This document shows positions 1 to 64,000 of a DNA stretch of 64,000 nucleotides, piece after piece (within the stretch, counting starts at the first letter, position 1; each line of letters opens with the position of its first letter). A model generated the notes under the pieces. It was not told the DNA's origin, did not search any database, and saw only the letters and a program-made list of their open reading frames with translations. Source of the stretch: Deltaproteobacteria bacterium (GTDB lineage Bacteria; Myxococcota; UBA727; VGSZ01); contig JACOUT010000005.1 in NCBI GenBank assembly GCA_016177705.1, positions 94,374-158,373 of the forward strand, read 5' to 3'. A program made the position numbers and the translations under genes.

Positions 1-604
1 CGGGGTGCGTGTGCCCGCGACGACGCTGTTTCGCTTCTGGTCGATGCTGGCGCACTACCACGCGCAGCTGTGGAACGGCGCAGAGCTCGCGCGCGCATTC
101 GCGATGTCGGAGACCGCGGTGCGGCACTATCTCGACGTGCTGAGCGACACCTTCATGGTCCGCCAGCTCACCCCCTGGCACGAGAACCTCAAGAAGCGAC
201 AGGTGCGCTCGCCCAAGGTGTACCTGACCGACTCTGGGCTGCTGCACGTGCTGCTCGGCGTCGCCGACGGACAGCAGCTCGAGCGGCACCCCAAGGTCGG
301 CGCCTCGTGGGAGGGGTTCGCGCTCGAGCAGGTGGTCGCGCGGCTGGGCGTGCGTAGGGAGCAATGCTTCTTCTGGGCCACGCACCAGGGGGCCGAGCTC
401 GACCTGTTCGTGCTCAAGGGCGGCAAGCGGCTTGGCTTCGAGATCAAGCGAACCACGGTGCCGCGCGTGACCAAGTCGATGAGGGTCGCCGGCAGCGATT
501 TGGGGCTGGCCAGGCTCGACGTCATCTATGAGGGCACCGACACCTATCAGCTCGACGAGCGCATTCGGGCGGTGCCGCTGTCGCGGGTGTTCGACGACGT
601 GTGA
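1..604 (+). CDS. AAA+ ATPase C-terminal fragment (DUF4143-like); the 5' end lies outside the window
   Basis: The ORF is in frame from the window edge to a stop at 604. The translation (LTDSGLLHVLLGV...WATHQGAELDLFV...RLDVIYEGTD) resembles the C-terminal domain of COG1373-type ATPases. Confidence 0.5.
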   Translation, partial: GVRVPATTLFRFWSMLAHYHAQLWNGAELARAFAMSETAVRHYLDVLSDTFMVRQLTPWHENLKKRQVRSPKVYLTDSGLLHVLLGVADGQQLERHPKVGASWEGFALEQVVARLGVRREQCFFWATHQGAELDLFVLKGGKRLGFEIKRTTVPRVTKSMRVAGSDLGLARLDVIYEGTDTYQLDERIRAVPLSRVFDDV

Positions 605-932
605 GCTTGCCGTGGAAGGCGACGCGCGTTGCGCCGGGGGGTGCAGGGCGGAGCGGGTGGCGGGTGGTCGCCGCCGCGCCGCTGGTCCTCGGCCCCTTCA
701 CGTCCGAGCAGGTTTGCGCGGCCGCCGCCGGCTCTTGTCGGTCGCGGCGTACGGCGACGGTGGTGCCGAGGATCGGCGGTACCTGCATGTCGGTGTCCGG
801 CGTGCGGTCGGTGTCGTCACGCGGGTGGTGGAGGGTTGGGGCGGAGGTGCGGGCCTGCGGGCGCGGCACGTCGACGACCACCCGCCCCCCGCTCCTGGTG
901 CCACGCTCGCAAGGTCAGCCACGAGAGGAGCG

Positions 933-2177
933 CTACCAGCAGAGTGGCGGCGGGCGCGCCCGTCGTCGCCTCACCGCAGTCGCAGGACGACGGCGGCGCG
1001 GGCGGCGGCGGCGGCGGCGCTTGGGCCTCGTGTCCGAACGACAGCGGCACGTCGACGGTGTGCGCGCCGAGCGTGGCGCGCAGGGTCGCGGAGTGCTCGC
1101 CGGCCGTGTCGCGCTGCGAGTACGTTGGTCGAAGCAAGCGCCACGTCTTGCCGCGACGCTTTGGGGCGCCGGTGCACCGAACACGAAGTCAATCCCGGCC
1201 ACCGGGTCACCCAGCTCGATTGCGCCTTCTACGACGGACCAGTGGACGGGCGCGGCGTCGGCGCGGGTGCCGTCGGCGAGCCAGACGAACGCGAGCGCGC
1301 CGGCCGGCACCGCGTGCGTGCGGTCCTCCTCGGTGGTGGTCCAGACAATGGTGACCTCGAGCGCAGCCACCTGGTCCTCGCCGACTGCGCGCAACGTCCC
1401 CGCGCGCAGTGGGCCGTCCAGGGTGTCGACCAGCAGCGTCGCGCGCGCCCCCTCGTCGACGACGTGCAGGCGCGCGCTGCCGCCGGGCACCTCGGGCTCG
1501 AGCCGAACTCTCTCTCCGCGCGGGTCGGCAGCGACGCGCACCGCGCCGTCAAAGGCCACCTTCCTCCCGTCCGCGCGGCGCACCAGCTCGACGTCGATCG
1601 GCAGCCACGTCTCCGCCACCACGGTCACGACGTCGCGGCCGCGCCCGAGGTCGTCGGGCAGGGGCGCGCCCGTGCTGATGTAGCTGTCGTCGCTGGCAGC
1701 CCAGAGCGCGAGGCGTTCGGGCGCGAGAAAGGCCTGCGCCTCCACCTCGTCGGCGCCGACCACGGTGAACAGGAATTGGTCGGCCGGCAGCATGACCGCT
1801 CTGCCGTCGATCAGGCAGGTGGCGCCGCCGAGCGCCCAGGTAGCGGTGCCCGGCGCGGTGAACTCGAGGCAGCGGTCGCGCACGACGAGACTGGCGCTGC
1901 TCCAATCTCCGAGGCACCGAGCGACGTTCGCAGGGCCCGTCACTACGTTCTCGCCCTTGCAGCCAAGGCAGCGCACCGTCCCACACGTGCGCGAGCCCGC
2001 CAGCACCGGCCCGCCGGTCCACGCCCCGACGAGCGCGTCACCCGTGCCGAGGCCAGTGCCCTCGAACGCATAGTTGAGGCGCTCCGAATAGACGCGCACC
2101 GGCGGGCAGCCACTGGCTGCAGCGACGAGCACCAACGCCGTGATCGCTGCTCGCAGCACCAACCACCCCCGTCGCAC
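933..2177 (-). CDS. putative lipoprotein of unknown function
   Basis: ATG at 2177. The N-terminus MRRGWLVLRAAITALVLVAAASGC reads as a signal peptide with a lipobox Cys. The last ~80 aa are Arg/Pro-rich low complexity, so the true 3' end is uncertain (possible frameshift or shadow read-through). Confidence 0.4.
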   Translation of the reverse strand: MRRGWLVLRAAITALVLVAAASGCPPVRVYSERLNYAFEGTGLGTGDALVGAWTGGPVLAGSRTCGTVRCLGCKGENVVTGPANVARCLGDWSSASLVVRDRCLEFTAPGTATWALGGATCLIDGRAVMLPADQFLFTVVGADEVEAQAFLAPERLALWAASDDSYISTGAPLPDDLGRGRDVVTVVAETWLPIDVELVRRADGRKVAFDGAVRVAADPRGERVRLEPEVPGGSARLHVVDEGARATLLVDTLDGPLRAGTLRAVGEDQVAALEVTIVWTTTEEDRTHAVPAGALAFVWLADGTRADAAPVHWSVVEGAIELGDPVAGIDFVFGAPAPQSVAARRGACFDQRTRSATRPASTPRPCAPRSARTPSTCRCRSDTRPKRRRRRRPRRRRPATAVRRRRARPPPLCW

Positions 2178-2596
2178 GCGCCGCGCCTCTCAGTGATGGT
2201 ACCGGCCCGACGACGCACCGCCAACGCGAGGGGCGCCCGCGTCGTCGGGGAGCTCGTTCCATGAGATTCCGCCGCCGCCGGCACGAGGAGCGGGAGGCAG
2301 GGGGTCGGGTCGCGCCGCGCCCGGAGGCCCAGCACGCGGCGTGGGAGTGCCACCACCCCGCGAGACGACGCCAATTGCACGCCGGGCCAGGAAGGCGCAG
2401 CGCTCCGCCCCTCGGCACGCCCCAACCGAACGCCACGACCGACAAGAGCTGGCGGCGGCCGCGCGACCCGGCACGCGGGACCAAGGGCCGAGGACCAGCG
2501 GCGCGGCCCGACTCCCTGCCTCCCGCTCCGCCCTCCACGTCGCCACCGCCCGCTCCGCGCGCCCCCTGCCGTCGTGGATCCTGCTAGGCTGCCCCC

Positions 2597-3127
2597 GTGC
2601 TCGCCGCCCTCCTCGTCGTCACGCTGGCCGCGCCAGCCGAAGTCCCCCCGGTCGAAGGACCGGTGACGGTCGCGCCTGATGCGCCGACCGCCGCCGAGAC
2701 CACGACACCAGCGACCCCGCCCGACGTTGATGAGCTGCCACCGGCGCGGCCGCGACGCGCGCCACCCGATATCGACACGCTGCCGCCGCCCTCCTCCGGC
2801 CTGATCGAGCTGCTCGGCCCTCTGTTCAAGACCATGCTGATGCTGGCCGTGGTGGTCGGCATCGCCTACCTGACGCTGCACAAAGGCCTCGGCAAGCTGG
2901 TTGCGCGGCAGAACCTCGGCCGGCGCATCAAGGTGGTCGAGCGCGTCTCGCTCGACCCCAAGCGCACGCTCTTTCTCGTCGAGCTCGACGGCAAGCAGAT
3001 GCTGCTCGGCGCGGGTGAAGGGGGCGTGGTGCACCTGAAGGACCTCGGAGCGACCACGCCGACCGCGCCCACCGAGCCCGCCACCTTCGCGGCAGCGCTC
3101 GAGGCCAAACGATCGGAGAGCACGTGA
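2597..3127 (+). CDS. FliO-like export-apparatus protein (Pro-rich N-terminus, single TM)
   Basis: GTG start. A single TM segment (LMLAVVVGIAYLTL) is followed by RIKVVERVSLDPKRTLFLVELDGKQMLLGAGEGGV, which resembles the FliO family core. Its stop overlaps the GTG of the next gene (GTGA), indicating translational coupling. Confidence 0.5.
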   Translation: MLAALLVVTLAAPAEVPPVEGPVTVAPDAPTAAETTTPATPPDVDELPPARPRRAPPDIDTLPPPSSGLIELLGPLFKTMLMLAVVVGIAYLTLHKGLGKLVARQNLGRRIKVVERVSLDPKRTLFLVELDGKQMLLGAGEGGVVHLKDLGATTPTAPTEPATFAAALEAKRSEST

Positions 3128-3993
3128 AGCACCGCATCCGCGCCCTGCGCCAAGCGCTGCGCTCGCCCAAGGACGCGAGTGGTTGCGTCCGCGCTGCACG
3201 CCTCGTGGGCATCGTCGGCTTCGCGTTCTTCGTCGTGTCGCTGGCGCCCGCCATCGCGCTCGCCAAGAAGGGTGGCGGGACGGCGCTCGGCTCCGACATC
3301 CAGACGCTGCTCGGCAACGACTCGGTGTCGAACCGCCCGCTGATCCTGATGACGGCGATGGCCGGCCTCGCGCTCGTGCCCTTCGTCGGCATGATGGTGA
3401 CGAGCTTCGTCAAGATCGCCGTGGTCCTGTCCATCACGCGCCAGGCCATCGGCACACAGCAGGCGCCGCCGACGACGGTGGTGACCGGCATGGCCATCAT
3501 CCTCACGGTCTACGTCATGCAGCCGGTGGGCCTGCAGATCTACAACCGCGTCGACAAGCTGATCGAGATCCGACGCGGCGGCGACCTGCTCGAGAAGGAG
3601 AACGTCGATCTCATCGTCGAGGCGCTCAAGCTCGCCAAGGAGCCCATCAAGGCCTTCTTGATGAAGAACAGCTCCGAGAAGGATCGGCAGATGTTCTACC
3701 GCGTGGCCTATCGGCTGCGCGCCGCCGAGGACCGCGAGGCCCTGGCCGCCGACGACATGGTGATCATCGTGCCGGCCTTCGTCATCTCGGAGCTGACCAA
3801 GGCCTTCCAGATAGGGTTCATCATCTTCATACCGTTCCTGGTGATCGACATGGTGGTGTCGAACATCTTGATGGCGCTCGGCATGCAGATGTTGTCGCCG
3901 ACGACCATCAGCCTACCGTTCAAGATATTGCTCTTCGTCCTCGTCGACGGCTGGTACCTGATCACCCGCGGCCTCGTGCTCGGGTACCAGTGA
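3124..3993 (+). CDS. sctR: type III secretion / flagellar export gate protein SctR (FliP family)
   Basis: The translation carries the hallmark FliP/SctR segments MMVTSFVKIAVVLSITRQAIG, PPTTVVTGMAIILTVYVM and PFLVIDMVVSNILMALGMQMLSP, and the protein is polytopic. Confidence 0.9.
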   Translation: MKHRIRALRQALRSPKDASGCVRAARLVGIVGFAFFVVSLAPAIALAKKGGGTALGSDIQTLLGNDSVSNRPLILMTAMAGLALVPFVGMMVTSFVKIAVVLSITRQAIGTQQAPPTTVVTGMAIILTVYVMQPVGLQIYNRVDKLIEIRRGGDLLEKENVDLIVEALKLAKEPIKAFLMKNSSEKDRQMFYRVAYRLRAAEDREALAADDMVIIVPAFVISELTKAFQIGFIIFIPFLVIDMVVSNILMALGMQMLSPTTISLPFKILLFVLVDGWYLITRGLVLGYQ

Positions 3994-4003
3994 GGAGGCC
4001 CGC

Positions 4004-4276
4004 GTGAGCATCCAGGACTTCATCGTCCAGATCACCAACGAGGCCATCCTGATCACCATCATGGTGTCGATGCCGGCCGTGCTGCTCAGCCTGTTCATCG
4101 GCGTCGCCGTCGCCATCTTCTCGGCGACCACGCAGATCCAGGAGCAGACGCTGTCGTTCGTGCCCAAGATGATCGGCGTGTTCGCCATCCTGGCGGCTAC
4201 CGGCCCGTGGGTCGGCGCCACCATGATCCGCTTCGCCGCGCGCTGCCTGGGCGGCTTCCTCGACGTCATGGAGTAG
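4004..4276 (+). CDS. sctS: type III secretion / flagellar export gate protein SctS (FliQ family)
   Basis: 90-aa two-TM protein with a typical FliQ/SctS layout (ITIMVSMPAVLLSLFIGVAVAIFSATTQIQEQTLSFVPK). A GGAGG lies 6 nt upstream of the GTG start. Confidence 0.85.
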   Translation: MSIQDFIVQITNEAILITIMVSMPAVLLSLFIGVAVAIFSATTQIQEQTLSFVPKMIGVFAILAATGPWVGATMIRFAARCLGGFLDVME

Positions 4277-4281
4277 CGCCC

Positions 4282-5103
4282 ATGCAGAACTTGATGGGCG
4301 CGCTCGCCGAGCAGGTCGACTTCACGCGCACCATCATCGTGTTCGCGCTCATCATGGCGCGCATCATGGCCATCGTGGTGCTGGTGCCGTTCCTGGGCGG
4401 CAAGAACGCGCCCATGGAAGTGAAGATGGGCGTCGGCGTCACGCTCACCATGCTGCTGTGGCCGACGGTGCTGGCCAACCTCGACCCCGACGCCGGTCTG
4501 CCGCTCAACCCGCTCGGCTTCCTGCTGATGATGATGAAGGAGACCTTCGTCGGCCTGGTGATCGGCTTCGTCGCCTCCAAGGTGTTCTACATCGTCGAGA
4601 TCGCTGGCCAGTTGATCGACATCCTGCGCGGCGCCAACCAGATCCAGTTGCAGGTGCCCGAGATCGAGGAGCGCAGCTCCGCCTTCGGCTCGCTGCAGTT
4701 TCAGCTCTTGCTGGCGCTCTTCCTGGCGCTCGAGCTGCATCGGCCCTTTTTCGCGGCGTTGTTCGAGAGCTTCGTGGCCGTGCCCATCAACGACTTCCCG
4801 CACTTCCAGGCGGGCTTCGGCCCCTTCGTCGACTACACCGCGCGCATCACCGCCGACGTGCTCGTCATCGCCGTGTTGCTCGCCATGCCTACCGGCATCG
4901 TCACGCTCATCATCGAGACCGGCTTCGGCCTCATCAACCGCGTGTCGCCCCAGATCAACGCGTACTTCATGGCCATGCCCGCCAAGGTGCTCGGCGGCTG
5001 TCTGGTGTTCTTCCTCTCCATCGACCTGATCCTCGAACAGATGCTCGGGCACTCGGTGCGCATGCTCGAGCACGTCGACGCCGTCATCGAGCTGATGGAG
5101 TAG
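4282..5103 (+). CDS. sctT: type III secretion / flagellar export gate protein SctT (FliR family)
   Basis: The ATG lies just after the sctS stop. A polytopic ~273-aa protein with FliR-like segments (FALIMARIMAIVVLVPFLGG, FVGLVIGFVASKVFYIVEIAGQLIDI, VSPQINAYFMAMPAKVLGG). Confidence 0.85.
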   Translation: MQNLMGALAEQVDFTRTIIVFALIMARIMAIVVLVPFLGGKNAPMEVKMGVGVTLTMLLWPTVLANLDPDAGLPLNPLGFLLMMMKETFVGLVIGFVASKVFYIVEIAGQLIDILRGANQIQLQVPEIEERSSAFGSLQFQLLLALFLALELHRPFFAALFESFVAVPINDFPHFQAGFGPFVDYTARITADVLVIAVLLAMPTGIVTLIIETGFGLINRVSPQINAYFMAMPAKVLGGCLVFFLSIDLILEQMLGHSVRMLEHVDAVIELME

Positions 5104-5105
5104 CC

Positions 5106-5867
5106 CTACTTGAGCTGGAACAGCGTGGCGTCGAAGGCCATGTTGCGGTCGACCTGCGACACCGAGGTACGACGCACCAGCTTGTCGTCGACCCAGACCT
5201 CGACGGTCGACGGAAACCACACGCCGCCGATGGGCGAGCCCCAGCCGAGGTAGCGCACGTCGGTGCGCTGCAGGGCGTTGCCCTCGCCCTTCTGCACCAT
5301 CACGACGCGCGCGACCAACAGCGTGTCCTTGTCGAGCCACACTTGCGGCTTGTCCTTCTCCCAGGGCTTCGAGCCGATCAAATAGGCGATGCGGCCGTCG
5401 AAGCGCGCGAACGACACCACCTCGGGGCTGACGCCGAGCGTCTTGAGGTCGCGCAGCATGCGCTCGACCGCGCGATCGGCGTCGAGCGGAGGCGAGGCGG
5501 TGACCAGATCGAACAGCAGGTCGACCGGCGCTTTGCTGGTCTTGTCGGGCTGGCCGGGCTGCTTGAGCATGGTCTTGTCGTCGAGGCGCAGCTCGACCCG
5601 CGCGCCGTCTGGCAGCTCCGACTCGCGCCGCATGCTGCCGGGCGCCTGGTAGAGCAGGCGCTCGGCGAACGCCGGGCCGCGCGCGGCGCCGGCGGCGTCG
5701 AACAACTGCGTCTCGGCCTCCACCTGTAGCGTCTTGGTGCCGCGCTCGGTCTGGCGCTCCATCGACTTCTGCAACAGCAAGCGCGCCGGCGGGCGGTAGG
5801 CGCTCGCGGCGCCGGCAAGCGTAAGGGCGCCGAGCAGCGCGCACCCGACGACGGCACGCAGCTTCAC
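5106..5867 (-). CDS. secreted protein of unknown function (possibly a LolA/LppX-like fold)
   Basis: The N-terminal signal peptide is MKLRAVVGCALLGALTLAGAASA. The gene is convergent with sctT and no catalytic motif was recognised. Confidence 0.45.
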   Translation of the reverse strand: MKLRAVVGCALLGALTLAGAASAYRPPARLLLQKSMERQTERGTKTLQVEAETQLFDAAGAARGPAFAERLLYQAPGSMRRESELPDGARVELRLDDKTMLKQPGQPDKTSKAPVDLLFDLVTASPPLDADRAVERMLRDLKTLGVSPEVVSFARFDGRIAYLIGSKPWEKDKPQVWLDKDTLLVARVVMVQKGEGNALQRTDVRYLGWGSPIGGVWFPSTVEVWVDDKLVRRTSVSQVDRNMAFDATLFQLK

Positions 5868-6754
5868 GCTCGCTCCGCCTCGGCGATCAACTGCCGCATG
5901 AGCGCGACCGTGCCGTCCTTGAGCTCGGGCCTGCCGAGCGCTTCGAGCAGGTTGGCCTCGAGGAAGCCGAGCTTGTCGCCGGCGTCGACGCGCCGCCCGT
6001 CGACGATGACGCCCATCAGGCCTTGGCGCTCGCGCAGCACATCGAGCGCGTCGGTGAGCTGGATCTCGCCGCCCTTGCCCGGCTTGGTGGCCTCGAGGAT
6101 GGCCCAGATGTCGGGCGGCAAGACGTAGCGGCCGACCACGGCCTTGTCGGTCTTCTCGGTGCCCTTGGGCGGCTTCTCGACGAGCGCGCTGATGCGAAAG
6201 CGGTGCGGCCCCTCGCTCGCGCCCTCGGCGGCGCCGTACTTGTGGATCTCGTCCTTCGGCACCGTCATGAGCGCCACCTGGCCAAGCCCCGTCTCGGCGA
6301 ACGCGTCCATCAACTGGCCGATTCCCGGGCGCTTGTCGGGCGCGGTGCGGTAGAGGTCGTCGCCGAGCAAGACGGCGAAGGGCTCGTCCCGGATGACCGC
6401 CTTGGCCGACAGCACCGCGTGGCCGAGCCCGAGCGCGACCTTCTGGCGCACCGACGAGATCTGGCCGAGGCGCGAGATCTTGCGGAGCATCTCGGCCTCG
6501 GCGCTCTTGCCGCGCTTGTCGAGCGTGTCCTCGAGCTCGTAGCTGGTGTCGAAGTGATCCTCGATGGCGCTCTTGCCGCGCCCCTGGATCAAGACCACGT
6601 GCTCGATACCCGACGCGAACGCCTCCTCGACCACGTACTGCAACGTGGGCTTGTCGACGATCGGCAGCAGCTCCTTCGGCACCACCTTGGTGGCGGGAAG
6701 GAAACGGGTGCCGAGCCCCGCGACGGGGATGACGGCTTGCCGGACCCGGGCCAT
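5864..6754 (-). CDS. galU: UTP--glucose-1-phosphate uridylyltransferase
   Basis: N-terminus AVIPVAGLGTRFLPATKVVPKELLPIVDKP, later VLLGDD and EKP motifs, and a length of 296 aa together give a classic GalU. Confidence 0.9.
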   Translation of the reverse strand: MARVRQAVIPVAGLGTRFLPATKVVPKELLPIVDKPTLQYVVEEAFASGIEHVVLIQGRGKSAIEDHFDTSYELEDTLDKRGKSAEAEMLRKISRLGQISSVRQKVALGLGHAVLSAKAVIRDEPFAVLLGDDLYRTAPDKRPGIGQLMDAFAETGLGQVALMTVPKDEIHKYGAAEGASEGPHRFRISALVEKPPKGTEKTDKAVVGRYVLPPDIWAILEATKPGKGGEIQLTDALDVLRERQGLMGVIVDGRRVDAGDKLGFLEANLLEALGRPELKDGTVALMRQLIAEAERA

Positions 6755-6761
6755 GGCCGGC

Positions 6762-6947
6762 TCAGAAGCGCTGGGCGATGGCGGGCGCTACGGCGGCGAT
6801 GGGCGCGGCAGCGGGCGCGCGCGGCATCACGCGGTCGCTCACCGGGAGCGCGCCGGTCGGGATGTTGCCGGTGGGGCACGGGCAGCAGCAGGCGACGGCG
6901 ACGACGGCGGTGACGACGACCACAACGATGAGCTTCAGGTTCTTCAT
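6762..6947 (-). CDS. small hydrophobic Cys-rich peptide (61 aa), hypothetical
   Basis: The ATG sits immediately after an (AGGAAC)n SD-like repeat. The translation is MKNLKLIVVVVVTAVVAVACCCPCPTG..., and the ORF ends 8 nt upstream of the galU start. Confidence 0.3.
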   Translation of the reverse strand: MKNLKLIVVVVVTAVVAVACCCPCPTGNIPTGALPVSDRVMPRAPAAAPIAAVAPAIAQRF

Positions 6948-7007
6948 TTCCTGTTCCTGTTCCTGTTCCTGTTCCGTTCCGAAAACGACGCTGCGAAAAC
7001 GACGCTG
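6948..7007. repeat. simple-sequence repeats: (TTCCTG)x4 plus TTCCG x2, then a 14-nt direct repeat AAAACGACGCTGCK x2
   Basis: The repeats were read directly from the sequence. They lie between the stop of the FrzS-like gene (7008) and the ATG of the small ORF (6947); on the minus strand they read (CAGGAA)n. Confidence 0.9.
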
Positions 7008-8630
7008 CTATTCCGCGTCCAGCTGATCGATGTCCAAGTCCACGTCTTTCGCGCCGGTGTCTACGTCACCGTTCAACAGCGTGAAAGCGATCTCGACGGC
7101 CTTCTTGGCCTTCTCGCGCACGGTCTCTTCGGTCTTGAGGCGCTGGTAGGCCTTCATGGCCCGCTCCTCCTGCGTGCGTGCCTCGGTCTCGAGCTCCTTG
7201 ACCTTGGCTTCGGCCGCCACCTTGGCCTTGCGCTCGTCGCCCGCGTCCACCTTGGCGCGGTCGACGTCCATCTTGAGCCGTTCCTCGAGCTGCTTGGCGC
7301 GCTCGAAGTCGCCCTTGACCCTTTGGGCCTCGGCGCGCGCGGTCTCGAGCTGCCCGCGCAGCTCCTCGCGCTCGTTCTCCGCATTTGCCAGCCGATTGTT
7401 GACCTGCTCCTCGAGCTGGTCGCGCTCCTCGGTGAGCGCGTCCACCTTGGCGCGCAAGCCGGACAGCTCGGCGTCCTTCTCGGAGGCGACCTTGCCCTTG
7501 GCTTGCGTCTCTGCCTGTGCGCGCTCGAGCTGCTCTTGCAGCTCGACGATGCTCTTGTCCTTCTCGAGCTCGCCGTCGCGCAGCGCGTCCATTTCCTTGT
7601 CCTTGGCGCGCAGTTGCTCCTTGAGCGCCAACACCTCGCGCGCGGACGAGCCTCCTCCGCCGCCGCCGCCGGCGGACGCGAGCTGAGCGTCCTTCGCCCG
7701 CATGCTGTCGTCCGCGGCGCGCAGCTTGGACTCGAGCTCTGCCACCTTGGCCTTGAGGTCGGAGCTCTCGCGCCGCAGCTGCGAGAGCTGCTGCAAGTCG
7801 GCCGACGACGTCGGCGGCGTGGTGGTGGCTGGCCGCGGCGCTTCGGTGGCCGGTCGCGGGGGCGGCACGGCCGCTTTGGGAGGCTCGGGCGCGCGCACCG
7901 GCGCCGGCGCTGGCTTCGGCGCCTCGGCGGCCGGCGCGATGGCGTCGAACGCGTCGTCGAAGCCGTCGTCCTTGACCGACGGCAGCTCCAGATCGTCGAG
8001 GCCGGGCACGGCGCTCGCCGGCGACTCGCTCTTGCCGAGGTCGTCGAGGCTGTTGAGCAACGCGTCGTCGTCGGGGGTGAGCCCGAGCGACGCCGAGGCG
8101 TCGCCAACGTCGAAGCTGGCCAGGTCATCGTCCTTGAGCTGCACGGCGCTTTCGCCGCCGCTCGACGCGGGCCCGAGGTCGAGGTCGGCGCCGAGCGACT
8201 CGAGCGCGTCGAGCGCGCTGTCGGCCTCCGGCGACGGGGCTGCAGCCGCACCGCCCGCGGGCAGCGGGATGAGCGCGCCGATCTTATCGACCAGCTCGCC
8301 GTCGGAGAACGGCTTGATCAGGTAGTCCTCTGCGCGGGTCTTCAGCTTCTTGTGCTGCGCGAAGGTCTCGGGCGTCGCTTCCTTGGACGTGATGATCAGT
8401 GGGATGTTCTTGAGATCGTTGTCCTTCTTGAGCTTGTTGCAGATGGAGTAGCCGCTCATCTTCGGCAGCTCGACGCACAGCACGATCAAGTCGGGCCTGC
8501 TGTCTTTCGCGAAGTCGAGGCCGTCCTTGCCGTCGTCGAGCAGCTTGACCTGGAAGCCGCGCCCCTTGAGCGTGCCCGCCAGGTTGTCGGCGAACGGCTG
8601 TTCCGCGTCGATGAGGAGGATCCCGCCCAC
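7008..8630 (-). CDS. FrzS/AglZ-like protein: N-terminal pseudo-receiver domain plus a long coiled coil
   Basis: GTG start at 8630 preceded by GGAGAA. The REC-like N-terminus (ILLIDAEQP...PDLIVLCVELPKMSGY...IPLIITSKEA...YLIKPF) has Cys where the phospho-acceptor Asp normally sits. An Ala/Pro-rich linker is followed by ~250 aa of heptad-rich coiled coil. Confidence 0.7.
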   Translation of the reverse strand: MGGILLIDAEQPFADNLAGTLKGRGFQVKLLDDGKDGLDFAKDSRPDLIVLCVELPKMSGYSICNKLKKDNDLKNIPLIITSKEATPETFAQHKKLKTRAEDYLIKPFSDGELVDKIGALIPLPAGGAAAAPSPEADSALDALESLGADLDLGPASSGGESAVQLKDDDLASFDVGDASASLGLTPDDDALLNSLDDLGKSESPASAVPGLDDLELPSVKDDGFDDAFDAIAPAAEAPKPAPAPVRAPEPPKAAVPPPRPATEAPRPATTTPPTSSADLQQLSQLRRESSDLKAKVAELESKLRAADDSMRAKDAQLASAGGGGGGGSSAREVLALKEQLRAKDKEMDALRDGELEKDKSIVELQEQLERAQAETQAKGKVASEKDAELSGLRAKVDALTEERDQLEEQVNNRLANAENEREELRGQLETARAEAQRVKGDFERAKQLEERLKMDVDRAKVDAGDERKAKVAAEAKVKELETEARTQEERAMKAYQRLKTEETVREKAKKAVEIAFTLLNGDVDTGAKDVDLDIDQLDAE

Positions 8631-8798
8631 ACGTTCTCCTGCAAGATCCCGCCGGGGGGATCGCGGCCACACTAGTTTGCGTGGACGGGCGGCGTCAAAG
8701 GCTGGGGCCACCCCGTCCGGCGTGCCGAAAGCGAGCCGCGACGGGCGCTTGCGGCCGAGTGCCATCCCGGTTAACGCCCTTGGGAACGGAGGACGACC

Positions 8799-9101
8799 GT
8801 GGCCAAGCCGACCAACACCGAGGAGGAGTTCTTCGCCCGGGAGGAGGCGGAGAAGCTCTACAAGCTCCACCAGGAGAACCTGAAGAAGATCAAGGCGCAG
8901 GAGGCCGAGGACCAGCAGAAGGCCCACGCCATGAAGTGCGGCAAGTGCGGCTACGACCTGCAGACCATCCGCTGGCGCAACGTCGATGTCGAGAAGTGCT
9001 TCCGCTGCGGCGCCATCCTGCTTGACGACGGCGAGCTCGAGAAGCTCGCGGGCAAGGAGGGCGGCTTTTTGGCCTCCTTCAACGGGCTCTTCAAGAGCTG
9101 A
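8799..9101 (+). CDS. zinc-ribbon domain protein
   Basis: GTG start preceded by GGAGGA. The 100-aa protein carries CGKCGYDL...CFRCGAIL, a CxxC-x16-CxxC zinc ribbon. Confidence 0.55.
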   Translation: MAKPTNTEEEFFAREEAEKLYKLHQENLKKIKAQEAEDQQKAHAMKCGKCGYDLQTIRWRNVDVEKCFRCGAILLDDGELEKLAGKEGGFLASFNGLFKS

Positions 9102-9116
9102 TCGCGAGCCGGCGGG

Positions 9117-10007
9117 TCACGGGGCCGGCGACGGCTGCGGTGGTGCGGACTGCGACGGCGAGCCCGCCGGCGGCACCGCCGGGAGCGCGCTCGCCTCGTG
9201 GCGGCGTTTGCGGAAGAACACCACCTCCTCGACCAGGCCGAGCAGGATGTAGCAGCCGACGGCCAGCACCAGCGTCACGCTGGCCTTGAGGATGACCACG
9301 GCCAGCCCGAGCGCGGCCAGCACCGCCACCAGGATGGGCGTGGTGCGCACGCTCGGGCGGAAGTCCTTGAAGGTGCGGAAGCGCACGCGGCTGACCATCA
9401 GGTAGCTCAGCACCACGACGAGGGCGGCGATGCTCGCTTTGGCCTCGACCGACTCGTGGATCCAGACGCTCTGCGCCACCACCAGCGCCACGATCATCAT
9501 GGCCGCGCCCGGGATGGGCAGGCCGATGAAGTACTTCAGCGAACCGTGGCCCCGCGCCGCCAGCACGTTGAAGCGCGCCAGGCGAATGGCGCCGCACGCG
9601 CAGAAGGCGAAGCCGATGGCGAGCCCGACGATGGGGTGCAGCCCCTTGAGCGCCCACTGATAGACCAGGATGCCGGGCGCCACGCCGAAGGAGATGACGT
9701 CGGCGAGCGAGTCGATCTGTACGCCGAAGTCGCTCTGCGTACGCGTCAGGCGCGCCACGCGCCCGTCGAACACGTCGAAGAAGCAGGCGAAGAACAGCGC
9801 GAGGCCTGCCTGGCGGAAGCTCTCCGGGCCCTCGCCCGAGGTGGCGCGCAGGATGGCGTAAAAGCCGCAGAAGATCGACGACACCGTGAAGGCGTTCGGC
9901 AGGATGAACAGCGCCTTCCTCAGGTCGAAGCGCGCCGCGCCCGCGCCGCGCGCGCGGCGCCGGAACAGGCGTCGACGGGGCCGAGAGCCCTCGTCGTCGT
10001 CGCTCAC
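9117..10007 (-). CDS. pssA: CDP-diacylglycerol--serine O-phosphatidyltransferase (CDP-alcohol phosphatidyltransferase family)
   Basis: The CDP-OH P-transferase motif DVFDGRVARLTRTQSDFGVQIDSLAD (DG..AR...G...D...D) is present in a multi-TM protein, and the layout is like Bacillus-type PssA. Confidence 0.8.
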   Translation of the reverse strand: MSDDDEGSRPRRRLFRRRARGAGAARFDLRKALFILPNAFTVSSIFCGFYAILRATSGEGPESFRQAGLALFFACFFDVFDGRVARLTRTQSDFGVQIDSLADVISFGVAPGILVYQWALKGLHPIVGLAIGFAFCACGAIRLARFNVLAARGHGSLKYFIGLPIPGAAMMIVALVVAQSVWIHESVEAKASIAALVVVLSYLMVSRVRFRTFKDFRPSVRTTPILVAVLAALGLAVVILKASVTLVLAVGCYILLGLVEEVVFFRKRRHEASALPAVPPAGSPSQSAPPQPSPAP

Positions 10008-10288
10008 TCGGCCCCCGGCTCGACGACGAAGCCGCAGGCGTCGAGGTCGTTCTCGTCGAGCGCGCCGCAGGTGCAGGTGGCGAGCTTGGCCTCACACAGA
10101 TCGCGATCGGCGTCGTCGATGGTGACCTGGCTCTGGCGGTTGACGATGCGGTCGTTGCGGCAGGACCGACGGTCGGCCTCGGTCGGTTCGCAGGCGCAGA
10201 TGCGCTCGGCCAGCACCACGCAGGGGTCTTGGCAGGCGGCCGTCGCGACCGCGAACACGGGGAGCAGGGCCAGGAGCAAGCGGCGCAC
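10004..10288 (-). CDS. small Cys-rich lipoprotein, hypothetical
   Basis: Signal peptide plus lipobox MRRLLLALLPVFAVATAAC and 10 Cys in 94 aa. Its last 4 nt overlap the pssA start. Confidence 0.5.
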   Translation of the reverse strand: MRRLLLALLPVFAVATAACQDPCVVLAERICACEPTEADRRSCRNDRIVNRQSQVTIDDADRDLCEAKLATCTCGALDENDLDACGFVVEPGAE

Positions 10289-10297
10289 GGGGTGCGG

Positions 10298-10960
10298 TTA
10301 CCCTCGCTGGTCCGTCGATTCAACCAGGGAGCCGGCTTCGAGGAAACGCAAGGTAAGCCGCGCCACCGCGGCGTCGTTCATGATGAAGGTGTGGATGGCC
10401 GGCACCTCGACGTGCGCCACGCCATCAAGGCGCGTCTCGTCGACGCCGACCACGCCGTCGGATGCCTCACCGGAGAACGGCAGCCAACGCGCGCGCGGGC
10501 CGCGCGTGCCGGCCACGATCAGCGTCGGCGCCGTCGGCACGGGTAGCTGGCGAAAGAACTCGTCGTCGGCGAGCTTCTCGCCGGCGTCGCGCGTGAGCGC
10601 GCGAAAAAGCGGGTTGCCGGCGAGCGCCCGCGCCATCACCGGCGGGCGGTTGGGCGGCGCCAGCATGATGAAGCGCGCCAGGCCCGGCAGGCGCGGCAGC
10701 GCCAGGCGCGTGATGACGTTGCCGAGCGAGTGGCCGATGACCGCGAAGCCGTCGTCGGACGCCGCGGTGGCGGGGGTCGACTCGACGTGGGCCACCAGCC
10801 GGTCGGCGATGCGCGCCAGCGGGTCGCGCGTGACGAAATAGGAAAACGAGCTCGGCTGGTGGCCGGCGGTGCGCAGCCGACGCGCCAACAGCGCCATCGA
10901 GACCTGCGTTCGACCCATGCCGTGGATGAGGAACACGCGCACCGGGGTCCACGCTACCAT
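10298..10960 (-). CDS. alpha/beta-hydrolase (lipase/esterase-like)
   Basis: ATG at 10960. The nucleophile elbow GHSLG and VFLIHGMGRT place it in the alpha/beta-hydrolase fold. The longer ORF extension to 11968 is a shadow. Confidence 0.75.
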   Translation of the reverse strand: MVAWTPVRVFLIHGMGRTQVSMALLARRLRTAGHQPSSFSYFVTRDPLARIADRLVAHVESTPATAASDDGFAVIGHSLGNVITRLALPRLPGLARFIMLAPPNRPPVMARALAGNPLFRALTRDAGEKLADDEFFRQLPVPTAPTLIVAGTRGPRARWLPFSGEASDGVVGVDETRLDGVAHVEVPAIHTFIMNDAAVARLTLRFLEAGSLVESTDQRG

Positions 10961-10966
10961 CTGCAG

Positions 10967-12409
10967 GTGCGGGCGTTCCTCGCCAACCTGCTGATCGCGT
11001 TCCTGCGGCTGGTGACGCGCGTGTTCTTTCGCTCCGTCGAGGTCAGCGGCGCCGAAAGTGTGCCGGACGGGCCGGTGATCTTCGTCGGCAACCATCCAAA
11101 CTCGCTGCTCGACCCGGTGATGGTCACGACCACCTGTCGTCGGCGGGTGCGCTTCGCTGCCAAGGAGGTGCTGTTCGACAGCGTCGTGCTGCGGCCGTTC
11201 CTGTGGCTGCTCGGCAGCGTGCCCATCAGGCGCCGTCAGGACCAGGTGGAGGGCGCGCGGGAGGACGGTCCCGTACCGGACGGCGCGCCGCCGCGCGTCG
11301 ACAATTCGGCGGCGTTCTCGGCGCTGCTCGAGGTGCTGGAACAGGGCGGCGCCTTCGGCATCTTCCCTGAGGGCATCAGCCACACGCGTCCCGAGCTGGC
11401 GCCGCTCAAGACCGGCGCGGCGCGGCTCGCGCTCGAGGCCGCCGCCAAGGGCATCCCGGTGCGCATCGTGCCGGTCGGGCTGCACTACCGTCGACGCGAT
11501 CGCATGCGAAGCCGCGTGCTGGTGCAGTACGGCGCCCCCATGGCCGTCGACGTGGAGCAGCTCGCGTCGTGGCGGACCGACCAGCATCATGCCGCCCGCA
11601 TCCTGACCGCGCGGCTCGGTTTGGCCCTGCGCGCGCAGACCATCAACGCGACGGACTTCGAGACGCTGCGCGTGCTCGAGGGCGTGCGGCGCCTCTACCA
11701 GCCCGAGCACGTCGCGCTCTCGCTGGCGCAGCAGAGCGAGATCCTGCGCCGCCTGATAGACGCCTGGGAGCGCCTGCAACACGACGCCGAGGTGCGTCGC
11801 TTCTTCTCCGATGTCGCCGCCTACCTGTTGCAGCTTCGCGCGCTCGGCCTGTCGGACACCGAGCTGCGCGGCGACCCGCCGCTGCTGGTGCGGCTGCAGC
11901 GCCTCGCACGGCATGCGGCCTTCCTGCTCGTGCTGGTGCCGGCGGCCATCCCCGGCGTGCTGGTGCACCTGCCGGTCTTGGTCACCGCGGTGTGGGCCGG
12001 CGAGGCGCTCACCTCGCGCGGCGACGTGCGCGCCACCATCAAGATGTGCGCGGCCACGCTGTTGACGCTCGGCGCCTACCTGGCGGTCGCGGGAGCTGTC
12101 CTGTGGCGTGACCCGTCAGTCGAGGGCGCGTTGCGTGCGGGCACGACGCTCGTGCTGCTCGTGTTGTCTGGGTACGCCACCGTGCGCGTGCTCGAGCGGC
12201 AGAGCGAGCTGCGACGCGCGCTCGCCACGTTCGTCGCGCTGCTGCACCTCGACCAGGAGATCGCGCGCCTGGCGGCGGAGCGCGACCGCTTGCGCGCCCG
12301 GCTGCTCGAGCTGGTCGACAAGCACCTCGGGCCCGAGGTGCCGCGCATCATCGCCCGCGACCAGCATGACGACGTCGCTGCGTGGCTCGATGCCGAGGAT
12401 CTCGATTGA
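10967..12409 (+). CDS. lysophospholipid / glycerol-3-phosphate acyltransferase family protein with a C-terminal membrane domain
   Basis: GTG at 10967 is the first in-frame start that does not overlap the divergent hydrolase. The acyltransferase motifs GNHPNSLLD and FPEGISHTRPE are present, followed by a hydrophobic C-terminal half. Confidence 0.7.
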   Translation: MRAFLANLLIAFLRLVTRVFFRSVEVSGAESVPDGPVIFVGNHPNSLLDPVMVTTTCRRRVRFAAKEVLFDSVVLRPFLWLLGSVPIRRRQDQVEGAREDGPVPDGAPPRVDNSAAFSALLEVLEQGGAFGIFPEGISHTRPELAPLKTGAARLALEAAAKGIPVRIVPVGLHYRRRDRMRSRVLVQYGAPMAVDVEQLASWRTDQHHAARILTARLGLALRAQTINATDFETLRVLEGVRRLYQPEHVALSLAQQSEILRRLIDAWERLQHDAEVRRFFSDVAAYLLQLRALGLSDTELRGDPPLLVRLQRLARHAAFLLVLVPAAIPGVLVHLPVLVTAVWAGEALTSRGDVRATIKMCAATLLTLGAYLAVAGAVLWRDPSVEGALRAGTTLVLLVLSGYATVRVLERQSELRRALATFVALLHLDQEIARLAAERDRLRARLLELVDKHLGPEVPRIIARDQHDDVAAWLDAEDLD

Positions 12410-12513
12410 CAGGCCTGTCCATCCCCTTGGTCCTGTGCCAAGGTGGCCGCGTGAGCGACGGGCCCAAGGCCGAGCCCGCGGACGGGTCGGCAAAAAAGCG
12501 TCCCAAGACCGAG

Positions 12514-13803
12514 ATGCGCGTGCCCCGTTATCAGGGGTCGGCGCCGCCGCCACCCGTGCCGCTCTCGCGCCTGCGGGCGGTGCCGGGCACGGAGCCGCTG
12601 CAAGCCGGAGACGCTGGGCCCGACCACGACGAGCTGCTGCTGCCCGACGGCGCGCTCGGCGCGGCGGAGCTGGCGCTCGGGCGCGCCGACCCGCTGGCCG
12701 CCGCGGCCGCTGTCGCCGTCGACGGTGTCAGCGACATTGACCGCCGCGCCGTGCAGGCGCGCGCCGCGCTCATGCAGGGCGATCTCGAGGCGGCGCGCGC
12801 CGCGCTCGGCAGCGACCGCGAGGCCGAGGCGCTCGCGCTCGCCGATGCCGCGTTGTCCCTAGCCGAAGGCGACGCAGCACGGGCCGCCCGGCGCGTGGCC
12901 GACGCGCTGTTCCGCCGGCCGAACGGCTTGGCCGAGCGCTACCTGCTCGCGCTCGTCAAGGTCGCCGAGGGCGACCTCGAGGAGGCGCAGACGTCGCTGG
13001 CCGCGGTCGCGCGCGCCTCGCCCACGCACGCGGTCGCGCGCTACCAGCTCGGGCAGCTCTTGCTCGCGGCCGGCGACCCGGCGCGCGCCGGGACGTTGTT
13101 CGAGATGGCGTGGCTGCTGCAACCCGGCTTCACCGCGCCCGCCATGGCGCTGGCCGAGATGCTGGTCGAGAGCAGACAGCACGGCGAGGCGCTCAACCTG
13201 ATCGGCCAGCTCACCGAGACCGCGCCCGAGGCGCTGGCGCCGCGCGTGTTGCAGCTCCGCGTGCTGCTCGACGTCGGCGAGCGCGAGGCGGCGCTGCAAT
13301 TGGCCGAGCTGTTGCGCGACAAGGTGCCCGGTCACGCCGAGATCACGCTGCTGTATGCGGAAGCGTTGAGCGAGAACGAACGACCGGACGAGGCCCGCGC
13401 CATCGTCGAGAAGCTGGTCGCCGCCGGCATCACCGACACCACGCTGCTGCAGCGCGCGCGACGGCAGCTCGCGCGCATCGCGCTCGCCGAGCGGCCTCCT
13501 CGCTCCGAGGAGGCGCTCACCATGCTCAAGGCCGCGGTGCGCGCCGGCGGCGCGCTCGCCGGCGAGCTGTGCATCGAGCTGTTCCACGTCTCGGTGGCGG
13601 TGGGGCGCCGGAACGACGCCGAGGAGGCGCTCGAGTTGCTGTCCCAGTCCGCCGACGTCGGCGCCGTCATCTCCGGCGCCATCCTGGCGCGCAGCCACGC
13701 CATGTGGGCCTACGCCCGCAAGCTCGCCGAGCTGGCACGAGCCCACGTTGCGGGCACGCCGGCCGAAGCACAGCTCGAGGGCTTCCTGGCGACGCTTCCC
13801 TGA
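12514..13803 (+). CDS. TPR-repeat protein
   Basis: Ala/Leu-rich helical repeats run throughout (e.g. YQLGQLLLAAGDPARAGTLFEMAWLLQP). The start is taken at MRVPRYQ; earlier in-frame starts remain possible. Confidence 0.55.
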   Translation: MRVPRYQGSAPPPPVPLSRLRAVPGTEPLQAGDAGPDHDELLLPDGALGAAELALGRADPLAAAAAVAVDGVSDIDRRAVQARAALMQGDLEAARAALGSDREAEALALADAALSLAEGDAARAARRVADALFRRPNGLAERYLLALVKVAEGDLEEAQTSLAAVARASPTHAVARYQLGQLLLAAGDPARAGTLFEMAWLLQPGFTAPAMALAEMLVESRQHGEALNLIGQLTETAPEALAPRVLQLRVLLDVGEREAALQLAELLRDKVPGHAEITLLYAEALSENERPDEARAIVEKLVAAGITDTTLLQRARRQLARIALAERPPRSEEALTMLKAAVRAGGALAGELCIELFHVSVAVGRRNDAEEALELLSQSADVGAVISGAILARSHAMWAYARKLAELARAHVAGTPAEAQLEGFLATLP

Positions 13804-13877
13804 CCAGGGCCGACGACGTCCGGCTCCGCGCTACGGTGCGTTGACAACGTGGGGCGGCGCGACGATGGTCCCGCCCC

Positions 13878-15164
13878 ATGGCCGCAAAGTTTCTCTCTCT
13901 CTACGACCAGTCGCGCGAGCGCGACCTGCTCAAGCACGGGCGCTACTACGTCGCTGCCGGCGTCATCTGGGCTACCGCCATGCTGCTCGGCATGGCCGTG
14001 TTCGGCATCAACTGGGGCATCGACTTCGCCGGCGGCATGGAGATGCAGATCAAGCTCGAGCAGCAGACCGAGCCGCAGCGCATTCGCGCCGCGCTCGATC
14101 GCCTCGGCTTCGAGAAGCACCAGGTGCAGCAGTATGGCGCCGACGCCGACAACGAGTGGCTGGTGCGCGTCGAGCGCGTCGCGGCGGTGACGCCCGACCA
14201 GCTCAAGGCCATCGAGGCCGCGCTGGCGACTGCGCTCGGCAGCGCCACCAAGGTCGACTTCGACCCGCGCCTGGGCGATCGCTTCCACCTGACCGCGGCC
14301 ATCGGCGACAGCGGCGCCGACGTGGTGGCGCTGCAGAACGCCTTGCAGGAGCAGCAGAAGAAGATCGCCGAGAGCATCGTCACCGTCCCCGAGGTCACGC
14401 TGCGCAAGACGCGCGCGCCCGACGGCTCGCTCACCACCGAGGGCGCGGTGATGCGCGACGAGCCCTACCAGGGCAAGGTGGTCTACACGGTGATGCTGCA
14501 GGGCGTGGCCGACCGCGTCGCCAAGGGATTGACCGCCGAGATCGGCACGCTGGAAGTGCGCCGCGTAGACTTCGTCGACGCCACGGTCGCCGAAGAGCTG
14601 AAGACCGACGGCGTCATCGCGCTCATCCTGTCGCTCGCGCTCATCCTCATCTACGTCGCGGTGCGCTTCGACATGTTCTTCGCTCCCGGCGCGGTCATCG
14701 CGCTGTTGCACGACCCGCTCGGCGCGCTCGCCGTCTACGTCATCGGTCGCATGGAGTTCGACCTGCCGAGCGTGGCCGCGCTGTTGACGACGGTCGGCTA
14801 TTCGATCTCCCACACCATCGTCATCTACGACCGCGTGCGCGCCACCATGCCCGCGGCTCCGCCCGGCGGCCTCGACCACGCGACCGTGCGCAAGGTGGTC
14901 AACAAGGCCGTCAACGACACCATCAACCGCACGCTCAACACCACGCTGACGCTGCTGTTCACCTCGGGCGCCATCTGGCTGCTCGGCCACGGCTCGCTGC
15001 GCGCCTTCGCCGCGTGCATGACGGTCGGCTGCGCCATCGGCGCCTACTCATCGGCCTTCATGGCGCCGACCTTCTACCTGTGGCTGCGCGAGCGCTTCTA
15101 CAAGGCGCCGACCGAGTCGCAGCGCGGCATCACGCGCGAGGATCGCGCCCGCGGCGTGGTCTGA
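13878..15164 (+). CDS. secF: protein translocase subunit SecF (long form)
   Basis: N-terminus GINWGIDFAGGMEMQIKLEQ matches the SecF signature, and a 6-TM RND-like C-terminal half carries GYSISHTIVIYDRVRA. No secD is adjacent. Confidence 0.75.
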   Translation: MAAKFLSLYDQSRERDLLKHGRYYVAAGVIWATAMLLGMAVFGINWGIDFAGGMEMQIKLEQQTEPQRIRAALDRLGFEKHQVQQYGADADNEWLVRVERVAAVTPDQLKAIEAALATALGSATKVDFDPRLGDRFHLTAAIGDSGADVVALQNALQEQQKKIAESIVTVPEVTLRKTRAPDGSLTTEGAVMRDEPYQGKVVYTVMLQGVADRVAKGLTAEIGTLEVRRVDFVDATVAEELKTDGVIALILSLALILIYVAVRFDMFFAPGAVIALLHDPLGALAVYVIGRMEFDLPSVAALLTTVGYSISHTIVIYDRVRATMPAAPPGGLDHATVRKVVNKAVNDTINRTLNTTLTLLFTSGAIWLLGHGSLRAFAACMTVGCAIGAYSSAFMAPTFYLWLRERFYKAPTESQRGITREDRARGVV

Positions 15165-15177
15165 CGAGGTTCGTCGG

Positions 15178-17778
15178 GTGCGTCGCGCGAGCTTCGTCAC
15201 GATCGCGCTGGTCGTCCTCGCCGCGTCCGCCTGCCCGCGGCCGGTCACTCGGCTCGCGGAGGCCGGCTGCCCGCCCGCCGACCGCGCGGCGCCGAGCACC
15301 TTTCCGCCCTGCGATCTCGGGTCGGGCGCGTTCGGCCGCTGGACGGTCGACGTCGACGGCCTGCCTGCCTACCGCTACACGCTCGACAACGCCGCCGATG
15401 ATCGCGCGCTCTGGACCCTGTCGGACGGCAGCACGCGACGCGATCACCTCTTTCAGATCGGCAACGACCGCGTCATCGGCGTGGTCGACACCGACGGCTT
15501 CGTTCAGTTGTTCTCGAAGGATCGCGGGCCGACGTTCTTGAACCGCGTCGACCGGCTGCAAGACCGCACCGGCGGCGGCTACTCTTGGTTGCGCGTCGGC
15601 GGGGGCGACGCCTTCGCGAGCGCCTTCGGCCTGCGCCGCGACGGGACCGAGGTGGAGCGCGTCTTCGGAGTCCAGGCCGCCAGCCACCGCGCCAAGGACG
15701 GTGCGCTCACCGTCACGCACCGGGTGACGGCGCCCGCGGGCGACCTGCCGCTCGTCGTCGACGAGGTCACCATCGAAAACGGTGGTCCCGCCGCCGAGCT
15801 GGTGCACTTCGAGGTGTGGGACGTCAACCGCCACGCGCTCAACCTGCAACTGCTGCGCTCGGGCTCGCTGTCGCCGAGCGTGCCCATCGACGGTGACGCG
15901 GCGCGCGACGCGCTCAACGCCGACTTCACCCTCAGCGCCGTGCCCGATGGCGCCGACGGCATGCGGCTGCGCCACACCAGCACCAAGGCGACGCCGTCGG
16001 ACCCAGCCGGCCCGGCGCCGCTCGATGACCACCCGCAGGACATCTTCCTGGCGGCGCTCGACGACGTCGCGCGCCAGGGCGCCTTCATCACGCAACGCGC
16101 GCTGTTCTTCGGGGCGGGTGGCGCTGTGCACCCCGACGCGGTGTTCTCCGGTGACGACGTCACCGCGCTCCTGCCCGAGGGATCCGCCGCCGGCGAGCCG
16201 GGCACGCTGGTGCACCGCGTGGACCTGTCGCTCGCCGAGGGCGAGCAGGTGACGCTGCGCTATGCCTTCGGCGCCGTCGACGCAGGCGCGCCGCTGCCGC
16301 TCGGCACGCTGCCCGACGACGTGCGCGGCGCCACCGCCGCCGCGGCGCTCGCGGCCATGCCGCTGGTGGCCGTCGACGACGCGCCGCGCCTGCATCGCGA
16401 GTCGGCCTGGCACGCCGCACAGCTCCTCGGCGCTACCGCCTACGACGCCTCCTTTGGCGTGCACCACACGGTGCAGGGCTCGGCCTACCAGTACCTGCAC
16501 GGCCTCGACGGCGCCGCGCGCGACTACGCCTTGTTCGCCGTGCCGCTCGCCTACCTGCGCCCCGACCTGGCGCGCGAGAACCTGCGCATGCTCGCGCGCA
16601 TGACCTTCGCCGAGAGCGGCCAGATCTCGTACGCCACCACCGGCTTCGGCATGACCGAGGACGCCGCCGTGCACACCGCGCCCTCCGATCTCGATCTGTT
16701 CTTCTTGTGGGCGCTCGCCGAGTACGTGGTGGCGACCGGCGATCGCGCCTTCCTCGACGATCAGAACCCCTACTGGCCGCCCGACGCCGCGCTTCCCGGC
16801 ACCATGCGCGAGCACGCCGTGCGCGCGGCGCGCCACCTGATCGACGACGTCGGCACCGGGCCGCATGGCCTGATCCGCGTCGGCACCGGCGACTGGAGCG
16901 ACGGCATCGTCTTCCTCGCCGACGACCGCGCCACCGCCACGGCCGTCGGCGAGAGCGTGCCCAACTCGCAGATGGCGACGTGGGTCTTGCCGGTGGCCGC
17001 GGGCGCGCTGTTCGCCGGCGACCCGTTGGCGGCAGAGCTCACGAGCTACGCCGGCACGCTGCGCGCCGAGCTTGTCGAGGAATGGACCGGCGCCTGGTTT
17101 CGGCGCGCCTGGTTCGACGTCGACGAGCCCTTCGGCGACGACCACCTCGACCTCGAGAGCCAGGTGTGGGCGCTGATCGGCGGCACCTTCGCCGACGACG
17201 CGCAGCGCGACCTGCTGATCGAGAGCGTGTACACGCGGCTCGATGAGCCCTCGGCGGTGGGCGCGCCGCTCGTCGAGGGAGGGCAGGTGTGGCACGCGAT
17301 TACCGCGCTGCTCACCTGGGGCTACAACCGAAGCCGCCCCGACCTCGCGTACCGATCGCTGCAGAACCACACCATGGCCGCGGCGGCGCGCGCCCAGCCG
17401 GCGCAGTGGTTCGGCATCTGGTCGGGGCCCGACGGCTTCATCCCGAGCGGCGGCACCTGGGCCTCGCCGGCCACGCCCATGACCGACTGGCCGGTGATGA
17501 ACACCAACCAACACGCGTTGCCGTTGCTGGCGCTGGTCCGCTCCTTGGGGCTCGAGCCGGGCGACGACGGCGCGCTGCACCTCCTGCCGTCCGCGCTGCC
17601 GGCGCCGTTCGCGGTCGAGCTGCCGGGGCTCACCGTGCGCAAGGACGAGGTAGGGACGCTCTCGGGCGAGCTGCGCCTGCTGGTCGATGGCGCGGTGAGG
17701 TTGGTGGTCGAGCCTGCCGGCGCGGCGCCGTTCGACGTCGTCGCGTCGGGCGCCGCCGGCACCGCGGTGAGCTTCTAG
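15178..17778 (+). CDS. lipoprotein, six-hairpin (alpha/alpha)6-barrel glycoside hydrolase-like (GH94/GH65/glucoamylase-like)
   Basis: Lipobox LVVLAASAC. An N-terminal beta-rich region is followed by a C-terminal (alpha/alpha)6-like region (FAVPLAYLRPDLARENLRMLAR...WALAEYVVATGDRAFLDD). The family assignment is tentative. Confidence 0.55.
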   Translation: MRRASFVTIALVVLAASACPRPVTRLAEAGCPPADRAAPSTFPPCDLGSGAFGRWTVDVDGLPAYRYTLDNAADDRALWTLSDGSTRRDHLFQIGNDRVIGVVDTDGFVQLFSKDRGPTFLNRVDRLQDRTGGGYSWLRVGGGDAFASAFGLRRDGTEVERVFGVQAASHRAKDGALTVTHRVTAPAGDLPLVVDEVTIENGGPAAELVHFEVWDVNRHALNLQLLRSGSLSPSVPIDGDAARDALNADFTLSAVPDGADGMRLRHTSTKATPSDPAGPAPLDDHPQDIFLAALDDVARQGAFITQRALFFGAGGAVHPDAVFSGDDVTALLPEGSAAGEPGTLVHRVDLSLAEGEQVTLRYAFGAVDAGAPLPLGTLPDDVRGATAAAALAAMPLVAVDDAPRLHRESAWHAAQLLGATAYDASFGVHHTVQGSAYQYLHGLDGAARDYALFAVPLAYLRPDLARENLRMLARMTFAESGQISYATTGFGMTEDAAVHTAPSDLDLFFLWALAEYVVATGDRAFLDDQNPYWPPDAALPGTMREHAVRAARHLIDDVGTGPHGLIRVGTGDWSDGIVFLADDRATATAVGESVPNSQMATWVLPVAAGALFAGDPLAAELTSYAGTLRAELVEEWTGAWFRRAWFDVDEPFGDDHLDLESQVWALIGGTFADDAQRDLLIESVYTRLDEPSAVGAPLVEGGQVWHAITALLTWGYNRSRPDLAYRSLQNHTMAAAARAQPAQWFGIWSGPDGFIPSGGTWASPATPMTDWPVMNTNQHALPLLALVRSLGLEPGDDGALHLLPSALPAPFAVELPGLTVRKDEVGTLSGELRLLVDGAVRLVVEPAGAAPFDVVASGAAGTAVSF

Positions 17779-17782
17779 CCGC

Positions 17783-19804
<2,022 letters not shown>

Positions 19805-19884
19805 GTGCCCGCCAGTCTAGCCAAATGCGCTCGTGCGCGTCCTTGGCGGTACACGTCCTACACGGGCGCCCGGTGCGATGGCGG

Positions 19885-20328
19885 TCAACGCCCGGGGGGC
19901 GGCTCGAAGGTGACGGTGGGCGCGCCCACAGGGGCAGGGGCGGCGTTGCGCACCGGACCGAACGCACCGGCGCCGAGCGTGGCGGTGAGCGCGACCACCA
20001 CGAGCGCACCGGCCGCGCACGCGGCGGCGACGATGCGCGCCAACTTCGGGTAGACCGCCCGCGAGGCCTTCGACACCGAGAGGCAGCCGGTGACCATCAT
20101 CAATGTCGAGACGCCGGCCAGCACGGGGGTGGCGATGGTGATGGGCAGCCACAAGAGCGTGCCACCAAGGCCGCCGAGGCCGGCGAGCACGCGCACCAGC
20201 GCCGCGACCAGCGCGGCCTTCTGCGTCATGTCGAGGCCTTCCCGTCGGCTGCGGTAGCCGGGGCGCGCGCGCGGCGCCAGCTCGGCGTCGTCGGGTGCGG
20301 GCTCAGGGTCGTCGGTGGTGGTGGTCAC
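19885..20328 (-). CDS. hypothetical membrane protein
   Basis: Two hydrophobic segments are present. An alternative start at MTQKAAL (20229) is possible. Confidence 0.4.
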   Translation of the reverse strand: MTTTTDDPEPAPDDAELAPRARPGYRSRREGLDMTQKAALVAALVRVLAGLGGLGGTLLWLPITIATPVLAGVSTLMMVTGCLSVSKASRAVYPKLARIVAAACAAGALVVVALTATLGAGAFGPVRNAAPAPVGAPTVTFEPPPGR

Positions 20329-20334
20329 GCGGGG

Positions 20335-20369
20335 CCTCGGGCACGGGCACGGGCACGGGCACGGGCACG
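20335..20369. repeat. hexanucleotide simple-sequence repeat (CACGGG)x5
   Basis: Read directly from the sequence. The repeat sits in the divergent intergenic region between the 19885-20328 gene and the 20439-20960 gene. Confidence 0.9.
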
Positions 20370-20438
20370 TTGGTGCGGGGGTATGGCATCCTGCGCCCCC
20401 TCGTGAAAGACGCTATCCACCCCACCGAGGTTCCGCTC

Positions 20439-20960
20439 ATGACGCTGATCCGCGCCGTCGTTGCCGCCACCACCTGCTGCGTGTGCCTCGCTGCCTGCCC
20501 CAAGGAGCCGCAGGGCGGCTTCGGCGACGGCAAGCCCGTGAAAGACGACGGCACGGTGATCAAACCGAGCGCCATGCCCGAGGCCCCGCCAGACTTCGCG
20601 AATGCGCTCGAGGTCGTGCCCGCCTTCGACAAGGCGAGCGGCAAGCTCACCGTCACGCTCAAGCTCAAGCCCGGCTACCACGCCTACGCGCCCGGCGAGG
20701 AGGTCGGCAAGCCGGTCGCGCTCAGCGTCGATGAGAGCAAGGGCGGCTGGAAGGTCGAGGGCGCCGTCACGGTGCCGGCGGGCCAGAAGAAGGACCTGGG
20801 TGCGCTCGGCACCTCGATGATCCTCGAGGGCAACGTCGACCTCACGGCCGTGGTCAAGGGCGGCAGCGGCGACGTCGAAGGCAAGGTGGACGCGCAGGTG
20901 TGCACCGACAAGGCCTGCGATCGACCAAAGTCGCATCCGTTCAAGGTGCCGACGGCCTGA
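20439..20960 (+). CDS. lipoprotein with a DsbD-N-terminal/DsbC-like thiol-disulfide domain
   Basis: Lipobox TCCVCLAAC. The segment [14 protein letters not shown]...[16 protein letters not shown] resembles the DsbD alpha-domain / PF11412 family. Confidence 0.5.
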
Positions 20961-20991
20961 GGGCGTCGGCCGCCGCAGCGCAGGGGGAGCA

Positions 20992-23094
<2,103 letters not shown>

Positions 23095-23117
23095 GGCGTC
23101 CGAGGGCGTCGTGCGAG

Positions 23118-23280
23118 CTACAGCGGTTCCGGCGTGGGTTGATCGGGAAGGAGGCGCAGCAATCGTCGCCGAGCGCAAGGCGCGGCGGAGGGCCAGCCTT
23201 TCTGGCTGGACCGAGCACGCAACGCAGCGATCGGCGACGAGGGCAAGCCGAGGCGGTCAACCCACGCCGGAACCGCTGTA
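23118..23280. repeat. palindromic element: perfect 24-bp terminal inverted repeats (TACAGCGGTTCCGGCGTGGGTTGA / TCAACCCACGCCGGAACCGCTGTA) flanking 115 nt with inner hairpins
   Basis: Read directly from the sequence. The element lies between the uvrB stop (23094) and the next start (23329). An inner hairpin GGCCAGCC-TTTC-TGGCTGG sits near the centre. Confidence 0.85.
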
Positions 23281-23328
23281 AGTGCGTCGCGCCCGTCCGG
23301 TGGTAGGATGCCCCGCTAGAGGAACCCC

Positions 23329-24447
23329 ATGACCTCCCTGAATCGCCTGCTGCTGCTCTCGCTCGCCTGTCTCGTCGCCTTGCCGGCGCTCGCGCCCGCG
23401 GCCCACGCCGCGCCGGATCGCGAGCGCAACAAGAAGGCGCCGGTGGTGGCCATCTTCCCCTTCAAGGTGCTGAACAAGGACGACAAGTTCCAGCACCTGG
23501 GTGAGGGCGCGGCCGAGGCGATCATCAACAAGATCGTCAACGACAAGGCGCTGCGCATCGTCGAGGAGAGCCAGCTCGACAAGGCCATCAACGCCCTGGC
23601 GCGCAACCAGAGCGGCGCCTTCGAGGAGGAGAGCTACCTGACCATCGGCCAGATGGTCGACGCGCGCTACGTCGTCATCGGCAGCGTGCAGGTGGCGGGT
23701 GAGCAGGTGGCGTTGAACGGCCGCCTGCTCGAGGTGGAGACGCGCCAGTTGCTCGCGGCCGAGCGCGTAGTCAAGCCCTACAACGACGTGCTCGGCGGCT
23801 ACGACGAGCTGGCCGCGCGGCTGCTCTCCAAGATGACCTTCCACCTGGCGCAGCGCGTGGCGGGCGGCGACAGCGCCGACGAGATCGCCGTGCGCCAGCT
23901 GATCGAAGAGGCCAAGGCCTTCGACCCGATGTTCCCGCCCGGCACCGACGCGGGCGGCAAGCCGATCGGCAAAGACCCGGGCAAGGCACTCGCCATCTAC
24001 AACAAGGCGGTGCTGCGCGATCCCAAGAACGGCGTCGCGCAGTTGGCACTTGGGCATGCGCAGAGTCGCGCCAGCGCCACCTTGGCGTCGACCGACCCGA
24101 CGCGCGCGCAGAACGTGCTCAAAGACGCGGTCGAGCACCTGCGCACGGCCACCAAGATCGACGGCGGCAACCCCTTCGCCTGGACCGAGCTCGGCCGCTG
24201 CGAGGGGCGCCTGGGCAACCACTCGATGGCCAAGGTGGCGTTCCAACGCGCCATCGACATCGACAACAACTACGTGGCCGCGCACTACGGCATCGCCATC
24301 GCGCACCTCAACCTCGGCGAGCTGCCGGCCGCGCGCGCCGCCGCGCTCAAGGCCCAGCAGAGCGGCGAGGCCCGTGCCGGCGATCTGCTGGCCAACATCG
24401 AGCAGGCGATCGCCGCGCAAAAGAGCAAAGAGAACCCGACGAAGTGA
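23329..24447 (+). CDS. secreted protein with an FlgO/CsgG/LpoB-like N-terminal domain and C-terminal TPR repeats
   Basis: Signal peptide LLLLSLACLVALPALAPAAHA; VAIFPFKVLNKDD...YVVIGSV resembles the TolB-N/LpoB-like fold, and the C-terminal half is TPR-like. Confidence 0.55.
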   Translation: MTSLNRLLLLSLACLVALPALAPAAHAAPDRERNKKAPVVAIFPFKVLNKDDKFQHLGEGAAEAIINKIVNDKALRIVEESQLDKAINALARNQSGAFEEESYLTIGQMVDARYVVIGSVQVAGEQVALNGRLLEVETRQLLAAERVVKPYNDVLGGYDELAARLLSKMTFHLAQRVAGGDSADEIAVRQLIEEAKAFDPMFPPGTDAGGKPIGKDPGKALAIYNKAVLRDPKNGVAQLALGHAQSRASATLASTDPTRAQNVLKDAVEHLRTATKIDGGNPFAWTELGRCEGRLGNHSMAKVAFQRAIDIDNNYVAAHYGIAIAHLNLGELPAARAAALKAQQSGEARAGDLLANIEQAIAAQKSKENPTK

Positions 24448-24512
24448 TAGGCGCCGGCCGTGGCGCCGCATCGAGCAAAAGGCTAGGTCGTGCTCCTCAA
24501 GGAGATCGCGAC

Positions 24513-25487
24513 ATGGCCGACCCCGTCCACAACGTCATCATCATCGGATCGGGCCCCGCGGGGTGGACCGCCGCTATCTACAGCGCGCGCGCCAACCTGG
24601 CGCCGGTGGTGTTCGAGGGCGCGGCGCCGAACATCCCGGGCGGCCAGCTCATGTGGACCAGCGACGTCGAGAACTACCCGGGCTTCCCCGAGGGCATCAA
24701 GGGCCCGGAGATGATGGAGCGCTTCAAGAAGCAGGCGGAGCGCTTCGGCACCACGGTGCACGCGGAGAACGTCGAGAAGATCGACTTCACCAAGCGGCCC
24801 TTCGAGCTGACCTCCGAGAGCGGCCAGGTGCACCGCGCGCGCACGCTCATCATCGCGACCGGCGCCAACGCCAAGCTGATCGGCCTGCCCAAGGAGAAGG
24901 AGCTGATGAACCAGGGCGCGGGCGTCTCCGCCTGCGCCACCTGCGACGGCGCCTTCTACAAGGGCGAGGAGCTGGTGGTCGTCGGCGGCGGCGACTCGGC
25001 GCTCGAGGAGGCGCTGTTCCTGACGCGCTTCGCCTCCAAGGTGACGTTGGTGCACCGGCGCGCCGAGTTCCGCGCCTCCAAGATCATGGTCGACCGCATC
25101 AAGGCGCACCCCAAGATCGCGCTCGCGCTCGACGCCGAGGTCTGCGACATCGTCACCGAGAAGAAGCAGGTCGGCCCCTTCGAGAAGGACTGGCTGGTCG
25201 GCGTCAAGCTCAAGAGCACCAAGGACGGCTCGGTCAGGCCACTCAAGGCGGGCGGCCTGTTCGTCGCCATCGGCCACGCGCCGAACACGTCGCTGTTCAA
25301 GGGCGTGCTCGACATGGACGACAAGGGCTACCTGGTGACCAAGGGCAAGACCACGCGCATGAACGTCGAGGGCGTGTTCGCGTGCGGTGACGCGCAGGAC
25401 AGCCACTATCGGCAAGCGGTGACGGCGGCGGGCTCCGGGTGCGCCGCGGCCATCGACGCGGAGCGGTGGTTGGCCGAGCACGGCTGA
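24513..25487 (+). CDS. trxB: thioredoxin-disulfide reductase
   Basis: The protein carries IIIGSGPAGWTAAIY (FAD binding), the redox-active CATCDG motif and GGGDSALEEALFL (NADPH binding). Confidence 0.9.
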   Translation: MADPVHNVIIIGSGPAGWTAAIYSARANLAPVVFEGAAPNIPGGQLMWTSDVENYPGFPEGIKGPEMMERFKKQAERFGTTVHAENVEKIDFTKRPFELTSESGQVHRARTLIIATGANAKLIGLPKEKELMNQGAGVSACATCDGAFYKGEELVVVGGGDSALEEALFLTRFASKVTLVHRRAEFRASKIMVDRIKAHPKIALALDAEVCDIVTEKKQVGPFEKDWLVGVKLKSTKDGSVRPLKAGGLFVAIGHAPNTSLFKGVLDMDDKGYLVTKGKTTRMNVEGVFACGDAQDSHYRQAVTAAGSGCAAAIDAERWLAEHG

Positions 25488-25551
25488 TGGGCGTCACGCG
25501 AAGGTTGGCGCCTTCTTTGCGCCTCCGCGCCCGGCGTGCCACAACCGGGGC

Positions 25552-26019
25552 ATGGCGGTCGACGTCGCCTCGCTCAAGAAGGTCGGGCTCTTCGAGAGCC
25601 TCTTGCCCGAGCACCTGAAGCTCGTGGCCGGCATCGTCGAGGAGCGCACCTTCCCGCCCAGCACCAAGATCTTCGGCGACGGCGACGCGGCCGATCGCTT
25701 CTATTTCATCGTGCAGGGCAAGGTGCGCGTGTCCAAGCAGATCCCCGGCGTGGGCGAGGAGGCGCTCGCCATCCTCGAACCCGGCGACTACTTCGGCGAG
25801 ATGGCGCTGATCGACGAGTCGCCGCGCTCGGCCGACGCCATCACCAACACCACGGTGGTGCTCGGTAGCATCGCCAAGGCGACCTTCGAGGATCTCTTGT
25901 TCATGAACAAGGATCTCGCCTACGACATGCTGTGGACGTTCGTGCGCACGCTGTCGTCGCGCCTGCGCGAGACCAACGAGAAGATGCGCGCTTTCCTGGT
26001 GCTCGCCGGCAAGTTCTGA
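25552..26019 (+). CDS. cyclic nucleotide-binding domain protein
   Basis: The cNMP-binding signature GDYFGEMALID...RSADA is present in a 155-aa protein. Confidence 0.8.
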   Translation: MAVDVASLKKVGLFESLLPEHLKLVAGIVEERTFPPSTKIFGDGDAADRFYFIVQGKVRVSKQIPGVGEEALAILEPGDYFGEMALIDESPRSADAITNTTVVLGSIAKATFEDLLFMNKDLAYDMLWTFVRTLSSRLRETNEKMRAFLVLAGKF

Positions 26020-26039
26020 AGACTCAGCAGGCGGAGTCT

Positions 26040-26370
26040 GGGGCTTGTTGTCCCGCCTTCGTGCGGGGGTCGCTGCTCTCGCGAGAGCAGAGGGCCGTGC
26101 TGCCGCGACCGCCCCCACCCCTGCCCCTCCCCTGCGGGGAGGGCCGTGCAGAGATGATCGGCCTTGACGTTGCTAGCGGCGCATATCGGAGCGCAGAGCC
26201 CGGCACGGCCCTCCCCGCAGGGGAGGGATCCAGGGTGGGGGCGTTCGAGTCTGGCAGTGGCGCCGTTGTTGGCGCGCCCCTGCGCACTTCGCTCGTCGGC
26301 GTCGCAACAAGGAGCTGCCGCCTGCTCTCGCGAGAGCAGCGACCGTTCATGGGGCGGGACGACAAGCCCC
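26040..26370. repeat. compound palindromic element (~330 bp): two inverted ~120-nt arms, each carrying the same sub-hairpins
   Basis: Arms are GGGGCTTGTYGTCCCGCC..GTCGCTGCTCTCGCGAGAGCAG..CGCCCCCACCCYTG..CCCTCCCCTGCGGGGAGGGCCGTGC on the left, with the reverse complement on the right. The right arm has an ~80-nt insertion. Each arm holds a perfect 20-nt self-palindrome (GCTGCTCTCGCGAGAGCAGC) and an 8-bp GC hairpin. Confidence 0.85.
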
Positions 26371-26421
26371 AGCTCCCTCATCTTGGTCCCTTCTCAACCG
26401 TTTCGGCGATTGAACGGATCG

Positions 26422-27291
26422 TCAGCCCTTGAGCGCCCCGGACTTCGGCCGGGCGGCGACGTTGGGCGTCGGGCGGCCCTTGGGCGCGTCCGCCGCCGGC
26501 ACCGGGCGCCCGCTCTTCTTGGCGCGGTCGATGCGGAACTGCTCGCCCACCTGCTTGCGGTCGCCGACGGCGAAGAACGAGTCGTGCGCGCCCTGCATCT
26601 CCTCGATGATGTGCGTGGTCACGTCGCGCAGGATGGCGCCGGCCGGGTCGAGCACCTCGCGGTCGGTGACGAAGTTCTTGGTCTTCTTCACCTTGGGATC
26701 CGCGGCCGCGCGCACCACGGTCAAGTACACGGCCAAAGCCTGCGCGCTCTTGTACGTCTGGATCCCGAGCTGAAACTTGAGATCGCGCTTCGCCGAGAGG
26801 AAGGTCGCGAAGTCGATACCGAGATCCTGCAAGAGCTCGTTGTCCCCGATCACCTTCACGAGATCACGATGTCCGAGCACGACGTTGAGCTGAGCGATGC
26901 GCGGGTCCTTGCAGAGGGCGTCGAGGCGCGGCCTCGGCAGCGAAGCTATCAGGTGGCCGATCACCTCGAACTCGCGCGGCGCGTCGCCGAAGCGGTTCTG
27001 CCACTCGTGGCGCGCGCGCGCCTCGATCGGTGTCACGGTGTGCTCGAGCGCCTTCCAGCGCTCGAGAAACTCGAGGTGTGGGCGCGGCCCCTCGTCCTCG
27101 ACGGGCGGCGCGCCCTTCCTCCTCTTCTCGGCCTCCGCCTTGGCGAGCGCCTCATCGGCCTCCTTGCGGTCGGTGCGCAGCTCCTCGGCCTTCTTCTCGT
27201 GGGTGCGCGCCTTGACCAGGGGCCCCGGATCCGGCTTCTTCAGCCGCAGCGACTCGGGCACCGTATGCGGCAGCTTCGAGGTAAACTTCAT
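26422..27291 (-). CDS. hypothetical protein with a Lys/Glu-rich N-terminus
   Basis: Long ORF with plausible composition and no recognised motif. Confidence 0.45.
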   Translation of the reverse strand: MKFTSKLPHTVPESLRLKKPDPGPLVKARTHEKKAEELRTDRKEADEALAKAEAEKRRKGAPPVEDEGPRPHLEFLERWKALEHTVTPIEARARHEWQNRFGDAPREFEVIGHLIASLPRPRLDALCKDPRIAQLNVVLGHRDLVKVIGDNELLQDLGIDFATFLSAKRDLKFQLGIQTYKSAQALAVYLTVVRAAADPKVKKTKNFVTDREVLDPAGAILRDVTTHIIEEMQGAHDSFFAVGDRKQVGEQFRIDRAKKSGRPVPAADAPKGRPTPNVAARPKSGALKG

Positions 27292-27308
27292 GGCAGCGAG
27301 CGTAGCGC

Positions 27309-27788
27309 ATGGCGTCTGGTGCGGGCCGGAGGAGAGGGATGAGGGGGCTGCCCATCGTCGTCGAGGACGAGCCGCACGCGCTCGCCGCGCACTGGCCCGA
27401 GCCGGTGCTGTCGCTCACGGACGGTGAGCGGCAAAAGCGGGTGCGCGCCGGCGCCGAGAGCGTCATGCTCGACGACGTCAGCGCAGGTGCGCGCCGCACG
27501 CGCGGCTTCGTGCGCGCGGTGCTGAGGGTGCCGCTCGGCCACCCGCGCGGGCAGGCGTACGGGGTCTTCGTCGAGGTCGATCGCCGCGCCTATGAGGCGT
27601 TGCGTCGCGCGCACCAGACCGGCGTTGCGGCGCGCGTGTGGGGCACGCTCGCCACGCGGCTGCCGTACCTGGAAGATGCCTACGGCGCGGCGGTCGAGAT
27701 CGTGGAGGACGGCACCGAGCTTCGGCCGCGCGTCGTCGACGCACGCTCGACCCTGCTGCGCGACGGGCCGCCGATCGGACCGCGCTAA
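27309..27788 (+). CDS. hypothetical protein
   Basis: The ORF starts 18 nt after the divergent upstream start. A start at MRGLPIVV (27339) is possible. Confidence 0.4.
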   Translation: MASGAGRRRGMRGLPIVVEDEPHALAAHWPEPVLSLTDGERQKRVRAGAESVMLDDVSAGARRTRGFVRAVLRVPLGHPRGQAYGVFVEVDRRAYEALRRAHQTGVAARVWGTLATRLPYLEDAYGAAVEIVEDGTELRPRVVDARSTLLRDGPPIGPR

Positions 27789-27870
27789 TGCGCCCCAGCG
27801 GGCTATCGCCAGAATCGACCGATCGGCCTACTCGATCGCACCCCCATACGACCGGGCGTAGAGTCTGCGC

Positions 27871-28200
27871 GTGACCGAGGAAAACCGCCGGCGCCACCCG
27901 CGCGTCGACATCCCCTTGCTCGTTCAATACCGCTTCGGAGCGCTCGAAGAGTTCCGCACCGACTACGCGCTGAACGTGTCACGCTCGGGGCTGTTCATCA
28001 GCACGGACGAGCAGCGCCCCGCCGGCACGCGCGTCTACGTGCAGCTCACCACGCGGGACGGTCAGCACTTCCTGCAGGGCGAGGGCCGCGTTGTGCGCAG
28101 CGCGGAGGGCGGGCACGCCATCGAGCTGGTCGGCTTCGACGAGGCCGCCCAGCAGGTGTTGGAGCGGCTGGTGCAAGAGGCCCTGGCGCGACGGGCCTGA
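27871..28200 (+). CDS. PilZ domain protein (putative c-di-GMP receptor)
   Basis: The PilZ signature RRHPRVDIPLLVQYRF...DYALNVSRSGLFIS (RxxxR...DxSxxG) is present. Confidence 0.75.
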   Translation: MTEENRRRHPRVDIPLLVQYRFGALEEFRTDYALNVSRSGLFISTDEQRPAGTRVYVQLTTRDGQHFLQGEGRVVRSAEGGHAIELVGFDEAAQQVLERLVQEALARRA

Positions 28201-28207
28201 CCAGTAG

Positions 28208-28231
28208 CCCCCCGCGCTTGACCGCGGGTTT
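28208..28231 (+). terminator. possible weak intrinsic terminator after the PilZ gene
   Basis: The hairpin is CCCGCG-cttgac-CGCGGG followed by TTTG. Confidence 0.3.
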
Positions 28232-28275
28232 GCCCGACGGCTAGCGTGCACCGCAACTTGCTTCCGAGGTGACGG

Positions 28276-28995
28276 ATGACGTCGACGTCGTCGAACGCGC
28301 GCGCGCGCCAGATCGTGGATCTCCTGAAGGAGGTCCCACTGTTCGCCGGCATGACCGACGACGATCTGGCTCGGCTGAGCCTGCTCATCACCGAGAAGCA
28401 CTACCCGCGGGACACCGTGGTGGTGTCGGCCACCGACCCGGGTGACGCCCTCTACATCGTCGCCGAGGGCGAGGTGAAGGTCTCGCTCTGGTCCGACAAC
28501 GGGCGGGAGATCATCCTGTCCACGCTCGGGCCGGGCAGCTTCTTCGGCGAGATGAGCCTGGTCGACGGCGAGCCCCGCTCCGCCAACGTGGCCTGCCTGA
28601 CCGACGCGCTGCTGTTGCGCCTTGGCAGGAAGGAATTCCTGCAGGCGCTGCGCAGCTACCCCACCATCGCCATCAACGTCATGACCGAGGTGTGCGTCCG
28701 CCTGCGCCGCGCCGACGAGAGCATCGGCAACCTGGCGCTGCTCGACGTCTACGGCCGCGTCGCCCGCTTCCTGCTCGAGCGCTGCGAGGAGGAGGGCGAG
28801 GTGGTGCCCGAGGGTCACCTGATCAAGAAGATCCCGACGCAGCAGCACATCGCGAGCCGCATCGGCACCAGCCGCGAGACCGTCAGCCGCGCGCTCTCCG
28901 AGTTCCAGCGCCGCGGCTTCATCGAGCAGCGCGGCAAGGGCCTGCTGGTGCGCGAAGGGCTCGACCCCAAGGCGGTGTCCCGCTCGCGGAACTGA
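28276..28995 (+). CDS. Crp/Fnr family transcriptional regulator
   Basis: A cNMP-binding domain (FFGEMSLVDGEPRSANV) is followed by a C-terminal HTH (QQHIASRIGTSRETVSRALSEFQRRG). Confidence 0.85.
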   Translation: MTSTSSNARARQIVDLLKEVPLFAGMTDDDLARLSLLITEKHYPRDTVVVSATDPGDALYIVAEGEVKVSLWSDNGREIILSTLGPGSFFGEMSLVDGEPRSANVACLTDALLLRLGRKEFLQALRSYPTIAINVMTEVCVRLRRADESIGNLALLDVYGRVARFLLERCEEEGEVVPEGHLIKKIPTQQHIASRIGTSRETVSRALSEFQRRGFIEQRGKGLLVREGLDPKAVSRSRN

Positions 28996-29025
28996 GCGCG
29001 GCCGAACGTCTCGCTCGTCCGGCGC

Positions 29026-29694
29026 TCAGCGGCCCGCAGGCCGCGCGCGTGCGAACACGAAGCGCTGTGGCGGCGCGTCGAGCGCGTCGAGCACGGCGCG
29101 CATCGCCTGGCCACGATGGGAGATGGCGTGCTTCTGGTCGGCGGACAGCTCCGCCATGCGCCGCGGCGCGTGCGCCACCGGAATGAACAGCGGGTCGTAG
29201 CCGAAGCCGCCGCTACCGGCGCGATCGCGCGCGATGTGTCCCTCGACGGTGCCGAAGGCCTCGCGCACGTCGCCACCTTCGACCGCCACGGCGCACACGG
29301 CGCATGCGAAGCGCGCCGTCCGTCGCTCGTCGGGCACCGGACCGAGCAGCAGCAGCAACAGATCGTTGTTGGCCTCGTCGCCCGCGCCGGTGCCGTGGTC
29401 GGCGGCGAAGCGCGCCGAGCGCACCCCCGGCTTGCCGTCGAGCGCGTCGACCACCAGGCCGCTGTCGTCGGCCAGCACCCAAGCGGTCTCCTTGGCCACG
29501 CCGGGTGGCAGCGCGGCCCTGGCGGCGCGCGCCTTGATGCGCGCGTTGTCGGCGAAGGTGGCGCCGTTCTCGTCGATGTCCAGATCGGCGAGACCGACCT
29601 CAGCCAGCGTGCGCACCAGGAAGCGTCCGCGTGCCAGTTCGGTCAGCTCACGACCCTTCTTCTGGTTCTGCGTGGCGAGGACGATCGCCCTCAC
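29026..29694 (-). CDS. rdgB: non-canonical purine NTP pyrophosphatase (dITP/XTP pyrophosphatase, Ham1/RdgB family)
   Basis: The GTG start overlaps the rph stop (GTGA). Motifs ATQNQKKGRE, FADNARIKA and GFGYDPLF are present. Confidence 0.85.
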   Translation of the reverse strand: MRAIVLATQNQKKGRELTELARGRFLVRTLAEVGLADLDIDENGATFADNARIKARAARAALPPGVAKETAWVLADDSGLVVDALDGKPGVRSARFAADHGTGAGDEANNDLLLLLLGPVPDERRTARFACAVCAVAVEGGDVREAFGTVEGHIARDRAGSGGFGYDPLFIPVAHAPRRMAELSADQKHAISHRGQAMRAVLDALDAPPQRFVFARARPAGR

Positions 29695-30434
29695 GCCCAA
29701 ATCCCGGCGAGCGCGGCGCGCTGCTTGGCGCACAGCTCGGCGATGGCGGCGGTGCCCTGATCGAGGATGGCGAGGAGCTGCTCGCGCGTCATCGGCTCGC
29801 CTTCGGCGGTGCCTTGCACCTCGACCAGCGTGCCGTCGTCGCGCGCCACCAGGTTGAAGTCGGTCTCGGCGCGCACGTCCTCGGCGTAGCACAGGTCGGT
29901 CCACACCTGGCCCTCGAGCACGCCGAGCGAGACGGCGGCCACCTGCGCGCTCAGCACGTCGCGCAAGCTCTTGGCCTTCATCGAGAGCTTCTTCTTGAAC
30001 AGCTCGTTGACGCAGAGAGCCACCGCGACAAAGGCACCGGTGATCGAGGCGGTGCGGGTGCCGCCGTCGGCCACCAGCACGTCGCAGTCGACGGTCAAGG
30101 TGCGTTGGCCAATGACGTCGATGTCCACGACGTTGCGCAGCGCGCGCCCAATAAGCCGTTGGATCTCGACGGAGCGCGCGTCCTGCTTGCCGCGCGAGAT
30201 ATCGCGCTGCTTGCGGTCATGCGTGGCGGCCGGCAGCATCGAGTACTCGGCGGTCATCCAGCCGCCGCCGCTGCCGAGGCGGTGGGGCGGCACCCGCTCC
30301 TCGACGGTGCAGACGCACAGCACGCGCGTAGTGCCGAAGTGGACGATGACGCTGCCCGGGTGGTGCGGGATGACACCGGTCTCGAAGCGGACGTCGCGTA
30401 GGTCGGTCGGCTTGCGCCCGTCGGGTCTCGGCAT
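29691..30434 (-). CDS. rph: ribonuclease PH
   Basis: The N-terminus RPDGRKPTDLRDV, GSVIVHFGTTRVLC and VLVADGGTRTASITGA match RNase PH. The start is taken at MPRPDGR. Confidence 0.9.
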   Translation of the reverse strand: MPRPDGRKPTDLRDVRFETGVIPHHPGSVIVHFGTTRVLCVCTVEERVPPHRLGSGGGWMTAEYSMLPAATHDRKQRDISRGKQDARSVEIQRLIGRALRNVVDIDVIGQRTLTVDCDVLVADGGTRTASITGAFVAVALCVNELFKKKLSMKAKSLRDVLSAQVAAVSLGVLEGQVWTDLCYAEDVRAETDFNLVARDDGTLVEVQGTAEGEPMTREQLLAILDQGTAAIAELCAKQRAALAGIWA

Positions 30435-30498
30435 GGGCACACCAAACCAGAAAACGTCGCCCGCGCCAAACGCGCCCGGCGTACGCGACTGCACCCGG

Positions 30499-30553
30499 GA
30501 AAAAAATCGAGAGCTCGACCACGGCACGGGGGGGACGCCGCGTTCGAGCTCTC
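30499..30553 (-). terminator. rho-independent terminator (minus strand) between the MVP homologue and rph
   Basis: On the minus strand the structure is GAGAGCTCGAA-[22 nt]-TCGAGCTCTC followed by GATTTTTTTCC, an 11-bp stem with a 7-T tract. Confidence 0.5.
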
Positions 30554-30782
30554 ACAAACAGCCGATTTCGACCTGGGGGGAAGTCTTATCAGCCGGCTGC
30601 TTGCACGGACCTACGTAGCACATGACGTGCCATCATCGCCGCCGCGTCCCACCGCGGGCCACAGAGTGCCACTGCGGCAAACTTACCATCACGAACGGGC
30701 GAGTTACTGCCTGAACGCGTGGGGATCTCCTGTTCTGGAAACACCACGAGTGAGGTAAGTTCACCACGGATAGCCCGACTGG

Positions 30783-33219
30783 TCATTCCGCGTCGCCCTC
30801 ACGAGCAGCCGGTTTGGCCGTCCGCAACACCGGCAGTGCAGTCTGCGGAACGAAGTCGAGGAACTTGCGGGCGGTCTCGAGCAGTCCGCGGCCCTCTACC
30901 GCCGCCAGCTCGCCGAAGTTGGCGGACAGCGCCGAAAGGAGCTGGGTGTCGCCCAGCCGCGTCAAGGCCGCGACCAGGTCGGGCGAGAAGGCACCTGCCT
31001 GCCGGACGGCCGCCTCGGTCTGCTCGCGCAGCCGGGCCAGCTCGAGCTCCTGCTCCCGCTGGCGCTCGAGCAGCGCCGCCTCGCTCTCGCGAGCTTGGAT
31101 GAGCAGGCGCTGCTCGCGCACCTCACCTTCGCGCGCGGCGTCGGCGATCTCGGAGGTGCGCTTCAGCTCGAGCAGCCGAGCGTGCTGCGCCTGCCGGTGC
31201 TCTTGCAGCACGAACACGCGTGCTTCCCGCTCCTCGTCGAGCTGCGCGCGCAGCAGCTTGGTTTGGTGCTCGGCCTGCGCGAGTTGGCGATCGATCTCCT
31301 CGAGGCGCCGCCGGTCGGCGAGCGCGCTCTCCTTCTCCGCTACCTCGATGGCGCTCTGAATGGCGTGGAGCTGCGCGCCGGCGAGCAGCGCCCCCACATC
31401 GTCGTCGGTGACCTCGAGCTCGTGCACCTCGACGTCGGTGACGCGCATGCCGTTCTCGGCGAACGACAGGCCCACGCGCGGCGCTTCGGCCTTCTTGCCG
31501 AGCACGGTGTCGCGAACGATCTCGGCGATCTCGGCGCGCAGCCGACGGATGGGGACCTGGCGCGCCGCTGCCTTGATGATCGACGCCGCGTGGTCGCACA
31601 ACAGCTTCACGTAGTTATCGACCGCGAACCAGCGCTCCTCGTCGCCTTCGAAGCTGACGCGGTACTTGACCGTCACCGCCGCCTCGACGAGGTCGCTTGA
31701 GACCACGTCGACCCGATCGCTCACCTGGTTGCCGGCGATCTGCAGGAACGCGGTGTGCAACGGGTGCTCGGTGCTCTTGGGTGTTCCCGTCGACAGGGTC
31801 AGCGCTTCGAGCGTCTCGCCCCACTCGAGCAGCGCGGTTCGCGGACCGCGCACCACGCGCCGAGCGCCGCTCTTGTCGACGATCTGTGCGGCGTAGCCCG
31901 ACCACACATCGACGGACACGACGCCGTCGTACTTGGTGTCGAGCGTGATGGTGCGCGGCGCGACGAAGCCGCGCGCGAACATGTTGACGTTCGACGGTGC
32001 CATCGCCTCTCGCGCGGCCGCGCTCGGACCCGGCATCGGCGGGGGCACGGCAATGTCCTTGCGCGGCGCCGCGACGGGCGGCGGCGCGGCTGCCGGCGCG
32101 CGTCGCAGCGCGCGGTTGACGGCCAGCGCCTCGTCGTTGGCGGGATAGAGGAGCGCGCACTCGCGGTCGGCGAGCACGCGCCGCGTGATCACCTCGCGCC
32201 GCGGATCGGGCAGGAACATCGTGGGGCCGCGCTTGAGCGCGATCTCGCCGCTCAACCGATTGAGCACGTAGCGCCCCTCGCCGGCCGGGATGGCGATGGC
32301 GTGGTGCACCTCGGTCATCTCGCTCTTGATGACGGCGTGCTCGTCGCGCGGGAAGTAGATCTTGTTCTTGCCGGTGAGGAACAGCTCCTCGCCCTCGGCG
32401 TGCGCCACGCCCTCCTCGTCGAGGTAGGGCGCGATCACCTTGACGTGCAGGCCGGTGATCTCGGAGAGCTCGATGGCGCGCTTCTTTCGTCCGCCTTCGT
32501 CGACGAAGCGCTGCTCCGGCTCGGGGAACACTACCGCCTCGCCGCGCAGGTAGCGCTTCTTGCCGTCGTCGCCCACCAGCACGCAGTACTCGAGGCGCTG
32601 CAAGGTCACTGCATCGCGCACGTACCTGCCGTCGTCGTCGGGCAGCACCTCGACGCCGTTCGGCGGCATGTAGAAGGAGACGTCGGTGCCGCGGATGACA
32701 CGCTTGTCCCCGATGTCGAAAGAGACGTCGTCGCCGACCACGTCGACGCCGAGCACGGCGGCGCGGTCCTTGTTGGCCTCGTCGGCGTCGAAGACGCGGA
32801 TCAACAGGTACTGGTTCATCTGCAGGCGGTGGCCCTCGACCACCTTGACCATCTGCCCGGGCCAGAGCGCGAAGCTGACCGGCCCCGGCAGGATGACCTT
32901 CTTGCCCACTTGCAGGTCGACGAGCCCGGAGGCGACGCCCGGCTTCGGGTGCATGCCGTCCCGCCCCGGGTTCTTCAGCACCATGTACCAGTTGGCCGGC
33001 GCGGTCGCGAACAGCTGCACGGCGGAGGCGAGCTCGGCGGCGGCGTCGAAGCGCTTGGTGAGCGCGTTGAAGATCACCGGCTGATCGGTCTGCGCCAGGC
33101 TGGTCTTGTTCGGGCCTACGTAGCAGTTGATGTGGCCCTTGGTGGTGTCGAGCACGTACGCGTATTCGTTGGGCGAGAGCACGAGCTCGCGCTCGCGCGG
33201 GGGACGGCGCTCTTCCATG
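30783..33219 (-). CDS. major vault protein (MVP) homologue
   Basis: ATG at 33219 with GGAGG 7 nt upstream. The N-terminal half holds MVP repeats collinear with eukaryotic MVP (YAYVLDTTKGHINCYVGPNKTSLAQTDQPVIF versus human [31 protein letters not shown], and ALWPGQMVKVVEG versus PLYPGEVLEKDI). The middle is a shoulder/SPFH-like region (FAVDNYVKLLCDHAASIIKAAARQV) and the C-terminus is a long coiled-coil cap-helix-like segment. Total length is 812 aa. Confidence 0.8.
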
Positions 33220-33336
33220 GTGTTCCTCCGGTGCGGAGGGTGCGTGAGCACGGCACGCGCCAACGTCAGGTCGCGTTCGGACGCGGCCGGCGCGCTGACC
33301 GGCGCGCCGTTTGGGTGCAGCCTGATCGAGCCTGGC

Positions 33337-35238
33337 TCAGCCGCCGGGGATGAACGGCAGGATCGCGCGCAGGTCTTCGTCCTGGAACGTAAGGCCGACA
33401 CCAATGAAGTAGTCGAGCCCGAAGCCGGTGCGCGGATCGTAGAGCTGCAAGCCACGCGGGCCCACGCTGTTGAGCGCGTCGTCGAGGCCCGCCGAGACGT
33501 ACAGGTGCGGGATCGGCTGCGCCTTCACCAAGGTACGCCAGCGCGGCAGGTAGAAGTCCGGCTGGGCGTCGGTGCTGAGCGTGTCGCGCGGACCGCGGAA
33601 GTCGAACACGTCGCTCCTCAGCTCCACGCGGTCGTCGAACAAGAAAAGGTTGGCGCCGACGCCGCCGGTGGTCTCGATGAGCCCTACGCGCAGCACCAGG
33701 AAGTCGAAGAAGCGCTTGGCGAACATGGCGCTGATACGCAGCTGGTTGTCCTCCTCGCGCACGCTCTCGCGGATCACGTTGCCGTCGACGTCGCGCTCGG
33801 TGTAGCGCTCGAGGCGCCCGCCGTCGTCGACCACCTCGAGCAGGTAGTACTTGTCGGGCTTCGGCTGCAGCCGCAGGCTGAGCGTGGTGGTGTTGGCGTC
33901 GCGGTTGACGTTGTACCAGCTGCCGATGTCGACGTGCGTCTCCATCGAGGTCAGGCTCGAGACGAAGTCGGCGGCGCCCGACACCGCGCTCTCCACCTTG
34001 TCGGCGATCTTCTCGTCGGTGAGCAGGCGGCCGACCGTGCCCTCGCCGCGCTCGACGCGCCCCATCACCTCCGAGAGCGACGCCAGCGACCGGTTCAGCT
34101 CCTCGATGGTGGTCTTGAGCGACTTGACGCCCTGGCCGAGCTCCTCCTCGTTGTCGCCGAGCACGCCCTTGAGTTGCTCCGTGACGACGGAGAGGTCGTC
34201 GGCGACCTTGCGCACGCTCGCCATGGTGGCGCGGATGTCGCCGTCACCCTCAGCGGTACCGCCGTCGGGGCCGACGCCGGCGCCAGGGCCCGAGCCGGTC
34301 ATGTCGGCGAGATCGGCGGTGATGCGCTGCACGTTCGCGACCAGCTTGTTGAAGTCGCTGTCGTCCTTCGCGATCTTGCCGTCGATGTCGCGCACCGCCT
34401 TCTCGACCGTGTTCACCGCCTTGCGCAGGTCGGTCATCACCAACTCGTAGATCTCGCCGATCGGCTTGGTGTCCTCGTCGCCGGCGATGAAGCGGTTCAG
34501 CTCCGCGGTGATGCCGTTGATGTTCGAGGCGATGCCGCCGATCTCTTGATCGATCTTGTGCGTGATGCTGGCGAGGTCGCCGATGATGCCCTCGGCCTTG
34601 CTGAGCAGGGCCTCGTTGCCGGTGGCCGAGCGGACGTTGATGACGCGCTCGCCTCCCTTGAACATGGTCTTGGACGGCCCCGGCTCGAGGAAGAGCGCGT
34701 TGGCGCCGAGCAGGCCGAGGCTGCCCTTCTTGACCCAGGAGTCGACCGGCACCGGCCACTGCTTGCTGACCGCGAAGTCGATGCGCGCCACCCGCACTCG
34801 TTCCTGCTTCGCCGCCTCGATGGCTTCGCGCACTCGCGCCTGGTCCCACTTTTCCTCGGCCACTTGCGCGCGCGTCGGTAGCGTGCCCCGCTTCTCGAGG
34901 TTGGCGATGACGCCGTCGAAGTCGTCGTGCGGCTTGACCGTCAGGTCGGCGCCGAGCGGGCGATCGACCCGCTGCAGCACGCGGGCCTCCAGGTCGACGA
35001 CGTACTCGCCGATCGGGACCTCGACCAGCGTGGCCTCGTTGATCTTGCCGGCCTTGAGGCCGGCGATGCTGATGATCGACTTGGCGTTGATGCCGGTCGC
35101 GTCGGTCAGGTACGCGTAGTAGTCGACGGAGTCGCGCGCGAAGCTGACCTTCTCCGACGACAGGTAGAAGATCACGCCGATCACCGTGCCGACGATGATG
35201 ACGAGACCGGCGCGGAACGCGTTGGCCGCGTCGCTCAC
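33337..35238 (-). CDS. MCE-family (MlaD-like) substrate-binding protein with a long coiled-coil extension
   Basis: An N-terminal TM segment precedes an MCE domain (IAGLKAGKINEATL...), followed by an extended helical region. The gene lies downstream of mlaF/mlaE homologues. Confidence 0.85.
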   Translation of the reverse strand: MSDAANAFRAGLVIIVGTVIGVIFYLSSEKVSFARDSVDYYAYLTDATGINAKSIISIAGLKAGKINEATLVEVPIGEYVVDLEARVLQRVDRPLGADLTVKPHDDFDGVIANLEKRGTLPTRAQVAEEKWDQARVREAIEAAKQERVRVARIDFAVSKQWPVPVDSWVKKGSLGLLGANALFLEPGPSKTMFKGGERVINVRSATGNEALLSKAEGIIGDLASITHKIDQEIGGIASNINGITAELNRFIAGDEDTKPIGEIYELVMTDLRKAVNTVEKAVRDIDGKIAKDDSDFNKLVANVQRITADLADMTGSGPGAGVGPDGGTAEGDGDIRATMASVRKVADDLSVVTEQLKGVLGDNEEELGQGVKSLKTTIEELNRSLASLSEVMGRVERGEGTVGRLLTDEKIADKVESAVSGAADFVSSLTSMETHVDIGSWYNVNRDANTTTLSLRLQPKPDKYYLLEVVDDGGRLERYTERDVDGNVIRESVREEDNQLRISAMFAKRFFDFLVLRVGLIETTGGVGANLFLFDDRVELRSDVFDFRGPRDTLSTDAQPDFYLPRWRTLVKAQPIPHLYVSAGLDDALNSVGPRGLQLYDPRTGFGLDYFIGVGLTFQDEDLRAILPFIPGG

Positions 35239-36056
35239 ACGTTCTTCTCCTTCCAGGTCGCGAAGAAGCGCTGCACGAAGGGATGCTCCGACGCGAGCAT
35301 AGCGCCCTTCAGCCCGCGGCAGACAATCTCGCCGTCGTAGACGAAGATGATCTCGTCCGCGATCTTGAAGGCCGAGGCGATGTCGTGGCTGATGACGATG
35401 CTGGTGACGCCGAGCTTGTGCTTGGCCTCCAGGATCATCTCGTCGACCTGGTCGGTGGTGATGGGGTCGAGGCCGGTGGTCGGCTCGTCATAGAGCACGA
35501 TCTGCGGCTCGAGCGCGACCGCGCGCGCCAACGCCACGCGCTTTCGCTGGCCGCCCGAGATCTCGGCCGGGTAGCGCGGCCCGAGCGCGTCGACGTCGAG
35601 CGAGAAGACGTTGAACAGCTCGCGCACGCGCGCATCGAGCGCCTCGCCCTTCAGCTCCTTCCGGTGCTCCTTGAGCGGGAAGGCGACGTTCTCCCAGTTG
35701 CTCATGGAGTCGAACAGCGCGCCATTTTGGAAGACCATGCCGAACTTGGAGCGCGTCGTCTTCAGCTCGAGCTTGGACAGCCGCGTGATGTCCTGACCGT
35801 CGACGATGACCGAGCCCGAGTCGGGCTTGAGCAGGCCGATCATGTGCTTCATCAGGACGCTCTTGCCCATGCCGGAGCCGCCGAGGATCACCAGGATCGA
35901 CCCGCGCGGCACCGCGACGTTCATGCCCTTGAGCACCTGACGCGAGCCGAAGGTCTTCTTGAGGTCGACGACGCGCAGCGCCACGTCGTGCTCGACGGCC
36001 GGCGGTGGTTCGCCGGTGCGCGCGGTCTCTGGCTGCTTGACGACCTGCGTGGTCAC
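35235..36056 (-). CDS. ABC transporter ATP-binding protein (MlaF-like)
   Basis: Walker A GGSGMGKS, the ABC signature ISGGQRKRVALARA and Walker B LYDEPTTGLD are present. Confidence 0.9.
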   Translation of the reverse strand: MTTQVVKQPETARTGEPPPAVEHDVALRVVDLKKTFGSRQVLKGMNVAVPRGSILVILGGSGMGKSVLMKHMIGLLKPDSGSVIVDGQDITRLSKLELKTTRSKFGMVFQNGALFDSMSNWENVAFPLKEHRKELKGEALDARVRELFNVFSLDVDALGPRYPAEISGGQRKRVALARAVALEPQIVLYDEPTTGLDPITTDQVDEMILEAKHKLGVTSIVISHDIASAFKIADEIIFVYDGEIVCRGLKGAMLASEHPFVQRFFATWKEKNV

Positions 36057-36074
36057 GGGCTGCTCAGGTGCTCC

Positions 36075-37031
36075 TCATTTGGGCAAGGCGTCGAAGCGAA
36101 TCCAGGAGTGGATCAGCGGGTCAAGGATCTCGGCCAACAGGTAGGTGCTGACCAGCACACACACGTTGGAGATGACGACGGTGCGGGTGGCGGCCTCGCC
36201 GACGCCGCGCGCGCCGCCCGAGGCGTGGAAGCCTTGGTACGACGCGATCAGCGCGATCTGCAGGCCGAAGATCGCGCCCTTGATCCAGCCTTCGTAGAAG
36301 TCGTCCGGGTCGAGCGCTTGCCAGGTCTCGTAGAAGAAGACACCGGGGTCCACACCTTCGCGCATCACCGCCATCACGTAGCAGCCGCCGTAGCCGGCAG
36401 CGCAAAAGACGATGGTGAGCAACGGCATCATCAACGTGGTGGCGATGGCGCGCGGCACCACCAGGTACTGCACCGGCTCCACCGCCAAGGTGGAGAGCGC
36501 GTCGATCTGCTCGGTGACGCGCATGGTGCCGAGCTCGGTCGCCATGCCCGAGCCCGAGCGCCCGGCGACCATCAGCCCCGTCAACACCGGGCCGAGCTCG
36601 CGCACCAGCCCGAGCATCGTGGTCGGTCCCACCAGCGCCTCGGCGCCGAAGCGCCGGAAGCCCTGCAGGCTCTGAAAGCCGAAGCTCAGCCCGGTGAACA
36701 GGCCCGTCAGCATGACGATGAACAGCGAGCCGAAGCCGACGTCGCGCATGTGGCGCGCGAGCTGCCCCCAACGAAAGGGGCGGCGCGGCAGCCAGAACGC
36801 GACGTCGAGGCAGAACAGCCCGAGGCTGCCGACCTCCTCGATGAAGGTCACCGCCGGGCGGCCGACGGCAACGACGGTGTCGACCGCCAGCGCGCGCGCG
36901 CGCGACGGCGCCGCCACGACCTGCGTCGGCTCGTTACCGCCGGTGCTTGGGCTCGTGCTCAACGCAGCGACGTTCCCGCGGCCCACCGCCATCGTCAAGA
37001 AGCGGGGCGACGTCAGACAACCCGTCGTCAA
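36075..37031 (-). CDS. ABC transporter permease (MlaE-like)
   Basis: Polytopic permease with MlaE-like segments (GFGSLFIVMLTGLFTGLSFGFQ; EQIDALSTLAVEPVQYLVVPR). The start could instead be at 36992. Confidence 0.8.
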   Translation of the reverse strand: MTTGCLTSPRFLTMAVGRGNVAALSTSPSTGGNEPTQVVAAPSRARALAVDTVVAVGRPAVTFIEEVGSLGLFCLDVAFWLPRRPFRWGQLARHMRDVGFGSLFIVMLTGLFTGLSFGFQSLQGFRRFGAEALVGPTTMLGLVRELGPVLTGLMVAGRSGSGMATELGTMRVTEQIDALSTLAVEPVQYLVVPRAIATTLMMPLLTIVFCAAGYGGCYVMAVMREGVDPGVFFYETWQALDPDDFYEGWIKGAIFGLQIALIASYQGFHASGGARGVGEAATRTVVISNVCVLVSTYLLAEILDPLIHSWIRFDALPK

Positions 37032-37063
37032 CGGTGCAGGGAGAGGTGGTAGGCTGCCGCCCC

Positions 37064-38710
37064 ATGGCCACCACCGGCGACAAGCCGCGGCAGATCGGCA
37101 TCGATCTCGGCACCACCAACACGCTGGCGGCGTGGACCGACGGCCGCGTGCCGCGCGTCATCCCCACCGAGAAGGGCGGCAACCTGCTGCCGAGCGTGGT
37201 CGCGTTCGCGGGCGATCGCGTGATGATCGGCCAGCCGGCCAAGGAGCAGTTGCTCATCAACCCGGCCGACACCATCTACGGCAGCAAGCGCCTGGTGGGG
37301 CGGCCCTTCCACTCGAGCCAGGTGAAGTCGCTGCAGAAGCGCTTCCCCTACGAGGTGGTCGAGGGCGATCGCGGGCTGTGCGCGGTCAAGGCTGGCGGGC
37401 GCGTCCACGACTTGGCCGAGATCTCGACCATCCTGCTGCAACAGATCGCACGCTACGCGGGCGCGCACCTCGGCGGCGCGGTCGAGGGCGCGGTCATCTC
37501 GGTGCCGGCCGACTACCCGCTCACGCAGCGCGAGGCGGTGCGAAAGGCGGCGCGCGCGGCCGGCCTCGACGTCTGGCGCCTGGTCAACGAGCCGACCGCG
37601 GCCGCGCTCGCCTATGGGCTGTCGCGCAACCTCGATCAGAAGATCCTGGTGTTCGACCTGGGCGGCGGCACCTTCGACGTCTCCATCCTCGAGATCGGCG
37701 GCGGCACGTTCAACGTGCTCGCCACCGGCGGCGACAGCTCGCTCGGCGGCGTCGACTTCGACATCCGTCTGTCGGACCACCTGATCGAGCGCTTCGAGGC
37801 CGACGAAGACCTGTCGATCAGGGACGAGGCGGTGGTGGTGCAGCGCGTGCTCAACGCGGCCGAGCTCGCAAAGATCGACCTGTCGCTGTTGCAGCACGCC
37901 GAGGTGCGCCTGCCTTTCGTGACGCAGCGGCGCGGCAAGCCCGTCGACCTGCTGCTGCACGTCAGCCGCCAACAGCTGGTGCAGCTCACCGAGGATCTGA
38001 TCGAGCGGTGCGCGCGCACCGTCGACGAGGTGCTGGCGCACGCGGGCCTCGCGCACAAAGACATCGACGAGATCCTGCTCGCCGGCGGCCAGACCCGCAT
38101 GCCGGCCATCCAGGCGCGCCTCGAGAAGCAGTTCGGCAAACCGCCCAAGAAGGGCGTCAACCCCGACGAGGTGGTGGCGCAGGGCGCGGCGCTGTTGGCG
38201 CGCTCGTTGTCGGGGGGCGGCGAGGTCCGGCTGCTCGACATCATCTCGCTGCCGGTGGGCATCGGACGCAGGAGCGCCACCGGCGTCACCTTCGAGCCCG
38301 TGTTGGCGAGGAACGCGACGCTGCCGGCGCAAGGCATGGTGGAGGTGAGCACGCTGGTCGACGGCCAGACGGCGATCGAGGTCGATCTGTTCCAAGGGTT
38401 GTCGCGCGACATCAAGGCCGCCGACTACCTCGGCACCGTCAAAATGGACGTGCCGCCCGGGCCCGCGGGTGCACGCGCCATGACGGTGACGGTGCACGTC
38501 GACGCTGAGGGCCTGCTCGAGGTTCGCGGCGTCGCGCCCAGCTCGCCGGCGCGGCGCCTGCCGGTGGTGGCCAAGCACCCGACCCTGCGCATGGACGCGC
38601 CGCCGGCCCACCTGAGCGACGCGTCCTCCGGCTCAATCCCGATCCCCCGGGGAGTGCAGGGAACTGCCGCTGCCAAGCCCGGTCTGCTCCAGCGCCTCTT
38701 CAAGCGATAG
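37064..38710 (+). CDS. Hsp70-family protein (DnaK-like ATPase plus beta-sandwich, no helical lid)
   Basis: The N-terminus IGIDLGTTNTLAAW, DLGGGTFDVSIL and VFDLGGGTFD mark an actin-like Hsp70 nucleotide-binding domain. A substrate-binding beta domain follows, but no C-terminal alpha-helical lid. Confidence 0.8.
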   Translation: MATTGDKPRQIGIDLGTTNTLAAWTDGRVPRVIPTEKGGNLLPSVVAFAGDRVMIGQPAKEQLLINPADTIYGSKRLVGRPFHSSQVKSLQKRFPYEVVEGDRGLCAVKAGGRVHDLAEISTILLQQIARYAGAHLGGAVEGAVISVPADYPLTQREAVRKAARAAGLDVWRLVNEPTAAALAYGLSRNLDQKILVFDLGGGTFDVSILEIGGGTFNVLATGGDSSLGGVDFDIRLSDHLIERFEADEDLSIRDEAVVVQRVLNAAELAKIDLSLLQHAEVRLPFVTQRRGKPVDLLLHVSRQQLVQLTEDLIERCARTVDEVLAHAGLAHKDIDEILLAGGQTRMPAIQARLEKQFGKPPKKGVNPDEVVAQGAALLARSLSGGGEVRLLDIISLPVGIGRRSATGVTFEPVLARNATLPAQGMVEVSTLVDGQTAIEVDLFQGLSRDIKAADYLGTVKMDVPPGPAGARAMTVTVHVDAEGLLEVRGVAPSSPARRLPVVAKHPTLRMDAPPAHLSDASSGSIPIPRGVQGTAAAKPGLLQRLFKR

Positions 38711-38784
38711 CGGCACATGGCCGCACGTCACGAGGCGCGGCCATGTCCAGGCGAGCGAACAGTCGTTCGGCTACAGTGTCGTTG

Positions 38785-39405
38785 ATGCACAGCAAGGCCC
38801 CCCGTCTCCTCGGCGCCGTCGCGATGCTGACCTCAGCGATCGCGTGCGCCCCAGAATTCGACCAGCCGATCCCCTTGGCCGTCGGCGCCAGCTGGACGTA
38901 CGACACGTCCGAGACCGCCACGGGTACGAGCGGCACCAAGACCCAGACGGTCACCGAGGTCACCGACGGCGTGGCCACGCTGGTCACCGACAAGGCCGGC
39001 GGTGGCACCACCACCAGCAAGCAGCAGGACCTCGACGACGCCGTGGTGCGGCTGTCAGAGGAGAGCGTCACCGCCGCCGGCGGCCCCGACGGCAGCGAGA
39101 GCTACGACCCGGCGAAGGTACGGGTGCCGAAGACTCTGCGCGTCCCCGGCGACTCGCTCACCGACAGCTACACCGAGACCGTGGTCGACGCGGCCGGCGT
39201 CTCGACCACCAACGAAAAGAGCGAGGAGTGGACCTTGCTCGAGATCACCTCGTACGACGTGCCGGTCGGGACCTTCCCCAACTCCTTCCACTTCCTGCGC
39301 AGCGGCGCCGTCGACAAACACTTCTGGTTCGCCAACGGCGTCGGCAAGATCCGCGAGGAGGGCGGCGGTCAAGTGGAGGAGCTGTCCGGCTACGAGCTGC
39401 CCTGA
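38785..39405 (+). CDS. lipoprotein, hypothetical
   Basis: MHSKAPRLLGAVAMLTSAIAC gives a signal peptide with lipobox; the body is Thr/Gly-rich. Confidence 0.45.
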   Translation: MHSKAPRLLGAVAMLTSAIACAPEFDQPIPLAVGASWTYDTSETATGTSGTKTQTVTEVTDGVATLVTDKAGGGTTTSKQQDLDDAVVRLSEESVTAAGGPDGSESYDPAKVRVPKTLRVPGDSLTDSYTETVVDAAGVSTTNEKSEEWTLLEITSYDVPVGTFPNSFHFLRSGAVDKHFWFANGVGKIREEGGGQVEELSGYELP

Positions 39406-39429
39406 CCGGCTCCAGGGCGCTCGACGACC

Positions 39430-41073
39430 TCACCGCGTCAATCGCACGAACGCCCACCCGCGAGCGCCCAGGCCGTCGACGACGAGCGTGTCGCCGTCGC
39501 GGCGCACCTTCGGTGCGCCCGACGCCAACAGCACGCGCGGCGCACCGCCGACCTCGACGGAGAACGGCGGGGCCGGCTCGCGATGGAAGTTCGCGACGAA
39601 CAGCACGCGCTCGGCTCCTCGCGAACGCAGCAGCGCGAAGGCCCCACGGCCGCCGCCGGTGACGACGGGACGGACCGCCTCGTCGCTCGAGAGCGCGCGC
39701 TCGGCGTGGCGCAGTGCGATCAAGCGCTGATAGCTGCGCCACAGGCCGGCCGCGCGCTGGGACTCGACGTCGACGCCGGCAGCCTCGGGCGCGTCGTGCC
39801 ACGCGCGCGCCGCGCTGGTGAAGCCGTGCCGCGCACCAGCACGGGCGAAGCGCATGGGCGTGCGCTTGTCTTCGTCGTCCCGCGACGCGCCGCCCTGCAT
39901 GCCGATCTCCTCGCCGTAATAGACGAACGGCGTGCCGGGCAACGCGAACAGGGTCGCGGCCGCCAGCGTCGCCTTGGCGACGTCGCCGCCGAGCTGGCGC
40001 ATGACGCGCGCTTGATCGTGGTTCGTCAAGAACTGCGCTTCGAACGCGCGGTCGGCGAACGCGGTCTCGGCGCGCGCCAGCGCCTGCGCCAGCGGCAGCC
40101 GCTGGTCGTCGTTGATCGCCTGCAGCACGGCCGCTGCGACGTCGAACGAGAAGGCGAGGTGCAGCTCATCGCCGTCGCCGGCGTAGCGGGCGATGCCGGG
40201 CGTGTCGGTCCACGCCTCGCCGACCAACAGCGCGTTCGGGTGGTCGCGCTCGATCGCCGCGCGCAGCCGTCGCAGCAGCGCGTGGCTGCCCTCGACGTCC
40301 GCCACGGCGCCGTCTGGCCCCTCGATCAGGTGGCGCACGGCGTCCAGCCGAAAGCCGTCGACGCCGCGCGCGAGCCAGAAGCGCATGACATCGAGCGCCT
40401 CCTGCTGCACCGCCGGGTTCTCGAGGTTGAGGTCGGGCATGCCGCTCCAGAAGAGCGCGTAGTACCTGCGGCCGTCGCCGCTCTCGTGCCACAGCGGCGC
40501 GCCGTCCCAGGGGCGCTTGTCGCCGGACGGGGCCGCTCGCCAGCGGTAGTAGTCGCGGTAGCGCGCGTGTTCGGCGTGGGTGGGGTCGCGCGCCGCGCGA
40601 AACCACGGGTGAGCGCTCGAGGTGTGGTTGACGACGAGATCGAGCACCACGTGCATGCCCCGCGCGTGCGCGGCGCCGAGCAGCGCGTCGAGATCGGCGA
40701 GCGTGCCGTAGGCCGGTGCGACGGCGCGATAGTCGGTGACATCGTAGCCGTGGTAGCTCGGCGACGGGTTGATGGGCATGAGCCAAAGCGTATCGACGCC
40801 GAGGTCGTCGTCGGTGCGTGGGTCGCCGTCGTTCAGCACATCCAGGTGCGCCATCAGGCCTCGCAGATCGCCGACGCCGTCGCCGTCGCTGTCGGCGAAG
40901 CTGCGCACGAACACCTGATAGACGACGTCGTCGTGCCACCAGCCGGCGCCGCCGACCGGGCGCGCCGCCGCGGCCCCGCCAAGGAGCGCGGTCCACAGGG
41001 CGAGCGCGAAGGCTACGCCCGCAAGCCCACGTCGTCGGCGAAGGCGACGCCGTCGAAGTCGCCGGTCGAGAAC
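39430..41073 (-). CDS. alpha-amylase family glycoside hydrolase (GH13), secreted
   Basis: GH13 catalytic regions are present: DVVYQVFVRSFADSDGDGVGDL, VVLDLVVNHTS, GFRLDAVRHL, EAW and FLTNHD. The N-terminus is Arg-rich and hydrophobic. The start is uncertain and probably overlaps the upstream M23 peptidase gene. Confidence 0.75.
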   Translation of the reverse strand, partial: VLDRRLRRRRLRRRRGLAGVAFALALWTALLGGAAAARPVGGAGWWHDDVVYQVFVRSFADSDGDGVGDLRGLMAHLDVLNDGDPRTDDDLGVDTLWLMPINPSPSYHGYDVTDYRAVAPAYGTLADLDALLGAAHARGMHVVLDLVVNHTSSAHPWFRAARDPTHAEHARYRDYYRWRAAPSGDKRPWDGAPLWHESGDGRRYYALFWSGMPDLNLENPAVQQEALDVMRFWLARGVDGFRLDAVRHLIEGPDGAVADVEGSHALLRRLRAAIERDHPNALLVGEAWTDTPGIARYAGDGDELHLAFSFDVAAAVLQAINDDQRLPLAQALARAETAFADRAFEAQFLTNHDQARVMRQLGGDVAKATLAAATLFALPGTPFVYYGEEIGMQGGASRDDEDKRTPMRFARAGARHGFTSAARAWHDAPEAAGVDVESQRAAGLWRSYQRLIALRHAERALSSDEAVRPVVTGGGRGAFALLRSRGAERVLFVANFHREPAPPFSVEVGGAPRVLLASGAPKVRRDGDTLVVDGLGARGWAFVRLTR

Positions 41074-41975
41074 GGCAGCGTCAGGCGCGGTACGCGCGTC
41101 GCCATCCGGAACAGCGAGCGCGCCGGCTCGTGCGCCGCAAAGCGCGTCGGGTAGGTGTTGGCCTCGATGACGAGCTGCCAGGCACGGCACCACGGATCCT
41201 CGATGGCGCCGAGCACAGCGCGCCGCTCGCGGTCGTGCAACGCCTGCAGCAGCGCGTCGACCGCCGCCGCGTCGAACGAGGTCGCGAGCACGTCGGCGTC
41301 GCAGCGGCGGGCGGGGTGCGGCTGGTTGTTCTCTCCCTGCCACAGTGACGTCTCGCCGGGCGCGGCGAACGGATCGACCTGCACGCCGCCGAGGTACACG
41401 TTGAAGTGCAGGTGCGGCGCCACCGCGCCAAACGACGCGAGCGCGTCAATGCCCGAGTACCCCGACAGCGCGACGGGCTGACCGCGCGCCACGCGCTCGC
41501 CCACGCCGACCAGCGCGCGCGCCAGGTGGTTCGACGACGTCATCAGGCCATCGCCATGGTCGAGGTAGAGCTTGAGGCCGCCGCGGTTGTACTCGCTGCG
41601 CGTCGCCACGACGACACCGGGGGCGGCGGCCACCACGCGCGTGCCGGGCGGAACCGCGAAGTCGGTGCCGTTGTGGCTGTCGTAGGTGAGGCCCTTGCCG
41701 CGAAAATCGCGCACCTGCGTCACGCGCACCGACCAGCCCTGCTCGATGGGCGTGGGCGTGCGGTTGAACAGGTTGACGATGGGCACTTGCCTGCCGAGGT
41801 GCCGGCGACCGCGCCAGGTGGCGAAGGCCAGGCGCGGCGTGAACAGGCGCGTGCTCGAGGTGCCGAACTTGGAGGGCGGCAGGCTCGGGTCGCCGCGCAG
41901 CGCGAGCCAAGCCTCGCGTGCGGCGTTTCCGGTCAGGCCCAGCACTTCGCGCAGCGAGAGATCGGAATCGAACAT
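41013..41975 (-). CDS. M23 family metallopeptidase (LytM-like)
   Basis: The M23 zinc-site motifs HNGTDFAVPPGTRVVAAAPGVV and PHLHFNVY are present. Confidence 0.8.
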   Translation of the reverse strand: MFDSDLSLREVLGLTGNAAREAWLALRGDPSLPPSKFGTSSTRLFTPRLAFATWRGRRHLGRQVPIVNLFNRTPTPIEQGWSVRVTQVRDFRGKGLTYDSHNGTDFAVPPGTRVVAAAPGVVVATRSEYNRGGLKLYLDHGDGLMTSSNHLARALVGVGERVARGQPVALSGYSGIDALASFGAVAPHLHFNVYLGGVQVDPFAAPGETSLWQGENNQPHPARRCDADVLATSFDAAAVDALLQALHDRERRAVLGAIEDPWCRAWQLVIEANTYPTRFAAHEPARSLFRMATRVPRLTLPFSTGDFDGVAFADDVGLRA

Positions 41976-42010
41976 CTGTTCAGTTTACCCGGTTCGACGG
42001 CGCTGTCGAG

Positions 42011-42042
42011 GAAAAACGCGCGGGGGCCGAGGCCCCCGCGCG
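42011..42042 (-). terminator. rho-independent terminator downstream of the Hsp20 gene
   Basis: On the minus strand the structure is CGCGCGGGGGCC-tcg-GGCCCCCGCGCG followed by TTTTTCC, and it lies 28 nt past the hsp20 stop. Confidence 0.6.
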
Positions 42043-42069
42043 CCAACCCGAACCCGCTGACCTTCCTCC

Positions 42070-42513
42070 TCAGCCGATCTTGATCTCCTTGCTGCGAGGC
42101 GGCGGCGGCGCCGCCTTGGGGATGAGCACGTTGAGCACGCCGTTGTCGTAGCTGGCGGTCACCTTGGTCTCATCGACCGCGGTGGGCAGCGTGAAGCTGC
42201 GCTGGAAGCGGCCGTAGCTGCGCTCGACGCGGTGGTAGGTCTTGTTCTTCTCTTCGCGCTCGAGCTTGCGCTCGCCCGTGAGGGTCAGAACGCCGTCTTC
42301 CACCGCGAGCTTGATGTCTTCTTTCCTCATCGCGGGCAGCTCGGCGTGCAGCGTGTACGCCTCGGGGGTCTCGGCGATGTCGACCGCCGGCGCCCACTCG
42401 GTGCGCTGCAACGCCTCGTTGCCGAGCGCGAAGTCCTTGAGCAGCGCGTTGCCGAAGAAGCGGCGCTGCAAGTCATCGAAGTCCCGCATCGGATCCCATC
42501 GAACCAGTGCCAT
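42070..42513 (-). CDS. Hsp20/alpha-crystallin family small heat-shock protein
   Basis: The alpha-crystallin domain is present (PAVDIAETPEAYTLHAELPAMRKEDIKLAVEDGVLTLTGER...SYGRFQRSFTLP) and the C-terminus carries an I-x-I-like motif (IKIG). Confidence 0.85.
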   Translation of the reverse strand: MALVRWDPMRDFDDLQRRFFGNALLKDFALGNEALQRTEWAPAVDIAETPEAYTLHAELPAMRKEDIKLAVEDGVLTLTGERKLEREEKNKTYHRVERSYGRFQRSFTLPTAVDETKVTASYDNGVLNVLIPKAAPPPPRSKEIKIG

Positions 42514-42692
42514 GACGTCCTCCTCCGGTGTCTTGACCACATCGCGGCGGTGACTAACGAGACGACGGGACCATGCCCCTCGACGTCGTCGACCACCGCG
42601 CTACGGACGAAAAGTAGGCACCAACGGCGCGCGTCAAGCGATCCGCGCGCGGCGGCGTTCGGCTACGCTGCGCGCCACATCGAGGAGCCCGC

Positions 42693-43139
42693 ATGATCAT
42701 CGCCGCTGCCGTGTTGTCGCTGAACGCGCTCGCGCAAACGCCCGCCACCGAGGTCACGCCCATCCAGCTCGATGCCGCCGCGCTCGTGTGGACCGACGCG
42801 CCCGCCGCCATGCCCAAGGGCACCACCATGACCGTGCTCGAAGGCGACCCGAAGAAGGAGGGCCTCTTCACCATCAGGCTCAAGGCGCCCAAGGGCTTCC
42901 TGCTCGGTCCGCACACGCATCCGGTCGACGAGCGCGTCACGGTCATCGAGGGCACCATCGCGGTCGGCTTCGGCGCGAGCGTCGACAAGGGCAAGGGCCG
43001 GCGCTTTGGCGTCGGCAGCTTCTACGTGAACCCGCCGGGTCGGCCGCACTTCGTGTGGAGCGACGAGGGTTGCGTGGTGCAGATCACCGGCGTCGGACCG
43101 TGGAAGGTCGAGCCGCTCACGCCGCCCAAGGCGCCGTAG
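42693..43139 (+). CDS. secreted cupin-domain protein
   Basis: Signal peptide MIIAAAVLSLNALA. The segment GPHTHPVDERVTVIEGTIAVGFG looks cupin-like. Confidence 0.55.
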   Translation: MIIAAAVLSLNALAQTPATEVTPIQLDAAALVWTDAPAAMPKGTTMTVLEGDPKKEGLFTIRLKAPKGFLLGPHTHPVDERVTVIEGTIAVGFGASVDKGKGRRFGVGSFYVNPPGRPHFVWSDEGCVVQITGVGPWKVEPLTPPKAP

Positions 43140-43160
43140 CGCGCCGCTGTCGGCGCCCGC

Positions 43161-43490
43161 TCAGGGCACCCAATACAGCGTGACGTCCGTGGCGATCGGG
43201 ACGGCGAGCCCACGCGCGCCGCCGGCCACCACCGCGGGCGATGACGGCGACGGCTCGGCGAGCGAGGGGTGATCGAACGGCGCGAAGCCCATCGCCGCCG
43301 ACGCCGACGACGGTGTCGCGCGGGTGACGATCAGCGCCAGCGCGGCCGCGGCCGCGGCGAGCGAGGGCACGACGGCGAACACCAACAGGCGCGCGGGGCG
43401 CCGGTCGCCGAGCGCGACACGCTCGCGCAGGCGCGCGAGGCCACCTGGTGGCGGCTCGAGCTCTGGGAACGCGCGGCTATGCCGGGTCAT
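43161..43490 (-). CDS. putative anti-sigma factor (single-pass membrane protein)
   Basis: Its start overlaps the end of the ECF sigma gene, and it has one TM segment (LLVFAVVPSLAAAAAALALIV). Confidence 0.45.
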   Translation of the reverse strand: MTRHSRAFPELEPPPGGLARLRERVALGDRRPARLLVFAVVPSLAAAAAALALIVTRATPSSASAAMGFAPFDHPSLAEPSPSSPAVVAGGARGLAVPIATDVTLYWVP

Positions 43491-44016
43491 CGTGGGCCTC
43501 CATGAGCGCGCCGAGCTGCTCGCGCAGGATCGCAACCGCTGCGTGGCGTCGCGAGGCCACCGTGCCCTCGGGGATGCCGAGCACGGCGCCGATCTCCTTG
43601 GCGGTCATGCCGGAGAGCTCGCCAAGCACCACCACGCGGCGCAAGCGCTCGGGCAGCGCGTCGACCGCGGCACGGACGCGGCGCTGGGTATCGTCGAGCT
43701 CCGGCGGCGGCGTCGATAGCGTCAGCGCGTCCAGCGTCACCAGGCTCCAGAGGCGCCGTGTGCGGCGGCGGTTGGACGCGAGGTTGACCGCGATGCGAAA
43801 CACCAGGGCTTCGACCGTCTCCGGGCGGACGCGGTCGCGCATCGACCACAGCTTGACGAACGCGTCTTGCGTGACGTCGGCGGCGTCGTCCCTGTTCCAC
43901 AGCCATCGGTACACCACGTTGTAGACGCGGCGCTCGAGCCGCAGATAGAGCGACTCGAGCGCCGCGCGATCGAACGGCGCGGCGGTCGTCGTCGGCACGA
44001 GCTGCGACGAGGTCAT
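43477..44016 (-). CDS. RNA polymerase sigma-70 factor, ECF subfamily
   Basis: Region 2 (LYLRLERRVYNVVYRWL...DVTQDAFVKLW) and region 4 (LPERLRRVVVLGELSGMTAKEIGAVLGIPEGTVASR) are both recognisable. Confidence 0.85.
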   Translation of the reverse strand: MTSSQLVPTTTAAPFDRAALESLYLRLERRVYNVVYRWLWNRDDAADVTQDAFVKLWSMRDRVRPETVEALVFRIAVNLASNRRRTRRLWSLVTLDALTLSTPPPELDDTQRRVRAAVDALPERLRRVVVLGELSGMTAKEIGAVLGIPEGTVASRRHAAVAILREQLGALMEAHDDPA

Positions 44017-44052
44017 CGCGTCCCCTTCGAGTGCGCATCGTCATCGACAAGG

Positions 44053-44811
44053 TCACTTCCCGTCCACCGAGGCGCGAAAGACGTAGAACGTGGTCACCGC
44101 CTTGCCGTCGCGCAGGTCGTTGCCGAAGCCAGCGCGCTCACCCGAGCGCGGGCCGGTCCCGGCCTGGCCGAGCACCACGGTCTTGCCGAGCGGCACCTCG
44201 ACGCGCGCGTCCAGCCCGCCGGCTTCGTCCTGCGCGCGCACGCGCACCTTCGCCACCACCTTGTCGCCGTGCAGCGACGCGGTCTGCTCCGCGAAGATGG
44301 CCCGGCCCTCGATGCGCGCCTCGGAGCCGCTCTGCGACGCGGCGCGCAGCCGTTCGAGCACCGACAGCCGCATCGGCCCCTGGCTCTGCTGCAGCGCCTC
44401 GACGACGTCGCCGATCTCCGGGGAGACGTCGGCGCCCTTGGCCGGCGTCGGCGCCGGCGCCGCGACCACCACCCAATAGTCGAGCGTCACCGTCGGCGGC
44501 GCCTGCACGGCACCGCTCTTCAAGCGCGCGAGCACGTCGGCGATTCCCGGGTGAAACCCGGCGGGCGCGCTCACCAACAGCTGCCCCGACGGTGCCAGCG
44601 CGGCTGCGCCCTTACGCGGCGCGTCCTTGGCGGTCCACAGCAGCGAGGACACGATGCCCTGCAGCTCGGCGGCGTGCTCCGCGGGGACGTCATAGGCCTT
44701 CATCACCAGATCCTCGGCCAGGGTCGAGGGGGCCGCTGGCGTGCAGGCGGCGGCGACCACGGTGGTCAGGGAAAGCGCCAGGACGGCGAGGACGATGCGG
44801 GTCAAGGTCAT
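44053..44811 (-). CDS. lipoprotein, hypothetical (first gene of the ECF sigma operon)
   Basis: Lipobox LTTVVAAAC; no known motif was recognised. Confidence 0.45.
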   Translation of the reverse strand: MTLTRIVLAVLALSLTTVVAAACTPAAPSTLAEDLVMKAYDVPAEHAAELQGIVSSLLWTAKDAPRKGAAALAPSGQLLVSAPAGFHPGIADVLARLKSGAVQAPPTVTLDYWVVVAAPAPTPAKGADVSPEIGDVVEALQQSQGPMRLSVLERLRAASQSGSEARIEGRAIFAEQTASLHGDKVVAKVRVRAQDEAGGLDARVEVPLGKTVVLGQAGTGPRSGERAGFGNDLRDGKAVTTFYVFRASVDGK

Positions 44812-44958
44812 GGTTTGCTCCGGGGGTGAAGGTTCGACCCCTAGCTACCCGCGAGCCCGCCGTTTCCTTCACGGCGGATCCCGTCGGATCTGCGGAGACG
44901 ATCGTCGTAGGACCGACGTCCGATTCCTGGCTGGCGGCCGCACGCGACCATCGGTCGC

Positions 44959-46392
44959 ATGACGAAGAACGCTCCGCTCGTGGTTGTCGCCGCTCAGGTG
45001 CTGGTCACCGTGCTGGCCCTTCCCGCGATCTCTGGCTGCACGGCCGAGCTCGACGAGGGCGGCGACCACGACCACGAGCACCCTGTCGACATGGTGGCGG
45101 GCAGAAACGCCGGCCACACCCAGCAGGGCCTGGCACGCGCCGGACGCTGGCAGCCCTCCGCCGACGTGCTCGCTGCCGGCGACGCGCAGCAGGTCGGCTA
45201 CAACCCGGCGCCCTCTTGGGACGACGGCGCCAACTGCTCGGGCGGCGCCACCGACGGCGCGCTCACCTTGCGCGACCACCTGCTCGGGTACTTTCCGCAG
45301 ATCGCCTCGGTTGGCATCTACAACTGCCGGGTGATCGCCGGCACCAACTCGATGTCGCTGCACGGCGTCGGCCGCGCGCTCGACATCATGATCCCGACGG
45401 TGGGCGGCGACGCCGACAACGATCTCGGCGATCCGATCGCGGCCTGGCTGATCGAGAACGCCGCCGCCATCGGCATGCAGACCATCATCTGGGACCACAG
45501 CATCTGGCGCGTCACCTACGACCCGCGCATACACGAGTACACGGGCTCGAATCCGCACGTCGATCACCTGCACGTCGAGATCAACGTCGCGGCCGGCAAC
45601 GAGAACCAGCCTTGGTTCGACGCGCCTTTCGGACCTGCGGCGTGCGCCGCGCTCACGGGCGGCGAGAGCGTCATCGACAACGGCGACGATTGCCTGCGCG
45701 TGTACGGCCCCGGACAGTACTGGCGCGACGAGAGCGTCGGCTACGGCGGCGACCTGCTGTGGACCAACGCCTTCGAGGCCGGCGCGCCGTCGAACTGGGC
45801 CGAGTGGAGCCTGCCCTTCGAGGCGCCCGGCACCTACGAGGTCGCGGCTTACGTCGAGCCCAGCTTCGGCGTGCACCGGCAGGCGCGCTACCAGGTGCGC
45901 GCCGGTGGGCAGGACCACGTCGTCACCATCGACCAGGGTGCGGCGTCGGGGTGGGCTGTGCTCGGCACGTATGACTTCACGGGTGCTGCGGGCGAGGGCG
46001 TCAAGGTGTTCGACAACACCAGCGGCCCGGTCGCGAGCGAGCAGCACATCGTGGTCGACGCGCTGCGCGTGCGGCCGCCGTCCGCACCGCCGCCGCCCGA
46101 GGAACCGCCGCCCGAGGAGCCGCCGCCCGAGGAGCCGCCGCCCGAGGAGCCGCCGCCCGGGGAGCCACCCACCGAGGAGCCGCCCACCGAGGAGCCGCCC
46201 ACCGAGGAGCCGCCGCCCGGGCAGGGCCCGGTCGACGAAGGGCCGGTCGACGACGACGATCCGGGCACGATCACGCCGCAGACCCGGCTCGAGCCGTCCG
46301 TCAACGGTGCGGGCTGCTCGGCCGCTCCGCCGGGAGCCTCCTTCGCGGTGCTCCTAGCCGCGATCGCACGTCGCCGTCGCAAGCTCGCGTAG
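44959..46392 (+). CDS. lipoprotein with an M15/VanY-like zinc peptidase fold, a Pro/Glu tandem-repeat linker and a MYXO-CTERM-like sorting tail
   Basis: Lipobox ALPAISGC. The motif [10 protein letters not shown] fits the M15 SxHxxGxAxD pattern, and HVDHLHVE follows. A (PPPEEP)n repeat leads into the C-terminus [28 protein letters not shown] (Cys, hydrophobic stretch, Arg cluster). Confidence 0.55.
46081..46210 (+). repeat. in-frame 18-nt tandem repeat (CCGCCGCCCGAGGAGCCG-like) x ~7, encoding PPPEEP / PPTEEP
   Basis: Read directly from the sequence; the repeat lies inside the CDS 44959-46392. Confidence 0.9.
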
Positions 46393-46401
46393 CCCGACAG
46401 C

Positions 46402-47196
46402 TCAGTTGCCGTTACAGACGTCGCCGCCGGCGCACTCGCCGTTGTCGCACTCGGACGACAGGCACTCGTAGGACTGCTCGCAGTCGTCGCCGTTGTTCTT
46501 CGGCACCGCGCACTCGTTGTTGTCGCAGTACAGGCCCGGCCCACAGACGGCGCCGCCAAAGCAGTCCTCGCCCTCGGCGGGCGCCGGCTCGCACTCGCCG
46601 TCGTTGCACAACAGGCCCGGGCCGCATGGGCGATCGGTGCAATCCTCCCCGTCGTCGCCGGCGTCGACGCACTCACCCTCGAGCGCGCCGACCTCTTCAT
46701 TGACCTCGGGATCCTCGTAGTCGATCTCGCAGCCGCCGCCGAGGCGGCACTCGCTGGCGGTGGCACAGGTCTCGCCCGGCTCCACCGCGCCGACGCCGAG
46801 CGCGCGCGAGCACGCTTGCCCCGGGCGCTGCACCAGTTGCGCCAGCGACCAATCGCACTGATCCCGCGCCGCGCTCATGCCCGCGAGGCAGGCATTGGCC
46901 GCCTCGCCGTCGAAGGTCATACGCCCGAGCGCCACCGAGTCTTCGTTGGCGCCCGCCAACATCTTGCAGATGCCGGTCGCACGCTCGACGCACTCGGCCT
47001 CACTGTTGACGTAGCTGTTGCCGAAGCCGGTCGGCGCCGAGCCGTCGAGGCGCTCCTCGGCATCGCAGCAGCGGAACGAGAACTCGCACTGGGCGCGCAT
47101 CAGCGCCTCGCAGGTCGAGATCGGTTTGTCGAAGCAGCCGAAGCCGGCGAGCGGCAGGGCGGCGACGACGGTGACGAGCAGCGTGACGAAGCGCAT
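46402..47196 (-). CDS. secreted Cys-rich repeat protein (myxobacterial cysteine-rich repeat type)
   Basis: Signal peptide MRFVTLLVTVVAALPLAGFGC. About 30 Cys are arranged in repeated C-x-G-x-x-C / CxDxxxC patterns with Asp/Glu-rich spacers. Confidence 0.6.
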   Translation of the reverse strand: MRFVTLLVTVVAALPLAGFGCFDKPISTCEALMRAQCEFSFRCCDAEERLDGSAPTGFGNSYVNSEAECVERATGICKMLAGANEDSVALGRMTFDGEAANACLAGMSAARDQCDWSLAQLVQRPGQACSRALGVGAVEPGETCATASECRLGGGCEIDYEDPEVNEEVGALEGECVDAGDDGEDCTDRPCGPGLLCNDGECEPAPAEGEDCFGGAVCGPGLYCDNNECAVPKNNGDDCEQSYECLSSECDNGECAGGDVCNGN

Positions 47197-47213
47197 GGGT
47201 GCTCCCTGATGCC

Positions 47214-48296
47214 TCAGTTGCCGGTGCACTGGTCGGGGTCGACAGGATCGGGCGCGCCATAGTCTCGACACACCGGCGGCGCCTCGGCGTCGTCGCAATA
47301 CGAGTCCTCGCCGGCGCACTGGTCGTAGAGGTCGGGATCGCACTCGCCGCCGGCCGCCACCTGCGCCTCACACGTGCCCGGCGTGCCGGCCGTGTCGTTG
47401 CAGAAGGCGCCGAGCGCGCACTGGTACATCGGGCACGGCTCGCCGACGTCGGGCGGCGCCTCGCAGGTCTGCTCGAAGGTGGTCTGATCGTACGTGCACA
47501 CCAGCGGCACCTCGCACAGGCCCGTGCCGGCGCAGTCCTCGCCGAGCCCCGCCGGCTGCTGGCAGCGATTCTCGCCCGCCACCGTGTCGTAGGCGCAGCC
47601 GAGTCCCTCCTGGCACTGGAAGCTCGGGCACGGCTCACCCACGCCGGGCAGGGCGGTGCAGGTGTAGCTCGAGTCGGTGCCGTCGAAGATGCACTCGAGC
47701 CCGTCCTGGCAGGGGCGGCTCTCGCAGTCGTCGCCGACGTCGCCCGGGCCGACGCACTCGCCGTCGCGCGTGCCGAGCTCCTCGTTGAGGTCGGGATCTT
47801 CGTAGTCGATGTCGCAGTAGGCGCCCTCGCTCGCACACTCGCCGCTGCTGGCGCACGCCTCACCGTCCTCGACCAGTCCCTCGCTCACCTCGGCACACGG
47901 CCCGGGATCGCCGTCGGCGGTGGTGGTGGCCTCACCGAGCGCGACGATGTCACAGCTGTCGCGCGCGGCCTCGAGCGCGGCCACGCACTCCTTGCCCTTG
48001 TCGCCGTCAAAGCGCAGCCGCCCGGCCGCCGCCGCGTCGTCGTTGGCCGCGGACAACAGCTTGCAGTAGCCGGTGGCGCGCTCGATGCATTCGCCCTCGT
48101 TGGCCATGTAGGGGAAGGCGACGAACATGCCGGTCAGGCGTTCCTCGGCTTTGCAGCAGCGGAACTGGAACTGACACGTCGCCTGCATCTGTGCCTCGCA
48201 CAGATCGACGTGGCTGACGGGGCAGCCGAAGGGGCCGGCCAGCACCAGGGTGGCGAGGACGAGGGTGAGCGAGCAAAGCCAGCGGCGCATCGGCAC
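47214..48296 (-). CDS. secreted Cys-rich repeat protein, paralogue of the adjacent gene
   Basis: Signal peptide MRRWLCSLTLVLATLVLAGPFGC. The N-terminal block CEAQMQATCQFQFRCCKAEERL matches CEALMRAQCEFSFRCCDAEERL in the neighbouring protein. Confidence 0.6.
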   Translation of the reverse strand: MPMRRWLCSLTLVLATLVLAGPFGCPVSHVDLCEAQMQATCQFQFRCCKAEERLTGMFVAFPYMANEGECIERATGYCKLLSAANDDAAAAGRLRFDGDKGKECVAALEAARDSCDIVALGEATTTADGDPGPCAEVSEGLVEDGEACASSGECASEGAYCDIDYEDPDLNEELGTRDGECVGPGDVGDDCESRPCQDGLECIFDGTDSSYTCTALPGVGEPCPSFQCQEGLGCAYDTVAGENRCQQPAGLGEDCAGTGLCEVPLVCTYDQTTFEQTCEAPPDVGEPCPMYQCALGAFCNDTAGTPGTCEAQVAAGGECDPDLYDQCAGEDSYCDDAEAPPVCRDYGAPDPVDPDQCTGN

Positions 48297-48356
48297 CTCC
48301 GGTGCGGGACCATAGCGCAGGATCGGGTAGTGCGCTCGTCGAGGTTGACGATGCGC

Positions 48357-49214
48357 TCAGTCGCCGAGCAAGCGGTCGAGCGCCGGCTTGAGCGAGCCGA
48401 GATAGAAGAGCGACCACGGCACCACGAACAAGACGGCGTCGATACGGTCGAGCATGCCGCCGTGGCCGGGCAGGATGGCGCCGGAGTCCTTGGTGTCGAA
48501 GCCGCGCTTCCACATGCTCTCGGCCAGATCGCCCATCGGTCCCAGGAACGCCGTCGGTAGTGCGATGCAGACCAGATCGAGCGACGTGAAGAACGAGAAC
48601 ACGTTGGGGAAGAGCGCGCGGCCCACGAACAAGAAGGCGAGCGAGCCGAGCGCGCCGCCGGCGAAGCCCTCCCACGTCTTCTTGGGCGAGATCTGCGGCG
48701 CCATCTTGTGCTTGCCGAGGAAGCGCCCCGCGAAATACGCGCAAGTGTCGTTCGACCACGTGGCGGTGAAGGCGGCCATGATGGGCCCGGCGCGCGCAGC
48801 ACCCTCGAGCGTGTCGCCGAGATCGCGCAAGCGCGACACCGCCCACAGCCCAAGCCCGATGTAGATGACGCCGAAGCCGAGCAGCGCCAGCCGCGGCCAC
48901 GCGGTGTGCAGCTCACCCGGGCGCAGCACGTAGATGGAGCCGAGCGCGATGACCGCGAGGTTGAAGACCAGCAAGGTGGCGAAGGCGTCGTTGACGGCGG
49001 CGAGCGCGTGCGCGGTCGCCGCGGCGCCGATGATCAGCAGCGCGGCGCGCGCTACCTTGTCGCCGCGCGCCGTCACCTGGCCGTACTCCCAGAAGCAGAC
49101 GACCGCAGTTGCCATCAACAGCCCGCGCAGCGGCCAGCCACCGAGCACGAACAGCCAAAGCACGAACGGCAAGAGCGCGACCGCGACCAGGATGCGCTGT
49201 GCCAGGTTGCTCAT
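48357..49214 (-). CDS. cdsA: phosphatidate cytidylyltransferase
   Basis: The CdsA signature region KTWEGFAGGALGSLAF...GDLAESMWKRGFDTKDSGAILPGHGGMLDRIDAVLF is present. Confidence 0.85.
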   Translation of the reverse strand: MSNLAQRILVAVALLPFVLWLFVLGGWPLRGLLMATAVVCFWEYGQVTARGDKVARAALLIIGAAATAHALAAVNDAFATLLVFNLAVIALGSIYVLRPGELHTAWPRLALLGFGVIYIGLGLWAVSRLRDLGDTLEGAARAGPIMAAFTATWSNDTCAYFAGRFLGKHKMAPQISPKKTWEGFAGGALGSLAFLFVGRALFPNVFSFFTSLDLVCIALPTAFLGPMGDLAESMWKRGFDTKDSGAILPGHGGMLDRIDAVLFVVPWSLFYLGSLKPALDRLLGD

Positions 49215-49960
49215 GCGCCGCCCCGCGCGCCGCCCGCGGGGGCCACCTGCGCGCCGGTGAGCCCGAAGCGGCGTTGCCGGCCGCGATAGGACGCGAACGC
49301 CTCGTCGAGGCGCGCGCGAGAGAAGTCGGGCCAGGCCACCGGCGTCACGTACAGCTCCGAGTACGCGATCTGCCACAGCATGAAGTTCGACACGCGCAGC
49401 TCGCCGCTGGTGCGAATCAGCAAGTCGGGATCCGGCGTGCCGGCGGAGTCGAGGTGCGCCTCGAGGTGCTCGGGGCCGATGTCGTCGACCGCGAGCGCGC
49501 CGCGCTTGACCTCGGCAGCGACGGCGCGAACCGCGCGCACGATCTCGTCACGTGCGCCGTAGGAGAGCGCGAGCGTCAGGCGCATGCCGGACATACCGCG
49601 CGTCGCCTCTTTGACGGCACCGAGCAACGCGCGCACCACCAGCGGCAGCTTGTCGACGGCGCCGATGGTGGCCAGCTCGATCTGGTTCTTGAGCAGGGTG
49701 GCGCGCTCGTCCTTCAAGTAGTCCGTCAGGAGCTGCATCAGGCCCGACACCTCGGTCTCGGGCCGGCCCCAGTTCTCCGACGAGAACGCGTACAACGTCA
49801 GGTAGCGGACGCCCAGCTCGCGGCAGTAGGTCGTGATGTCGCGCACGGTCTTGGCGCCGGCGCGGTGGCCCTCGAGGCGGGGCAGGCCGCGCTCCTCGGC
49901 CCAGCGGCCGTTGCCGTCCATGATGATGGCCACGTGGCGCGGCACCGGCGGCGCGGTCAA
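49211..49960 (-). CDS. uppS: isoprenyl transferase (undecaprenyl diphosphate synthase)
   Basis: TTG start with GGAGGAAG upstream, overlapping the upstream stop (TTGA). Motifs HVAIIMDGNGRWA, FSSENW and RTSGE.RVSNF.LWQ are present. Confidence 0.9.
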   Translation of the reverse strand: MTAPPVPRHVAIIMDGNGRWAEERGLPRLEGHRAGAKTVRDITTYCRELGVRYLTLYAFSSENWGRPETEVSGLMQLLTDYLKDERATLLKNQIELATIGAVDKLPLVVRALLGAVKEATRGMSGMRLTLALSYGARDEIVRAVRAVAAEVKRGALAVDDIGPEHLEAHLDSAGTPDPDLLIRTSGELRVSNFMLWQIAYSELYVTPVAWPDFSRARLDEAFASYRGRQRRFGLTGAQVAPAGGARGGA

Positions 49961-50991
49961 CGCTTCCTCCGCGTTCGTCCTACGGCGTCGTCGGTGAACA
50001 GCTCGAGGTCGGCGTCGTCCTCGGAGGAGTCGTCTGCGTCGGCGGCGATCGGCACCACGCGCGTGGCCGGACGCGCGGGCACCACCACCTGGCCGGTCTT
50101 GACCCGATCGCGACGGGCGCCTGGGCGCGCCGCGTGCGTGCTCGGGTCGTCGTCGTCGTCCGCCGCCACCTCCTCCAGCTCGTCCCCGTCCACGCTCGAC
50201 GCGGTCTTGTGGCGCGCCACCATCTGCATGGTGTCGTCCTCTTCCTCCTCCACGTCTTCGACCAACGCGTCCGGCACGTTCGAGCGCACCGAAGTGTGCG
50301 ACGCGCGCGTGATCTTGTCGGTGGTGGTGCCGGCGGCGCGCGGCTGCTCGTGCACGTTGACCGAGAGCGCGAGCGCGTCGAGCGCGGTCTCCTCGGCGCA
50401 CAGCGCGCCGCCGATCTCGGTGACCACGCGCGCGAAGCCGAGGCCGACGTCGTCGGTGGGCTCCATCATCAGGTCGGGCTCGCCCGCCACCGCCTTCATC
50501 AGGTTGGGGCGCTCCGTGGCGAGCGCGTCGAGACGGCGCTGCGATACCTGCACGCGCAGACGCCGGCGCGCGCGCAACTGCGCCATGCCGCGCTGCAGGA
50601 TGCGTTCGACGTCGCGCTGGCCGAGATCGGGGTCGGTGCCGAGCAGCTTCTTCACCACCTCGAGCGCGAGCACGCGGATGTCGTCGGCGGCCTCGGCGTA
50701 GCGCTCGGCGCGGCGTCGAAACGCCGACAGCGCCTCGGCCGCGGCGGCGGCGAAGGCCTCGGAGGCGCCGCGCGCCATCGCCTCCTCGTGCGCCTGGCTC
50801 GCCTTCTTCTTGCCGTCGGCGAGCAGCTTGGCGCGCGCCTCGTCGGCGCGCTTGAGGATGTGCGCCGCGTCTTGCTTGGCCTGATAGACGGCGCGCTCGA
50901 TGACCTTCTTGCCGCTCTGGTCGGCAATACGTGCCGGCGCGCGCGCGGGTCGCTGGCCACCCTGACCCCCGGCCTTGATGACGCGCGCCAC
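49957..50991 (-). CDS. SctL/FliH-like protein with a long acidic C-terminal extension
   Basis: GTG start with GGAGG upstream. The segments AVYQAKQDAAHILKRADEARAKLL, VLALEVVKKLLG, LRVQVSQRRLDAL and DVGLGFARVVTEIGGALCAEETALDAL are collinear with YscL/FliH. About 110 aa of Asp/Glu-rich tail follow. Confidence 0.5.
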   Translation of the reverse strand: MARVIKAGGQGGQRPARAPARIADQSGKKVIERAVYQAKQDAAHILKRADEARAKLLADGKKKASQAHEEAMARGASEAFAAAAAEALSAFRRRAERYAEAADDIRVLALEVVKKLLGTDPDLGQRDVERILQRGMAQLRARRRLRVQVSQRRLDALATERPNLMKAVAGEPDLMMEPTDDVGLGFARVVTEIGGALCAEETALDALALSVNVHEQPRAAGTTTDKITRASHTSVRSNVPDALVEDVEEEEDDTMQMVARHKTASSVDGDELEEVAADDDDDPSTHAARPGARRDRVKTGQVVVPARPATRVVPIAADADDSSEDDADLELFTDDAVGRTRRKR

Positions 50992-50992
50992 G

Positions 50993-51550
50993 CTAGGCCT
51001 CCAGCTCGTCGCCCAGCGTGGGGCGCGTGACGGCGGACTCCAGCTCGTCGAGCTGGGTGTCGAGCTGCGCGTCGATGACGCCGGCCTCGGTCTCGATCAA
51101 CACGCCGCCCGGCTTGACCCGCTTATCTTCGCGGATCTCGAGGTCCTTGGCGCGCGTCAGCACCGCCACCAGGCGTGCCTTGTGCTGACGCAGGATGGGC
51201 GCGTCGCGCGGGCTAGTGCGCAGGTTGATGTCGCGGGCGGTCTTGGCGGCGCCGAGCGCAGTGGCGGCCACGTCGACCACCGCGTCCTCGCGCGTCTGCA
51301 GCTCGGCGGCGATCAGCTCGCGCGCGACGCGTAGCGCGGCCCGGACGATCTCACCGTCGACCTCCTCGAGCATGCGCACCTCGAGCCCGGCGATCTCCTC
51401 GCGCATGTGCGCGGCTTGCTCGGCGCCCTCGCGCTCGCCGTCGGCGGCGGCCTGCGCAATCAGCTCCTCGACCTGGCGCTCCGCCTCGGCGAGCAGCGCG
51501 CGCGCCTTCTCCTCGGCTTCTTCGATGAGCGCGTCGGCGTCGGCCGTCAT
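50993..51550 (-). CDS. FliH/SctL-family protein
   Basis: The C-terminus RINLRTSPRDAPIL...KPGGVLIETEAGVIDAQLDTQLDEL closely matches the FliH/YscL C-terminal signature (GGCxxETxxGxIDAS...). The N-terminus is a Glu/Ala-rich coiled coil. Confidence 0.6.
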   Translation of the reverse strand: MTADADALIEEAEEKARALLAEAERQVEELIAQAAADGEREGAEQAAHMREEIAGLEVRMLEEVDGEIVRAALRVARELIAAELQTREDAVVDVAATALGAAKTARDINLRTSPRDAPILRQHKARLVAVLTRAKDLEIREDKRVKPGGVLIETEAGVIDAQLDTQLDELESAVTRPTLGDELEA

Positions 51551-51561
51551 CGCACCTCTCC

Positions 51562-52302
51562 CTACCTCGCCGGCTCCTCGGCCGTGTGCTCGAGCATCTT
51601 GGCGCCGTCGGCGTCGCTGCGCAAAAGAGCGTCCCGCTCGCGCATGGCCCACAGCACGATGGCGACGAACGCAAAGGCGATGACGCCCGCCCACAACGCG
51701 CGCCGCTTGGCCTTGACCGTCTGATCCTCGCCGAGGGCGCCCAGGTCGCGCGTGGCGGACATGGTCGCCATGGCGAGCGCCAGCACCTCCTCCTGCGCGC
51801 GCCGCGCCGCCGCGTCGTTCGGTGCCACGTCGAGCACCGCGCGGTAGCGCTGACCGACGAACGCCAGCTCACCGGCGGCCGACGCGCGCCGCAGCAGCGC
51901 CTTGTGCGCGGCCTCGCCCTGCCAGGTGTCGAGCAGCTCGACGAAGGCGGCCGCCAGCTCCTCCTGTGCGCCGCCCGACGGGGGCAGTGCCGCCAGCCGC
52001 TCGCGCAGCCGCGCACGCAGCTCGGCGTCGAACGGACCGGCCATGATCGTCGCGGGTGCGGGCGCGCTTGGTGCCGCCACCACCAAAGCACCGCTCGCTG
52101 CCGGCAGCTCGCGCGGCGGTGCCACGCGCGGCTCGGCCTCGACGTCGACCACGTGGGCCTCGCCCGCCGCGCCTGCTTCGGGCAGCCAGGCGACGGCGCC
52201 ACACGCGGCACAGCGCAGGCCGGCGCGCCCCGGCTGCAGCTCGGCACGCGCGGCCCCGACCAGCGCGCGGCAGGCGGGGCACTGGAAGATCAGCGCGTTC
52301 AT
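51562..52302 (-). CDS. zinc-ribbon plus C-terminal TM protein, hypothetical
   Basis: CPACRALV...CAACGAV at the N-terminus and a hydrophobic helix near the C-terminus. The start overlaps the upstream gene's end. Confidence 0.45.
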   Translation of the reverse strand: MNALIFQCPACRALVGAARAELQPGRAGLRCAACGAVAWLPEAGAAGEAHVVDVEAEPRVAPPRELPAASGALVVAAPSAPAPATIMAGPFDAELRARLRERLAALPPSGGAQEELAAAFVELLDTWQGEAAHKALLRRASAAGELAFVGQRYRAVLDVAPNDAAARRAQEEVLALAMATMSATRDLGALGEDQTVKAKRRALWAGVIAFAFVAIVLWAMRERDALLRSDADGAKMLEHTAEEPAR

Positions 52303-54482
52303 CCGCTCTCGCCCTTGGCGAGCGCCGCCGGATCACGCGTCTCGATCTTCTCGCCGTCGATGACGAAGTGAATCAGCTGCGTTGTCGAGTCGCCGTGCTC
52401 GTTGAAGCGGATCAGCCCGGTGACGCCCGGGAAGTCGGTGACGCCGGCGATGGCCTGTCGCAGCGACTCGCGCGTGCGCAGCGCCGGCCGCGCGGCGTCG
52501 CCCACCAGCAGCGCCTGCAGGATGGCGGCGCCGTCGTGCGCTTGCGCCTCGATGAGCTGCGGCTTGCTGCGGTGCACGTCGGCGAACGCGCCAACGAACT
52601 TCTGCACGCGCGGCGTGCCGTCGGTCGGGTTGAAGCCGTCGACGAAGACCGCGCCGTCGATCTGACGACCCAGCCGCTTGGTCAGCTCGGGGTCGTTCCA
52701 CATGGAGACGCCGAGCAACTGCACCGGCCGCAGCGAGTTGTTGCCGGTGGTCTTGCGGTAGTTGTCGACCGTGCGGTGGTCTTTGGTCAGCAGCACGTCC
52801 TCGGCCACCAACGCGGGCACGATGTAGCTGACGGTGCGGTAGCTGTCGGGTACGAACAGCGCCTCGAAGTCGACGATGGGCTTGGCCAGATCGCCGCAAC
52901 CCTCGAGCGCCTTCTTCTTCCTGTACTCGTTGGTGATCTGCTGCGCCTCGGCGCGGCACTCGGCTACCTCCGTCGATGAGGCGATGCCGCGCCCCACCAG
53001 CGACTTGGCCTCGGCGGTGAAAGTGGTCTGGTCGTGCGCGTAGCCCTCGACCGCGGTCACCTCGGCCTCGCGCTTCTCCAGCTCGTCCCACAGGCCGTTC
53101 ATCAGCTCCACGCCAAAGGGATCCTTCGGGTACATGATGGCGAAGCGCTTCATGCCCATGCCCTCGACGGTGAGCCGCACCAGCGCCTCGGCCTGCTTGT
53201 GCGCCGTCAGCGCCAGCCGGAACGACCAGGGCCCGGTCTCGGGCACGCCGTCCCTGCGTGACAGCGAGATGAGCGGCACGCCGGCGTCCTCGGCGGCGAG
53301 CGCGGCCGGCAGCGAGGTGTCGAGCAGGATGTCGCCGAGGATGGCGATGACGTGCTGCTTGGCCACCAGCTCCTCGACCAGTTGGCGCGTGCGCACCGGA
53401 TCGCCGGCGGTGTCCTTCACCACCAACGTGATGCCGGCCGGCGTGGCGATGGTGCCCTCGAGGCTCGCCTCCTTCGGCTTGGGCTTGGGCGCGGGCGCCT
53501 CGGTCGGCACGACGGCCTCGCCGGTCTTCGGATCGAGCTCGGGCTCCGGTGGCGGCGCCTCGGCTTTGGGTGTGCTGCCGAAGCCGATCTGAATCGCCGT
53601 GAGCGCGCGCTTGCCGTACGCCGCGTACTTGCCGGAGAGCGGCAACAGCACGCCCACGGCCTTGGCGTCCACCTGGACGCGTGCTTGCAGCGACGCTTGC
53701 AGCGCGCGCGCGTCCTTCGCCCAGCGGCCGCTGCCGTAGCGCGAGAGGTAACGCGTGGCCATGTCGTTGGCGGACGCGTAGTCGCGCAGGTGCACGTGCA
53801 CGCGCGCGAGCTTGATGGTCAGAAGCTCGTCGAGGAAGGTGCCCGGCTTGGCCTCGGTCTCGAGCAGCAAGCGCAGGTCGCCCGGCGCAATACCGCCGTC
53901 CACCGCGGTGATCATGCGCGTCTCTAGGTCGGCGCCGGCGCCGGCGCCCGCCGCGAGCGAGCGCCCGAGGTAGCGCAGCGCCTCGGCGCCGTGGCCCTGC
54001 GAGAACAACTGCTCGCCGAGCTTGGCCGAGGCGTCGGCACGCTCGGCCTCGGGCATCTTGTCGATCAGGCTCTTGAGCGTGGGCGCGGCGCTTTTGGCGT
54101 CGCCCTGCTGGAGCTGCGCGAGCGCCAGCAGGTAGCGCGCCTCGTCGGCAACCGGCGTGGTCGGGTCGTGCAGCAGCAGCTTCTCGACGGCGGCCTGCGC
54201 GCCCGGCGCGTCGCCGGCGTCGAGCAACAGGCGCGCGAGCCCGACCGAGGCGGCGCCGAACGAGGTGGTGTCGGCCAGCTCCTCAGTCACCTTGGTGAAG
54301 TTCTTCTTCGCCAAGCTGTCGTCGTGCGCCAGCGCGGCGGCGTTGCCGGTGTCGACCAGGAAGCGCGCGTAGTCCTCGGCCGGCATGGTGCGGCCGTCGA
54401 CGGTGATGGTTCGGGTCGTGCCCTGCGCGGTGGTGGTCGTGCAGGCGAGCAGCAGGAGCAGGAGGCAGGGCAGGGAGCGCAT
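52299..54482 (-). CDS. LpoA/LppC-like lipoprotein: N-terminal TPR domain plus a type-1 periplasmic-binding-protein fold
   Basis: Lipobox LLLLLLAC, a TPR-rich N-terminal half and an LivK-like PBP1 C-terminal half (VIAILGDILLDTSLPAALAAEDAGVPLISL). The start is taken at MRSLPC. Confidence 0.55.
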   Translation of the reverse strand: MRSLPCLLLLLLACTTTTAQGTTRTITVDGRTMPAEDYARFLVDTGNAAALAHDDSLAKKNFTKVTEELADTTSFGAASVGLARLLLDAGDAPGAQAAVEKLLLHDPTTPVADEARYLLALAQLQQGDAKSAAPTLKSLIDKMPEAERADASAKLGEQLFSQGHGAEALRYLGRSLAAGAGAGADLETRMITAVDGGIAPGDLRLLLETEAKPGTFLDELLTIKLARVHVHLRDYASANDMATRYLSRYGSGRWAKDARALQASLQARVQVDAKAVGVLLPLSGKYAAYGKRALTAIQIGFGSTPKAEAPPPEPELDPKTGEAVVPTEAPAPKPKPKEASLEGTIATPAGITLVVKDTAGDPVRTRQLVEELVAKQHVIAILGDILLDTSLPAALAAEDAGVPLISLSRRDGVPETGPWSFRLALTAHKQAEALVRLTVEGMGMKRFAIMYPKDPFGVELMNGLWDELEKREAEVTAVEGYAHDQTTFTAEAKSLVGRGIASSTEVAECRAEAQQITNEYRKKKALEGCGDLAKPIVDFEALFVPDSYRTVSYIVPALVAEDVLLTKDHRTVDNYRKTTGNNSLRPVQLLGVSMWNDPELTKRLGRQIDGAVFVDGFNPTDGTPRVQKFVGAFADVHRSKPQLIEAQAHDGAAILQALLVGDAARPALRTRESLRQAIAGVTDFPGVTGLIRFNEHGDSTTQLIHFVIDGEKIETRDPAALAKGESG

Positions 54483-54687
54483 CAGGTGGGGTCTTCCTTG
54501 AAACGGCAGGGGACGTTCGGGGACATCCCGGGACGTTCTTGCACCGGCAGAACGGGCGCGCCGCGGGCGGCGTTCCGACTCTCGACGAGGTCGGCGCACC
54601 ACGCAAGGCCGCGCGCAGCCCGGTGGTGGAGGCGTGTAGGAGAAGGTCGCACTTGCATCGTCGCAATCATTCGAGAAGGGTGCGCCC

Positions 54688-55947
54688 ATGAACGGCGCCT
54701 TCCGCCCCGTGCCGCGCACCGGCGTCATCTTCGTCACCAGCGAGGCGGAGCGCCGCGGCTACCGCGCGTCGGACCCGAGCTGGTGCAACCTCGGGCAAGG
54801 CCAACCGGAGACCGGCGCCTTGCCCGGTGCGCCGCCTCGCCTGCAAGCACTCGCCATCCCCGACGACGCCTACGAGTACGCGCCGGTCGCCGGCCTGTGG
54901 GAGCTGCGCGCCGCCGTCGCCGACGCCTACAACCGCCGTTTCCGCCGCGGTCTGCCGTCGCAGTACAGCGCGGAGAACGTCGCCATCTGTGGTGGCGGGC
55001 GCTTGGCGCTGGCGCGTGCCGCCACCGCGCTCGGCGAGGTCAACCTCGGTCACTTCCTGCCCGATTACACGGCCTACGAGGAGCTGCTCAGCGTCTTCCG
55101 GCTGTTCAACCCCATCCCCATACTTCTCGAGGCCGAGCGTCGTTACCACTTCTCCGTCGAGGAGCTGCGCAAGGAGATCCTCGGCCGTGGCTTGTCGGCG
55201 CTGTTGTTGTCGAACCCGTGCAACCCGACGGGGCGCACGCTGCTCGGCAGCGAGCTGGCGGCGTGGGTGGCCACCTGCCGCTCGCTCGACTGCGCGCTGC
55301 TCGTCGACGAGTTCTACTCGCACTACGTGTGGGCGCAGGCCGACGGCGTCACCAAGCCGATCGTCTCGGCAGCCGAGTACGTCGACGACGTCGAGCGCGA
55401 TCCGGTGGTCATCATCGACGGCCTGACCAAGAACTGGCGCTACCCGGGCCTGCGCATCTCCTGGACGCTCGGGCCCAAGCAGGTGATCGAGGCGGTGGCA
55501 TCGGCGGGCTCGTTCTTGGACGGCGGCGGCTCGCGGCCGGCGCAGCTCGCCGCCGTCGGTCTGTTGCAGGACGACGTCATCGACGCCGAGACCGGAGCCA
55601 TCCGGCGCGCCTTCGCCAAGAAGCGCGACGTCATGGTGGAGGCGTTGCAACGCTTGGGCGTGCGCATCGACGCTGTGCCGCAGGGCGGCTTCTACGTCTG
55701 GGGCGCGGTCGACGGGCTCGGCGCCGGCATCGACACCGGCATGGAGCTGTTCAAGCGCGCGCTCGAGCGCAAGGTCATCGTGGTGCCGGGTGCGTTCTTC
55801 GACATCAACCCCGGGCGTCGGCGCACCGGGCGTGCCTCGCGCTTCGAGCGCCACGTGCGCTTCTCCTTCGGCCCACGCCTCGACGTGCTCGAGGAGGCCG
55901 TGCGCCGACTGCAGCGCCTGGTCAAAGGCGAGCCGGAGCCCGCGTGA
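54688..55947 (+). CDS. PLP-dependent aminotransferase (class I/II fold)
   Basis: The fold-type I aminotransferase layout is present, with [12 protein letters not shown] and the lysine region DGLTKNW. Confidence 0.8.
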
Positions 55948-56651
55948 GCCTGCGCGCGGCGTCGCTGCTGTCGTTGGCGCTCGCGCTCGCGTCCTGCGTT
56001 GGGCGCAGCGGGGTGGTGCGCTGGGAGGACGTGGAGCAGGCGCCCGAGCGCGCGAGCGCGCCGGTGGCCGCGCGACCGCCGACCGAGAAGGCGCCGACCG
56101 AGAAGGCGCCGGCCGAGAAGGCGCCGGCCGAGAAGGCGCCGGCCGAGAAGGCGCCGGCCGCGAAGCCGGTCGCGCCCGTCGCCGTCCGGGGCCCCGTGCT
56201 GGTGAACGGCGCGGCCGTCGACGACGGCGCGCTCATCGAGCTGCCGGCGCTCGAGCTGGCCTGCCTGGCCGACGCGCGCGCGCTCACCGAGCCCTCGCGC
56301 GTCGCCGCTCGCGTCGACGAGCAGAAGGACAAGCTCGGCGCCACGCTCGGCACCTTCACCTTCGTCGTGCTCGAGCGCGACCCGGCGCGCTCGCTCACCG
56401 ATCCACCGCCACGCTTCTGCCGGCCGCTACAGGGCGCGAGCGCGCTGATCGCTCCGCTGTTGCACAAGCGCGAGCCGGCGGCGCGCTGGCTGGTGCGGCG
56501 CGCGAAGGACGGCGTGGCGGCCGACGCCGCCGCGCTCGTCGAGGACTGCCGCGCCAAGGGTCTGACGCCGAGCGGTCGGCCGCGCGTGTTGCTCGACGAC
56601 GCCGGGGCCATCACGGCGCTGGCGCTGCCGGTCGCCGCGGGAGGTGGCTGA
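55944..56651 (+). CDS. lipoprotein with (P/A)EKAP pentapeptide repeats, hypothetical
   Basis: The GTG start overlaps the aminotransferase stop (GTGA). Lipobox LALALASC and the repeat [30 protein letters not shown] are present. Its stop overlaps the fmt ATG. Confidence 0.5.
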
Positions 56652-57604
56652 TGGCACGCTTGGCCTTCTTCGGCACGCCGGCGCTCGCGGCCACACAGCT
56701 CGAGGCGCTGCTCGCGAGCGCGCACGACGTCGTGCTGGTGGTGGCGCAGCCCGATCGCCCGGCGGGTCGCGGCAAGCAGCTGCAACCTCCGCCCACCAAG
56801 GTGCTGGCGTTGGCGCGCGGCGTCGAGGTGGCGCAGCCCGAGACGCTCAAGAAGGAGACGCCGTCTGGCGAGGCGTTCTTCACCTTATTCTCGTCGAAAA
56901 AGGTCGACCTCGCGGTGGTCGCGGCCTACGGCCGCATCATCCCGCGCCGCCTGCTCGAGCTGCCGCCGCGGGGCTTCGTCAATGTGCACGCCTCGCTGTT
57001 GCCTCGCTGGCGAGGTGCAGCGCCCATTCAGCGCGCCCTCGAGGCGGGCGACGCCAAGACCGGCGTCTGCCTGATGCACATGGTGCCGGAGCTCGACGCC
57101 GGCGACGTCTATGCGACGGCCGAGGTGGCCATCGACCCCAACGACGATGGCGAGACGCTCACGGCCAAGGTCGCGGCCGCGGGCGCGCGCCTCTTGTCCA
57201 CCAACCTCGATGCGCTGATCACCGGCGCGTTGCCGCGCGTGCCGCAGCGAACCGAGGGCGTGACGTACGCCGAGCAGCTCGAGAAGCACCACGGCGGCGT
57301 CGATTGGACCAAGAGCGCGCGCCAGCTCGTCGACCACGCGCGCGCCATGCACCCCTGGCCCGGAGCCTTCACGAGCCTGGGCGACGAGGTGCTCAAGCTG
57401 TTCTCGCCGTCGCTGGCACCGGGGCAGGGCGCGCCCGGCGCCGTGTTGTCGGCTGGCGACGGCCTGGTGGTCGCCTGCGGTGCCGGCGCAGTGCGCTTCG
57501 GCGAGGCCCAGTTGCCGAACAAGCGCCGCATGCCGGTCGCCGAGCTGGTCAAAGGCCGACCGATCGCGGTCGGCACGGTCCTCGGTGCGGCGGCGGCGAC
57601 GTGA
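56651..57604 (+). CDS. fmt: methionyl-tRNA formyltransferase
   Basis: GGGAGGTGG upstream of the ATG. Motifs FFGTP, HASLLPRWRGAAPIQRA and the C-terminal Fmt domain are present. Confidence 0.9.
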   Translation: MARLAFFGTPALAATQLEALLASAHDVVLVVAQPDRPAGRGKQLQPPPTKVLALARGVEVAQPETLKKETPSGEAFFTLFSSKKVDLAVVAAYGRIIPRRLLELPPRGFVNVHASLLPRWRGAAPIQRALEAGDAKTGVCLMHMVPELDAGDVYATAEVAIDPNDDGETLTAKVAAAGARLLSTNLDALITGALPRVPQRTEGVTYAEQLEKHHGGVDWTKSARQLVDHARAMHPWPGAFTSLGDEVLKLFSPSLAPGQGAPGAVLSAGDGLVVACGAGAVRFGEAQLPNKRRMPVAELVKGRPIAVGTVLGAAAAT

Positions 57605-58392
57605 GCGAGCAGGACGGCGCGCTGCACGAGGTCGCGCGTCTGGTGTCGACGTGCGAGCGGCTGGTCTGGCTCACCGGCGCCGGCCTCTCGGTCGCGAGCG
57701 GGCTGTTGCCCTATCGCAAGTCCAAGGACGCGGTCTGGTCGCGCTTCATCACCGACTGGGGGACCATCGAGCGCTTCCGCGAGTCGCCCGTCGAGTGGTG
57801 GCGCGAGTTTTGGCTTAAGGCCCACGCCGACCTGGCGCACGGAAGCCCAATCGAACCGAACGCCGGCCACGACGCCATCACGCGCATGGTGCGGTCGCGT
57901 CCCGCGCACCTGGTGGTGACGCAGAACATCGACGGGCTGCACAGGAAGAGCGGCGTCGCCGAACAGCAGTTGGTCGAGATCCACGGACGACACGACCGCT
58001 TCATCTGTACGCGCCCAGGCTGCGCGCGCGTGCTCGAGCCGTTCGGCACGGTCGACCTGTCGTGCCTCGACGAAGGCACGGTGCCGCGCTGCGACGTGTG
58101 CGCCGAGCCGCTGCGGCCGCTGGTGCTGCTGTTCGACGAGAGCTACGACGCGCACCCCGCCTACGGCATGCGCACGGCCCGGCGCGCGCTCAACGACGCC
58201 GAGGTGATCCTGTTCGTCGGCACGTCGTTCTCGGTCGGCATCACCGACTACGCCATCCGCGCCGGGCGCTACGCGGGCGCACGCCTGGTCAACGTCAACG
58301 TCGAGGCGGCCGAGCAGCACGGCTTGGTGAACCTGCTCGGGCCGGCCGAGGTGACGCTGCCGGCGCTCGCGGCCATCACCGACCCGAGCTAG
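57601..58392 (+). CDS. cobB: NAD-dependent protein deacylase (Sir2/CobB family)
   Basis: The GTG start overlaps the fmt stop (GTGA). Motifs GAGLS, QNIDGLH and the zinc-ribbon Cys pairs CTRPGC...CDVC are present. Confidence 0.85.
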   Translation: MSEQDGALHEVARLVSTCERLVWLTGAGLSVASGLLPYRKSKDAVWSRFITDWGTIERFRESPVEWWREFWLKAHADLAHGSPIEPNAGHDAITRMVRSRPAHLVVTQNIDGLHRKSGVAEQQLVEIHGRHDRFICTRPGCARVLEPFGTVDLSCLDEGTVPRCDVCAEPLRPLVLLFDESYDAHPAYGMRTARRALNDAEVILFVGTSFSVGITDYAIRAGRYAGARLVNVNVEAAEQHGLVNLLGPAEVTLPALAAITDPS

Positions 58393-58554
58393 CCGCTCGG
58401 CCGAAAATTTTGCGGAGGGGACAACCTCCTCCATGATGCTCCAAGCGCGCAGCGCGGAGCAGCGCGGCGCACCAACGACGACGAGGGCACGGACGACGGT
58501 CCGAGCGCGCGACGCGCGCTCGTGGGCACGCGTGCGCGCCGAAGGAGCGAAGGA

Positions 58555-59487
58555 ATGGTGGCCATGGCGAAGGAACGGGTGGCGCGCGATTTCCAGCCGG
58601 GCGAGGTTGAGCCCTTCGACCTGCAGACGCCCTACGAGCCGGTCGCCGAGCCGGTGCGTGCCCCGCGGCCGAGCCAGAGCCTGGCGCCGCGCACCGCCAC
58701 GCACCTGACGCCGCTGTCGAACCAGCTCTACGAGGGCGATGCGCTCGGCACTTTGCAGCAATGGGAGGACAAGACCTTCCACGCATGCATCACCGATCCG
58801 CCCTACAACATCGCGCGCGACCGCAAGGGCCTCTCCTGGGCGTTCTCGTCGCACGTCACCATCGACAGCGAATGGGACCGCTACTCCCCGGAGGAGTACG
58901 AGCAGTTCACCGCGTCCTGGCTGAAGGAGGTGTGCCGCACCGTCAAGGAGAACGGCAACATTTTCATCTTCGGCAGCTACCACAACATCTACACCATCGG
59001 CGCCATCGCGGCGCGGCTCGACCTGCGCGTCATCAACAGCATCATCTGGGCCAAGCCGAACGCCCAGCCGAACATCACCTGTCGCATGCTCACCGAGAGC
59101 ACGGAGCAAGTGCTGTGGATCTGCAACAACAGCAACAAGAAGGCGAAGAACTGGACCTTCAACTACGACGACATGAAGGCGCTGAACGGCGGCAAGCAGA
59201 TGCGCAACTTCTGGGACATCCCGGTGACGCCGGCGCGCGAGCGGGTGCACGGCAAGCACCCGTCGCAGAAGCCGCTCAGGCTGATGGAGCGGCTGGTGCT
59301 GTGCGGCACCAACCGCGGGGACCGGGTGATGGACTGCTTCGCCGGCTCCGGTTCGACGTTGCTCGCTTGCGACCGCCTCGACCGTCGCTGGGTGGGCGTT
59401 GAGCGCGACGCCGAGTACCTCGGCATCGCGCACAAGCGGCTCGACGACGAGCGCCGCCAGCGCCGCCTGCCGCTGCTGCCGCGCTAG
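58555..59487 (+). CDS. site-specific DNA methyltransferase, beta-class (N6-adenine or N4-cytosine)
   Basis: GAAGGAG lies 7 nt upstream of the ATG. Motif IV DPPY (ITDPPYNI) precedes motif I FAGSGST, which is the beta-class circular permutation. The region has visibly lower GC than its neighbours. Confidence 0.85.
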   Translation: MVAMAKERVARDFQPGEVEPFDLQTPYEPVAEPVRAPRPSQSLAPRTATHLTPLSNQLYEGDALGTLQQWEDKTFHACITDPPYNIARDRKGLSWAFSSHVTIDSEWDRYSPEEYEQFTASWLKEVCRTVKENGNIFIFGSYHNIYTIGAIAARLDLRVINSIIWAKPNAQPNITCRMLTESTEQVLWICNNSNKKAKNWTFNYDDMKALNGGKQMRNFWDIPVTPARERVHGKHPSQKPLRLMERLVLCGTNRGDRVMDCFAGSGSTLLACDRLDRRWVGVERDAEYLGIAHKRLDDERRQRRLPLLPR

Positions 59488-59505
59488 CCGCACGAAGCGG
59501 CGCGC

Positions 59506-61104
59506 TCATGCGCGCGCAGCAGCGACGATCTCCTCGAAGATCCCGGTCTCAACCATCGGGACCGGCTCGCCGGCGAGCTGAGCGCGAAGCGCCACCGTCC
59601 CGCGGTCCTCTGGCACGAACAGACAGACGAGCCCGGCCGCGACGCACGCGCGCGCCGCCTCGGGCGTGTTGGCGATCGCGGTCGCCAGCCCCTCGTCCCA
59701 CAGCGCACGCTCGAGCGCCTCGGCCTTCGCCGGGTTCCACACCAGTACCGGCCCGTGGCCGAACCGCGCGCGGCGCTCGACCGCGCTCACGGCGCCGCCG
59801 CGCGCGCCGTCGTGGCTCGCGGTGGCCTCCGTGATCATGCCGGCGCCCACCGTGGCGTTGGTCTGCGCGTCGATGACGATGAACGCCCCGGTGGCGCGGC
59901 ACCCCTGATACCGATCGACGACGAGCGGCTTGCCCACGGCGAGCGCCAGGCGTCCGATGTCGTTGAGCGTGAGCGCGGGCGCCTCCTGGTGCTCGATCGT
60001 CTCCAGGTCGACGCGATGGCACACGCGCTCGATGCGTGCGGGCACTACGCGCGTGCCGTGCTTGACGAGGTAGCCGCGCCGCGGATCGCTCGGCTGCTCG
60101 CCAAGCCAGACCACGTCCGCCTCGAAGCGCCGCGTCACGATGGGCGGCGAGTCGGGTGCCGCCAGCAACTCGCCGCGCCCGACGTCGAGCTGGTGCTCGA
60201 GCTGCAAGGCCACCGCCTGCGGCGCGCGCGCGTTCGCCAGCGGTCCACCCAGTCGATCGATCGAGGTCACCCGCGTGCGCAGCCCCGAGGGCAGCGCTAC
60301 CACCTCGTCACCCACCGCGATCTCGCCCGCGACGATCTGGCCGGTGACGGCCCGGTAGTCGAGGTTGGGTCGCAACACCCCTTGCACGGGGAAGCGGAAG
60401 GCGCCGCCGGTCCGATGGCGCGCGACTGGCACGGTGTCGAGCAGCTCGAGCAGCGTTGCGCCCGAGTGCCAGGCCAGGCGCGCGCTCGGCGCGGCCACGT
60501 TGTCGCCGTCGCTCGCGCACAGCGGCAGCACCTGCACGCCATCGAAGCCGAGCCGTTCGGCGAAGGAGAGGAAGTCGTCGCGAATCTCCTCGAACGCCGC
60601 CTGCGAGAAGCCCACCAGGTCCATCTTGTTGACCGCGACGACGAGCTGGCGAATGCCGAGCAAGGCCGCGATGAAGGCGTGGCGCCGCGTCTGCGGCAGC
60701 GTGCCGAGGCGCGCGTCGAGCAGGATGACGGCGACGTCCGCCGTCGAGGCGCCGGTGGCCATGTTGCGCGTGTACTGCACGTGGCCCGGCGTATCCGCGA
60801 TGATCAGCTTGCGCCGCTTGCTCGCGCAGTAGCGATAGGCGACGTCGATGGTGATGGCCTGCTCGCGCTCGGCCAACAGCCCGTCGGTGAACAAGGAGAA
60901 GTCGAGCGCGGCGCCGCCCTGCTTTGTGGCGCGGCGCACCTGGTCGATCTGGTCCTGGTAGAGGCCGTGCAGCTCGTAGAGCAGCCGGCCGATCAGGGTC
61001 GACTTGCCGTCGTCGACCGATCCGACCACGACCAGGCGCAGCAGCTCCTTCTGCTCGCGCTGGCGCAGTATCTCGCCGATCGCGGCGGGGTGGAGCGCGC
61101 CCAT
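59506..61104 (-). CDS. cysN: sulfate adenylyltransferase subunit 1 (CysN) with a degenerate APS-kinase-like C-terminal remnant
   Basis: The GTPase motifs GSVDDGKSTL, DTPGH and NKMD plus EF-Tu-like domains II/III are present. The ~105-aa C-terminal tail aligns to CysC (GPVLVWNP versus GVVVWFTG; AARACVAAGLVCLF versus VANLMVEAGLVVL) but lacks the GLSGSGKST P-loop. Confidence 0.85.
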   Translation of the reverse strand: MGALHPAAIGEILRQREQKELLRLVVVGSVDDGKSTLIGRLLYELHGLYQDQIDQVRRATKQGGAALDFSLFTDGLLAEREQAITIDVAYRYCASKRRKLIIADTPGHVQYTRNMATGASTADVAVILLDARLGTLPQTRRHAFIAALLGIRQLVVAVNKMDLVGFSQAAFEEIRDDFLSFAERLGFDGVQVLPLCASDGDNVAAPSARLAWHSGATLLELLDTVPVARHRTGGAFRFPVQGVLRPNLDYRAVTGQIVAGEIAVGDEVVALPSGLRTRVTSIDRLGGPLANARAPQAVALQLEHQLDVGRGELLAAPDSPPIVTRRFEADVVWLGEQPSDPRRGYLVKHGTRVVPARIERVCHRVDLETIEHQEAPALTLNDIGRLALAVGKPLVVDRYQGCRATGAFIVIDAQTNATVGAGMITEATASHDGARGGAVSAVERRARFGHGPVLVWNPAKAEALERALWDEGLATAIANTPEAARACVAAGLVCLFVPEDRGTVALRAQLAGEPVPMVETGIFEEIVAAARA

Positions 61105-62006
61105 CAGAAGTACCCCTCACGCTTCTTGGACTCCATCGAGCCCTCCTCGTCGTGGTCGATGAGCCGGCCCTGGCGCTCGGACCAGCGGGAGTCGAGCATC
61201 TCGCCGATCACCTCGATCACCGTCGTGGCATTGGACTCGACCGCGCCCGACAGCGGGTAGCAGCCGAGCGTGCGGAAGCGCACGCGCTTCAGCACCGAAG
61301 CCTCGCCGGGCAGGAGGCGCATGCGATCGTCGTCGACCATGATCCAGGCGCCGCCACGCCGCACCACCGGGCGCTCGGCGGCGAAGTAGAGCGGCACCAC
61401 CGGCAGGGCCTCGCGCAGCACGTACTGCCAGACGTCGAGCTCGGTCCAATTGGAGAGCGGGAAGACGCGGATGCTCTCGCCTGCCTCGATGCGGCCGTTG
61501 TAGAGGTTCCACAGCTCGGGGCGCTGGTTCCTCGGATCCCACTGCTGGTCGCGGTCGCGAAACGAATAGACGCGCTCCTTTGCGCGGCTCTTCTCCTCAT
61601 CGCGCCGCGCGCCGCCGAACGCCGCGTCGAAGCCGTGCGTCTTGAGCGTCTCCACCAGCGCGAGCGTCTTCATCACGCGCGTGTAGCGCTGGCTCGAGTA
61701 GTCGAACGGGTTGATGCCCTCGTCGAGCCCACGCTGGTTGCAGCCGACGATGAGCTGCAAGCCGTGCTCGCGCACCACGTGGTCGCGCAGCTCATACATG
61801 GCGCGGAACTTCCACGTGGTGTCGATGTGCAAGAGCGGGAATGGCAGGGGTGCCGGGAAGAAGGCCTTGCGCGCGAGGTGCAGCAGCACCTGCGAGTCCT
61901 TGCCGACGCTGTAGAGCATCACCGGCTTTTTGAACTCGGCGGCCACCTCGCGGATGATGTGGATCGACTCGGCCTCGAGCTCGTCGAGGTGAGTGAGCGC
62001 GCTCAT
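61104..62006 (-). CDS. cysD: sulfate adenylyltransferase subunit 2
   Basis: The PAPS-reductase-like fold with SVGKDS and CysD-typical length is present, and the stop overlaps the cysN start. Confidence 0.9.
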
Positions 62007-62776
62007 CGCCGCCCCCGTGCGGCTGTTGCGGTGTGCTCCATCAGACCGCCAGCCAACCGCAGCCGGTGACGAAGCGTCACCACCTCCCCGATCACCACCA
62101 GCGCCGGTCCCGAGAATCGAGCGCCATCGGCCACGGCCCCGACCGTGGCAAGCGTGCTTTCGACGATACGTTCATCATCGAAGCTCCCTGACTCGATGAT
62201 CGCCACCGGCGTCGAGCACGCCTTGCCCTGGGCCAGCAGCGCGGCGGCTATCTCGGCGATCTTGGCGCCACCCATGAACAGCACCAGCGTGTCCGCGCCG
62301 GCCAGGTGCCGCCAGTCGACGGCGCCGTCGGCGCGATGCGCGGCTGCGAAGGTGACCGACGCCGCCACCCCCCGGTGGGTCACCGGGATGCCGCACAAGT
62401 CGGGCACGGCGACGCCGCTCGTGACGCCCGGCACCACCTCGCAGGGCACGTCGGCCTCGGCAAGCGCGAGCGCCTCCTCGCCGCCGCGCCCGAACACGAA
62501 CGGGTCGCCGCCCTTCAAGCGCACCACGAGCCGGCCGAGCCGCGCCTGCTTGATCAACAGCCGGTTGATGTCCGACTGCGCGGTCGCGGCGCCGAACCCC
62601 TCTTTGCCCACGTAGAACAAGCGCGCACCCCGCCGCGCATGCGCGAGCACGCCCGGGTGGATCAGGCGGTCGTAGACGATCGCGTCGGCGCGCTGCAAAA
62701 GCGCCGCCGCCTTGACGGTGAGCAGCTCGGGATCGCCCGGGCCCGCGCCAACCAGGTAGACGCGCCCCGTCGTCAT
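62003..62776 (-). CDS. cobA: uroporphyrinogen-III C-methyltransferase (SUMT)
   Basis: Motifs [15 protein letters not shown] and [18 protein letters not shown] are present. Confidence 0.85.
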
Positions 62777-63534
62777 GTCACGAGCCCCATGGCTTTGAGG
62801 GTCATCGACAGCCCGAACACGACCAGCACGGCGTCGAAGGCCATGCAGCTGCGCCGGAACAGCTCGGGCTCGAGGTTGCGCAACACCAAGCGCCCGAGCG
62901 GCAGGCCGATCGCCACCGCCGGCACGAAGCTCGCAGCGAGCGAGACGCTCGCGGCGGTGAACACACCGAGCGCGAGATAGCTCACGGCGGTGAGCGATGA
63001 TTCGACGAAGCGGAAGACCGCGAGCGCCGCGCGGAACTCGTCCTTCGACAGGCCCTGGTTATTGAACACGAGCGCGAGCGGCGGCCCCGACAGCGTGGTA
63101 GCGGCATAGAGCGCGCCGATGCCGAAGCCCACCGGCAGCGCGGCGCGCGCCTCGTGCTTGATGGGACGACGCACGCCGAGGCTCTGCAGGACGACCAGCG
63201 GCAAGAGCACGAGGTACGTGGCGAGCTTGAGGCCGTGCGCCGACACCACGGCGAGGAGGAAGCTGCCCACCATCACCCCAGGGACGGCGCCGGCGATCAG
63301 CAGCTTCAGGCGCGGCAGCACCGCCGGCACCGTACGGCGGTTGATGACCAGCGCGTAGCCGTTCAGCACCAGCTCGACGAGCACCAGCGCAGGGTTGAGC
63401 AGCCGGCTCGTGTGCACCAGCAAGGCCGCGGGCACCGTGATCGACGAGAAGCCGTAGCCGAGCCCGCCATTGATGGCCGCGGCGACCAGCGCCACGCCGA
63501 GAACCGCCCAGGAGCCGAGGTCGACGTCGCTCAT
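62773..63534 (-). CDS. sulfite exporter TauE/SafE family membrane protein
   Basis: ATG at 63534 overlaps the upstream stop (ATGA). The protein has eight hydrophobic segments and a Gly-rich pattern typical of TauE. Confidence 0.75.
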   Translation of the reverse strand: MSDVDLGSWAVLGVALVAAAINGGLGYGFSSITVPAALLVHTSRLLNPALVLVELVLNGYALVINRRTVPAVLPRLKLLIAGAVPGVMVGSFLLAVVSAHGLKLATYLVLLPLVVLQSLGVRRPIKHEARAALPVGFGIGALYAATTLSGPPLALVFNNQGLSKDEFRAALAVFRFVESSLTAVSYLALGVFTAASVSLAASFVPAVAIGLPLGRLVLRNLEPELFRRSCMAFDAVLVVFGLSMTLKAMGLVT

Positions 63535-63538
63535 GGCA

Positions 63539-64000
63539 TCAGCGGTGCAGGCCGCACTCCTTGTGGCCGTGCTGCTCCCACCACCAGCGGCCGGCGCGCG
63601 CCGCCTCGCCTGGCTGCACCGCCCTGGTGCAGGGCGCGCAGCCGATCGAGGGGAAGCCCGCGTCGTGCAGCCGGTTGTAGGGGAGGCGGTGGGCGCGCAC
63701 GTGCGCCCAGGTCTGCTCCTCGGTCCACGTGGCGAGCGGGTTGATCTTGAGGATGTCGCCGTGCTGCTGGTCGACGTCGACGACCTTGACCGCGCTGCGA
63801 TCGCTCGACTGCTCACGGCGCAGGCCGGTGAGCCACGCCTTGCGCCCGACGAGCGCGCGCGCGAGCGGCTCCACCTTGCGCACGCCGCAGCACTGCCGCC
63901 GCGCCTCCACGCCGCTGCGGAAGCTGAAGTGTCCGCGCTCGGTGGTGAGCGCCTCGAGCTCGCGGGCCTGCGGGAACCAGCTCTCGACGGTGATCTGGTA
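63539..64000 (-). CDS. cysH: adenylyl-sulfate / phosphoadenylyl-sulfate reductase (CysH), C-terminal part; the 5' end lies outside the window
   Basis: The C-terminus reads ...FPSIGCAPCTRAV...KECGLHR, i.e. a CxxC pair plus the catalytic ECGLH motif, which is the Fe-S-type APS-reductase-like pattern. Confidence 0.8.
   Translation of the reverse strand, partial: YQITVESWFPQARELEALTTERGHFSFRSGVEARRQCCGVRKVEPLARALVGRKAWLTGLRREQSSDRSAVKVVDVDQQHGDILKINPLATWTEEQTWAHVRAHRLPYNRLHDAGFPSIGCAPCTRAVQPGEAARAGRWWWEQHGHKECGLHR

Follow-up and report, generated by a model that had tools for sequence, protein, structure and literature searches.

A long nested palindrome between convergent genes, probably a member of an apparently undescribed family of mobile repeats that form hairpins, in uncultured Myxococcota

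What is an elaborate GC-rich palindrome doing immediately behind the stop codons of two converging genes, in the genome of an uncultured bacterium, and how did it come to be there? The locus lies in a window of 64,000 nucleotides, the whole stretch of DNA analysed here, from a 362-kb contig of a MAG labelled 'Deltaproteobacteria bacterium' (locus tag HYS27_10270). On the plus strand, a gene for a cNMP-binding protein (25552–26019; Pfam PF00027, E = 5.9e-22) ends with its stop codon abutting the element. Converging on it from the minus strand is a gene (26422–27291) for a 289-aa conserved hypothetical protein, which has no Pfam match; of its 106 homologues, most belong to uncultured Myxococcota or 'Deltaproteobacteria'. 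The original prediction placed a compound palindrome between the two genes, and that is what we find: a long imperfect inverted repeat at 26038–26372, with four ordered blocks in each arm.

Read from the outside inwards, the palindrome opens with block A (CTGGGGCTTGTTGTCCCGCC, 20 nt, 26038–26057), an outer inverted repeat that is 95% complementary to its partner A' (GGCGGGACGACAAGCCCCAG, 26353–26372). Block B (26068–26100) consists of GGTCG, the 18-nt palindrome CTGCTCTCGCGAGAGCAG (26073–26090) and AGGGCCGTGC; over 28 nt (26068–26095) it is 93% complementary to block B' (26317–26344), which holds its own 18-nt palindrome at 26322–26339, so that the two 18-bp palindromes of the element lie 249 bp apart. 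A perfect self-palindrome of 20 nt had been predicted here; the perfect part is 18 nt long, and the 20-mer reaches only 19/20 in each arm. Block C is a CGCCCCCACCC tract (26106–26120 and 26233–26247; 15 nt, 93% complementary), and block D is a hairpin, CCCTCCCCTGCGGGGAGGGCCGTGC, plus CCGTGC (26125–26149 and 26203–26227; 25 nt, 100% complementary). Blocks C and D form an inner unit in each arm. The left unit (26106–26149, minus strand), made up of the GGGGTGGGGG tract, the hairpin CCCTCCCCTGCGGGGAGGG and CCGTGC, is of a 'GCAGGGG' subtype, the right unit (26203–26247, plus strand) is of a 'ATCNAGGG' subtype, and a central unpaired loop of 53 nt separates them (26150–26202). Outside the palindrome, a purine-rich left flank of 18 nt (AGACTCAGCAGGCGGAGT, 26020–26037) pairs imperfectly in the predicted folds with a pyrimidine-rich right flank of 32 nt (CTCCCTCATCTTGGTCCCTTCTCAACCGTTTC, 26373–26404).

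The arms are not mirror images of each other. The right arm includes a segment with small hairpins of its own (26248–26316) for which the left arm has no partner, and blocks C' and B' of the right arm stand 74 nt apart, their left-arm counterparts only 15 nt. This inequality had been read as an ~80-nt insertion in one arm. The unequal gaps are real, but two full-length sister elements in another genome (L023, described below) carry ~60 nt at the B–C gap in both arms, which makes a deletion from the left arm likelier than an insertion into the right. Most likely, judging from this comparison, the left arm of the window element lost its B–C segment, and the right arm probably did not gain one.

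In a chance test of the inverted repeat, blocks D and A with two or more matches were recovered in 0 of 100 shuffles, which excludes chance as its origin. The predicted fold is, as anticipated, one very long hairpin on either strand, at -265 kcal/mol for RNA of the plus strand (z = -14.2 against shuffled sequence) and -255 kcal/mol for RNA of the minus strand (z = -9.9), and the single-stranded DNA fold of the element is similarly extreme (z = -11.4). Codon-position GC periodicity is present in both neighbouring genes and absent across the element.

Before any biological reading is entertained, the palindrome might be suspected of being an inverted duplication misjoined during assembly of the MAG, a caveat that the original prediction itself had raised. 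Short-read contigs do break within the element: all five Logan contigs that reach it end inside it, two of them (L003 and L004) overlapping by only ~15 nt, and none of the Logan contigs independently spans it as a whole. These same five contigs, however, derive from four sequencing runs, show exactly this sequence and give each arm next to its own gene. The arms moreover differ in their spacers, in the length of the C–B gap and in unit subtype, whereas a fold-back misassembly would yield identical arms, and the same architecture recurs in the sister elements. With independent assemblies giving two non-identical arms, we regard a misjoin as almost certainly the wrong explanation.

A presence/absence comparison among relatives, as the original prediction had proposed, reveals how the spacer acquired its length. 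The orthologous convergent gene pair was located through homologues of the 289-aa protein, and six related lineages were compared with the window (protein identity 100%), in which 402 bp separate the two stop codons. In the closest relative, L006 (95% protein identity), the spacer is 15 bp long and reads TGA-GGGCTTGACGGATCG-TCA with its bordering stop codons; it measures 28 bp in L041/L042 (90%), 30 bp in L020 (88%), 21 bp in L043 (88%) and 12 bp in L007 (82%), and in L010–L019 (91%) it consists of 156 bp of apparently unrelated, unstructured DNA. The element is absent at the orthologous site in 6/6 lineages, five of which have spacers of 12–30 bp. The L006 spacer GGGCTTGACGGATCG aligns to the final 17 nt of the window spacer (GGCGATTGAACGGATCG, 26405–26421), the native sequence common to the filled and the empty site, and the extra DNA is therefore 26020–26404, which adjoins the TGA stop codon of the cNMP-binding gene. 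The spacer between the convergent genes thus contains a lineage-specific insertion of ~385 bp, comprising the compound palindrome and both flanks, all of it missing from the orthologous spacer of L006; the originally predicted extent of 330 bp describes the palindrome well and falls short of the inserted DNA. An alternative alignment of the empty site, with GGGCTTG of L006 taken as a footprint of block A, was rejected as it needs two indels rather than one. The 156-bp spacer of L010–L019 was examined as a possible decayed copy: its local similarity to the element is weak and doubtful, limited to AGAC... where the spacer starts and to half of a hairpin, TCCCTCCCCT.CGG, and its predicted fold is unremarkable (z = -0.4). 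The original prediction had also called for a search for target-site duplications; no direct repeat occurs at the junctions TTCTGA/AGACTC and CGTTTC/GGCGAT, a weak test made on one filled/empty pair, the window and L006.

Within the 64-kb window the element is alone: searches with three of its blocks (up to 3 mismatches), with GAGGGCCGTGC and the hairpin core (up to 1 mismatch) and with the family profile returned no further copy. Beyond the window, a scan for block D across 185,579 species-representative genomes, a collection that does not include the source genome, gave one related match, in contig JADZDP010000057.1 (L023) of the MAG 'Deltaproteobacteria bacterium SJ783'. The pattern matches that genome once, which suggests a copy number there unlike that of REPs; the divergent hairpin of its two full elements escapes the pattern. 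The contig holds a solo C–D unit (3980–4019), matching window positions 26203–26242 at 38/40 positions, and two full elements (~4845–5237, L023a, and ~6202–6591, L023b) in which the blocks follow one another as they do in the window element. The two share ~96% identity between TTGGGGCTTG and CAAGCCCCA, and only ~61% overall with the window element. Even so, the termini TGGGGCTTG...CAAGCCCCA are common to the window and L023 elements, and both arms of L023a carry the 18-mer CTGCTCTCGCGAGAGCAG unaltered, each arm of L023b departing from it at one terminal position. The L023 elements open with TTGGGGCTTGTTCTCCCGCC in block A, and the differences are compensated in the partner arm. In the L023 copies, the left flank (26020–26037) has its counterpart in (GAA)n/(CAG)n flanks and the right one (26373–26404) in (CTT)n-type flanks.

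A three-sequence nhmmer profile built on these elements recovers the L023 copies with E values down to 1e-130 and the window element, aligned over 26021–26409, at 7e-81. RNAalifold predicts that the elements share a single long hairpin with 141 pairs, at 10 of which both sides have changed and the pairing is kept. The homology of the outer blocks refers to three full-length elements from two genomes, two of the three being near-duplicates. On the strength of these alignments, the window element is homologous to elements at unrelated loci in other genomes, and its long-hairpin geometry has been kept through compensatory changes.

All three L023 pieces lie in-frame within a single ORF of 1451 codons, which encodes an error-prone DNA polymerase, DnaE2 (NCBIfam NF004225, 1160.6 bits, model length 1047). 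Relative to Taq DnaE, the ORF is longer by ~187 residues between Taq positions 633 and 647, by ~112 between Taq positions 259 and 388 and by ~20 in the HHH domain, and the inserts are also extra relative to the 1047-position NCBIfam model of the error-prone polymerase. GC3 is ~0.93 in the native parts of the ORF and drops to 0.4–0.7 only over the two large inserts, and variable triplet repeats, translated as Ser runs, (GRKAEE)n or (ETAGQ)n, border the inserts. Of the six reading frames of L023a, the one that dnaE2 uses is the only one without a stop codon; the two full copies are spaced 1368 nt (3 x 456) apart. A stop-free frame together with this spacing is the pattern that selection for an intact host ORF would leave, and the sister copies are tolerated in-frame in dnaE2. 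When a peptide of the dnaE2 insert was searched against a protein database, no match was found, not even the host protein, which suggests that the dnaE2 gene is not a called protein in that database.

The inner unit is more widely distributed than the full element. A metagenome scan for it yielded 11 loci, 8 of them in dataset Ga0154820 and 1 in Ga0209341; in Ga0154820 the unit occurs at least 8 times, mostly downstream of genes and in several cases at contig ends. The shared unit is 49 nt long, begins with (C/T)GGCACGG and reads (C/T)GGCACGGCCCTCCCCnnnGGGGAGGG followed by GCAGGGGTGGGG or ATCnAGGGTGGGG. The 'GCAGGGG' subtype found in the left arm of the window element is also present in L025, L028, L029, L030, L033 and L035, and the 'ATCNAGGG' subtype of its right arm in L026, L032 and L034; the window element itself holds both, one per arm. 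Doublets of the unit also occur in L033 and L034. In L034, a 415-bp compound palindrome (z = -7.7) fills the spacer between convergent genes, with the same inner modules and different outer arms, and L033 has a palindromic region of ~750 bp with another small element nested inside. With the same inner modules combined with differing outer layers, the family is modular: a REPIN-like inner doublet sits within variable outer palindromic layers. Other matches of the genome scan, in L021/L031 (Acidobacteriota), L022 (Oscillospiraceae), L024 (Pseudonocardia) and L027, have nothing in common with the element beyond the hairpin searched for, and were discarded as due to chance.

Given copies at other loci, a purely local origin can be weighed. 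The palindrome might have arisen at this very site, through inverted duplication or through template switching during replication, and have been retained as a bidirectional terminator without ever having been mobile; the one copy in the window and the position between convergent genes fit this, and GGGCTTG in the L006 spacer equals the start of block A and could be a seed or footprint of such an event. Yet the identical 18-mer and the same block order occur twice within dnaE2 of another genome, the inner unit turns up in many unrelated contexts, and the arms differ in module subtype and spacers, unlike those of a recent fold-back duplication. The copies in L023 and Ga0154820 largely refute the in situ origin, which we consider highly unlikely. 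They also supply the similar arms elsewhere whose absence, according to the original prediction, would have spoken against a mobile repeat.

The invariance of the 18-bp dyad, against surroundings that diverge by ~40%, invites a regulatory interpretation, in which the two palindromes would be operators for a dimeric regulator that loops the DNA. A nearby Crp/cNMP-family protein would be an obvious example, as the cNMP-binding gene directly borders the element and a gene for a Crp-like HTH protein is present at 28276–28995. The palindromes, however, also accompany the element in its dnaE2 setting in another genome, in which neighbours of this kind were not seen, and relatives with the same neighbouring genes have no such site. 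As a binding site for a mobilising enzyme would explain the conservation equally well, an operator array seems to us very unlikely.

A structured non-coding RNA gene, be it an sRNA, a retron msr/msd or another ribonucleoprotein RNA, would account for the extremely stable fold predicted on both strands, with some compensatory changes. Rfam scans gave this option, which the original prediction had left standing, no support: nothing in the whole window reached a gathering threshold, and an E-value scan of 25900–26550 returned only eukaryotic miRNA-hairpin models, far under their gathering scores. A promoter scan found no promoter-like site at the element. The original prediction had set aside a retron, rightly in the light of the present searches, with no reverse transcriptase domain among the ~54 window proteins/ORFs scanned against Pfam and no Rfam retron match. 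The symmetry of the two strands, the presence/absence polymorphism and the in-frame intragenic copies all fit a DNA-level repeat better, and an RNA gene is in our judgement exceedingly unlikely. Searches at the protein level gave no sign of a coding function either. The concatenated six-frame translation of the window element had no match among the best 8000 candidates from 5.8 billion proteins, and its open +2 frame, compared with 1.84 billion representatives, gave 3 matches, all of them unrelated tandem-repeat proteins.

Our results instead make it probable that the window feature is one copy of a family of non-autonomous, hairpin-forming mobile DNA elements in uncultured Myxococcota, a family that is apparently undescribed. 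The described families of palindromic repeats that we know of come almost all from cultured Proteobacteria and Firmicutes, and our literature searches found no paper that ties Myxococcota to MITEs or REPINs. The element is a bacterial non-autonomous palindromic repeat that mixes traits of MITEs, REPINs and BIMEs and, in its in-gene form, of RPEs, and fits the full definition of none. The original prediction of a MITE- or REP-like mobile repeat is accordingly sustained as to the repeat, by homologues elsewhere, a multi-copy inner unit and absence in six lineages. As to the classical families, the element may or may not be a MITE, neither a target-site duplication nor a parental IS having been found; membership of the REPs is not supported, with no 5' GTAG, no RAYT gene in the window and no evidence of high copy number.

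Properties of MITEs, which include occasional in-frame intragenic copies, have been reviewed together with RPEs, palindromic repeats that lie in-frame in protein genes (PMC10969869). The window element resembles MITEs such as Correia/NEMIS, ERIC/IRU and RUP in its length (~385 bp, below ~600 bp), in being non-coding and in having terminal inverted repeats; the family shares with them the polymorphic presence in close lineages, the mostly intergenic location, the long hairpin when co-transcribed and the occasional in-frame intragenic copies. It differs from MITEs in that the window element has no target-site duplication seen and no parental IS found, and in that the whole window element is a nested palindrome of modules that are also found alone or recombined. 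As to dispersion, L023 holds two full elements and a partial one, and the 64-kb window holds one element.

REPs are short imperfect palindromes of 20–40 nt with a 5' GTAG-type tetranucleotide, present in tens to hundreds of copies per genome. The likeness to REPs, REPINs and BIMEs lies in the core, where two GC-rich hairpin units are inverted around a loop (D–loop–D', 103 bp, 26125–26227), in the occurrence of solo units (L023, 3980–4019) and of two subtypes mixed in mosaics, as in BIMEs, and in a niche at gene 3' ends and convergent spacers with no target duplication seen. By contrast, the unit of ~49 nt lacks a 5' GTAG, the copy number is seemingly low (a single exact match in the genome of L023, at least 8 matches in one dataset and one doublet in the window, rather than hundreds), no RAYT gene is present in the 64-kb window, and the window element has the extra outer layers formed by blocks A and B, for which we know of no parallel among REPINs.

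RPEs are ~150 bp long. The L023 copies resemble them in lying in-frame in dnaE2 with the ORF unbroken and in adding ~110–190 non-native residues; the elements described here are ~2.5x longer, belong to an unrelated phylum (uncultured Myxococcota/'Deltaproteobacteria' rather than Rickettsiales), give no Rfam match above threshold, have one documented host gene and, in the window, an intergenic copy.

How such an element might move can be outlined from its architecture. The inner core is the doublet of 49-nt units (G/C-tract, hairpin with an 8-bp stem and CCGTGC), inverted around a loop; around it lie outer layers with the invariant 18-bp palindrome CTGCTCTCGCGAGAGCAG and the terminal inverted repeat TGGGGCTTG...CAAGCCCCA, with the purine- and pyrimidine-rich tails beyond. 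We infer that the element was copied into the window site by a trans-acting enzyme encoded outside the window: no transposase, Y1/RAYT or reverse transcriptase was detected among the ~54 window proteins/ORFs scanned against Pfam, and a parental IS with matching ends was not found. The 18-bp palindrome would be the best candidate for the binding or cleavage site of this enzyme. The lack of a target-site duplication leans towards a single-strand or hairpin mechanism (Y1/RAYT-like or IS200/IS605-like), or towards recombination, over DDE cut-and-paste. The nested layers may come from successive insertions into palindrome centres. Among viral contigs, block B had 0 matches and block A 5, all by chance, and a distant plasmid BLAST gave no match. 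A more ambitious proposal, which we put forward tentatively as a little less than an even call, is that the window copy is the founding example of an undescribed, modular, nested palindromic mobile family of Myxococcota, that the 18-bp dyad is the recognition site of the mobilising enzyme, and that residence within genes, in-frame and RPE-like, is tolerated or selected in this high-GC, free-living phylum.

Whatever its route of arrival, the insert may have acquired a secondary role at its present site. REP, BIME, ERIC, Correia and RPE repeats shape termination, mRNA stability, rearrangement and occasionally protein sequence. Here both convergent transcripts should enter a hairpin of ~-260 kcal/mol, which makes a secondary bidirectional barrier to transcription probable, and by analogy with REP/BIME, ERIC and Correia repeats the element probably acts, as a secondary role, both as a bidirectional barrier that has no U-tract and as a protector of 3' ends. 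An intrinsic terminator also presents a GC-rich hairpin, as this one does directly downstream of two convergent stop codons, but the stem is ~10x longer than that of such terminators, a U-tract is absent on both strands, 0 terminator-like sites were found in 25500–27000, and relatives with the same genes do without the hairpin.

Taken by itself, the window locus is a fairly ordinary selfish repeat; what makes it noteworthy is the family, above all that dnaE2 carries two copies in-frame and that the dyad is invariant. The locus offers a clean comparison of a filled with an empty site, together with a map of the modules of this family from uncultured Myxococcota, and the 18-bp dyad gives a concrete handle for finding the mobilising enzyme. 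If the in-frame carriage of ~390-bp hairpins is general, annotation pipelines will mis-call or pseudogenise the genes that carry them. Short-read assembly, too, is interrupted by such elements, as the ends of the Logan contigs show.

Relatives carrying the orthologous convergent gene pair differ from the window both at the element's site and upstream of it. In the lineage at 91% protein identity to the window (contigs L010-L019), the spacer that corresponds to window 26020-26421 is a different, unstructured sequence of 156 bp, which starts with AGAC..CAGC, as the window insert does, and includes the half-hairpin TCCCTCCCCT.CGG. This spacer may be a decayed copy, or it may reflect an independent event. 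Upstream of the cNMP-binding gene, relatives encode a Peptidase_M28 protein (L007:1821-2804, L010:3435-4490 and L043:1483-2541), the gene for which lies demonstrably between the cNMP-binding and Pyr_redox_2 genes in L007. The window has just a 64-bp gap at this position (25488-25551), and this neighbourhood has therefore also lost the gene or never gained it.

The sister elements in contig L023, from the metagenome-assembled genome (MAG) of Deltaproteobacteria bacterium SJ783, reside within a coding sequence. Its dnaE2 gene, encoding an error-prone polymerase (L023:3190-7545, minus strand), spans 1451 codons compared with 1047 positions in the family model, and contains a 40-nt unit as well as two palindromic elements of ~390 bp, all in frame. 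Triplet repeats, themselves translated, border the large inserts, over which GC3 collapses. The corresponding protein was not retrieved from a database of 5.8 billion proteins, and the gene may therefore have been annotated as a pseudogene. The palindrome family also hosts a nested classical MITE: in the metagenome contig L033, the loop of a D-type hairpin has taken up a lower-GC element of ~250 bp (L033:1566-1816), which has terminal inverted repeats CTGCTCATTAGGGACATTTC...GAGATGTGATCAATGAGCAG and apparently an 8-bp target duplication (TCCCCGCA).

De Bruijn assemblies break up at palindromes of this type. Each of the five independent short-read contigs matching the arms of the window element (L001-L005) terminates inside it, at window 26097-26176. 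Such palindromes are likely under-represented in MAGs.

Other inverted repeats occur in the window. A second long palindrome (23104-23295), unrelated to the element at 26020-26404, lies in a spacer of 235 bp that separates uvrB (20992-23094) from a FlgO/TPR gene (23329-24447). It has 27-nt arms (TACAGCGGTTCCGGCGTGGGTTGATCG) with 96% complementarity, and its fold has a z-score of -8.2. Two inverted-repeat structures of ~245 bp each, spaced 1.6 kb apart (650-895 and 2287-2529), share similar termini (GGAGCGGG[A/T]GGC[A/G]GG...CCCGCTCC), with loops of ~180 nt and z-scores of about -3 to -3.6, and may represent a further small repeat family. The ~2-kb stretch upstream of fliO that holds them had no Pfam match.

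Pfam likewise returned no match for any of three open reading frames of unusual codon-position composition (33851-34450, 34556-35119 and 36412-36675; GC1 about 0.42-0.49, GC2 about 0.65-0.67 and GC3 at least 0.95), which may encode low-complexity or otherwise atypical proteins or be wrong-strand calls. Finally, a gene on the minus strand (30783-33455) encodes an 890-aa protein with a major vault protein shoulder domain and Vault_3 repeat domains, and its position beside RNase PH is kept in L006, a relative; such a bacterial vault-like protein deserves attention of its own.

What the first reader, a model, noticed from the sequence alone, without database searches (positions are those of the whole stretch)
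30783..33219. Full-length bacterial homologue of the eukaryotic major vault protein, directly downstream of an MCE (Mla-like) ABC transporter operon
The 812-aa product is collinear with eukaryotic MVP across all three parts: N-terminal MVP repeats, a shoulder/SPFH-like region and a C-terminal coiled-coil cap helix. The motif-level matches are quoted in the feature evidence. Vaults are considered eukaryotic organelles, and intact MVP genes in bacteria are rare. The gene has its own strong RBS, sits 118 nt downstream of the MCE gene (33337-37031 operon: mlaE-mlaF-MCE) and is followed by a rho-independent terminator (30499-30553). It has no vPARP or TEP1 partner nearby. Whether it assembles into a vault-like shell, and whether it works with the lipid-trafficking MCE system, is open.
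Basis: partly seen in the sequence, partly recalled or inferred. Interest (0 to 1): 0.85.

Follow-up and report, generated by a model that had tools for sequence, protein, structure and literature searches.

The report
Bacterial major-vault-protein homologue, known family
This is an intact gene for a bacterial relative of the protein that builds eukaryotic "vault" particles, but such bacterial relatives have been described since 2013, occur in hundreds of species, and its position next to a lipid-transporter operon looks incidental.

Summary

It is not novel as a kind. Bacterial MVP-like proteins were reported by Daly 2013 and Sokolskyi 2019. I find more than 5,000 relatives and at least 456 species genomes. 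It is native to its genome (RSCU r=0.98, dN/dS~0.14).

The MCE adjacency is not conserved. It occurs only in two ~70%-identical relatives and is absent from the 89% relatives, and no partner gene is conserved family-wide.

New here:
- A sigma-54-type -24/-12 element 44 nt upstream is conserved in 14 of 17 loci of the subclade, with 0 of 17 on the control strand. This argues for an independent, activator-dependent transcription unit.
- The "terminator" belongs to a conserved ~107-nt two-hairpin, C-rich-loop RNA candidate that has its own sigma-54-like promoter.

Cage assembly is inferred, not shown.

The parts
30783..33218 (-). MVP-like CDS, 811 aa plus stop
   Evidence: It is 100% identical to NCBI MAG Deltaproteobacteria HYS27_10300, annotated 'hypothetical protein'.
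32169..33197 (-). Six N-terminal beta-repeat modules (aa 8-350), each of about five strands
31932..32168 (-). Two short helices (aa 351-373) plus a Pro/Ala-rich disordered linker (aa 375-429). This occupies roughly the position of eukaryotic repeat R8.
   Evidence: pLDDT 32-51. The 55 linker residues include 12 Pro and 13 Ala. It is among the least conserved regions in the family, at 0.27.
31737..31931 (-). Seventh repeat (aa 430-494), equivalent to eukaryotic R9
   Evidence: Pfam Vault_3 at aa 437-493, E=1e-6. The profile aligns to human MVP 455-519.
31404..31736 (-). Shoulder / SPFH-like domain (aa 495-605)
30996..31403 (-). Cap-helix: a single predicted helix, aa 606-741
   Evidence: AF2 H606-741. 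The profile aligns to human MVP up to residue 788. The composition is rich in A, E, L, R and Q.
30786..30995 (-). C-terminal segment (aa 742-811). Residues 742-797 are conserved within the bacterial family (consensus AFSPxLVAALxRLGD...GRGLLETARKFLDFVP).
   Evidence: Near-invariant residues listed. Low-confidence helices in AF2. No detectable similarity to any PDB chain, including the MVP cap-ring.
33223..33228 (-). Shine-Dalgarno GGAGGA
   Evidence: CGGAGG is invariant in four aligned loci.
33247..33262 (-). Sigma-54-type -24/-12 promoter-like element, TGGCGCGTGCCGTGCT. The inferred transcription start is near 33236.
   Evidence: It scores 10 of 12 against TGGCACG-N4-TTGCW. The equivalent element lies at -37 to -78 in 14 of 17 loci of the >=53%-identity clade, against 0 of 17 on the reverse strand, 0 of 65 in distant loci and 2 of 902 CDS windows. 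It is also present in L086. In this window alone such matches occur at the chance rate.
30500..30553 (-). Intrinsic terminator hairpin with a U7 tract. It is also hairpin 2 of the RNA element below.
30497..30606 (-). Adjacent element, probably a separate unit: a conserved ~107-nt two-hairpin RNA candidate with C6 and C7 loops
   Evidence: It is nearly invariant across window, L004, L005 and L085, whereas third codon positions of the MVP gene are only 71-74% identical between window, L004 and L005. Rfam hits are sub-threshold only: 6C at 23 bits against a threshold of 47.
30617..30632 (-). Sigma-54-type -24/-12 element, TGGCACGTCATGTGCT (11 of 12). It sits so that transcription would start at the 5' edge of the RNA element.
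   Evidence: The core ATGGCA.G.....TGC.A is invariant in window, L004 and L005 within an otherwise variable stretch. L085 has TGGCACGGCTGGTGCT.

Best explanation
The gene encodes a soluble, cytoplasmic member of the bacterial MVP-like family.

The most likely mechanism is self-assembly. By analogy with vaults and SPFH cages, many copies would associate side by side through the shoulder domain and the long cap helix to form a ring or dome. The seven beta-repeat modules would then form a thin barrel wall, shorter than the nine-repeat eukaryotic one. The conserved first repeat could join two halves into a closed shell.

The gene works as a stand-alone unit, with no conserved partner gene. In this Myxococcota subclade it is transcribed from its own sigma-54-dependent promoter. 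Expression would therefore be switched on by an enhancer-binding activator rather than by read-through from the MCE operon.

Shown here: homology, fold, domain order, native codon usage, purifying selection, lack of conserved neighbours, and the conserved promoter-like element. Inferred: oligomeric cage formation, half-to-half pairing, sigma-54 dependence in vivo, and any cargo.
For: Homology and collinearity:
- Pfam shoulder and Vault_3.
- The family profile hits only MVPs, E~3e-38, with profile 204-337 aligned to human 275-409 and 427-743 aligned to 455-788.
- The model shows 6+1 five-stranded repeats, an alpha/beta shoulder and a 136-residue helix.

Soluble: the highest Kyte-Doolittle 19-residue window is 1.18, and the N-terminus has no signal peptide.

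Functional and native: dN/dS is 0.13-0.15 against the 89% relatives, GC3 is 0.917, and RSCU correlates at r=0.978 with neighbouring genes.

Stand-alone: clustering of the flanks of 82 loci gives no conserved neighbour, only generic kinase and ABC families.

Own promoter: the 118-nt leader is conserved in L004 and L005, where the upstream gene is different. The sigma-54 element is conserved in 14 of 17 loci, with 0 of 17 in the control.

Plausibility of assembly in bacteria: human MVP forms vault-like particles in E. coli (PMC9778704, abstract, seen). Daly 2013 predicted docking for bacterial homologues (PMC3762200).
Against: - No oligomer was modelled or observed; the tools predict single chains only.
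- There are about seven repeats rather than nine, and a disordered Pro/Ala linker replaces R8. The geometry could therefore differ, or closure could fail.
- The C-terminal segment has no detectable similarity to the eukaryotic cap-ring.
- The human NAD+/ADP-ribose pocket is not conserved. Of ten mapped residues only K506 (K481 here) is kept (alignment, with residues from PMC12280208).
- The sigma-54 match in this window is at chance frequency on its own.
- No enhancer-binding protein (GAFTGA motif) is encoded in the 64-kb window.
- No terminator was found between the MCE gene and this gene, so some read-through co-transcription remains possible.
Confidence: 0.6

Rival explanations
1. The protein is a membrane-associated, SPFH-type half-dome that works physically with the adjacent MlaE-MlaF-MCE lipid transporter. 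It would do this, for example, by organising or gating the inner-membrane complex from the cytoplasmic side.
For: - The gene lies 118 nt downstream of the MCE gene on the same strand, with no terminator detected between them.
- The arrangement Hsp70 / MlaE-F-D / MVP-like recurs in two ~70% relatives.
- The shoulder has the SPFH fold.
- Eukaryotic vaults were recently seen bound to membranes (PMC13100048).
Against: - The adjacency is absent from the 89% relatives L004 and L005, where homology begins exactly at the MCE stop codon.
- It is also absent from L087-L089 and from the other ~78 loci.
- The protein has no TM or amphipathic anchor and no signal peptide.
- There is no Pfam Band_7 hit at E<=1.
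- A conserved independent promoter-like element lies in the gap.
Confidence: 0.07
2. The protein does not build a cage. It acts as a monomer or small oligomer, for example as a scaffold or as a nucleotide- or ligand-binding sequestering protein, as proposed in silico for bacterial MVP-like proteins.
For: - Sokolskyi 2019 predicted GMP/CMP pockets in the shoulder region of Enhygromyxa and Saprospira proteins.
- Human MVP binds NAD+/ADP-ribose at the shoulder.
- The P-K pair of the keyhole loop (P480, K481) and N497 are invariant in the bacterial family.
- The repeat number is reduced and the linker is disordered.
Against: - Nine of ten mapped human pocket residues are not conserved.
- The 136-residue exposed single helix and the SPFH shoulder are hallmarks of ring-forming assemblies in every solved relative.
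- The first repeat, which pairs the halves in vaults, is among the most conserved parts.
Confidence: 0.22
3. The gene is a recent horizontal acquisition from a eukaryote, or eukaryotic contamination of the assembly.
For: Vaults are classically eukaryotic. Some cyanobacterial MVPs group within Amoebozoa and were attributed to transfer (Daly 2013).
Against: - Identity to eukaryotic MVPs is only ~19-21%, against 45-92% to hundreds of bacterial proteins.
- GC3 and RSCU are indistinguishable from those of the neighbours.
- The gene is embedded among bacterial genes with conserved synteny.
- It has a bacterial RBS and a sigma-54-type promoter.
Confidence: 0.02
4. The protein is part of an anti-phage defence or other mobile accessory system.
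For: - The family has a patchy distribution across many phyla.
- MVP-like genes have been reported in gut phages.
- A giant-virus protein matches over its full length.
Against: - There are no PADLOC or PHROGs hits.
- The neighbours are housekeeping genes (rph, rdgB, Mla, Hsp70), not defence islands.
- No associated gene is conserved across loci.
Confidence: 0.05

Closest known systems
Bacterial MVP-like proteins described in silico. Daly et al. 2013 (PMC3762200) list Corallococcus, Plesiocystis, Microscilla, Saprospira, Flexibacter and Herpetosiphon. Sokolskyi 2019 (10.1101/872010) covers Enhygromyxa salina, Saprospira and Microscilla.
   Same: It is the same family. The window protein matches a gene of Enhygromyxa salina DSM 15201 at 45% identity over residues 8-788 (L083), and Cytophagales and Microscillaceae genes at 42-43%. 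It has the same architecture and the same lack of known partners.
   Different: It is a new sequence from an uncultured Myxococcota/'Deltaproteobacteria' MAG, deposited as 'hypothetical protein'. The conserved sigma-54-type promoter is specific to the subclade and, as far as I could find, has not been noted before.
Eukaryotic major vault protein (rat, human and rabbit vault cages, e.g. PDB 4V60, 9BW5, 9Z4W)
   Same: The domain order is collinear: beta repeats, then SPFH-like shoulder, then a long cap helix. These are the top structural matches and the only PDB sequence-profile matches. The motifs of the first two repeats align.
   Different: - Only ~20% identity.
- About seven repeats instead of nine.
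- A disordered Pro/Ala linker where R8 lies.
- The NAD+/ADP-ribose pocket is not conserved.
- The C-terminal segment is unrelated in sequence to the cap-ring.
- No PARP4, TEP1 or vault RNA nearby.
- Assembly is unproven.
SPFH/Band-7 cage proteins (HflK/C, prohibitin, stomatin, flotillin, QmcA, erlin)
   Different: There is no membrane anchor, and no Pfam Band_7 hit at E<=1. About 500 residues of MVP repeats lie N-terminal to the SPFH domain.
Viral MVP-like proteins: gut phages ctOa11 and ct2Ri15 (Santos 2023), and Harvfovirus A0A3G5A4K1
   Same: Full-length MVP-like architecture outside eukaryotes. The Harvfovirus protein (802 aa) aligns over 888 columns, E=1.7e-12.
   Different: There is no phage context here, and no PHROGs hit.
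6C RNA (Rfam RF01066). This comparison applies to the neighbouring RNA element only.
   Same: Two adjacent hairpins, each with a run of six or more C in the loop.
   Different: The score is 23 bits against a gathering threshold of 47. The known family is actinobacterial. The element here has a sigma-54-type promoter and is seen only in four close relatives.

Membership tests
Major vault protein family (Pfam/InterPro MVP) | MVP shoulder domain (PF11978) | tested here: met
   65.2 bits against a cut-off of 25, E=7e-18, aa 497-605, covering profile positions 3-118 of 118.
Major vault protein family (Pfam/InterPro MVP) | N-terminal MVP repeat domains (PF01505, PF17794-6) with the five-stranded antiparallel beta fold | tested here: met
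Major vault protein family (Pfam/InterPro MVP) | Long cap-helix after the shoulder | tested here: met
   Predicted single helix at aa 606-741. The profile aligns through human MVP residue 788.
Major vault protein family (Pfam/InterPro MVP) | Nine repeats (R1-R9), as in eukaryotic MVP | tested here: not met
   6+1 repeat modules are counted from the AF2 strand pattern. An ~80-residue helical and disordered segment lies in place of R8.
Major vault protein family (Pfam/InterPro MVP) | Cap-ring C-terminal region | tested here: inconclusive
   The C-terminal 75 aa give no MVP hit by phmmer at E<=10. The model has low confidence there. The segment is conserved within the bacterial family.
Major vault protein family (Pfam/InterPro MVP) | NAD+/ADP-ribose pocket of human MVP (R504, K506, R507, P508, H509, R511, L517, D521, F522, W545) | tested here: not met
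   Through the alignment these map to T479, K481, S482, T483, E484, P486, Q493, N497, Q498 and V521. Only the Lys is identical. The residue list comes from PMC12280208. This rests on a sequence alignment only.
Vault particle (organelle) | Assembly of MVP into a closed, two-halved, high-symmetry cage | not testable with these tools
   Only single-chain prediction is available. No experimental report on any bacterial MVP-like protein was found.
Vault particle (organelle) | Minor components: PARP4/vPARP, TEP1, vault RNA | tested here: not met
   Genes from 26.4 to 41.3 kb are PilZ, Crp, RdgB, RNase PH, MlaD/F/E, Hsp70, amylase and hypotheticals. No conserved neighbour was found in 82 loci. There is no Rfam family hit in the window. 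The rest of the genome was not available.
SPFH / Band-7 family | SPFH fold, followed by an oligomerising helix | tested here: met
SPFH / Band-7 family | N-terminal membrane anchor, and a match to Pfam Band_7 (PF01145) | tested here: not met
   No Band_7 hit at E<=1. The maximum hydropathy window is 1.18, so there is no TM segment.
Sigma-54-dependent promoter | GG-N10-GC with TGGCAC-N5-TTGCW flanks, at a fixed short distance upstream of the gene, conserved across orthologous loci | tested here: met
   14 of 17 loci score >=10 of 12 at -37 to -78. The reverse strand gives 0 of 17, distant loci 0 of 65, and CDS windows 2 of 902.
Sigma-54-dependent promoter | Dependence on RpoN and an enhancer-binding protein | not testable with these tools
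   There is no GAFTGA-type activator in the 64-kb window. An FHA-Sigma54_activat-HTH_8 gene lies 4.7 kb upstream in L089 only.
6C RNA (RF01066), for the neighbouring RNA element | Score at or above the Rfam gathering threshold | tested here: not met
   23 bits against 47, E=0.72.

The most novel reading that the evidence does not exclude
This Myxococcota protein assembles in the bacterial cytoplasm into a genuine vault-like closed shell that is shorter than the eukaryotic one and has no minor components. It is produced on demand from a sigma-54-dependent promoter, for example during stress or development. It may be co-regulated with the adjacent sigma-54-driven C-rich-loop small RNA. That would make it a prokaryotic vault organelle, and a tractable model for the ancestral function of vaults.
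Probability: 0.35. Interest if true: 0.8.

Novelty: new member of a known kind. Interest (0 to 1): 0.4.

Why it matters
The function of vaults has been unknown for about 40 years, and reviews still state that vaults are exclusive to eukaryotes. Bacterial MVP-like proteins are a possible route to the ancestral function, but nobody has shown what they assemble into.

This locus does not change what is known about their existence. It adds three usable facts for experiments on cultured relatives such as Enhygromyxa or Plesiocystis:
- The gene stands alone, so there is no obligate partner to co-express.
- The link to the lipid transporter is not conserved across related genomes.
- In one Myxococcota subclade the gene carries a conserved sigma-54-type promoter. 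This predicts inducible expression and suggests where to look for the inducing condition.

Tried and rejected
- Rfam on the whole window at gathering thresholds gave nothing. A permissive scan of the 3' intergenic region gave only sub-threshold 6C, Scr3202 and ctRNA hits.
- PADLOC and PHROGs gave no hits for the protein. NCBIfam gave nothing meaningful.
I relied instead on the precomputed Pfam column.
- The afdb50 fold library was not available.
- The C-terminal 75 aa searched against PDB sequences showed no similarity to the MVP cap-ring. A resemblance I recalled from memory ('PVLR' near the C-terminus) is therefore not claimed.
- De novo clustering of flanking ORFs in 82 loci looked for a conserved partner. 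The largest clusters were histidine kinases and response regulators, ABC ATPases and kinases, at inconsistent positions, so they were rejected as partners.
- hhalign between my seven hand-cut repeat segments gave only weak similarities, best E~1e-4. The repeat claim therefore rests on structure.
- A metagenome scan for the RNA element found one further true copy (L085) and one chance match (L084). nhmmer found no copy in the other 80 loci. With four near-identical copies there are no compensatory changes, so the RNA structure cannot be tested by covariation.
- The GAFTGA search for a sigma-54 activator in the window was negative.
- The simple sigma-70 and terminator scan found no promoter, and it missed the long-stem terminator.
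Full report
**Observation**

On the minus strand an ORF runs from ATG 33218 to a stop codon ending at 30783. It has 812 codons including the stop, so the product is 811 aa. The mechanical ORF extends further, to a GTG at 33455, but that extension overlaps the MCE gene. It is not supported by homologues, which begin MxERRxRERELVL.

GGAGGA lies at 33228-33223. The MCE gene's TGA is at 33339-33337, which leaves exactly 118 nt between the two genes.

Pfam confirms the upstream genes on the same strand as MlaE, an ABC ATPase and a 633-aa MlaD-domain protein. The downstream genes are RNase PH and RdgB/Ham1.

The hairpin plus U7 tract at 30553-30500 exists as described.

**Identity**

Pfam gives MVP_shoulder (E=7e-18) and, marginally, Vault_3.

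A profile built from 64 bacterial homologues (alignment A1) hits only major vault proteins among 177,635 PDB sequences, with E from 3e-38 to 1e-34. The register is collinear. Profile positions 204-337 align to human MVP 275-409, and positions 427-743 align to 455-788. This covers repeat R9, the shoulder and the cap helix. A single-sequence search also aligns residues 66-285 to mouse MVP 51-259.

The AlphaFold2 model (mean pLDDT 76.7) contains, in order:
- six five-stranded beta modules (aa 10-345);
- two short helices;
- a disordered Pro/Ala-rich linker (aa 375-427);
- a seventh beta module (aa 435-493);
- an alpha/beta shoulder (aa 497-603);
- one continuous helix (aa 606-741);
- low-confidence C-terminal helices.

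**Differences from eukaryotic MVP**

- There are about seven repeats, not nine.
- A helical and disordered segment occupies the place of R8.
- The conserved C-terminal segment shows no sequence similarity to the cap-ring.
- Of ten residues lining the human NAD+/ADP-ribose pocket (PMC12280208), only K506 (K481 here) is retained in the alignment.
- The protein has no TM segment or signal peptide. It also has no Band_7 Pfam hit.

**How common and how new**

The exact protein is already in NCBI as a "hypothetical protein" of a Deltaproteobacteria MAG.

The word-indexed search found 5,585 relatives, many of which JGI names "major vault protein". The exhaustive search of 50%-identity representatives found 1,099 clusters at E<=1e-3 and 574 at E<=1e-30.

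Three peptide patterns recovered 456 loci among 185,579 species genomes. These span Myxococcota, Bradymonadia, Cytophagales, Sericytochromatia, Riflebacteria, Chloroflexota, Spirochaetota, Planctomycetota and others. They include Enhygromyxa salina DSM 15201 at 45% identity.

Bacterial MVP homologues were reported and modelled by Daly et al. 2013. They were discussed by Sokolskyi 2019 and Santos et al. 2023. I found no experimental study of any of them. This is a new member of a known, uncharacterised family.

**Native or transferred**

GC3 is 0.917. RSCU correlates with the pooled neighbouring genes at r=0.978, within the range of control genes. dN/dS is 0.13-0.15 against the 89% relatives. 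Together with about 20% identity to eukaryotic MVPs, this excludes recent acquisition from a eukaryote.

**The MCE link**

Among the related loci, the Hsp70 / MlaE-F-D / MVP-like arrangement occurs only in L001 (the same contig as L012) and in L086. Both are about 70% identical to the window protein.

In the closest relatives, L004 and L005 (89%), homology to the window begins exactly at the MCE stop codon (window 33339). A different gene lies upstream, while the downstream rph-rdgB-crp-pilZ block is kept. L002, L003, L087, L088, L089 and the remaining loci lack the MCE operon.

De novo clustering of all flanking ORFs found no family-wide neighbour. The adjacency is local synteny, not a conserved functional coupling.

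**A conserved promoter**

The conserved 118-nt leader contains TGGCGCGTGCCGTGCT at 33262-33247. This matches 10 of the 12 specified positions of the sigma-54 consensus TGGCACG-N4-TTGCW, with the GG and GC in the correct register.

On its own this is not significant. The window has 10 such matches against 10.6 expected.

However, the equivalent element lies 37-78 nt before the start codon in 14 of 17 species-representative loci of the >=53%-identity clade, whatever the upstream gene is. The controls are 0 of 17 on the opposite strand, 0 of 65 in more distant loci, and 2 of 902 in 200-nt coding windows. L086 also has it, and L087 and L088 have weaker versions.

I infer an independent, activator-dependent transcription unit with a start near 33236. 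No activator gene is present in the window.

**The "terminator"**

The 350-nt region between this gene and rph folds unusually well (z=-4.2). Its last ~107 nt (30606-30500) form two hairpins with C6 and C7 loops, and the second hairpin is the terminator.

This block is almost invariant in window, L004, L005 and L085, whereas third codon positions of the MVP-like gene are only 71-74% identical between window, L004 and L005.

Immediately upstream lies TGGCACGTCATGTGCT (30632-30617; 11 of 12 to the sigma-54 consensus). Its GG/TGC core is invariant within an otherwise variable stretch. It is placed so that transcription would begin at the 5' edge of the conserved block.

This looks like a separate sigma-54-dependent small RNA gene. 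It is confined to this narrow lineage and scores below threshold for the 6C RNA. I make no claim that it is a vault RNA.

**Mechanism**

The best-supported reading is a soluble protein that self-assembles through its SPFH shoulder and cap helix, as every solved relative does. The repeat modules would form a shorter barrel wall. The highly conserved first repeat is available for pairing two halves. Assembly of human MVP in E. coli has been reported (PMC9778704), so the bacterial cytoplasm is permissive.

Cage formation, sigma-54 dependence and cargo are inferences.

The rivals, with my estimates, are:
- an MCE-coupled membrane dome, 0.07;
- a non-cage ligand binder or scaffold, 0.22;
- eukaryotic transfer, 0.02;
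- a defence system, 0.05.

**Verdict**

The finding is ordinary in kind: it is a new member of a known family. Interest is moderate (0.4), because the family remains experimentally untouched and bears on the unsolved function and origin of vaults.

Noticed in passing
window 30497-30632 (- strand): This is a candidate sigma-54-dependent small RNA. A -24/-12 element, TGGCACGTCATGTGCT (30632-30617), is followed by a ~107-nt block (30606-30500). The block forms two hairpins with C6 and C7 loops, and the second hairpin is the intrinsic terminator. It is nearly invariant in four close relatives (window, L004, L005, L085) and absent from 80 other MVP-like loci. The only Rfam similarity is a sub-threshold match to 6C RNA.
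   Followed up: partly
window 30732-30774 (- strand): A 30-nt box, GTGGTGAAC(A/T)TACCTCACTCGTGGTGT, starts 9 nt after the MVP-like stop codon. It is invariant in window, L004 and L005 and recognisable in L085, within otherwise variable sequence. It lies about 100-140 nt upstream of the RNA's sigma-54-like promoter, so it could be an activator binding site. This was not tested.
   Followed up: no
window 33339 and 30787; loci L001, L004, L005: Synteny breaks fall exactly at the borders of the MVP-like unit. The 89% relatives share everything downstream of window 33339 but not the MCE operon. The 70% relatives share the Hsp70-MlaEFD-MVP block, but their homology stops at the end of the MVP-like coding sequence (window 30787), so the sRNA-rph-rdgB block is not shared.
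   Followed up: yes
window 27871-28995 (+ strand): A PilZ-domain protein and a Crp/Fnr-type cNMP-binding regulator sit side by side. The regulator is 98-99% identical in L004 and L085, whereas the MVP-like protein is 89-92% identical. This is unusually strong conservation.
   Followed up: no
window 33337-35238 (- strand): The MCE protein is long (633 aa). It has one N-terminal TM anchor, a single MlaD domain (aa 37-117) and a ~500-residue mostly helical C-terminal part. Orthologues carry faint 'Helical_needle' and Aq_493_lipo Pfam hits. This suggests a periplasm-spanning needle type rather than a classical MlaD.
   Followed up: no
window 37061-38710 (+ strand): An Hsp70/DnaK-like gene is transcribed divergently from mlaE. 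The same divergent pairing is kept in L001 and L086.
   Followed up: no
BFVD entry A0A3G5A4K1 (Harvfovirus sp.): A giant-virus 'prohibitin domain-containing protein' of 802 aa aligns with the model over 888 columns (Foldseek E=1.7e-12). It may be a full-length MVP-like protein in a giant virus.
   Followed up: no
L089 1-1325: In one 60%-identical relative, an FHA-Sigma54_activat-HTH_8 enhancer-binding protein gene lies 4.7 kb upstream of the MVP-like gene. That locus, however, lacks a good -24/-12 match at the annotated start.
   Followed up: no
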